From Dicyema japonicum (lineage: Eukaryota; Animalia; Dicyemida), in NCBI GenBank assembly GCA_011109175.1, contig RDEW01000021.1, forward strand, positions 830,049 through 878,841: 48,793 nt of DNA. Direction: 5' to 3'. Shown piece by piece: positions 1-48,793 of the stretch. The position numbers and the translations under genes are program-made. The notes below the pieces were generated by a model. The model saw only the letters and a program-made list of their open reading frames with translations. It did not search any database and was not told the origin of the DNA. The stretch's first letter is position 1. Every line of letters begins with the position of its first letter.

Positions 1-1
1 A

Positions 2-800
2 GTGTGCATTGAAAACATTAATTCTGTCTCCTGTTTAATCCCAAATGGAGTACCCCAGGGTTCTCCGTTATCACCATTCCTATTCAACCTATTTACAGCT
101 GACATTCCGACGCCGAATGGAGAAGACGACCTGCTTCTGGCTTATGCAGACGATATCGTCTTAGCCTCACGAGATAAGAACACTCAAACAGCGACGGAAA
201 GAATGCAATACCACATTGATCGACTATTCGAGTGGTTTAATGAAAATCGGATTTCAATCAATACCGAAAAATCTGTTACAACTCTCTATACCTTAGACAA
301 AAGATTGTCGAACAGGACAATAGAAGTTACTGCGGAGGGAAGAGTATTGCCGTTCAGCAAATGGCAAAAAATATTGGGTATGACTTTCGATACGCACATG
401 AACTTTACGAGACACGTCACTAACGTGCTGAACAAATGTGAGAAGAAAATCAACCTTTTGAAATACCTAACAGGTCGATGGAAAATTGGACATCATCCTA
501 TATTTAAAACTTTCTACTCACATTACATCGAACCATGCATTTCATATGCGTGTACTTCATGGGGACCACTGGCCTCTTATACTAACATCCAGAAAATCTT
601 CGCTACCCAGAAAAGGGCCTTCAAACTAACCGAGAGATGGTATACAAAGAAAACCCATGGAGAAACTAATCGAAAAAAAACAAAAATGGACACAAATGAA
701 AAAAAGGAAGTGCTCGCCTCCAACGAACTTGTGTAGGCTCAAGGGATCAACATTGAGCAAACATGAGAACCTTGATCCAATTCGTCGGGATCATTTAGTT
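2..800 (+). mobile_element. Non-LTR retrotransposon (I/Jockey-group LINE) reverse transcriptase fragment
   Basis: RT motifs GVPQGSPLSPFLFNLF, YADD, INTEKS and LGMTFD..F..H. The reading frame decays after about 640. TCGGGATCATTTAGTT near 787 resembles the 3' region of the other I-group copies. Confidence 0.9.
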
Positions 801-1387
801 TAGTTTTTCGGTTTAACAATGGTCTTTGGAATTAATTTTTTTAATTAATGACGGCACTAATCACTATGCAACCGAGTCATAAAAGGTACAGCTTTCGGCT
901 CCAGAGGAAGTCGAACCCCCGATGCTCTACCCCTGAGTAATAAAGGTAGTTAATTATATAAATCAACAGAATAAATGAGATTTCGTTATGATTCAGTAAC
1001 CTTATTCTTCACATATTTGACGATTCTGACTCATTTTAAACTCGATTATGGAACCATTAGTTATCAGTGGGTTGGCTCAGTATAAAATCTAAATATTATT
1101 CGCGGAACATCATTTAATACAATGTTTCCTAACCTGTGCGGTAGTTTTATATTTTGGGCGATGGAATTTATAATTATAAAATATTATTTAATTGATAAAA
1201 TTCAAATTGTAATACAGTTCAACCCCTGCCCAAATAGAAAACGCCCCAAATACAGAGGGTGCCCTAATACAGAGTAAAATAATTTATCCTTTTTTTAAAT
1301 ACTATTCTTTAATTTTTTTAAATTAAATAGCATGTTAATAAAAAAGCTTTTTTATTTATTAATTAAAAAGCTAGTTTTCCCCCCAAT

Positions 1388-1712
1388 GCCGGATGGCACA
1401 GTGTGACGGTCGCGGGGCAAGAGGCCTGAAGGTCACTAGTTCTAATCCCGATACTGCACATTCGGTTGAAGGTTCCACGCATCAATATGCTTCGGCTTGA
1501 CGAGTGACGCCGTCATCAGTGAACTTCACTGCGGAATTGAATCGTCTATAAAGGACATACACCCAAGAAAAAGAAAACAACAAGTGAAGAGCATTCCTCG
1601 ATCCTCCCTCGATTAGCTATGATAACTGTTCTTTGCTTAAAATAAAGTGTGTGTTCTGCCTGCGGGGAGCGATAACAGATATGGCTCCTCGGAAAGTGCG
1701 AATATTATTAAT
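1388..1712 (+). mobile_element. tRNA-derived SINE, copy 1
   Basis: Degenerate tRNA-like head, core TGACGAGTGACGCCGTCATCAGTG at about 1499 and a 3' body shared with five other copies. Confidence 0.8.
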
Positions 1713-2090
1713 ATATTGTATTTTTCCGCAATTTTTTTGAGACGCTCAGTCTGAAATCATAATATTCTCAAGTGCTTCAGGACAAGCATTAAATTATGAA
1801 TTTTGACAAATGTGATGCATTCTTGGATGTATATAACCTATATAATTTAACTCCATAATCCTCAGTTCTTATATTTTTAAGGCATCNGCTCCTCGGAAAG
1901 TGCGAATATTATTAATATATTGTATTTTTCCGTAATTTTTTTGAGACGCTCAGTCTGAAATCATAATATTCTCAAGTGCTTCAGGACAAGCATTAAATTA
2001 TGAATTTTGACAAATGTGATGCATTCTTGGATGCATATAACTTATATAATTCAACTCCATAATCCTCAGTTCTTATATTTTTAAGGCATC
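1684..2090. repeat. Tandem duplication of about 203 bp (probable assembly artefact)
   Basis: Two adjacent near-identical copies starting GCTCCTCGGAAAGTGCG at 1684 and 1887, differing by a few substitutions. Confidence 0.9.
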
Positions 2091-2340
2091 TCGGTTATTT
2101 AAACTTTCCAATAACCAAGGGTACCTATAATAATAACTAACGGTTTTTACTTCACCTTTAAATCTATATCTTCGTTACCAAAACGATTTTCATCTTTAGT
2201 GACAAATGATTTATTTGAATTCTTTTTAATGAAAATAAAGTTTCATCACAAAAATGTCTCTTCCATATAAAACTTGGTCAAAAACTTGTCATCTCTTCGT
2301 AAGATTTTTTATTTGAATTTTGTCGCTAGAATTTTTTTCG

Positions 2341-2540
2341 GCCGGGTGCATAGTGGTTAGGTGTCGGGCTTAAGTGGCTTAGGCTACGGGTTCAAATCTC
2401 GCTGCTGTTCACCTGGTAGAAGGTTCCGTGCATATACGATGCAGAAAGGGTTTGACAAATGACGCCGTCATCAGTGGATACTCACTGCGGAACTGGGTTG
2501 TCTAGAAAGGACCCACACACAAGAAAAATAACATATCCTG
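2341..2540 (+). mobile_element. tRNA-derived SINE, copy 2 (3' truncated)
   Basis: A box TAGTGGTTAG, B box GGTTCAAATC, then the core TGACGCCGTCATCAGTGGATACTCACTGCGG. Confidence 0.85.
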
Positions 2541-2619
2541 AAACTTAATCAAATCCTTGTCTTCGCCGGTACCCTGTTTCCATTGTCATGGCAACGATAT
2601 ATAAAATCAATAGACAATG

Positions 2620-3110
2620 TGATCGCTTATTTAAGAAATTTTGACAGATTTGTCGCTTTGTACGATACAATTATTGACTTTCTGAAATTAGCTGATCCGT
2701 TAGCAACGATTCTAACGCATCACAAGAAAAAATTTTTTGAGCAAGGTTTAGTCAGAACTTAATGAGGTTAGAAGAAATTGAGGTTATTTTTAGGTATCTC
2801 TGATGCTACAAGAAGATCATCATAATAGATGATAAAAGAATAAAAAAATATTTTATTAATAAAATCGACTTAATATCGTTTTTATTTAAAAAATGAACTT
2901 TTTACTTTCCTGAATTTGAGGAGGTTCAGATCGTATAAATTTGGAGATTTACACATCGCACTTATCATCACTCAAAAATGTGCTTATTTTCCGTTTTGAT
3001 GATTTTTCTGATTTTTGATAAACCCCACTGGAATATTGATCAAATTTTAAACTTAATGAAGTAATTAAAATAATACATTAAATAAAATTTTTGAGGTATG
3101 TTAATTTTTC
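2620..3110 (+). mobile_element. hAT (Buster/Charlie-like) transposase remnant
   Basis: Broken frames give RNFDRFVALYDTIIDFLKL and YTSHLSSLKNVLIFRFDDF, resembling Buster-type catalytic-region motifs; contains stops and frameshifts. Confidence 0.55.
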
Positions 3111-4049
3111 AAGGATAATTAAAGTCAAAAATAATTAAATTAGAGAGCTTGAGTGGTCAGGTTGTTTCCTCTGACGATAGCTATTGAAAAACGCTATCAC
3201 TTAATGAAGTAATTAAAATAATACATTAAATAAAATTTTTGAGGTATGTTAATTTTTCAAGGATAATTAAAGTCAAAAATAATTAAATTAGAGAGCTTGA
3301 ATGGTCAGGTTGTTTCCTCTGACGATAGCTATTGAAAAACGCTAGCGAAGCCATCCAGTCTCACGTAGATCTTTGGTGACCCTTTGGATCATTCAGCCGA
3401 TCCGACGGACTAGTCTAAGAAAATATTACACCTAAGCATGCCTAAATCTAATCTCAACCCTAATCAAGACCTAATCTCAATTCTAATCAATACGTCAATC
3501 AAATATCAACATTGAGCCAAAAAAGATCAAATTTTTTTCCGTAAGTGGGCAGTCATAAATCGTTTTATTCTGCTTCGATGGAGATCTATGGGCACTGTCT
3601 GCTCTTTTATGTCTAATGCTTGAAAATTATTGAGTTAAATTTACTCACGAAAGATGAAAGTTCAAAATAGGGGACGTGAAAAAAGCTGGAGAACCGGCAG
3701 TTGATACAATCATTCAGTGACCTGATAAGTCCTAAGCTGAAGTGGGAATTAATCAATCTTCTCGTGTATATGGACAACGGACATGGGTAACATCGGAAAA
3801 CCCAAGTTCTAAACAAAGAAAACGCCAATTAGCTAAATCTCTACATCCAAATTCTGTGTATCCCTCGTACTATTAAAATGAGGTAATTGTCTCCGGCGTG
3901 TAAGAGGTCAAGTCCCTAACATAGAAGTAGACAAAAATCAATAATTTAAAATCAACTATGAGATCAGGTAACCCAGAAGCACCAAGCAATGAAATTTATG
4001 CAAAAATATCAGAATTGATAACAAAATCAAAAATATCAAAAAGTTGAAG

Positions 4050-5490
4050 TCACCGAGATATCACAGACTTAACCGCAGACCTACTAAGAGTGGATGCTGA
4101 GCCTCTTTTAGATTTGTCTGTAAAGAGAAAGGCGATCCCGGTAATAAGGGAAGTGACCGAATGAATAATAAAGACAAGCCCCGTATAAAAATTCAAAGAA
4201 ACCGAATAGATGGCCATAACCGTGGGACTCATCGCCAACAACAGAAAACTCTTCAGTACAAATATCAAGGCGATAAGTCGTCCTAAAATCAGGTGACCAC
4301 GAACTACCATTCTCATTCTCATCCACCAAAGAGATCAACAGTGTCTTGCAATTCGCGATATTGAGAGAAGAGACCGAGTACAACACAGCTCCTGGAATAA
4401 CCCCATTTCTCACCAATGTAGATTAGAAGATAGCTATCAGCTAGTCCAGAAATCATGTATCCCCCACAACTGATCACCCCCACCAATGATGCGAGTATTC
4501 TTACACTCAAAAGGTTTTTCTTCAGAAGAAAAACTCCAAAAAGTCCAAAAAGTAAAGAACAGGCTCCAATCACAGAAGTTATCACCGAATATTGGAAGTT
4601 GGTCATAAGAAATGGGTCCCCACTAAGGTACAAGTAGGAGATCGTGTAATATCCTGCGGAAACATGGAAAAATACCTACGAATGTGAAGTAAACCACCAA
4701 ATATAGGATTATGTGACCAAGAAGTACTAATCGGTTATATTTACGTGGAGCAAACAGAGAAACTATGGAACTGCCACGTGAATAAATAAAAATACAGCAA
4801 CTTTGATTTGAAGGATTCGTCCTCTGTTTCAGGTAGTCTGAGATTGGAGATGAACAGGATCGGGTAGACTACACAGAAGAGGCACAATATTGAAATAATT
4901 ATGAAGCACATGTCATAGTTCCCTGTCTGGGTGAGGAAACCCCCCAAGAAGGTCCCCAATATATACCCAAGGGAGGTGAAAGTGTCCGCCAGCAGGATTC
5001 TCCAAGAAAGAGTTCCAGGAGAGGCCGTTTTGGCGATGTAAGAAAATGAGGTCATGGTAAACACGGTATTTCCTCCAAAACCGGATTTCAGGAGACAAAA
5101 CAAATAAAAATATTTTGTGTTGAGATTCAATTTAAAGACAGTGATGAAGCCAAGGATTCCCACGAGGAACATACTCATGGAGAGGACCCAAGAATTGACG
5201 AATTTCCCCTTGTCCACCAGCAATCCAAAGTAGAGTACTACGAGGAAGGGTATCAGAGTTGACAGAAATCCATAGACTGAGAAAAAATGACTGGTTTCTT
5301 GTTGCACGTGGCTTCTCTTGGCGATAGCCGAATTATCAGTTAAATTCTTTGACCTCAAAAATGAGCAATCCGTGTAAATTTCACTACAAGTCTTCTCGTA
5401 AATTAATGATTTTAAGGTGATAATTTCCACTGAGACCATGAAAAATGAAATAAAAAGCAGAGGCTCGGCCTTCTTTAGTAAAAACATCAT
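4050..5490 (-). CDS. SLC46A: SLC46 family (PCFT/HCP1-like) MFS transporter, multi-exon
   Basis: N-terminal EPLLF motif, about 12 hydrophobic helices, GFGGNTVFTMTSFSYIAK and LISLVDENENGRLIAL. GT-AG introns of 25, 22, 22 and 25 nt join the ORF fragments into one frame ending in TGA at 4050. Confidence 0.85.
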
Positions 5491-5929
5491 AAAATGGCAA
5501 AATGACTATTTTATCGTTTATGAAATTTTATTTAAATTTTATTTTTAATATGTTTTTAATTAATAAAAATATTTAATATTAAAAAAATATTAAAGGGTTT
5601 TCTGATTTCGCTGGCGACTTTTTGCATATTCTTCGTTTGGATGTGGGACACCGTGTAACCTCATTATGGAGTATTTTTCAATCAAAATGTAACTGGATGC
5701 ATTCGTGGATAAAGAGAATTATGATCCCCTTCTGTCTGGATGAAGATTATGCTCAAATTGGTGGGAAAATGAAACAACGAAAGCGTGCAAAGAGGAAAGC
5801 TGCATATGGTAGAACGGATGTCAAAGAGCACGACCAAACGGAACCCTAAATATTCATATGCTTATGGGTAATGGGGGGGGGGGTACTTTTAACTGAGTAA
5901 CTAAATTTAGGGGTAAAGAGATTAGAGTT

Positions 5930-7640
5930 GTCTTTGTTTTCCTAAAAAAATTCATTTGTCCATCCTAACCGTTGAAAATCATTCTTATCCTTTTAGAGCT
6001 GACTGCAACAGATTTTTATCTTCTTTCTCCTCAAATAAATCAGTCACCTCTCTTCTATCCACATCCAATATAATGCCCACACAAGACAAAATTTTCAGTT
6101 CCAAGTCCCTGTTTATGTAATTCGTTCAAGTTAAATTCCCTCAACAAATCATAAATAATCAGCATGGTTATCTCTTCCATGTTAGAATACCAGAGTTATT
6201 TATTAGAAAATTCTAGAACCCCCACCGAATATAAATACCCTTGTCTCTAAAGGGGAGACTTGATTCCTTATTAAATGACATTGCTAAAGGCACCCCCGTG
6301 TTTCCCATAAAGACATGAATACTGGGTCTTGCTTATGCTGTACTCTCTACTACTAGTTTCCTCCACGTGGAGTAGACATAATGAGAGTACACAAAAGACA
6401 GAGATTAGTAGATCACTCAACCACTGAGTCCTTCACAGCTCCCAATCTTTTAGAAGTCTCTGTCTTGGATAATTGCTAGGGTTGTCCTTGGTCATCCACG
6501 GAAGTAACTATTTTGTTAATGACACTAACGTGGTACAATTTTTTGACTTGCAGAAACATCATCATTAATTTTTGTTTAGTCCACACATTATAGGAGGAGA
6601 ATTAGTATTCCCCCTAAAAGGTCGACTTATAAATACACAAATGAGTTTCCATGTAAAACAAAATTGAATCCATTCCATTTGAAGTACAATAAATCCCCTC
6701 TTCTATTCATTAATCAGCTACTCTCTGATCCTGGGAATTCAGGATGATCCCTATAATATTTTAGGTTTATCATAGTTCACACATAAACTGACTAACTTCC
6801 ACCTTTTAGTAAGGTCATCCTCCGTTTTTAATTCCTACAAGATCCCTCAACATAAGTAGACTTCAAAGCAAATTTATATCCCGGAAAGCCTAATGGTTAA
6901 TTGGTCGGAAGTTAATGTGGTGACGTATTTCTATTACACGAAATGTTTACTAAGCTCAATGATGGGTGAATGTCCTTGTATTCTTCTCGTGAGCATGCAC
7001 GAGATGATGGACTTATGACATCGAAATAATAATTTCTGTTATCGCTCCCCGCAGGCAGAACGCACACTTTAAGCAAAGAACAGTTATCATAGCTAATCAG
7101 GGAAGATCAAGGAATGCTCTTCACTTCATTGTTTTCTTTTTCTTGGGTGTATGTCCTTTATAGACGATACGGTTCTGCAGTTAAACACTTTAAGCAAAGA
7201 ACAGTTATAATAGCTAATCGAGGGAGGATCAAGGAATGCTCTTCACTTCATTGTTTTCTTTTTCTTGGGTGTATGTCCTTTATAGACGATACGGTTCCGC
7301 AGTTAAGTCCACTGATGACGGCGTCACTCGTCTAGCCAATGACATCGAAAATCAAAGGTTAACAAAGAAAGTGTCTGGCTGCAAGAACTTGGGAGATCAC
7401 TAGTCAATCGCTGCACTTATAAAGTGATGGTTAACGTTATTAATATCTTAGATAAGGGTTCCACTCATATTCGAAGCGAACTGCAGTCAAATCAAAGTCT
7501 TGGCAGGCTTCAAATATTATTGAGTGTGCATAGATCAGGAAGGAAATTATCAGAAAAACCACTGGAGAGCCAAAACGGCTAAGAATTGTTCCCATAACAA
7601 AGCCATAATGAGACAGTCGTTTAGTCTCCCTCAGCGTTGC
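5930..7640 (-). CDS. Possible multi-exon hypothetical gene, SINE inside
   Basis: Several 20-60 codon open stretches (e.g. ELKTEDDLTKRWKLVSL, RGDLLYFKWNGFNFVLHGNSF) separated by 19-30 nt GT..AG segments. I could not assemble a full frame. Confidence 0.3.
7040..7335 (-). mobile_element. tRNA-derived SINE, copy 3 (5' truncated, internal duplication)
   Basis: Reverse-complement core CACTGATGACGGCGTCACTCGTC at about 7310; body matches 1520-1680; about 105 bp duplicated internally. Confidence 0.85.
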
Positions 7641-7715
7641 TAAAGTTTGGATAAAAACTGGACTACAAAAATGAACGAAGGGATTTAAATGTGAATTATC
7701 AATATTAATTATGAA

Positions 7716-8148
7716 TTATTTGGGATTTAAGAAGTCATCAACTTTTTTATTCAATTTGACGCTCTTGGACCTCTCTCTAGCAATCTTGTTGTTGTAGTGC
7801 GCCTTTTTAAAGTCATCAATTGTGTAACTCGTATTTTTCTTTAATTCACCGGACTCTTGTTCTAGGAACACGTCAGGTTGAGTTTTTTCCACCGCATCCT
7901 TGAGAAATTTGAGATATTCCTGCTCTTTCTTTTTTTCGTTGAGTCTCATTTTGATCGAATTCATCTTTTTTATTTCCTGTGTTTTGATCTGGTCGACTTG
8001 TCTGTCCAGCTTATAGGACAAGTGACGATTTTCTATTTTTTTGATGCTGTGTTCCATCCAGGGGTGCGTTTCCGGAGTTCGGTTCTCTCTAAGTTTTAAA
8101 TTGATAATAAACTTGATTTTTTTAGACTTCCACCTAGGAAAAGGCATT
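7716..8148 (-). CDS. Hypothetical lysine/glutamate-rich coiled-coil protein
   Basis: Uninterrupted frame of about 144 codons from MPFPRW, with heptad-like charged segments; no family recognised. Confidence 0.55.
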
Positions 8149-8319
8149 GTGACGTGGTAGATGAATTCGTTTAAATAATTTGTCAAATTCGCCGTTAAAA
8201 TGCTAAATCGCTTAAGAAATTATAAGCATCTACTTTAATGCTCAACCTCAGCTTATATTACAGCCATTTTCCTCTCAAATCAACTACAGTCACAATTACT
8301 AGTGAAACCATTACTGTAC

Positions 8320-9370
8320 TCTTATTATTACCCCCAGGATCACTGAGTCAGAGAGAAAGAAATTTACTGTACTCTTATTATTACCCCTAGGATCACTGAG
8401 TCAGAGAGAAGTTTTCAACTAAGTGATCCCAGACCGACAAGGGAGAGGACGAGTCCGGCGGGGTCGAGAATCCTGTACTGCTCTTCTCATCGGACATAGT
8501 CGGCACAAACTTTCTGAATGATTGTAGATATTTCGATAGTGTATAGAACAGGGTAGACCAGCCGTTTTTAAAAGTTTCTGTTATAATTCGATTAAGAAAT
8601 TTTCAATGGGTTGGATTTTGTGTTCTGGTTCAATTAACTTTATTGTTGTCTCCTGGATTGCGGATAGTTTCAAGGACGAGGAGCATGAAATCTGCATTGC
8701 CCACGAAAGACTTGCATGTGTCTGATAAATTGTTGACAAATTGTGGCAAGGCTCCCAGTTCGGTCTTTAAGTGTTTTGAGAGCACTTTTAGGATTCTCAT
8801 TTTCTTCAGAGCACANTTTCGATAGTGTATAGAACAGGGTAGACCAGCCGTTTTTAAAAGTTTCTGTTATAATTCGATTAAGAAATTTTCAATGGGTTGG
8901 ATTTTGTGTTCTGGTTCAATTAACTTTATTGTAGTCTCCTGGATTGCGGATGGTTTCAAGGACGAGGAGCATGAAATCTGCATTGCCCACGAAAGACTTG
9001 CATGTGTCTGATAAATTGTTCATAAATTGTGGCAAGGCTCCCAGTTTGGTCTTCAAGTGTTTTGAGAGCACTTTTAGAATTCTCATTTTCTTCAGAGCAC
9101 AAGTTACATGTCGGATAAAAAATAGTCCCTGATCAAAGGTGACCCCAAAAATCCTAGGTGTTTTTTTAATAGGAATAGCCTCGTTCTTCAAGACTTCGGG
9201 TATCCGATGCTTCAGGTATCTCTTTAATTCATTAAGAGAGGTTATATCCACCTTTGAGAGATGAAGACATTGAGTGTACTAGAGCTAGACTACATCATGT
9301 GGTCGACCTTCCAGCCAATTAAACACTGTTCGGTCACAGTCTTAAGCATTGTTAAGTTGACTCTTGAGCA
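8320..9370 (-). mobile_element. I/Jockey-group LINE, internally deleted 3' fragment
   Basis: RIFGVTFDQGLFFIRHV thumb motif, C-terminal SLCRLC and SPLSVWDHLVE, and a 3' end TGATCCT(A/G)GGGGTAATAATAA present twice. About 300 bp is duplicated around the N at 8816. Confidence 0.85.
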
Positions 9371-9559
9371 AATGCATTTTTTGAAATTTCAAACTTTGAA
9401 AAACCTTATTATTTTTTAAGAAAAACCTTGGGGGATTGTGGACCCTCGATGGAAGGTAAATCTGTATTCACCTTATTAAAGTGTAAAACAATTATTTTTA
9501 TGAGATCTGTCATGGCGAGGATCAATTCGACCAGCCTACATAGCAAGACAGATTGGAAA

Positions 9560-9895
9560 ATTATTATTAAAATTTATTCCAAAGACGATGAGTAACCAAA
9601 CTAACTCCATGATAATGACTCGTTCCAGCCTTCCAGAACTTGTCTCTTGAAAACGAAATTGTCCGAAAATTATTATTAAAATTTATTCCAAAGACGAAGA
9701 GTAACCAAACTAACTCCATGATAATGACTCGTTCCAGCCTTCCAGAACTTGTCTCTTGAAAACGAAATTGTGCCCCGGGGAAAGAATAGTAGGATCCTTT
9801 TGATGCCGGCCAGGGAGTGGATCCAATGACGCCATCGGAGAGAAGTAAAATAAATTTTTGACTAACTAGCCACATAGGACCACATGGCATTAAAC
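9560..9895 (-). repeat. Unclassified dispersed repeat 'family X', copy 1
   Basis: GTGGCTAGTT..GATGGCGTCATTGGATCCA..CCTGGCCGGCATCAAAAGGATCC shared with 28013, 35570 and 46561; ends in a TAATAATAAT tail. Confidence 0.8.
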
Positions 9896-10631
9896 GGCTT
9901 TAAAAAAATAAATAAATAATAAACAGGAAGAAACCAATAGTCGAGTAAATGGGGGGAGAAATTAATTAAAAAGTTATAGAGGTTTATAGGTTAAAACCCT
10001 GAGAACTATGACCTTAGCCCCAGACATTTCATGATTTTAAGGGATGTTAATAATTTAGTCAATAAATTAAATTTAGTCAACCAGAAAACACCCTCATAGT
10101 CAGATTTAAAAAAAATCATTTATTTTAATAATGATAAGTTATTTTTATTAAATGTATAAATCTAGGATGGTACCACTAGAAAAAGTCTTTTCTAATTTAA
10201 ATTCTAAACCCTTTATTTATTAAATTTAAAATAACTTAATTTTTTTTAGTAATATGTAAATTGTCAAGGTTTTCCTACAAAATATAGAATATTAAAGATA
10301 GTTAATTTTTTAAAATTAAAAATAAATTTATCATGGTTTTCTAAATGTCTACTTCGTTCTGTGACGGATAAAAGTCCTTGTCTTTGTTTTTCTCCTATCA
10401 AGGTGATAGACTCTGAAGGCAGGAAAGGTGTAGGTGATAGACTCTGGAGATATCGGGAACAGTCTGAAACACGTAGGGCCCGGGTTTGATTCTGTGAGAA
10501 CTTATAGCTTCTTATCCTTAAATGTGTTCATTATCCAAAGATGGAAATATCCAATCTCCGCAATTTCCACTTTTACTGATATTTTGGCTTATAAGTCGTT
10601 GATGAGTATTTTACTCAGCGTCAAATATAAA

Positions 10632-12610
10632 ATGTTTATTTTTGTTCTGTTTTTCCGTGGTTTCAGTCAGTGCCCTTACATCAAAGTACCGAACAATATC
10701 AGAAAATACCAAAACTCCCAAGTCTTCATATTAAGCATATCGTCTGACAGACGAGTCAAACATAACTGGCCATCACAATTAACTCTCAAATGCTTTCCGG
10801 AAGTAAAAGACAGAGGGTTGATTGTCCATTTTATTTCCAAGACAGAGGGTTTGGGTAAACAAATATTCTGCAAACTATTTCTCAAAAAACATCTCAGCCA
10901 CGTGGAATTTGACTGACAAAGACGATTACGACACTTTTGAGCCTCCCTACTGCCGATTTTACGTGGACGGAAAATCATGTTTGATTGACACTAACGATTG
11001 GATCCACAGATCAGGTTTACCGCGTTAATATTCGTAGAAATAAAATTACTGATACAAAACAACTCAGTTATCAACGCATTCTTGAACCAATCTTTGGTTC
11101 TCCGGTTATTCGAGGTACTCCCCGATGATCTGCCTTTCATTTCCGACCGAGAAGATCAAATGACTGAATGCAATCTCCCAACTGCTTTCTTCGAAGCAGG
11201 TTCACGGTCACGAGTATTTTAGAAACTCTCTATATCCCCAAGGTGACTGGAGAGAAGATCATTAAATCTGTGATATATGGGATGCGGCTTGTTTACACCA
11301 TAAAATACGACATCTGTAAATTCGTTTTATTACCCCCAGCTCCGAGAAACCACGAGGTACATCGCGAACAGTGTGAGATCCTCTACCCCGTGAAAAACAC
11401 TAAAATCTACAATTATGATCACAGCTTCTACAACGGGTTGAAAACCACAAATCAGGAATTCACCTTTTCCTGTCTAAACAACCGACTCTCCAATGGGTAC
11501 CCATGCCTCTTTAATCAGGGACATAATCTATCGACTCAAAAACAACGAAATCACTGATTTGAATTCTGCCTTGTTCTCTTCTAAGGGACTATACGAACTG
11601 TATTGTGAAATTGTCAACAGACCATACTCACGTGTCAGTTTTTCAATTATATCTCCCCGTAGTTGCTTTGGTTAACTTTAAGTTCCTCCCAAAATTCTTT
11701 CCGGATTGAAAAACTGCAAAATTATCGGGAATTTATGCGATTTTCGTTTGAACGTTAATCGTGGACGTTATGTCGACGACTTGAAGATTTCCTGGTACTT
11801 TAACGGAATCAAATTGACACGTTTGTACATGTAAGGTCAATCCTAGTAAACAAACACGTGGAGATCGACGAAAGCGGGTTTAATTTGGTCATCAACATCT
11901 CCGATTATAAGAGCGGAAACGTGCAAGCCATAATAAGCAACAGATTTGGTTCACAAATGGCCAGTGCCTATGCGGAATATGTTGGTATGCTCTTTGATTT
12001 GAGTAGAACCCCCATATTTTAAGATCGATCTTCCCGAGAGTGTGATCCCCAATTACAAGAATATCACCATTGAGGCTAAAGTTTACTACGATGGAATGGA
12101 AAATGTTTCAATGTGGTGGACCATCAACGGGGAAATACTCAACAAGAGCAACAAGCCTAGTAATGTGATTTCCTCCGTCAATGTTAAAAGATACACGTGG
12201 TTGGGGGTAGCTTTTCTAATTTATAGCACTCTGAAAATCGAAAATGAACCACAGATCACCATGGGTGACGTCTTCTCGTGTTTCTTCAAAGCGGGACCAC
12301 TCGTCATTGAAAGCATAGGATCAAAGATCACACCATTCGGTATCCACGTGGTTTGATAAGTCAGAAAAGTCAAACAACGTTAATGTTTATTTGTACGGCA
12401 TTGGTGGAGGACTTATAGGCTTGATTATTATACTTATAATATTGAAGTTTGTCTGTCCAAGATATAGGGGAACTTATTGCGGTAATTTCAAATCACTAAA
12501 TTATAGTTGAATCGAAGGAAAGAGAGTATGGATTACTCAACAAGACAAATTCATTGAGTATTTATAAGGAACCATTGAGTATTTATAACGAAGACTCTGA
12601 TCACATTTAG
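10632..12610 (+). CDS. Ig-superfamily type I membrane protein with an L1CAM/CADM-like juxtamembrane motif
   Basis: Hydrophobic N-terminus MFIFVLFFRGFSQ; Ig-like strands (ISWYFNG...AIISNRFGSQMASA; SMWWTINGE...FSCFF); TM segment LYGIGGGLIGLIIILIILKFVC; tail RYRGTYCVESKERE. Ten GT-AG introns of 22-26 nt give one frame ending in TAG at 12610. Confidence 0.8.
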
Positions 12611-12714
12611 TTTCAATTTATTTTATTAAATAATTTAAGTTACAAATTTATTGTTTTATTAATTATTAATTTTGGTTAAATAATAAAATTAAAAAAATAA
12701 AAATTGTTGACTTT

Positions 12715-14112
12715 GTCATAAGTGCCGGGAAAAGTCCTGATGGCCCTGAATTCGAATCTCGCTGCTGGATATTTCAATTGAAGGTTCTAAGCGTCTATGA
12801 TGCTTTTGGTATGACGAGTGACGCCGTATGAGTGAATTTTCACTGCGTAACCGTCTGAATATGACTCACATTATCATTATTAGAAGCACTCCCGTGAAAA
12901 CAAAATTAATTAAGCCTCCCTTTTACCGTATTCCGAATTATCCTCTCCGTCAGCCTCGACCATGATCTTCTGTTGCGCGATAGTTTTCTTAAATCGTCCG
13001 CCGAAGTTAGTCTCACACCAACCGTCGATAGGTCTTCATTCAAGATAGTCTGAAGTGTCGTTCTTGGCCTTTCTCGGAATCCGGCTCCTGTGTGTGCGAA
13101 GTAGTTGTCCATTGCGACATTTGTGGGGATCTGCTCATTTAGACGTAACACGTGGCCAAAGAGGCTCGATCATGGTTTGAAAATATCATCTGACAGCACC
13201 CCGGGTTTGCATTTATTATAAAGGTTTGCATTATAGATCTTCATGGGCCAGTTGATCTTGATTACCGATTTGAGCTGAGCTATGTGGAAAGAGTCAAGAT
13301 GATCAATTCCCCGCTTAGGGATTCTCCAAGTCCCAGAGTTGTAGGTTAGTACCGAGAAGACAAAAACTTTGTGTATTCTAAGCCTGGTGTTTAATCTTAT
13401 CCTGTGGCTCCATATTGACGATATTTTTTTAGTGCATTTTCCTATGAGTAACATATTCAGAGTCTCCTAGAAGTGAGTCCACCTTCTTTTGCCTTATCCA
13501 TGGCTCATACAACCTCCGATCATTACGTGTAAACGTCGTAAACTCCGTTTTGTCGGGATTTACGGATAAGAACCATTTTGAAAATATTTGTGGGAGTACG
13601 CTGAGCATGTGCGAAAGTGTTTGAGTATCCTCAGAAACAAATTCCAGATCGTCCGCATAAATTATCTCGTCATAGTTGTTTCCAATCAGAGCCCTGAACT
13701 CTCTTAGTGCAGGTAAACAATGAAGAGAACTGGGGATAGCGAGTCCCCTTGTGGAACTCCGTGTGAAGTCAGAAAAAAGTTGGAGGTACATTTGCCAATT
13801 TTGACAGAAAGATAAGAGTTCTGCATTAACAGGCGTATTATTTTTAACGTCTGAAAAAAACTCTTCAGAACTTCCATAAGTTTTCCTCGGTGAACCGATT
13901 GAATGCACAAGATTTATCAATTCCAAGTATTTTAATAGATCTTTATACTTTTGACATAGAACACAACTCACATGCAAAAAAAAGAAAAAAAGGAAGTTAA
14001 AATTTCTTGTTTCTTTCCCCTTTCATAATATAACTGTTTGTTGCTCTAATGAAGTGTGTGTCTCCCTATCAGAGTTGCAAGAATTATGGATCTCCTGAAA
14101 AGGCTTTATTAT
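12715..14112 (+). mobile_element. tRNA-derived SINE, copy 4, split by an RTE insertion
   Basis: 5' half at 12715-12871 (TTCGAATCTCGCTGCTG, TGACGAGTGACGCCGT); 3' half at 13966-14112 (AAGTGTGTGTC...GAAAAGGCTTTATTAT). Confidence 0.8.
12872..13965 (-). mobile_element. RTE-clade LINE, 5'-truncated and frameshifted
   Basis: GVPQGDSLSPVLFIVYL, YADDLEF, VFSVLTYNSGTW, FRERPRTTL; 3' end CACGGGAGTGCTT plus TAATAATGATAAT; flanked by ACTCACAT direct repeats. Confidence 0.92.
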
Positions 14113-14559
14113 GAGTCTGACTGAAAGTGGGGAGTGATTGAAAGGTAGTTCACTGGGAAGGAAGGACTGCCATCAACACTACAGAAACACTAAACTTTTC
14201 ATTGTGTCGTTACATCGTGATCGGACACTTCTCTGTCATCACGTTCTAGTGCAAGGACAAGAAAGGAACACCTAATCAAATTGAGGGCTCTGTTGGACGT
14301 GTAGAGGTCACATATCTATCTGGTTCTGGTCTTTAGAAATAACTTCATTCAAAACAACCTTGTTTGAATCAAGACTTGTATCAAACGTTAATTTCCTCAA
14401 GCCACATCTCGATGAGCATATTTGAGGCTCACAAAATTTCTTATTACCTAATCCTACCTAGAAAATTATAGTGATGTATCAGCATTATCGACAAATATAG
14501 GAATCGACAATGGTAAAGATTTATTGCAGCAGAGATGCATCTTTTCCTAAGGCGCTATG

Positions 14560-14950
14560 CTACTGGAAGGAGATGGTACCAACATCATTTTTATGTACAC
14601 CAGGTCCTTCCAAAGGAAAAGGAAGGATTTTGAAGATATTATCGACTCCTTGGATGTATACGTATTGGTCCTCAACGAGACAAAGTGCAAGGATGCGACT
14701 GCTGCAGACTTGTTATTTCCTTTGAGCTATTCACATAGAGGTTCGGGTATCAGGGAATTAATGACATCCTAGAGGAATACATGAGGACAAACTTCTATAT
14801 GCGTACCCCCTGGGGATAAATCTCCTGCACATAACAGGCCTGATTTTAAGTAAAATAATACACAGAAAATTGCTTATTTGTATGCGGCGAAATGTAGATA
14901 CGAAGAAAATCGTATCAGTTGTTCGGCCAAGAGAATTTGTCGAGAAGTCT
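14560..14950 (+). mobile_element. Degenerate LINE apurinic endonuclease remnant
   Basis: NIIFMYTRSFQRKRKDFEDIIDSLDVYVLVLNETKC resembles the APE N-terminal N..G..K...D(V/I)..L.ETK motif. Confidence 0.5.
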
Positions 14951-15118
14951 ACGATGAAAGGAGAGATGAGAAAATTAATCAAGCAGTCTAAAAGTTGAAT
15001 ATTGTTTATCAGTAAAATTATTATAAATATTAAGTTATCAGTTTAATAATTTATATTTTCAAGTAAAATAATAAATTGCTTAACTTTGGCGCATTTAAAA
15101 AGTTTTTGTGTGTGTATA

Positions 15119-16775
15119 ATGTCTGCTAACAATACTAACAATTTCTCTAATTTATCTACAAATTCTGTGCAAAATAAGGACCCTGTGGTCAAAACAAAAA
15201 TGCGACCTCAAGATCGGCCAATTCTTTCTTCTTTATACCGGAGGATGAATTGTGCGTTGACTTCCAAGGCGGACAAGATCGCTCTTTCCACCCTTTTTAA
15301 GCGTTTTGAAGGTTATATTCAAACTTAAATGTCTAAAGATGATGATCTGAAAGATTTGTCTGAGAAAGACGCTATGGGGAGGAAAATGGTCGGTTCCAAT
15401 CTGCTTCTCTCGGACAGGATGAGTTTCAACGCCCACCTTTTGGAGGCAAAGGTTTCTAATGATCCCGATTCTTCCTTGAGAGATATGCTCCCCAGCAACG
15501 CATATGAGGAGAGACTTAACTATATTCTCTTTGACGGAGATCTAAGAACAAAAAACGTGTTGCAATTCAAAAAAATGGCTAAAAAATCGTCAGATTCTTG
15601 TATTTGTCTAATTTACACAGATTTGTCGAATCACGAGATTCTCAAAAATATCGGATTGGAGCACATAAAGAGTCCAGTCAAGGAAAGCATCGCACATGAG
15701 CCGATAGAAACCTTCAAATGCAACATTTTGGACGACTTTTGTAAGCATTTATGTTACGCAGACCTTAATTTGATTGATTTCTCTACAAATCACTGGTTGG
15801 CTTTGGGAGTTGATAAATCAGTGTTTATTTGGAACAGAAACGTTGGTAAATCTGCTACACGTCTGTCGTCCTCTATTCAAGAGAACGAATTTGTTTCTTC
15901 CATCTCATGGTCCCCTTGTGGACAACTACTGGCCATTGGAAGTTCTGACGGTACCGTAGAGGTATTCTGACTTTTCATTCTAGATTAATAATTTTGAGAA
16001 GGGGGTCTCCAATACCAAAATAAATGTACTAATGGGAAGAATTGCTTGTCTATCATGGAATGGAAACATTCTAAGCTGGTTTAGTCATTTATATAAGAGT
16101 AGTGGTACAAAGTCAGGGATTATCTACAATTACGATATGAGGAAGCCAAAACATCACATTTGTTCGCTAAAACGACACGAGCTTGAGGTGTGTGGACTAA
16201 GATGGAATTCTGATGGTACAAGACTTGCCTCTGGTGGGAATGATGACCTTGTCTGTGTGTGGGAGTTTAATTCAACTAAAAGACCACTAAATTCGTTCAG
16301 ACACAATGCTGCTGTTAAGGCAATTGATTGGTATCCCCTCAACAATTCCATTTTGGCTACAGGTGGAGGAACTGACGACAAGAAAATAAGGATTTTCAAT
16401 GTGGACAGAGGCACTGAACTGTTTAAGACTGATACTGGGTGTCAAGTAAACTGTTGGTGGATTGTTAGGTTTCCGCTGTGTTTTTCTCCAAACATAGCAA
16501 TGAACTGTTCAGTACCCAGGGGTACGATAAGAATGATATCTCTGTGTGGAAGCTGCCCAATTTGGAGAAGAGTTACAGTTTAAGAGGTAGTAGAATTTGT
16601 GATTGTAGCCCACTCTGAACGGATCCTCTCAATGACGATGACTCCTGATGGCACGGAATTAGCCACTGCTTCGACAGACAGTACTCTTAAGATTTGGAGT
16701 TGTGCAAGGAGTGAACAATTGGATATTACTAAATTAGTTGATCCAATTGACAAATTACATTCCTTAATCCGATGA
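15119..16775 (+). CDS. CDC20: Cdc20/Fizzy APC/C activator
   Basis: LDDFYLNLIDFS, WD40 repeats (LKRHELEVCGLRWNSDGTRLASGGNDDLV; HNAAVKAIDW; LATGGGTDDKKIRIFN), KNVLQFK motif and C-terminal IR tail. Seven GT-AG introns of 21-27 nt. Confidence 0.95.
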
Positions 16776-16984
16776 CTATAATTTCTATTAATATTTTATG
16801 TTTATTGATTTTTTGTATTAATTGTTTTCTATTATTTTAATACTTATTGAATCGCTCTTGGTGTGTTGGAATGGCTTTTTAATAGGCCAATGATAATCGA
16901 TCATTTGGTGTGGAATCTACTTTGCACATTATCTGTGGTTGTCGGGAATTATGTGTCACGGGCTAATTGTCCTATCGAGCCATT

Positions 16985-17230
16985 TATTATTAACCCCAGG
17001 CTTACAATCTTTGGTAAGTCCAGTAAACAGTCATAACTAATTAATCTAAGGAAGGAACCCAATCTGATTGTCTCGACAAAATCAATCCTCCAATAGTACA
17101 TTACAAGCTTCCGATACAGAAGAAATATGGAGAATAAGTTCGCCCTCTTCCATTTTCATCATATCTCCTACTTTCGCGGACATCATTTCATTTTTCTCCG
17201 GAAGAGTTTTCATAATGTAATCTCCACCAG
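16985..17230 (-). mobile_element. I/Jockey-group LINE 3' end remnant
   Basis: LLED...FVETIRL resembles the family C-terminus; 3' tail CCTGGGGTTAATAATAA. Confidence 0.55.
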
Positions 17231-17293
17231 CAGATTTGGGTAGGTAATTAAATTTTATTTGGAAAAAGTATCAACACAAATTTTCCTTAAAAT

Positions 17294-17960
17294 ATGTCTA
17301 AACCTTATAAAAATATCAAAAATTTGGGGGTAAAACATGCAAGTGCTGTTAAGTTGTTGACTTTGAAGCTTTCTCAGAGGAAAGAGGAGGGATCAGATGG
17401 CAACAGTTGTCAAAAAAAGCACCAGAGCTGTGATACGTTGCAGCTCAAGCATGTTTATGATGTCTTCGCACGGAATCTCGCTTCAGTGGGAGATATCCCC
17501 TTTGAGGACCGCAGAGTCACTCGCAAGATTCTTCATAGTATGGTTAACGAAATAGTGTTAACCTGCATTAACAAGGCAGTGAATTATGCAGTGGAGGCCA
17601 AGTCAGTAGGGTCACTGGGTAACATCTCCCTTGTGTTGTATGAGGCACATATCACCTATGAGGAATTGAGAATTCCCAGTAAATGGAGAGAACAGATCTG
17701 TACCAAGATTGGATAAAGACAGACAGGGTTGGAATCACTGGAAGAGTACATAAGTTGTGTGGCAAGAGGGGACGAAAGGTAAAGCACAGTTTATATTAAG
17801 AGGGGTACTTAGTAAACGCCGTGTTCCAAAATGGACCTCATCATAGAAACTGACATTACTTCCTATGACCGTTTGCAGTCTGTAGAGGTGGAGAAAAAAA
17901 GGAAGTATGACATCCTTGCAAACGAGATGTGGCAGATGTTTGGATGGGAAGGAAGTTAGG
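17294..17960 (+). CDS. Hypothetical protein, multi-exon
   Basis: 140-codon ORF continues in frame across a 27-nt GT-AG intron (..EQI/WLESLEEYISCVARGDE); 3' exons unresolved. Confidence 0.6.
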
Positions 17961-18369
17961 TAAATAGGAAGCTCCAGGTCAACCTACATTCCACTGTTTT
18001 AAGTGAACCCTAGTGAGTCCTACACTGGAGTAAAAAAGGTAGATCTCGAAAATGGCCTATGGGCAGAGAGCTCAATTAGACAATAAGCACTCGGAGCTGT
18101 TTCAGCAACCATAATCGAAGCTGTCTAAGAAAACTGACACAAGGTTGTTAATTTTTAAATAGTAACTTTTTTGGTTGGTTAATTAAAGTTACTAAAATAA
18201 ATATTGATTAAGTGTTAAATGCCATGTGGTTTGCTGACGACGTGGGAGATGTCGAGCCAAACCATGGACCAGATTCCAATTGCATTTAGTTGAACTTTCT
18301 CTAACATTAGTCACTGCATATCTTCACCTTTAATTTCTTGTTCTTCCCGTGTTCGTAGTGCTTATTTGT

Positions 18370-18680
18370 GGTGGCCTCAAAGCGAAGCATACATTAATCT
18401 GCCATTAGTCATTGACTGCAACTTTATGTCCCCTTCTGGAAACAGTTTAGATTGGACGACAACGAAAGTTGATGAGATCAGCTACAACCCCCTCCACGAA
18501 GCCATGACCAAATACCTTAAAAATCACCAAAGATACGAGACAATTACATGTCAATTCTGAAGAGCCATCCATGATTCTCGTCCACATGAATAGTACCTCC
18601 CTCATGTCGATCTGGGGTCATTTAGCTGGATACTTCCTTTTTCCTTTAGCCCTGTGATCCTGGGGTAACAATAATGATTA
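18370..18680 (+). mobile_element. I/Jockey-group LINE 3' end remnant
   Basis: ATGTCGATCTGGGGTCATTTAGCT and TGATCCTGGGGTAACAATAAT match the 3' ends at 8320-8450 and 33020-33090. Confidence 0.75.
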
Positions 18681-19144
18681 ATTAAGTGTTAATTGTGTTA
18701 ATAGAACACAACGTTCTCACCACGTGGCAATCACATGGTTGAATTGCCTACTTGAGATTGGAAAATAAACTTTTTCTTTGATAAAAGTAGGAAAGGAAAA
18801 CAAGTGGATATTGTTGATATCAAGTTTAATGATGGTTTGTTATCAAAAAATTCTTAGATAATTGTGTTAATAGAACACAACGTTCTCACCACGTGGCAAT
18901 CACATGGTTGAATTGCCTACTTGAGATTGGAAAATAAACTTTTTCTTTGATAAAAGTAGGAAAGGAAAACAAGTGGATATTGTTGATATCAAGTTTAATG
19001 ATGGTTTGTTATCAAAAAATTCTTAGATAGTTAATGTCTAATTAAAGTATATTCAGCTCACAAGGTAGGAGTAAGACGCATCCTTTAAAAAATTCTTTTG
19101 CAGTTGCCAAGGGAAACAGCCATTTAATTCTTTCAAATTAGTTA

Positions 19145-19466
19145 AGCACTACCGCGTTGTCATGAGCACGTAAAATTCCTAGGGTTTCGCTCGTGCAAAG
19201 CACACACATTATTTAAGTAAAGAACAGTTATTATAACTAATCGTAGAGGGAGAACCAAGGAATGCTTTTCACTTTTTTGTTTTTTCTTTTTCTTGTGTGT
19301 ATGTCCTTTTGACTATTCAGTTCCTCAGTGAATCTCCACTGATGACGGCGTCACTTGTCAAGCCTTTTTCGCACCGTAGATGCGTGAAACCTTCCACCAG
19401 GTGAACAGCAGCGAGAATAGAACCCGTGACCTAAGCCACTTTCCCCCGACACCTAACCACTGTGTA
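19145..19466 (-). mobile_element. tRNA-derived SINE, copy 5 (near full length)
   Basis: Head CAGTGGTTAGGTGTCGGGG..GGGTTCTATTCTCGCTGCTG, core TGACGCCGTCATCAGTG, 3' end CGCGGTAGTGCTTAAC. Confidence 0.87.
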
Positions 19467-20357
19467 ATTCTTTCAGTTGGATTATTTTGATTGTTTTGTT
19501 ACGCAATAACGACCTGCAAAATTCTAGAATCATCTTTCATCATCTACCTTCTGTCAAATGATCCTCAAATTTCAATTGGGCGGAGGAGATTTGAACTTCA
19601 GTCGATCTCCCCATCATGTCCCTGCCACAGAAAAAGACAAACAGAGGCATTCATCCATCATGAAGCTAGGTAGATATATGTACAAAAAGTGGACTACCAC
19701 CCAACCTTCAAAATAATCAACAAAATCTCCCAAATTTAGACCAAAACGTCCACAAGATTCGTTAATCCAAGAAAAAAGCTTAGCAAATTAGGTTTTGTAT
19801 GTTGATTAGTTTCAAGTGAATTAATGATCAATTATTATATTGATTTATTCATTTTAATTGGTTCATGCATTCATTGAATAGCACATTAATAGAGATTATT
19901 TCACCTGACTAAACCACATGGATCCTTAAAGGAATTATGACCATAATGACAGCAGCCACTAAAATAAGTGTAATTAAAGTCTAGGATCTGTTGAATTTTA
20001 ATATTAATTTATTTTCAGAATTTATAATTAATTTTAGTTAAACATTAAGTTAATTTTTTTATTATGGGAAATAATAAGCCTGTGTGCTAGTCACTTATTG
20101 TATGGAATCGATTTTATCGCCCTTTTGTATTGAATATAAAGTACAGACACCTAATTACATGTATGAGCCTATGAGGTAAAAACTTAAGCCACAAGATAGC
20201 TTGCATATTTATTTGTGCCCAGAGTTTGCATACTAATTTAGCTGTCACAGCTGTCAGGTTGAATATTAAATGTGACATTAAAAGAATAAATTATTTTGTC
20301 TATTAAAAATAAAGTTTATTAAATTATTTAATTATTAATGGATAACCAACTAATAAA

Positions 20358-20700
20358 TCAATATTTTATAATTAATAGAGCAGTTTTACATGAATTCTGG
20401 TGTTTATGAAAGAAAGTCGTTATCTCAAAATATTTGGTCCAAGACAAATTCCTTTGCAGAACATATACTCGCGTTTTTCTGAGTAATAAGTGATATAACC
20501 CGTTATAAGGTTCGGCAACGTTGAATTCGCATGCTACGCGGATCCTTCCGAGATTTGTGCCATCGTCGCTTTTATGAACATAGGCACAGCCCTCATGGCC
20601 ATTAAGCACTGTCAAGAAGTAAACGGAATCCCAATAACTGTGGACTTTTGCGACCACTCCGTAATGTAGGGTACTAAATATGCGGTTATCGCTTACCACA
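20358..20700 (-). CDS. Hypothetical small protein, divergent from SPEN
   Basis: 113-codon open frame containing intron-like 21-30 nt GT..AG segments; start not found. Confidence 0.45.
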
Positions 20701-21068
20701 GAAAATCACTTAGTTTAGTTTGGCAATGCACTCTGTCCGTACATGTATTGGAATATGTGATTGATTAGTGATATTATTGATTGTAGGACTTATAATCCGC
20801 AAATCTTATTAGGGCGGGATATAAGCCTATTAGAGCGAATTATGACCTAATTTTGCAGTCTGATGGATTTATTGCTGGTTGCCTAGTTTCCCCAACCATC
20901 ATCAATACTGTACTTTACTGTCCACGTGTATGCATTTGAATATTCTAATTTACTTCCTCGTATAAAATTTTCGCCTAATTTAGCGCAAGTTACGATTAAT
21001 ATAATACGTTATACAGCAGCGCTATTTAATATTTATCAGCAGTCGGTCTGTTTATTTTTAGTTGTGAG

Positions 21069-24000
21069 ATGGATGGTGGTTACGACCTACAAGAGACTAG
21101 GTATGTGGTTTTACACCGCAGCATGCTTGTCATTTAATTATGCGCTATAATATTATTGTCTTAGATTCCCCAAAGACGACAAATGTGCCATTTTGGTGGG
21201 TGGGTTGCCTCCATTCAGAACTGTACCGATTAGTCAAGTCAATGTGAATGATTACCACGTGATTGCTTCCAAAATCAAACGACAGCTGACGTCTGCTTTG
21301 GAAAAGTACGGAAAAGTTGATAACATGCGCTGTTTCTCTGATAAATCTGGTCTAATCAGATGTATTGTTACTTTCAATAGGTTTATTTATGGGGGTTACT
21401 TCCTAGATATACTGATTGTGCCTCATTTTTGAGTAAAACTCACTTGATAAAGATATATGAAAGTGTTTTGACCTTCGAAGGTTGCCATGCTGACGGTAAG
21501 TATTTATAAATTTGCATTTTACTCCGCTAATATCGATTAAATGACTTAACGAGTTGATAATTAGGCCAATTACCCGATTTAATTATGTATTTTTAGATTA
21601 TAAGAATGAAGATCATTTGGGAGACATTGATGATGAAACACTCATGGAAGCCTCAAGGACACTATACATTAGTAATATTCACGAACGTACCACGCGTGAT
21701 GACTTGTGGGATCATTTCTCTAAATATGGACATATTATAGTATTTTAGTCCAGTTCCTTTAGACCGTTGATTCTAGTAGGATGCCGTTGTACGCCTTTAT
21801 TCAGTTTGCCAGTATAAGCTCCGTTGTAAGGGCCATGACTGCTGGTCGAGTAGACTACATGTGGGGAAGAAGGCTTAAAGTATCCTCATATTTGCATTTA
21901 AGCTCAATTTCGGTAAGACTCTGCAGTGGAAAATGTTATGGGTTAAGATCAATGGCCATTTTAATAAAAATGACGTCATCGATCATATCAAACGTTTTTC
22001 TAGACCTGAGCGTTTTCATATTGATTGGAATCGCTCAGAAATGCTTGTGTGGTTTCGACGAACCGATGACGCTGTATATACTGTCAAGAAGCTTCGTGAA
22101 CACCCATCAGATGGGGAATTCTTTATATTGGTTAGTTGTCGATTAATCCATGCAGATTGATTTCTCGAGTGATAAAATGGACAGCTATTTTTTCTATCGT
22201 GGTGATATCGATACTGTCTGTGATAGGTGTACTGTTGGTATAATTTTAGTAAATACGATAAGCCCACGCAACGAGAGACGTCATATGATTCGTCTATTGG
22301 GACTTGCGAGTCTAGTGGTGGGAATACTCTCAATAGGGAATCAATTCATAGCAGTTTCTCATTTATTAATTCTATAGGTTTGAATGCATCATTAAATGGT
22401 AATGATAAGCTTGTTGTGGTTGACACGTGTGACCCTGTCCTTGATAAAGTTGAAAAATTTTATAACACAATCCATTCACAATTATCCCATAATATCTCTG
22501 TGCCTCGTGATTTTTCATCCACATTAATGAATTCAGTGATATCATGTCTGCGATCAACCAATACATTGACTCGTCCCCCATCCCCACATTTGGACACTTC
22601 TTTAATGACATTGGAAGATTATCAAATTAAACAAAAAGTAGTTAACGATTCATCAAAACTAAACAGTGAAAATGTCATTAATGTTGCCTCAGATATGCAT
22701 GACTCTGCAGAGAAAGTGAAAGTTGTTAAGGAAGATCCATCAAAGTTTGCGAGGAAGTATAGTAATGCTGACACGTGCACAGTCTCTGATAATATGTCAG
22801 TATCCGATGACAGTTTTATCGACAAAAAAGTGTCGCATAAAATAAAAAGAACTTCCGAGTATTCAAGTGATTTTTTGAACGATCTGTTTGTCCCCGACAA
22901 TGTATTACCAAAGAATGGAGGGTCTAAGCAGGCAAGACCTGAGATACGGTCACATGACAAGGATAGTGAGACAAATGAAAATTTGGAGACAAAACATGAG
23001 CAGAACGGAAATATTTCGGATGAAATTATTAAAAATGATAGTGACATATTACTGAGTGATGTGAGAAATGAACATGTTGAGTCAGTAGAGGATGATGACT
23101 TTTCTCTGCCAAAAAGGCAAAAGAAGAGGATATCTAATGTGTGTATCGATAGTGACGATGATAATAAGATTGGCTTTGATGTGTATAATGATATTGTTGC
23201 TAATGCCGTGAAGGATGTTGGAATATCAATGTACGACTCTATCAAAATAAGGAGAATATACGGAGATTGTAAAAAACAAGAAACCCAGCTTCCAATGGAA
23301 TACAAGTCTCGTAAACGGAAATATAGTAGTGATTCTAGTTGTCATATGAGTTCTGTTGAAGATGTTCCTGATTCTAAGGAAAAAACTGAGGTTAATGTGT
23401 GGAATACTGACATTATGGTTAATGGATGTGAGGAAGCAAAAATGGAAGTAATTCAAAATGAGGTTGTTGATGTTAAGGAAGAAAGTGAACTCGTGAGTGT
23501 ATCAGAGACTGATCCAAAACAACCTATTGTTAAAGGTGTTCAGATTAGTCCATCCTCATTCAATGGTTCCAAGAAGAAGAAATCCTCCAAAGTCAAGATT
23601 TCTGTTGGACTGAGTAGAGTCTTGAAGAACAATGTGAAGTTTTTAAGAAACCACGAAGCCTCAAAGATGATTCCTACAAAGGATGTTGTAACCAATGTCT
23701 CTGTTAAGGATGAGACAGTAGAAGATACTAAAGAACCAGAGTTGGAGGAAAATGTCAAAAGTTCGACTTCTACCTGTAGTAATTATGATAAATCTGACTC
23801 TGACTCAACAATTACAGTAGTACACCCAGAGGATAGTATTCGTTCCCCTGCTAGAGACGAAGAATGTCCTGGTCCACCAATTATCTTTCCTAATAATGAT
23901 TCCCAACAAACTAGTCAGTCTTCTGATCCTACTTTATTGGAATTTGTGGCTAATGAACAACCAGAACCTAATATGTACTCAGTCTTATTATTTGTAGTGT

Positions 24001-25097
24001 GGAATGTCCCCCGGTAAATCAGATGACAACTCAAATGGGTTACCCTCAATCATATGTATATTCAAATATTCCTGTTTCTCTTAAATTTGGAGATTTGCAA
24101 CAATTCTACTACCAACAACCCTCAATATATATATCCCCCGTTGATGTACTATTTGTTTAATATTTGTAGATGATGAGACCACAGACTCGGTTTGTTCACC
24201 CTAATGGATATGTTTATGAAACATTCCCTCAGCAAACGGGAAATTACTGTTTACAGCCAATATCCCTTATTCAGAGACCGGTTTTCTTATTTATTTAATT
24301 GTAGACTAACATTCCATTTGACTACTCACTTATTCCTGCTAACTTTTTACCAGTTCAATATGTGAGTCCATGTGGGCAGTCATCCTATGTACAAAGAATG
24401 TCAAATGATAATTCATTGCTGTGCCAACAAAGTGTGAGAATTCAACAACCGTATCTGTCTGATGTGGGATACTATATGTCTGTACCGAACATCCCCACTG
24501 ATAGTCCATCGAAACAGTTACCAGGATCAGAGTTCCAAACTCCCACAAAGGACCAATTCAAAGTCACATCCATAAGGGAAGTAAAGATTCTTAATGGATC
24601 ACTGTTTATTAAAAAGGCAGCAGTGAAAGTGGAGTACCACTACATATCTGGGAAATACTCATTGGCTGAGAGAATAATGCACGTGGATAGGTTAATAGTC
24701 CCAGATTTATACATGACCCAGAGAATGCGATTAGTGCAATCCCAGTTTGATGAAGTTGAGAAGAGACTGAAGGTTAGTGTTATTATAATTCAGATTGTTG
24801 ATAATTGGTGCTGCTTTGCAGTTATTCCCAAGAAAGAAGCAGATAATCTTATTATATTTCGAACTAATTTTATTCAGTATTTGTCCACAAAGAATGTTGC
24901 TGGAATTGTCTCTTATAATACTTCTAAGGAAAGAACAGTAGTTGTATGTTTTTAGTTTGTAGGATGAGTTGTTCCCTGTTATATATTTTGTGCCCCCCAG
25001 TGAGTTTGGTTCGTCTTTATTGAAGAGGTGGACATCCGAAGATAATATATTCAGATTTGAGAAGGATATATTTGTTGCCATTGTATGTGACAAATGA
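21069..25097 (+). CDS. SPEN: Split ends/SHARP (RRM + SPOC) protein; 5' end approximate
   Basis: RRMs ASRTLYISNI, MPLYAFIQFASISSVVRAM and RLKLNFGKT match SPEN RRM3/4. SPOC motifs MTQRMRL, FIQYLSTKNVAGIV and YFVPPSEF. Long acidic middle exon; introns mostly 21-30 nt; TGA at 25097. Confidence 0.92.
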
Positions 25098-25839
25098 AAC
25101 TTTAACCACAACCTTGCTGTTGTCACTTGATGGCTCTCGCCAGACGAACGTTATATTTTATATCATGTGAATACATTTTTCTCATTTAATACTAAGATAT
25201 TTATATTTACATCAGACTTTTATTTTACATCCAACAGCCATACATTTGTGATAAGAGTGAATTTATTACATTAGTCGTGTGGTACCTGTTTTGCGCAGCT
25301 GTTCCCTCTCAGGATAGCAAGAATCCTTACTAAAATGATTATGTTCTGGCTTGTTGGTAAGCTAGGAATGGAGGGTTGTGTTATATTTTTAATGAAAAAG
25401 TTGGATTTAACAGAACCCAGTCGGCACTGTCCAAATTGATAAAACTCTAAGGTGATTTCAAATGATAAATTTTACTTATCAGCCCACACAATGTCAGCAG
25501 CCTATACGTTGACATACGACAACTATTAAAATTGTCAATTTATCAATTTTAGTGTATATTCAAAGTAAGTTTGACATGCACGAGAATAAAGTAGTCACAA
25601 CTGAAAATAGAAAATAGTCGTAGTCATTTAAATTAGTAATCAATCACAGTCACGCCCTTCCACTCAACCTGTGGTGAGACTTTTTGTTTTGAAATTCAAT
25701 AAACTTTTGTTATTTATTATATAATTTTATTAACATTTGTTTCTTTGTTAAATAATTGTCTTTAATAAAAAAATTTTTATTTAATAAAATAGTTGTTATG
25801 ACAGGTCTCCACTATTGCTTACAGGCATTGAGCACACAA

Positions 25840-26450
25840 TTATCTCTCATAATCGCGAGCCGAATGGTTGTTATTTATTACATCAATTAAGTTACAAAAC
25901 ATCAGTAAGAAGCTAAGACTATCAGTTTTATGAGGGTATATTTTGGTAGGAATCTTGTCTACTCTAAATTCCCAATCGATATGGAAACGATCAAATTGTT
26001 CATAATATGTCATAAATACCTGACTAAATAAAACATTCAAAATGATCCAGTAGAAAGAATTGAGTGGCTGTTTCCCCGACAACTGGCAAAGAAATCTGTG
26101 GAACATTCACTAGGTTTTCCTGATTAAATTAATTTTTTATTCCAAGTCCACGTTAATTGAAAAAACAAAGTGATACCGATAAATTTAATCCAAGCTCTCA
26201 GCTTGACTCGATGCTCTTTCCTTAACCTGAACAAGCTCGTTAGGGTCGGAATGTTTCCTATCATATTAATGAAACCTCTTACGTTATTCCGTCAGAATAG
26301 GATCTCCAAGGCTGTCGACATCATGTTCTTTTTGTCCTTAGAACACATCTCTGTCACCCCAAAAGCCATTTCTTGTTTAGCTCCAATTTTCTGAGCCTTA
26401 GTCCAAGAGATCGAAGCCCCCATGAGGCACATTAATGAGAGATGCATGAC
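25840..26450 (-). CDS. Possible hypothetical gene or pseudogene
   Basis: Two open stretches of about 90 codons; the upstream one carries an internal TGA. Splicing unresolved. Confidence 0.3.
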
Positions 26451-26630
26451 TCAACATATTGCAAGTAAAAAAATTAAAAACATTCCTACGATGACCTTAT
26501 AAATTTTTTTAACTATAAATTGATGAATATAAATTATATATTTAAATTGTTTAATTAATTTTAACAAAAAATAATAAAATAAAATAAAAATATTAGTAAC
26601 CTAATTAGTTGTTGTGCGTCGTTGGTTTAA

Positions 26631-27368
26631 ATGACAACTGCTGGTCGTCCAACTTTTGAGCATGCTAAAGGAGGTGGATCTAAGATGAATAATGATCTTG
26701 CTTCCTTAACCCGACAATTGTCTTCAAGGGATCTTCCAAGTCACTTAAAACTCAAATATAGGTATTTGTATTTTTTATCTATCTCAGAAAGGAGGGACAG
26801 TCATCCAAGGAGGAACTAGGTTCTGCAGATATGAAACAACTCCTCGAAGAGAAGGAATCCGCCTATCATATAAGGGAAGGGATATCTGATGACTCCTTAA
26901 GCGCCAAAAGACTAAAGCTAGAGGACGCCACCCCAGTTGAAGTCAACCTGGACGCAGATGACCCAATTGACGAACAAAGTGACGATAATGAAGAGTCATC
27001 GGATGGAGATGAGACTGCTGAGTTGTTGTTGGAGCTTAATAAAATCAAGAAGGAGCGAATGGAGGAGGCCAAAAGACTGGTTTTATGATAAGTTCAACTC
27101 TTAGAACTCTGAGAGGGAATTGGAGCAGGAGAAGATAAGGAATGAGAATATTCTGCGTGGGAACCCTCTGCTTTGTCTTTCAGGAGACACTGGTAACAAC
27201 GACTTTAGAGTGAAGGCTAAGTTTGTTTGTGTTTGGTAGTTTAGATGGGATGATGATGTTGTATTTAAGAACTGTGCCGTGGAACCTGATAGAACAAAGC
27301 CTGAGTTCATTAACGACTGCCTTCGGTCTGAATTTCATCGTAAATTCATGTCCAAGTACATTAAATGA
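26631..27368 (+). CDS. CWC15: Spliceosome-associated protein CWC15
   Basis: [87 protein letters not shown]. Introns of 26, 25 and 24 nt. Confidence 0.97.
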
Positions 27369-28012
27369 CTTAATTTGGTTGTATTCTCTTTTATTATATT
27401 TGTTGTGTCCTTGTTTGTAGGCTAATTGCACTCTGTCGATTGGACATGTACTATTTTGTAGTCTTTTTGTAAGGGGGAGTGGTTGGATGTCAAAATTATA
27501 GTTATTTTGTACTTTAGGCATCAATGACGTAATCCTCGCAATCTGAGACCGCTTGTTTGCTCTCGTAACCACCGTCAAGTAAACTTTGGTAGTCGTTGTG
27601 TAAGGGAGTATTTGAGTTTGTCATATATGCTTGAATCAAAAACTGGTAACAGTAGTTTGGTCCTCCGTCGTAGTAACCGCGAAAAACTATTGGATTTGAT
27701 GGGCTTGGGGCTGTTGACGGTCTCCTCCACGAGCACGTGACTATGCTTGAATCAAAAACTGGTAACAGTAGTTTGGTCCTCCGTCGTAGTAACCGCGAAA
27801 AACTATTGGATTTGATGAGCTTGGGGCTGTTGACGGTCTCCTCCACGAGCACGTGACTCATGTGAAAACCTCATTGTAACTAACACATGCTAGTTTTCTT
27901 CTATGAATCATTGAGAAGACGTATGTGGGGAAAAGGGAAACTCCCTGTTCTTTAAACTGATGGTAAGTGAATAACTAAGCTTCAATAGCCTCGGGTCATG
28001 TCTACACATTAA

Positions 28013-28230
28013 ATTGGCTGCGTGGTGCAATGTGGCTAGTTGGTCAATTATTATTTTCCCTTTCTCTGATGACGTCATTAAATCTACCTTACTGAGGAGA
28101 CGCACAATGCCTGGCCGGCATCAAGAGAATCCATCTATTCTTTCCCCGGAGACAACTTCGCTATCCGGAGACAAAACGCTGAAACGAGTCAACATCAAGG
28201 AGTTAGTTATTTTGGTTACCCTTGCTTAGT
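28013..28230 (+). repeat. Unclassified dispersed repeat 'family X', copy 2
   Basis: ATTGGCTG..GTGGCTAGTTGGTCAA..CTGATGACGTCATT..CCTTACTGAGGAGACGCACAATGCCTGGCCGGCATC. Confidence 0.8.
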
Positions 28231-28256
28231 TAGTTGTTGGTTAAAGTACATTTGCG

Positions 28257-29230
28257 TTACCAGTAAACACTGTTATGGTTTCGCTTGTGATGTGTTTTTC
28301 GATTATTCTGTCCGTTAGTTATCTCCATCCTTTTCGCTGTCGTGATCGATTCCTGATTTCGTCCAGATCGTCCGCATCCATCAATCGGCCCCCGATCACT
28401 GAGTAATCCTCCGCAAGTGTCCTTGGACGTTCTCTGAATGCAGGAGATACAGTATAGCAGAAAAATTCTTCCATGGCGGCATTGCATGGTGTCTGTTCCC
28501 CCATCCGTAGAATATGTTCAAATAGGCGCCAGCGAGCTCAAAGTACGTTCAGGTTTATTGGTCCACAATCAGTCTGTATAGTTTATTTTTCGAGATTTTT
28601 TTTGGCCAAGAGTATCCAAAGAGTTTTCTTAGTTGGCTTCTGTGAAACTGGTCAGTTTTTACCCCAAATAATGTGGGTGCATAAGTATCATCTGTTTGGA
28701 ATTGTTTCTGAAAGTGGTCACCAATTCGTGAGGCTTTGTCCCCATCATCCAATATTAAGTGTTTCGATTCATCCCATATCGATATTTTGGAATTTTGGGA
28801 ACCCCGATTAAGCGACCGCACGGCCATGAACATTTGACTTTCAGGTGACAGCTTTTCAATTTCGGTAACCTTCTCGTCTAAGTATTTCGTTCATAATAGA
28901 CGTGCCCGGACACTTATTTCATGAAGGATTCTGTTTCGTTGATTTCTTAGTTCTCTTTTGGTGTTCAGGCAGCAATTTTCAATTCTCAGGCGGATGTTTC
29001 TTTGGTGCTCTGATATTTCCCTTAGTTTTGAATCACCATGTGCGTAGTTGTTGTTCTAGCGATTACTTCTGCGTCCGATAATATCGATCGCAGCCTGTTT
29101 AACGACCTCGATCAACTTTTTCCAGGAAAATGTCTGGCCTTTCTTCCATATTTAGTTGTGATGTGTGTTGCTCGATGTTGTCTTGAAATTTTCTCCGTTT
29201 CACGGTGTTGCATATCAGTTCCTATGTAGC
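28257..29230 (-). mobile_element. RTE-clade LINE with the RT core deleted
   Basis: EN-RT linker (WKKLIEVVKQAAIDIIG...EIEKLSPESQMFMAVRSL) joined directly to post-RT sequence (DQFHRSQLRKLFGYSWPKKISKNKLY; AFRERPRTL). Confidence 0.88.
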
Positions 29231-29429
29231 TAGTCTTCGATGTTTAATGTTAGCTGGATTGTTCTGGGCAATGTTACCCTTGGTCCTTGGAATAAATTTA
29301 ATTCCTCCAATCTATCAGTTTGGAATTCGATAATTTGGGGGATTCTAAAGATAAATTGAATTTTGCTATATTAACTTCCATTTGAATTTTGTCTAATTTT
29401 ACTTTTTATGAAAGCCCTTGTCTTTTCTA

Positions 29430-29670
29430 GTGAGCACGAACTGATTGATTGCCTCGCTATCAATATCGGCACAGAGCAACCTTGAGGGGTTACAGAACCG
29501 ATGTCTCAAAATATTATTGAGATCGTCGAAAAAACACCCACATCGTTACTACGGAGAACACTAAACGTCCCCCAATCATGGAGTACCTATGGAACACCAC
29601 CGAGACTTCATCAATGTCTCCTGAACATCCCCTCGGGCCGGTAGTCAAACAATATCTGGACACCTGAATA
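29430..29670 (+). mobile_element. I/Jockey-group LINE post-RT fragment
   Basis: With frameshifts it reads LEGLQNRCLKILL..TPTSLLRRTLNVPPI..SPEHPL. Confidence 0.6.
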
Positions 29671-30799
29671 AGTAGAAACCTTCCCCTTTGTGGAGATTAA
29701 TTAAGGACTCACTCATATCCTCCCCCGATATCATACGATTTATACTTTATAGAGTTTTGACAAGTAATCCATTAAATTGTGCCATAGAGAGCTGAAGTGG
29801 AGTACTACACATTTGTGGATCAGGGGATGTTTTAAATAGGGGGAACAAGTCCCAATGTGGAAGCACAATACAATACATTAGATGTTACGCATGAGATATA
29901 TTGTAAACCAAAAATATTTTGGATATTTTACTGAATTTAACACAAGAATTTAAAAATGTGACAACATACACTCGAATACTATCCTCCACTCCATTCAGTC
30001 CTCAAGACTGAGGTTGCTTGAAGCAGATACACGATTTTGTCTCCAAAAGAGTCGACTAAAGACTCGATTATAGCAGAATCCATTCCCTCCTCCAATCGAC
30101 TGATGACTGAGGTTGCTTGAAGCAAATACACGATTTTGTCTCCACAAGAGTCTATTAAAGACTCGATTATAACAGAATCCATCCCCTCTTCCAATACCAA
30201 GGGATGTCTGGGAAACCTGGTTTGTCTATTCTGTGGAGGCCACTCCTCTCTATCAATATACGGATATACATTAGACGATGCGAAAGTTTCTGTTCATTGT
30301 GTCCTTTCCGAATCACGACTCTTACTCAATACCCGCTTGCCTCCTACAAGTTAGTGAAGTAAGAGTCACTTAACAAGAATTTTCGTTTATGATTTTGGTT
30401 TAACTCAGTCTCGTTATTATTCAAATCTGGCAGAAGTGGTCGAACCAGTAAATCATCAGTTTGAATGTAGGGGCAATGAGTATCTTTAATTTATTTTAAC
30501 TTCGCCGTTGAGACGTCTGGTTCCCTTGCGCCTGCGACAGAATTCCAAAATTCTTGAGTCGTCTAGGCGATCGTATTTCTCCAGGAGATCCCCGTGAGCG
30601 CTGCTGGCTATTTGAGCGAATCTCGGAAGTAGCCACGCAGTCAAGGCGGCCGCTGTTTGACCATTTGTTCATTAAAAAAAAGTTTCAACTTAATACGATA
30701 CTAAAAAAGTCAGTTGGAAAGATGACCTAATAAATTTGGTGTAATATTTCCCCCAGTGATTAAAGCTAACTTCCATTCGAAACATTAAATGGGAGTTGT

Positions 30800-31690
30800 T
30801 AAATTGGACGTAGTGAGTCTTGATACTGTAAAACTACGATACCGAGTGGATGTTTGGAAAAGACTATTTTTTAATTTATTCACCCACGGTCTTTTCAATG
30901 GAGGAAATCGAAGGCTAACAGAAATACATTAATCAAAAGGGGATGCTTGAAAAGACNACATTAAATGGGAGTTGTTAAATTGGATGTAATGAGTCTTGAT
31001 ACTGTAAAACTACGATACCGAATGGATGTCTGGAAACGACTATTTTTTAATTTATTCACCCACGGTCCTTTCAATGAAGGAAATCGAAGGCTAACAGAAA
31101 TACATTAATCAAAAGGGGATGCTTGAAAAGACCTGTTTGATGGATCTGGTGAAGAGAGGAAGAAACGGAACAAGAGGAGAGGTAGCCAGTTAAAGGTCAT
31201 CGAAAAGGCGAGAAGGGCCACCACATGGAGTAGAACCTCAGAAATAGGGAAGCATTGTCTTGGTTGGTGCTAGAGAAATCTGCAGAAACCAAGGCAACCT
31301 TGGTAGAGACCAAGTAGATTCCATTTGGGAAATGACGATGTGGTATTGGATGACTTTTGATCTACTGATGCCTAAGACCGGACAAGATAAGGTGAAGGAA
31401 TTCAAATAATCACCATGATCACCTCATCTTCACATATTGGTTAAATTAGACACGACAATGATGAAAAGGTACGAATAGCTCACCGAACCTGTAAGAAGTG
31501 ATGAGATCTGAAGAGTCGTGATTCCCAACGAGGGATATAATCCTCCTTCAGAGTTGTTAACTGTAAATGATCCTCCTTCTCTGGTCTTATCAATTTCCTC
31601 TCTACTTTTCGCATCACTGTCTTCAGAATGCCAATTTGCTAGAAGGTGGAGATGGAGAATTTTTCTGATACCTTAATTCCATGGTGGATC
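30800..31690 (-). CDS. Possible multi-exon membrane protein
   Basis: Open stretches WHSEDSDAKSREEIDK..YIPRWESRLF and hydrophobic EVLLHVVALLAFSMTFNWLPLLLFRFF, with short GT..AG segments; frame not fully assembled. 175-bp duplication at the N at 30957. Confidence 0.35.
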
Positions 31691-31733
31691 GTCATTAAGA
31701 GGTTATATTGTAGAATTAATTTAAATTAGTAAA

Positions 31734-32264
31734 TCAGTCGTCGGGGATCATGGAAATGATATAATCCTTGTACATTAAAGAATCAGGATTTATAGAAGTC
31801 GCATGGGAAGTCATCTCCTCCATCTCATCGGCGGTGAAAGGCTCCCCATTCTCAGTCATATAAGTGGTCAACTCCTCAAATGTAAGATACCCCGTGATAA
31901 GGAATGAAAATACCATTATTATTGATATCCAGTGTTTGGAAGGCCTTTATCAGTAGCTTTTCCCCCGCTGGACGATAGCTCTTTTCAAGCAGAATCAGAG
32001 TAAGCACAGAGGAGAACTTTTCAAGGGAAATGCTCCCCTCTTTTTTGTCATCCTTGAATGATTAGACTGACCAACCTCCATTTCCATGATAAGGTCTCCA
32101 ATTTCGCTCTCGGTTGGACATATTCCCAGTGAGCGGATCACAGTCCCTGCCTCTCGGACATCAATGGTCTGGTTTTGTTCATGGTCAAACACCAAAAAGG
32201 CCTCTTCTATCTTTTTCTGAATGTCTTTTATGGTGGAACTTGATTGGGTCGCATCTGGGTCCAT
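31734..32264 (-). CDS. EFCAB2: EF-hand protein EFCAB2 / dynein regulatory complex subunit 8
   Basis: KKIEEAFLVFDHEQNQTIDVREAGTVIRSLGICPTE, LLEKSYRP, YMTENGEPFTADEMEEM and YKDYI match DRC8. One 23-nt GT-AG intron and one 22-nt GT..GG gap at 31892-31913. Confidence 0.93.
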
Positions 32265-33019
32265 TCTGTATCCAGGAAATAATTTTTTATTTTTAAACAA
32301 AAATATTTTATTAACGAAAATTTATTTTATTAGAAATTTCTTTAAATAAATAAATATTATGTGAAATTTTCAACAACTTTAGTTGGATCCCCTCAGACGA
32401 TGTCTCTGGATTCGGTATTCATTATTACTCTGATTATTTGTTCATGACGATTCACGTGACTATAGATCAATCCGAACTCCCTGCTGAATCTTAATTTAGT
32501 TGTTTCCCCTTACCCTGCTACTTATGATTGTCAAGTCTCACAACTTAATGAAGGATCAACCAGATCCACATCTATACCATAAAGATGGGAGATAGATGCC
32601 TTAGTTACTGACCCTAGGACTCTTTTAAAGTATTTAATAGTAGACTGCTTGACGTCTTCGCTTCCTATGGTGACAACTTCTGTTAATTCCTTTTATGGAT
32701 CTCTTCCACTATTGATTTCACAAAAAAAGCTTGAACTGCAAGTATTGAGGGACATGTCGCCTTTTATATAAAGGTTCCTTCTAATATCCCACAAAAACTG
32801 ATCCAGAACCTCTTAGTTTGTCACATTATGGGACCCTAAGAAATGATCAATTGAGTGGGGATATACGGATGGCTTTTTGTGTGTTTAGCATTGGGGGCGA
32901 CTCGAGAAAGATGTACGCCATGACAAATCAACAAGGGGACAAAAATAGAGGACCTCCACATACAATGGAAACAGTGAAATTGAACCCAGGGACATTGTTA
33001 GAATATAAAATGATTATAA

Positions 33020-33225
33020 TTATTACCCCCAGGATTACTGGGTCAAAAAGAAAAAATTAAAGTTCTCATCTAACGAAGTGATCCCAGACCGACAAAGGAT
33101 AGGACGAGTCCGCCGGGGTAAAGAATCCTGAACAGCTCTTCTCATTGGGCATGGCATCGGCTCAAAATTTCTGTATGATTGTAGATATTTCGATAGTGTA
33201 TGGAATAGAGAGCAGCTCGGTAAAC
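33020..33225 (-). mobile_element. I/Jockey-group LINE 3' end
   Basis: Aligns by eye with 8370-8550 (AAGTGATCCCAGACCGACAA..GGACGAGTCCG..GATTGTAGATATTTCGATAGTGTAT). Confidence 0.9.
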
Positions 33226-33238
33226 TAAAATGATAATT

Positions 33239-33720
33239 TTTTAAGCACTCCCGGGAAATCAAAAATTAATTAGATTAATTAAGTTCCCCTTGTGCCACGT
33301 CCAGTATCCTCCCACACATCCTCTTCCATGTTCCCCTGTTCCGGGCCATTGCTCGTAGTGAGTCAAGATCTTCACCATTTCGTAGAGTTTTGTTTATTCG
33401 GATTAGGTCATCATTTAGTACTGAAGGCAACGTCACTCTAGGCCTGCCACGGAATGATCCCTTCAGTTGTGCGAAATAGTTATCCATTGCAATGTTTGGT
33501 GGAGTCAACATATCCATTCGTAAGATGTGACCAAAAAGTCTCCACCTAGCCTTGAGAATCTCCTCTGATAATGGCCACATCTTTTGTACAGGGAAATGTA
33601 TTCTCAAGATGTTTCTTAGTTGATTTCTATGAAATTGATCCAGATTGTCCATTTCCCGTTTCGTAATCGCCCATGTCCCACAGTTGTATGTCAGGACTGG
33701 AACCACGAATGTTTTATATG
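33239..33720 (-). mobile_element. 5'-truncated RTE LINE with 9-bp target-site duplication
   Basis: VPVLTYNCGTWAIT..DQFHRNQLR..FRGRPRVTL; 3' end CCCGGGAGTGCTT; ATGATAATT at 33230-33238 and 33721-33729. Confidence 0.93.
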
Positions 33721-34010
33721 ATGATAATTATAATAAAAATATAAAATGATAGGAGATAATTATTTTATGTTTTTAATCTTAACATTGTTAAAAATATAAA
33801 GAATAAATATATTTGATAATTTAAATAATTAATAAATAATAGATGAGCAAAGAGTTCTATGTGTTTANGGCAGCTCGGTAAACTAAAATGATAATTATAA
33901 TAAAAATATAAAATGATAGGAGATAATTATTTTATGTTTTTAATCTTAACATTGTTAAAAAATATAAAGAATAAATATATTTGATAATTTAAATAATTAA
34001 TAAATAATAG

Positions 34011-34798
34011 ATGAGCAAAGAGTTCTATGTGTTTAATAGTGAAGTCAACATAGAAGAGGATGAATTCAACGAGTTTAAGTGTCATGCTAACTTTGCATCA
34101 GACGAGATGGTTTTGATGCCCAATATCAATCGGTCTCGATCTTCCATTTCACGGTTGTCCTCACACATTACTTTTAGCTCATTTGCTAGCTTTCTCAATG
34201 AGGGGAAGGGTGGGACGATCCATTTGGGAATCACAGATGACGGACGCACTGTTGGCCTTAAAATGAACGACGACAGAGTCTGATTCCTTCTTACTGCAGG
34301 CTGATCACGTAATCCTCAACCTCCATGATCTGGCCAGACGCTACACCCCTCCAGTTCCAGAATTTATGTACTCCTTTGAATTTATCCACGTTGTGATGAC
34401 CGAGGTTCCGAGTGGAGAACTCCCGACTTTCCAAAGGAGGTTAATACCAGATTTATTCTTAGTAACATAGCGGCACGTGAGAACAGGCACGTGTTCCGGC
34501 AGAGCATCTGCTTCTGTCTCTCTTCTGAGGTTTGTGCTTTCCAAAACTAAGTGTCGACACAAATGTGTCATCAGGATCAATATCAAGCCATGGTTGTCTT
34601 CTCTGTGTCCGTCCCTCAACCCTACTGTCTGTGAGATCCCCCCTCTGTATGAGAATGAGGACGGGGATGTCTACATTAGGAAACTGGCCTCTGTCCAGAA
34701 GGTATGGGATTTCCTTGATTTAGATATCCTATGAGGATGTGATTAGGAGGACAAAATTCATAGTCCGCAGTCAATATGCTGATAAATTGGAGATGTGA
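34011..34798 (+). CDS. Schlafen-like AlbA_2-domain protein
   Basis: IEEDEFNEFK, SFLNEGKGGTIHLGITDDGRTVGL, RYTPPVP, VIRINIKPW, VYIRKLASV. Five GT-AG introns of 22-24 nt; TGA at 34798. Confidence 0.88.
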
Positions 34799-35569
34799 GC
34801 CCGGGTGTCTTATTTTCTAGTATGGCTGACCGTGTCGCATTGTCTACGGAGTCTGTCCTGCCGTAGTTTTGATTTTTGTGCTTAAATTGTATTGTATCGT
34901 CTTTACTATGATGCTTGTGGGATGTGATTTTATGTGTGATTGGAGTTTGAGATTAGATATAATAAGCACTCCTGTCATCCCGGGATCATGGGGAAGCACG
35001 TGCGGCACCTACTGTGGACTTTATTTAAACAATGAGGTTTAAGCTTAGTTGGATTTGTTATTTTGACTGAGAAAGGTGGAATTATGTAACTTAGGGATTA
35101 TTTACTGTTGCATGTGGAGTGGGAGATCACCTGACTAAGATTACCTAATTAGTCGGCAGGATAATTCCCCCGTTGTTTTAATACAAACTGTTGTGCAAAA
35201 CTACTGAGATTACCTTTAATCGTATTTGCCCGTGTCCTTCAAGGAAAATGTAACTAGGAGATGTATTTGTAGTATACTGACGTTCTCAGAGATCAATAAA
35301 AGTGATCTGACGTTACAATTTAATTTTTATACAAAGACCTTGTAGTAAACATACAATATCAATGATTACAAAATAATCTAGATCAACGTTTTTCATGGGA
35401 CCCCGTAAATTTTTATATAAAGCTTTCTGTCACTTAAATTTTAAAACTGATTCCCTCTTTAAATTTAACAATGTCACTTTTCACCCCCACTCTAATAGTT
35501 CTGAATGTGGGCGATATTTTGTCCCATACAGTAAAGCGTATTGACGAAAGCCTCTGTCCAGCGTTGTCC

Positions 35570-35705
35570 GGAAAGTTGCAGTCGATTCCAAAACTCGTCG
35601 TCAGGGAGCGAAATTGTCTTCCGATGGAGTGAATATAGGATCCTTTTGAATACTGGTCAGGCATTGGGTGTTTCCTGAATAAAATAGATCCAATGCACGC
35701 CAGAT
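35570..35705 (-). repeat. Unclassified dispersed repeat 'family X', copy 3
   Basis: TGGCGTGCATTGGATCT..CCCAATGCCTGACCAGTATTCAAAAGGATCCTA..GACAATTTCG. Confidence 0.72.
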
Positions 35706-35869
35706 TGTTTAATAAATTAAATATACATCTCACTCTTACTTTATCTTCTATTTATTCTCATGTATGGCAACATCTATAATTTACTTAGTCACGATTATGT
35801 TAGTTATAAAGGCTATCATTATCATACACTCGCCTCGGGCGGCAGAAACTTTGACACGCCCCTGGCTGA

Positions 35870-36330
35870 ATATAGTTTCTTCCTATGATATTTTTAACAA
35901 TTATGGACCTAAAGATAAAATATCAGAAACATCAAAACATCACCTTGATTGCCCTATGAGTGTCTTGGAAACTCTTAAAGGCATAGAAAAACTAAAAGGA
36001 GAGCGGCTGGGCCGGACAATATCCCTTCCAAGTTAATCAAGTTTGGAGATCCTAAATTGGTTGAAATACTTACTCTCAGACTTAACAAAGCTTTTGAAGA
36101 CAAGTGGTCTTGGATTTGAGAAAGGTTGGCTAATTTCTCTACTGAAACCTGGGGTTGATGAATTAGTCCTTTAATATGAAAATTGATTTTAATGGGTTTT
36201 AGTGGTAAATGGAACAATGTACCAAGGTCCTCGACATCTTTAGGTAAAAAAGTGATAGACGAATGACTACCATGCTAATCACATTGTAAAATATCTCGTG
36301 ATGTTTATTGATGAATTTGTATAAAACTTT
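35870..36330 (+). mobile_element. LINE reverse transcriptase N-terminal remnant
   Basis: RAAGPDNIPSKLIKFGDPKLVEILTLRLN and GWLISLLKPG across frameshifts. Confidence 0.75.
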
Positions 36331-37209
36331 AAAAATTAATCGGAGGTCATTTTGATAAAGGACCATATCTACAAAATCTTCACTTTGTCATTTATTCAAT
36401 CGATGTATGAAGGAGTCACAACTCAACTATCATCTCATCACGTCTAATAATCACTACTCGCAATATAATAGTCATTAATATCTCCCCTGTGCTTCAGCTG
36501 GCAATATCTTCCTCAGTTAAAAACACAGTAAATCCGGTTCTACAGACGAGAAGGACAAGTACTTACAAGAACACGAGTCTACCCAGAACAAGAGAAATAG
36601 CCCAGTTTTGCAGTGGTAAGAACCCCTTCAAGCAATGATCTGGTTAGACTGGGGAAAGCAGATGATCTTTTTTTAGCCAAACTGAAATTATCTTAATGAA
36701 CAAATGAAGAGAAGGGGTAGGACATATAAGAAATCTGTCTCGATATCCTTGGTCAATACCATTGAACCGTTTAGTATTTTCTTAGTAAAGGGGAAGTTGG
36801 GTCTGTTAGTTACAAATATTGGCATAGAACAAATTTCTAGGCAAACCTTACTATGTCAAAGTTAACACCAAGGATCTTTTAACATTTCGTGAATGGAATG
36901 CGGATGTCTTTGAGGTATAATTCAGATTTATTTCTGTACCTCCTATTTTTAGTAAAAATGGTAACTGAGATCTGGAAGCCAATACAAATAACATGTTGGT
37001 AAGTAGATAGTCATAAACCCCGTTAAGGTGTGACAGAACCATCACGACAGCCTCTGACGGAGAACTATCCCATCGGATATATCTTTAGGTATATCCAAAG
37101 TTATTAAAAAAACTTCATCAAAATTAAAGGATAACAATTAATCAAGTAAAAACTATTATTTTATTAAAATTTAAAATTTAAAAATAATCACCATTAAGTG
37201 TGTCCGACT

Positions 37210-39623
37210 ATGAGTGAAACTGACTTTAAATATGGAAATTCTGACTCATTTTTCAACGAACTTTCAGGTTAAATCACAAATCTATAAATAGAATTTTTGT
37301 CTGCACATCACACAAAGGAACTTCAGGGGATGACGTCCAATTATCGCATAGTCGGAAGCTCACTCATTTTGGAGTGGAATCAATCGTCCATCGCTAATCG
37401 TCGCCACATTCTCCTCACTCTTGCCGATCGACTAGAGACCACTTCCAATGACCTCCACTACGAAGCCCTCCTCGTCCTAGTACTCATTTCTAACGGGCTC
37501 ATTGACAATTCGGCTGAGTCTATCGATTCTCTGTTTACGGTCATACAGCAGAACTGTCTCCTCATGATTGAAACGGGACTATTTCTTTCAATCTGGGAGT
37601 ACTGTCTCGTGCAAATCAGGTCATTTGGTTACTAATCTCCTAGAATGCTGAAGTATGTCACACATGTCTTAGAAAATAATAAAAGAACACAGGAAAATTT
37701 AAAGTTTTTTTTCTTCTTATTTTAGTTTAGGCCTCCTTATTTTACATACTCTTCTAGAATATTCTAGAACAATCCGAAAAGACTCTAATCAGCGGGAAAA
37801 GATCGCCAAGGACGTAATTGTGGACTGTCTTGGTATTGGTCAAACAAAGCTAGTTCAGCGGGGGAAGAAAATGTGACGATTCTTCTGTGGAATATTCTCA
37901 CAGAGTTCTTTGCGGGCGATCTCCCACTCATCCCTGTAGGAAAGGTCACTATTCTGCTAGCAAAATCGACCTCAGTAAAGTATCGTTTAACGACAGTTAG
38001 TCCTGGGGGAGATCTCTGACTACCATGATCGACTTAATGAGACTCGGACGGCGGTTGGACTGTCCATGTGTGCTGAGGACATCCACGAGATTGCTGAATC
38101 TATTAGACAGAACGATCTGAAGGATAATAAAGGTGGGTTATCCGACGAAAACGAGGAAACCGAGGAGAAAAGCTTCAACGTTCAGAGACATCGACTAACG
38201 AATTTGGGGATGAATACAGACAAGGTTGTTTGGTCTCCCAAAATATCGTAATTTCTCAGTTATTGTAGCCTTGAGAAATATAAGGAGCACGTGTTTCAGA
38301 CAAAGACCAAGTACTTTGGTTTGGCGGGCTATTCCGATAATTTCAATCTTTCCCGCCTTCCTTGTGGCCTTAAGCAAAGCCTGATGACTTGTCGACAGTA
38401 CGTTTACACTCCCCTCTCTGACCCACAACGACAGAGGTTCAGTGACTATGTTTCACGCCCTTTCACTTCCCCTTTCCCTGTAGACGACTCTACCCACGCC
38501 TGGAAACTGTACAGGAGCATTTATCCCTTTTCCGATCACATGGTGGTCTTTGTTCTGAGTTTAGGCCTCCCTTGTAAAGCTGGCATTCCTAGTCTACTCA
38601 GGTAATGAAGGGGACGCAAGTTCCCCATTCGAACTGATCAACGACGTCTGCGAATATGAAAATTTTGCCCACAAGTAGTGTTTTACGTGATTCTGATAGT
38701 ATAAACGCCGAAAAAGTCCGTTTTCGTGAAGTGATTGGAAAGCATTTGTCTTATCTATTATTGACTTTGCTGAAGTATTTTAAGCTGTCTCACGTCTATA
38801 AGGCATTTTTATGACTGACTCCCAGTTTGAGACCATTTGTGGTGAACTGATGCAAAACAACATTCTCTCAGCTATCTTCAGGTTCCTCAACAGGGAACAG
38901 AACATGACCTGCTCTGAATATGGGAGTTATTTTCCTCTGACTGACTCCCAGTTTGAGACCATTTGTGGTGAACTGATGCAAAACAACATTCTCTCAGCTA
39001 TCTTCAGGTTCCTCAACAGGGAACAGAACATGACCTGCTCTGAATATGGGAGTTATTTTCCTCTTTGCTGTGCTCAGTGGTGGTCCCCTCCTGTTGGGAA
39101 GAAGAATTTTTCTTGGAAGTTGTGTTTCACTGCTGTGAACCTCACTAGAGTGGTGATTAAACTGGTGAAACACAAACCTTGGAGAATCTCGGTATTCTGG
39201 CATTCTTATGTGCAGGGAGTGGTCACTGCCAAGTCGTTTGTGATGCAAATGAGGATGTTGAAGCTGGAGATCCCGATACTGCAGCTGTACTCCCTTAAAT
39301 TGCTGAAGATTCAATGGAAGTACCTGACGAGGCACTGGCGGAAGACCAACATTCGAATAATGTCTTTGATTTCTCTAAAATTGCGGGTTCTCATAAATGA
39401 CGACTGGAATAGCACCTCCCTATTGGACAATAACTCCCAAGAGGAGGTCATTGAGCAAGATACTGGGATTTTCAATAAGATTATGTGTAAGGGGAAGTAC
39501 CCCCATAAAATCAGGGAGTCTCTTAATGTCAATGTGGATGAGATCTTTAGTGGGGACATTAACGAATGGCTTAAATGTGAGGTTTTTGATAGAAGAATTG
39601 ACTGGAATCGTCTTTTGATATAA
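37210..39623 (+). CDS. STRIP1: Striatin-interacting protein (STRIP1/2, FAM40; N1221 + DUF3402)
   Basis: DFKYGNSDSFFNELSE, LLKYFKLSHVYK/FE, FSWKLCFTAVNLTRV, LQLYSLKLLKIQWKYLTRHWRKTN, NDDW, EWLKCEVFDRRIDWNRLL. About nine micro-introns, one GC-AG; a 126-bp exact duplication inside. Confidence 0.93.
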
Positions 39624-39649
39624 TAATAAAGATTTGTTAGTTTTTGTGG

Positions 39650-41560
39650 GGGACACTTAGTTTTTATGTTTTGATATGGGGGGAATGAAGTTTTAGCATA
39701 ATTGGGGACGATCCTGGTAGTTTATTTTCAGGGACAGTTGGAATGACTGATGGTTGGAAGGTTTTGGGGAACTCCAGTGTACAAGATGTCTGCATTGCTT
39801 CGTGGGGGATGCTATTCCTTATTTTTATGGTGATTTGGAAAATCTGAGGTTTTTAATCAGGGAAAGGTCGGCCTTACAGGGAATCTCTTGTCCAATAACC
39901 TGGAAAGGGTATCAACCCGGTTTCGTTGACATGCAATAAGCTCGTGTCTAACCGCTAAGTTCGAGCTTTTTTGTCAAGTCCTGTTTTTGAAGATAGTCAC
40001 CGAGGAGTTTGATGTTGTGAAGACATTTAAAGTCATCCTGTTGATAAAAGATTAGATTTTGAACTTATCTAAACAATCTCTTGATGTAATATAGGAGGAG
40101 AGTTAGCGAGTAGTGTGAAGTCACTGAGGAGAGAAAACAGAAGACTGATCCTTGCTGAACTCTGTTGAGGAGATAGGAAAAACAAGACATATTAGAGTAT
40201 AAACATGTGAACAAATACTTCCAAAAAGATGGTGGATAATTAAATTTTGTCGGAAAAAACTTTACGAAGAGGAGAGAAAACAGAAGACTGATCCTTGCTG
40301 AACTCTGTTGAGGAGATAAAAAAAACAAGACATATTAGAGTATAAACATGTGAACAAATACTTCCAAAAAGATGGTGGATAATTAAATTTTGTCGGAAAA
40401 AACTTTACGAAAAATGTCTTGGTCGGGTTAATGAAAGTCAGCAAGAATCAAGGACAATAAGGCTGTCATTTTCATTTTAGAACAGTTCTTCAAAAAGGTC
40501 AGATAAGAAGGGTGGGTGGTATTTTTTATCATGAGTTATATAAGATACATCTCTCAATGACGTCTACAACATTATCATAGTTAACAATTATCTGTGTGAA
40601 GCTTAGCAAATGATCCTCTTTGATACAGTCCTGCCACTGGGTGGCTCCTGAGACAGGTGGATCACTAATTGTACTAAAGCAAAACATAGAGAACTCCCGA
40701 TCGAACGCAAGACTATTGTTACACGTACGATATCATAACATTCAGGGAATGGTTAGACTTGGTAGACATAACTTTTTCAGTGAAAAAGTGTCTTTAATGT
40801 TAACAAGATGGAAAACTTAGTAATATCTTCCGTAATTATAACCTTCCTTCAAGCAGGTTGATCAAGGTTAATGGAGAGAGGGAGACTTTTATTTAATGAG
40901 AGTTAAATTTGATGAATATTATCAGTTAATAAATCCGTCTAATCTGCTTCGATGATGTCATAACCCCAGCTTATTTTTTTGTATTAGCCCAATCGACTAT
41001 GCAGTTCCATGATGGCACGAAAAAAGATCATTTTCTCTTTTCCCACTCGAATGAAGGGGTTTTCACTGCTGCAAGGAATAGACGTCTTTTACCTTTCATC
41101 CTGGTGGACTTGGATGAGATTAGAAAGACACTGTTTATGTGACAGTGGAAGCTGGATACACTTAATTAGTTGTTAACTTATTTCTTTGTGTATCCGGGGT
41201 TAATAATCTGCTTCGATAGTATCATTTTATTAGAATTGCTGTTCTTACCTTTCAGTTTAATCTCACAGCATTCAAATACTAAGCCTAACACCGAATAAAG
41301 ACATTTGTCACTACAGTCAAGCAGACTGAAACTTCCCTTACCTCTCTGCCGATCATTTAGGGCTACTTTCTTGTAACATCAGCATAACACCACAAACTCG
41401 AAGACGACGTCGCGGACCTATCGGTTGTCTCTCCTATCGATATTCCTACCTTAATTAAATCCGGCTCATTCAGTGCGATAAAAAATCTGTGTTCAATAGC
41501 CACGTGATATGCCACAATCTTAGTATGAAAAAACCCCTACTGTTCAATCTAAACAAAATA
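39650..41560 (-). CDS. Probable multi-exon hypothetical gene
   Basis: Coding-like composition, open stretches (e.g. IFQITIKIRNSIPHEAMQTSCTLEFPK) and many short GT..AG segments; not assembled. Confidence 0.35.
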
Positions 41561-41604
41561 TCTCCACAATAAATTATTAAAGTGACAATTATTGACAGAC
41601 TACA

Positions 41605-42549
41605 TCATTTAGTAGTCTTCTTGGCAATAGCTCTTTCAACATCCCTCAGTTGCTGTTCCAGTCTCCCCCGTTTCCCATCCACCAATTCACTGTCCCATCT
41701 ACTATCAATACATCCTTCACCGAGTTTGCTTGATATCCGGAGATTTCTTCCGACCTCTCTTATGTCCGCCAGAGGACAAACTACGAGAAGACGATCTCCT
41801 TCGAATGCGCTGTCTGGATCTCCTACATTCATCTCCCTTGCAGATAATAGAAGACACAGTTCCACGTGGAGGGGTTCTGACCTCGTCAGTAAGCGAACCG
41901 CTCGATGACGAGTACGAGGGACTTGAGGAGGCTCTAGGAATGAATAAATAAATCACGTGGTGGAGGCCGAATCCACGTTTTCTATATCCCTCAGTTTAAG
42001 GTGTAGTTGTTTCTCAACGAGGTCGTCCTCCGCGTTCCGCCTTACTTCAGCTTCCGCCATGGCCTATCAATTAACTGACCAGCTACTATTTTGGCTTGGT
42101 AGAGAGCCTTTCCCCACAATGATTCGTCCTTTAACTTTGAGGGATCATACGTAATCTTTGTGTGCAATGCTGAGAATGATGACTTTGCTTACCATATTTC
42201 TTCGGGGAACGTCCCTGATTTTGGACATTTTCGATTGGAATAATCTCTCCCTTTATCTCCCCCTCATCAGAAGAGTCCTATATGATAGGATATAATAATA
42301 CTGAGTTATTTGTTGATTTGGTGACATTTACTTGTGAAACTTGTATTTCTCCTTCCTACATTTTCGATTGGAATAATCTCTCCCTTTATCTCCCCCTCAT
42401 CAGAAGAGTCCTATATGATAGGATATAATAATACTGAGTTATTTGTTGATTTGGTGACATTTACTTGTGAAACTTGTATTTCTCCTTCCTTTAATATTAC
42501 TAACTTATTATACGTCATAAGAGCAATCAGACAGATCATCACGAAGCAT
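41605..42549 (-). CDS. ZC3H18: Miniature ZC3H18-like protein lacking the CCCH finger
   Basis: Two DEGEI motifs, KYALHTKITYDP, ESLWGKALYQAKIAMAEAEVRRNAEDDLVEK, an RS-rich stretch and C-terminal RGRLEQQLRDVERAIAKK. Six GT-AG introns; requires collapsing a 133-bp duplication. Confidence 0.72.
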
Positions 42550-43699
42550 ACCTCGCAAAGATTTAAAATGCGTTTATTTATTTAAAAAATTTTAAAGTTC
42601 ATGAAATTTTATGAAATTATAATTAAAAAGTTCACAATCTGATAAGAATTTAACTGCCACGTCAGTCAACGTTAGTTGGTAGGCTACCCTTCCAAAAGAC
42701 GTAGAGGGGTGAAGAAGTTCAAACAGTTCTTTAGTGTTTAACTTGCACCGGGCGCCTTGAATTGTTAGCGTGCGTCATGTAGTTCACCATTTATGCTGGC
42801 GCCAGATATAATCCTAAATTACATACAAAAAGGACCATTAGTCAACAACCACCCATAGAATTCCCCCCCCAAACGGTACTTCTCTCAAGTCAAAGGATGT
42901 GAAGACTGTTGAGAGAGGTTGGGATCACCTAAATTAGGGCGGAAGTTGTCCTATTCCAAAGATAAAATTGTCCTAAAATTTCAAAAGCAATTTCTAAAAA
43001 CTAATGCATATTAACAATAACACCTAAAAAAGATTTATTTTGCCAAAAATGCTCTAAGATAGTAAAATCAACCAACACTACTACACCGATCTTAATGGAT
43101 AAAGACGTCAGANATCACCTAAATTAGGGTGGAAGTTGTCCTATTTCAAAGATAAAATTGTCCTAAAATTTCAAAAGCAATTTCTAAAAACTAATGCATA
43201 TTAACAATAACACCTAAAAAAGATATATTTTGCCAAAAATGCTCTAAGATAGTAAAATCAACCAACACTACTACACCGATCTTAATGGATAAAGACGTCA
43301 GACTGAATGCTAAAAGTAGAGACCATTCAACTTTTTCTTCCTTAAAATAACAAAGAAAACTAGAAATCTTTTTAGTTAAAGCATTTTAAATGCCGATATT
43401 TCATTTCACAAATTGGGGAATAGGTATATTAAAAGCTACAGTTAATTTTCTGTTTTTCTTCACTTTTAATGCGTTCATTAAAATAAATAATGAATAAATT
43501 TATCAAATTGTTAAAATCAATTTAATAAAATTTTAAAGAAAAATCAAGATTCTTTATNTTTTTGTTTAATGAACGCGACTTTTCTTCACTTTTAATGCGT
43601 TCATTAAAATAAATAATGAATAATTTTATTAAATTGTTAAAATCAATTTAATAAAATTTTAAAAAAAAATCAAGATTCTTTATTTAATTTAATCATAAA

Positions 43700-44215
43700 A
43701 TCAGTTATTTTTGTGGAGCTGAAATTATTTAGGGTTTTATTCGATGCGTACAAATTTGTTTCATTTTCTTTCTCGGTTTTTTTCCTCTGTAATTTTCCAA
43801 TTTTAAACGCCTTTTTAAAACAATTTTTATTGTATATGACGAAACATTTTTCCACAATTCAATAATTAAAGGTAATAATCTAAATTCTTTAATCTCTCCT
43901 CATATGTATTTTCAGAATCGTCTTCGGTCATGTTTAGATTTCTTCTCAAGCTTTTTTTTATATTTTGATTTAAAAGAATTTATAATCCTCTGATCCAAAG
44001 GTCGTAATTTCGATGTTGTATTTAATGGTAGAAAAGACAATTCAATGTTTATCAAGATTTCATATATGCAATGAACATGGTTTTTGAATCTCGTGATATC
44101 CATGAGCTTTTAAATTATGAATATTCAATTTGCTAGCAATTTTAAGCGTAATTTCCTGAAGCACATCATTAGTAATAGTATGGTTGTATTTTCTTTTATT
44201 TTGTATCCACTCATA
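43700..44215 (-). mobile_element. pogo/Tigger transposase remnant
   Basis: CENP-B-like HTH LLYEWIQNKRKYNHTITNDVLQEITLKIA and DDE_1 piece FLPLNTTSKLRPLDQRIINSFKSKY. Confidence 0.85.
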
Positions 44216-44527
44216 TAATAAAGCCTTTTCACGAGAGCCATAGTATTTATAGCTCCGCATAGGCAGGACACACACTTAAGTAAAGAACAGTTAATTTTAA
44301 CTAATCGTAGAACCAAGGAATGATCTTCACTTCCTTTTTCCTTTTTCTTGCGTGAGTGTCCTTTCTAGACAATCCAGTTCCGCAGTGAGTATCCACTGAT
44401 GACGGCGTCACTCGTCAAACCCTTTCTGCATCTTAGATGCGTAGAACCTTCCACCAGATGAACAGCACCGAGATTCGAACCCGTAACCTAAATCACTTAA
44501 GACCGACACTTAACCACTAAGCCATCC
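44215..44527 (-). mobile_element. tRNA-derived SINE, copy 6 (near full length)
   Basis: GGATGGCTTAGTGGTTAAG A box, GGGTTCGAATCTC B box, exact core, 3' end GAAAAGGCTTTATTAT. Confidence 0.9.
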
Positions 44528-44817
44528 ACTCATATAAAGGTGTGTAAATTATATTTTTTATAGTGCTAGTTGTAATATTTTTTGAATTTTACAATTGTAT
44601 TTTTTTTTATTTTTATAAATAAAATTTATCGTTCCTAAACGCATTTTAAATTTTCTGCTTAGAGAAGCTTGAGTGATGACGTGAAATTTTTCTTTGTACT
44701 CGATAACTTTTTTTTCTGTTTAAATGAGTATGTTTTCCATATTTTCTTAACATTACTAATACTTGTACATTTAAAAAATTTTATATTTAATTATTAATTC
44801 AATTTTTTAATCAAATT

Positions 44818-44985
44818 GATTCTGCTGGATCGGCAGCCGATCTGGCCGAAAAAATCAAGATTAAAAAATATGACGAAATTGGGGACTGCTACCGTTTCGT
44901 ACCGGTGGCAATCGAGACGTCTAGTGCGGCCTGAAGTATTACAGCCTCTTTCCTTAAGGAAATCTGGGGGAAATTGATGAAACCC
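44818..44985 (+). mobile_element. CRE-clade non-LTR retrotransposon restriction-like endonuclease fragment
   Basis: SAGSAADLAEKIKIKKYDEIGDCYRFVPVAIETS matches the AA..AE..K..KY.....F.P.A.ET signature. Confidence 0.8.
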
Positions 44986-45110
44986 GAGAAAACATAAAAT
45001 TAGTTAAGTTTCCCTTGTGCCTTATTCCTAATCATCCTCTCCGTCAGCCCCGACTATAATCCTCCGTTGCACGCTAGTTCTCTTAGGTAGTCTAGGTCGT
45101 CCGCCATTTC
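44985..45110 (-). mobile_element. RTE LINE extreme 3' fragment
   Basis: ADDLDYLRELA..GLTERMIRNKAQGKLN* parallels the C-termini of the copies at 12906 and 33275. Confidence 0.8.
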
Positions 45111-46560
45111 CATTATAATGTTAGATGTTGCCCACACTCTTGCAACACAGTGAATCAGGTCCTGATGGACTGCAAATCGGAGACCATAATGTCAGCAGGC
45201 CGATGAGAGGGTAAAAAGGTGGAATTTTCCAAACAGTTCTGTACATTGTACGGTCGTTTTTGTCTCTTGTAGACAGAGACGTCGTATTTTGTTAGATCAC
45301 ATACCAGTTAGTGTTTCTTGTAAGGTTGATTAAGTCCTCTGCAATTAAAAGATCCCCTAGTGAACGGAGAAGTCGGTAAGGAATACGAATAAGACATAGT
45401 GCAATAGAGGCGTCACCTTTCTTGTAAGGTTGATTAAATCCTCTGCAATTAAAAGATCCCCTAGTGAACGGAGAAGTCGGTAAGGAATACGAATAAGACA
45501 TAGTGCAATAGAGGCGTCACCACCTCAACCAATATAGTTAACGACTTAATTTAAAAAAATGAAAATTTCTCCTTCAAAATCAGTATAGCTCAAAGATTTT
45601 TTTGATGAGATTAAAATTTTTGAAAAATGTGAATTTTATTTAATTAAAATTAATAATTAGTTAACAAAAGAATCCATCCAACGTGGCCTCCGCCAACATT
45701 CTCGAAGTTGCGTTGCCTCTTATGATTGCAACAGAGATCAGCTGGAGAAGCCATGGGGTCTCACGTGTGTCGTTGCTATTTAGTGTAGTTAGATGTCCAA
45801 GTTTCTTTAAGAAACGAAGCGATTTCCCACTTATTCCTCTAGTTGTCTCAACAACAATGAGATTAAATTACCTCCAGATGTACTTATCACAAGATGGGGG
45901 AGTTTTTTAGAAGCGGAATTTTATTATTCCGAAATTCATTTCAATAAAAGACAGAGAACAGTTTTGAAGACGACGGGATTATTGCTGCGAATGTGAAGAG
46001 ATCAATGATGAATGTAAATTTGTTTGAGGAACTTAAGAAATTACCAAATACAAATGGCTGAAATTTAATTTGGAAAAATTGCAAAACTCACGGTATAAAT
46101 CGAAGAATGTTATGCAGATTTTGAAAAGCTCAGTTCTATTTCTGTAAAGAGGGATGTTGAAAATTATTTTAATGAAAGGTATGAGAAGAATGATTTAATG
46201 AATGTTACTAAAATTACTAACAAATCAATAAATCCAATGACATACTGCAACCTTTTTAATGTCCCGGTACTTCAATTGCAGTGGAACAATCTTTCTCCAG
46301 TTTGAAAAAAACAGATATCTATTTTTTGAGAATAATTGTAAACCCAGATTAAGTAATTGTGAAATTTTGTTTACAGTCAAACGCTAAAAATACAAAATAA
46401 TTTATAAAAAATAATAAAATTGTCCTATTTTTTAAGATGTCCTAATTTTACTATTTTGTTTATAAAATGTCCTAAAAAATGTCCTATTATTTCCGCCTTA
46501 TCTGAATGGTATTCATTCTGACTGACGGTGGTTTTCTGGTTCAATAAATTTAATTTTAAG

Positions 46561-46680
46561 TCTGATTGGCTATGTCGCCGAGTGGCTACTTGATTGAAGA
46601 TTTTTCTTCCTTACCTCTAGTGGCGTCATTGGATCCACCTTACTCAGGGGACGCCCAATGCCTGACCGGCAGACAATATC
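46561..46680 (+). repeat. Unclassified dispersed repeat 'family X', copy 4
   Basis: TCTGATTGGCT..GTGGCTACTTG..GTGGCGTCATTGGATCCACCTTACTCAGGGGACGCCCAATGCCTGACCGGCA. Confidence 0.8.
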
Positions 46681-47105
46681 CTCTAGATCACTGAGTTTGG
46701 ATGAGGTCAATTTTTAAATTGTTAATAAGTCAATTTTTAAATCAATTTTTTTAATTTTTGAGGTCAATAAAAAACCATGGTAGTTACTGTTCGATTTCCT
46801 CTTCTCTATCTACCCATTCGAATAAATTCTAAGAGTCGTCATGTGACCCACCTGTCTCATGGAGTGCCCCGACCTGTTTTACGATTAGTCTCTTCCTTCT
46901 CTACTCCAATGCACTCCTTTCCAAGTATTGAACAGGCCATTCTAACCCGAGACTTTGCACCTCCGCGTTGTCTTACCCATCCAGTTGAAAGAGAACAATT
47001 TTTATGTGCGCCCATAATCATCTAAGCTACCAAAAACCAGCAGCCCCTATGAGAACTGAACCACCCAAAAGGTCAACAAAGACGTTGTTGATAAAAAGAA
47101 AATAA

Positions 47106-48350
47106 CTAAGTCCGTTTATTATACGAGTTCTGCTTTAATGAGACATTTAGAAGCTTCCCAGGAGCAGCACCAGGCATCGTCCTATTAAGTGCATTTATGG
47201 CATTACAGGCCTCATCCAGCTTCACAAAGTTCACAAACCCCACAGCCGTCGGTACTCCCCCCTTACCGATCCCAGGGACCACATTCACATGAGTAATAGC
47301 ACCAAAAGGGGCAAATAGCTGAAACAAATGAAGACTTGTAGAATCAGGCGACAGGTTAGATATATAAATGCACGTGTTTAAAGTCGGCGAATAAGTCTCA
47401 TTTGAGGGAAGAGGAATCGGAATCGCAGGAGGAATTGGAGCCGTCTCTCCCATCATCCCAAATCGTAGATTGGGAGAACAAACACGTGACATAGACTGCA
47501 GATTATTCATCTGGGTAATCGGCGGAGGGTAAGGAGGAGCATGGGGAACCACGTGTGGGGGATATGGCTGTTGAGGAAAATACTCCTGCATATAAGGGGG
47601 ACAATTTGCAACCACTGATTGGGTAGGGGGTATTTGAGAATAGTAAGACATAATCGGTGGATACATGTAAGTAGGTGCACGTGGTACGTGGGGACGGGCG
47701 TGTTTGACTACCAGTTGTCGGCCATCATCCATCGTTTTTCCGTTGAGAGCAGTAATAGCCTGTTCGGCCGCGGAACGGGAGGTGAATCTCACCATTCCGG
47801 TGGAGCGGGAGTGACCCTGGTTATCGCAGAAAAGTTTGTGGGAGACAATTTCTCCAAACGGATCAAAAATGGCCTTCATTCCATCCTCAGTGAGACCGGT
47901 GTTGAGGTTCTGGATGTACAAGTTGGCGTGCTGGCTCTCATTGTTGGCTTCACGAGCAAAAGAAACCTTGGATTACCTCGTTGGATACTCTGATAGTCTT
48001 ATTCTCTATTTTCTGTCCGTTCATGGCAGTGATGGCTCTCTGGGCTTCTTCCGTGGTGTTGAAGTTGACGAATCCATAACTAAGGGACTTTCCGGTAGTT
48101 TTGTCAGTCATGAGACGGCAGCTGTGGATCTAAAAGTCAAAGATTATGAAAACTGGACAAATGTTGGTAAACAGAGCACTGAGGGCATCTTCGGTCATAC
48201 TGGCGGGGAGGTAGTTCACGATTAGCCCCACATAAGGGTCTCCCGTGGTTTTCGACTGTTCAGGCTTGGGATCAGCCTTTGTTGGACTAAGGGTTATGGA
48301 CACGTGCACTTTGTGACGAAACGCGGATCAATTCCCTCGTAGAAGGACTC
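47106..48350 (-). CDS. ELAVL: ELAV/Hu family RNA-binding protein (3 RRMs); start unresolved
   Basis: LIVNYLPASMTE, TGKSLSYGFVNF, KTIR/VSFAR, ANLYIQNL, CIYISNLSPDS..LFQLFAPFGA, LNVSLKQN. Introns of 23, 24 and 22 nt; TAG at 47106. Confidence 0.93.
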
Positions 48351-48793
48351 TAAGTGGATGTTATAATAAGCACGTGCTGCTATGCAAGTAACTTATATTC
48401 CATTTTAAGATGATTTTCCATGCAAAGTAAAATAATTTGTGAGTGCTATTATACGTAGCGAAAATTATTAACACAAACCAACAGGATCCATCACACTCGT
48501 TTTTTTTAATTTAATTTATTTCTAAGTTATAATTATAAAATAGAATTTTATGTTTTCGTTTCCTTACCTCCTTGTAGTTTGAAAAATACTTTCTCCGTTA
48601 ACGATGAAAAAAATCACTAGTAGCTTTCGCTCATAAAAGATTAAACAACCTAGGGTTATGAGGTAAACAAATTTCTGCGTCTTTAAAAATCAAATTGTAC
48701 AATATGTTCGTAAAACCGGTTTTACTGTACAATTCTTCTACCTGGGCACTCAATGCCTGAAATGGAAAGTCTGAACTCCTTTCATAGAATGCA

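Follow-up and report, generated by a model that had tools for sequence, protein, structure and literature searches.

The minus strand at positions 41605-42549 of the window (the whole stretch of 48,793 nucleotides of Dicyema japonicum DNA that was analysed) raises the question of whether this octopus-kidney parasite possesses a ZC3H18 that keeps its protein-interaction motifs and has lost its CCCH zinc finger. Human ZC3H18 has 953 residues, is mostly disordered and serves as the adaptor between the cap-binding complex (CBC)-ARS2 and NEXT. Knowledge of its working parts comes solely from truncation and AlphaFold-guided mutagenesis. They comprise three motifs arranged in tandem (191-DDGEIDDGEIDDDDLEEGEV), a zinc knuckle (residues 222-243) that raises the affinity for ARS2, 248-KGNYSL, which lies on the shaft of ARS2, a helix (residues 300-321) that is headed by W301 and lies on CBP80, and a Ser-rich region followed by a C-terminal coiled coil of 52 residues that is the NEXT platform.

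Exon-intron structure of the predicted gene

Direct reading of the minus strand located the motif-bearing pieces where the initial annotation had placed them and in the order that it had proposed, namely MLRDDLSDCSYD, then DSSDEGEIKGEIIPIENVQNQGRSPKKY, a 23-nt GT...AG interval, ALHTKITYDPSKLKDESLWGKALYQAKI and an RS-rich frame at 41721-41933. The product ends in ...RLEQQLRDVERAIAKKTTK at a stop codon (41605-41607) that is reached after a frame change, and the ATG at 42549 is the first in frame, an in-frame stop lying 8 codons upstream.

The splicing pattern required revision, as introns of 103 and 148 nt and a product of ~235 residues had originally been assumed. The published draft assembly of D. 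japonicum (67.5 Mb in 377 scaffolds, heterozygosity 1.24 %) has a mean intron length of 38 bp, the introns of Dicyema sp. have a median of 27 bp with two thirds below 30 bp, and the splice signals of D. japonicum are reduced to GTa...AG only. Because micro-introns are the rule in this species, it is the 103- and 148-nt introns that are odd and those of 19 and 23 nt that are normal, and the two longer intervals probably hide a 24-nt micro-exon and an exon encoding a 36-residue helix. Our revised model has seven exons separated by introns of 25, 54, 23, 23, 23 and 19 nt, and its single-copy form comprises 645 coding nt, equivalent to 214 residues (231 if a duplicated exon, discussed below, is counted).

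Exon 1 (42514-42549, on the minus strand like all features of the gene) encodes MLRDDLSDCSYD and has two differences to the other haplotype, one of them synonymous; without splicing its frame meets a TAA two codons on. It is followed by intron 1 (42489-42513; 25 nt, GTATAA...AAAG), whose size is within the species norm, and by the proposed micro-exon (42465-42488; 24 nt, EGEIQVSQ), in which the one haplotype difference is synonymous. Joining of the micro-exon to exon 1 would create a canonical ARS2-recruitment motif, D|EGEI, across the predicted junction. Intron 2 (42411-42464; 54 nt, GTAAAT...ATATAG) leads towards exon 3 (42193-42277), which encodes DSSDEGEIKGEIIPIENVQNQGRSPKKY and contains DEGEI with a partial KGEI (42242-42268), a Cys-free linker and the start of a KKY|ALH peptide that is split by intron 3 (42170-42192; 23 nt, GTAAGC...CTCAG). 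Exon 4 (42087-42169) encodes (A)LHTKITYDPSKLKDESLWGKALYQAKI, comprising the YAL peptide and a Trp (codon 42114-42116) that heads a helix-like stretch.

Intron 4 (42064-42086; 23 nt, GTAGCT...GATAG) could alternatively start at 42079 with a length of 29 or 35 nt, giving the same frame in the proposed exon 5 (41957-42063). The latter is an open frame for AMAEAEVRRNAEDDLVEKQLHLKLRDIENVDSASTT, a charged helix or coiled coil of 36 residues that would continue the Trp helix, and both of its haplotype differences are synonymous. Intron 5 (41934-41956; 23 nt, GTGATT...CCTAG) separates it from exon 6 (41721-41933), a Ser/Arg-rich tract of ~70 residues whose frame is backed by haplotype differences. A frame change is required at intron 6 (41702-41720; 19 nt, GTGAAG...GATAG), for which acceptors giving 22 or 31 nt are likewise in frame, and exon 7 (41605-41701) encodes (R)RWDSELVDGKRGRLEQQLRDVERAIAKKTTK and the stop codon, with the C-terminal helix motif at 41617-41664. 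Exon 7, like the gene as a whole, is single-copy in the genome.

We infer the use of the micro-exon and of exon 5 from these features. A path of two micro-introns through the 148-nt interval also arose in 23 % of shuffles, so that the path by itself is weak evidence and the support for exon 5 is moderate; the intron sizes, the open frame and the two synonymous differences together make it likely that exon 5 is real. Skipping of the micro-exon keeps the frame, and it could therefore be a cassette exon. As the same is true of exon 5, the junctions of the initial annotation may exist as isoforms.

Haplotype differences and tandem duplications

Evidence that the gene is real came from contigs of four public runs, all of one 2019 sample, which are DNA-like and ~98 % identical to the window. 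These contigs represent the other haplotype and, as they possibly derive from the assembly's own project, are not a fully independent source. The gene model was fixed before the comparison was made. Ten of the 13 exonic differences were synonymous and 10 of 13 fell at codon position 3, and with an expected synonymous share of 0.23-0.28 the probability of 10/13 is P = 6e-5 to 4e-4. The gene is therefore real, and these differences show it to be under purifying selection in the predicted frames. In the RS exon, exon 6, 7/8 differences were at codon position 3 and 6/8 were synonymous in the RS frame, as against 1/8 and 0/8 in the two alternative frames. One might suspect a pseudogene in decay, or open frames that came together by chance, from the facts that no homologue was found and that the public runs containing the stretch are DNA-like only. 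However, the excess of synonymous differences and their clustering at third codon positions, which only the predicted frames show, leave this reading barely credible.

The same comparison decided between two models of the 3' half of the gene. We considered a model (Model B) in which exon 4 is extended to a strong donor, AAG|GTAAGG, at 42045 and joined to a single frame from 41931 to 41605 that needs no micro-intron. This model was rejected because only 0-1/8 differences are synonymous in its frame versus 6/8 in the RS frame. In addition, apart from a skip of 133 nt, the haplotypes have no indel between them, which means that a sequencing error does not explain the frame change at 41702-41720.

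The 133-nt skip concerns a tandem duplication, 42225-42357 and 42358-42490, whose two units are 100 % identical. The upstream copy (42358-42490) contains the micro-exon, intron 2 and an extra DSSDEGEIKGEIIPIEN at 42360-42410. The contigs of all four runs skip exactly 133 nt, and hence the other haplotype has one copy, a result that leaves the copy number of the assembled haplotype unsettled. Tandem Repeats Finder identified 16 duplications of this kind in the 48.8-kb window, or about one per 3 kb, each with 1.8-2.0 copies, a period of 99-286 nt and 92-100 % identity. They start at 1684, 3051, 7064, 8530, 9556, 18690, 27626, 30006, 30782, 33721, 38812, 40126, 42225, 42924, 43454 and 45314, the one at 42225 being that compared with the contigs of the other haplotype. 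They have the look of an artefact that recurs throughout the assembly, unless the genome itself behaves in a most unusual way; if an artefact, the duplications look as though scaffolding or gap closing had placed overlapping contig or haplotype ends one after the other. Both DEGEI motifs of the initial annotation are copies of the 133-nt duplication, and because the other haplotype lacks the extra copy and the duplication is one of 16 of its kind, the extra DEGEI exon is probably an assembly artefact and should not be counted. More generally, the locus illustrates that reading an assembly from its sequence alone can be misled by tiny introns inside apparently long ones and by two-copy tandem duplications.

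Other duplicated or repeated sequences were observed in the window. A 126-nt unit is perfectly duplicated in tandem at 38812-39064, so that 42 residues (TDSQFETICGELMQNNILSAIFRFLNREQNMTCSEYGSYFPL) occur twice, in frame, within an ORF at 38811-39623; this duplication is probably an artefact of the same kind as that at 42225. A high-copy repeat (42669-43302), in which contig depth is 20- to 100-fold that of the gene, begins ~120 nt upstream of the gene's ATG; within it lie a unit of 190 nt present in two copies and, at 43113, an N. Open frames of the reverse-transcriptase type of non-LTR retrotransposons lie at 2-736 and 33275-33706, consistent with the reported genome repeat content of 49 %.

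Predicted docking motifs, the missing zinc finger and partner genes

The model contains DEGEI in exon 3, D|EGEI at the join of exon 1 and the micro-exon, and the partial KGEI, and both full motifs fit the published ARS2-recruitment consensus [ED][ED]GE[ILV]. Downstream of them are the KKY|ALH peptide, which has K, Y and L in common with human 248-KGNYSL and is too short for statistics, the Trp-bearing DESLWGKALYQAKI of exon 4, continued in the predicted model by the charged, helix-like exon 5, the ~70 residues rich in Ser and Arg (41721-41933) and a helix-like RLEQQLRDVERAIAKK that ends 4 residues from the C-terminus. The human literature agrees with the initial annotation that motifs of the EDGEI type bind ARS2 and that the Trp helix contacts the cap-binding complex, through CBP80. 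The C-terminal motif had been assigned to that complex as well; published work on human ZC3H18 assigns it to NEXT instead.

No CCCH zinc finger accompanies these elements. The 16 residues that link the EGEI motifs to KYALH include no Cys, as had been claimed, and neither a C-x6-10-C-x4-6-C-x3-H nor a CCHC pattern was found in any of the six frames from 30000 to the end of the window. In addition, the 23-nt intron 3 occupies the place of the human zinc knuckle, so there is no room for a finger there. The gene is finger-less and single-copy. The minimal form would be an artefact of the model if the assembly lacked or misplaced an exon for a finger, or if such an exon lay further upstream. The many suspicious two-copy duplications of the assembly and the closeness of the high-copy repeat to the ATG would suit such a finger, and the initial annotation had itself allowed for a CCCH exon concealed by misassembly. 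However, the contigs of the other haplotype span 41400-42800 and revealed no hidden sequence or exon, being unbroken from 41400 to ~42757-42800 save for the 133-nt skip. The motifs and the YAL peptide are parted by only the 16-residue linker, in the same exon, and the 23-nt intron, the nearest CCCH match on the contig is ~95 kb away, and the in-frame stop precedes the ATG by 8 codons. A finger that has escaped the model is thus very improbable.

The surface to which the acidic motifs would bind is conserved in D. japonicum. The ARS2 gene is intact on contig C318, with its C-terminal leg in a single open frame that aligned to human SRRT at E = 1e-22. The Dicyema protein is near-identical to the human one across LCPLSGKKFKGPEFV.KHI.NK, and its GKKFKGPEFV.KH stretch is identical. 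In human ARS2, K719, K722 and K734 lie at the motif-binding surface and their triple mutation abolishes motif-mediated binding; counterparts of all three are included in the conserved Dicyema stretch. Two further matches to the ARS2 domain were noted (G000:C120:11311-11643 and G000:C46:1111453-1111599), one of which has three internal stops and may be a pseudogene.

The tandem arrangement of the motifs is rare. The pattern [DE][DE]GEI-x(0-10)-GEI occurs at three places in the 67.5-Mb genome, two of which are the duplicate copies in this gene. The only other site (L030 ~3998-4036, or G000:C224:718697-718735 on the plus strand, NDDGEIIDAENGEIIMDEN) adjoins reverse-transcriptase-like retroelement debris, and no gene could be assigned to it. 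On the basis of its sequence, the product of the window gene is very probably an ARS2-binding nuclear protein, and it would be largely disordered or helical. The ~70 RS-rich residues and the lack of any Pfam domain match would also suit an ordinary small SR-type splicing or RNA-binding cofactor, with no docking role for its EGEI, Trp and C-terminal strings. Against this, the tandem motif occurs only here and at one other place in 67.5 Mb and the ARS2 binding surface is almost unchanged from human, making a plain SR cofactor improbable.

Genes for the other partners of ZC3H18 were also identified. As the initial annotation had suggested checking, the genome contains a ZCCHC8-like gene with a PSP domain, distinct from SF3B2, and an MTR4-like gene with an MTR4-type beta-barrel; a CBP80 gene, split by micro-introns, is present too. 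Genes with the PHAX and NCBP3 domains (PF10258 and PF10309) lie elsewhere in the genome. The NCBP3 domain was found twice with equal scores (G000:C235:452107-452229 and G000:C223:679414-679536), which reflects either a recent duplicate or an uncollapsed haplotig. No ARS2 motif was found within 1.5 kb of the PHAX, NCBP3, ZCCHC8-like and CBP80 matches. Among 24 CCCH loci that were inspected, a motif was present within 1 kb at 1/24 only (L031; G000:C346:113000-115200, plus strand), where DLEEGEIIDD precedes a tandem pair of CCCH fingers by ~120 codons. The downstream finger of the pair matches PF22623 (KIAA1064-like) at 33 bits, above the cut-off, and we conclude that L031 is a ZC3H4-like (Restrictor) gene. 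A canonical ZC3H18, with motifs directly before a single finger, was found at none of the 24 CCCH loci.

Similarity searches gave no independent support for an identity. Exon-wise searches with pieces of 27-72 residues produced no significant match to ZC3H18 or to any protein, and at such lengths they have little power. Sequences in the PDB gave no match to any of three exon pieces, even with E allowed up to 10, and a word search with the RS open frame returned nothing, Pfam searches with seven pieces returned nothing for this gene, and the ESM Atlas held no usable look-alike of exon 5 or exon 4. A phmmer search with the exon 4 piece against 1.84 billion representatives, a library that excludes D. 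japonicum's own spliced protein, returned only three spurious matches to repeat proteins, which align to the out-of-frame tail of the piece. A full-text literature search with three human ZC3H18 strings retrieved no paper, and of the human strings compared, DDGEIDDGEIDDDDLEEGEV and KGNYSL are those confirmed by the literature. A complex prediction with the C-terminal leg of Dicyema ARS2, zinc and a 32-residue motif piece that ended in four read-through residues scored 0.25, below the mark of 0.34, and speaks neither for nor against docking.

With no significant match, the ZC3H18 reading rests on the order of the motifs and on exclusion. Of the identity claimed at the outset, the part concerning motif order has stood, and the exon-wise searches failed to add a significant match; since there is also no finger, membership of ZC3H18 is not established. 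The ZC3H18 reading is favoured by the fit of the motifs, the rarity of the tandem pattern, the conserved ARS2 surface and the order of the elements, as well as by the presence of the partner genes and of separate PHAX, NCBP3 and ZC3H4-like genes elsewhere. It is weakened because short linear motifs easily converge, the finger is absent, the spacing differs, the evidence for the micro-exon and exon 5 is moderate and no match is significant. On balance we lean, if only slightly, towards a gene whose mode of action is closest to that of ZC3H18 and which probably descends from it in reduced form, without the CCCH knuckle and most of the spacer. The fuller statement, that a Dicyema ZC3H18 has been cut to ~214 residues of docking motifs and helices with the CCCH finger and ~700 spacer residues gone, we regard as evenly poised.

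The main rival to descent from ZC3H18 is an ARS2 client peculiar to this lineage, in the form of a small, RS-rich protein of the nucleus that acquired its EGEI motifs, and perhaps its Trp helix, by convergence. Such a protein would still dock on ARS2, and its downstream partner need not be NEXT. The failure of every exon-wise search to detect significant similarity is consistent with convergence, as are the spacing and N-terminal position of the motifs, which are unlike those of human ZC3H18, and the fact that the ARS2 motif occurs in many unrelated human RNA factors, including FLASH, THRAP3, PRPF4B, RTF1 and CPSF2. However, convergence would have to account for five elements in the ZC3H18 order, among them a Y-[AS]-L that closely follows the motifs and a helix right at the C-terminal end, and the CCCH loci inspected yielded no further candidate for ZC3H18. 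We therefore consider a convergent client rather unlikely, though deserving of serious attention.

If the gene is a reduced ZC3H18, its ancestor would have lost the CCCH knuckle and most of the spacer sequence. In its product the acidic motifs would bind ARS2 at the zinc-finger surface of its C-terminal leg and the Trp helix would bind CBP80, and the C-terminal helix would recruit the ZCCHC8-MTR4 (NEXT) module, through which capped short transcripts would be passed to the exosome. We infer all of these binding steps, as well as the descent from ZC3H18, from motifs and their order.

Comparison with known systems

A natural ZC3H18 of about a quarter of the usual size, with contact elements only, would lend evolutionary support to the human contact map. 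It would represent a natural deletion experiment on the parts that are sufficient to link CBC-ARS2 to the exosome, and would suggest that the cap complex can be joined to the exosome, at the core of the pathway, without a zinc knuckle or long spacers. In addition, it would provide structural biologists with a small construct. Proteins of this type escape annotation by domains in genomes that are reduced and evolve fast.

Several other proteins that bind ARS2 share individual features with the window gene. Tandem motifs of the EDGEI type are found in the first ~35 residues of ZFC3H1 and of Schizosaccharomyces pombe Red1, the scaffolds of PAXT and MTREC, where they bind the ARS2 zinc-finger domain. 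However, these scaffolds are of very large size, and ZFC3H1 makes direct contact with MTR4. They also have a CCCH finger and HAT/TPR repeats, which are absent from the Dicyema gene. PHAX and NCBP3, the productive effectors of CBC-ARS2, resemble it in having an ARS2-recruitment motif alongside a Trp helix, which in their case binds CBP80, whereas their folded RNA-binding domains (PF10258 and PF10309) are absent from the window gene. ZC3H4 and the Dicyema locus L031 have an upstream ARS2-recruitment motif as well, but L031 has two tandem CCCH fingers and the window gene none.

Human ZC3H18 is the protein to which the gene bears the closest comparison, and the differences between them are considerable. 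The human protein has 953 residues, and that of Dicyema ~214, with far shorter spacers. The motifs are at the extreme N-terminus in Dicyema versus residue 191 in human, and the distance from YAL to the Trp is ~17 residues compared to ~50 from 248-KGNYSL to W301. The CCCH knuckle that lies behind the motifs in human is absent from the Dicyema gene, and because the human knuckle adds ARS2 affinity, its absence is a real functional difference. Sequence similarity between the two was below detection in the exon-wise searches. In contrast, both possess tandem acidic motifs and a Ser/Arg-rich region, and the K..Y[SA]L peptide, the Trp that heads a helix-like stretch and the helix-like C-terminus of the Dicyema protein are candidate counterparts of the human elements; the human helix behind W301 may align across the Dicyema exon 4/5 junction without a gap, and the order of the elements is the same in both.
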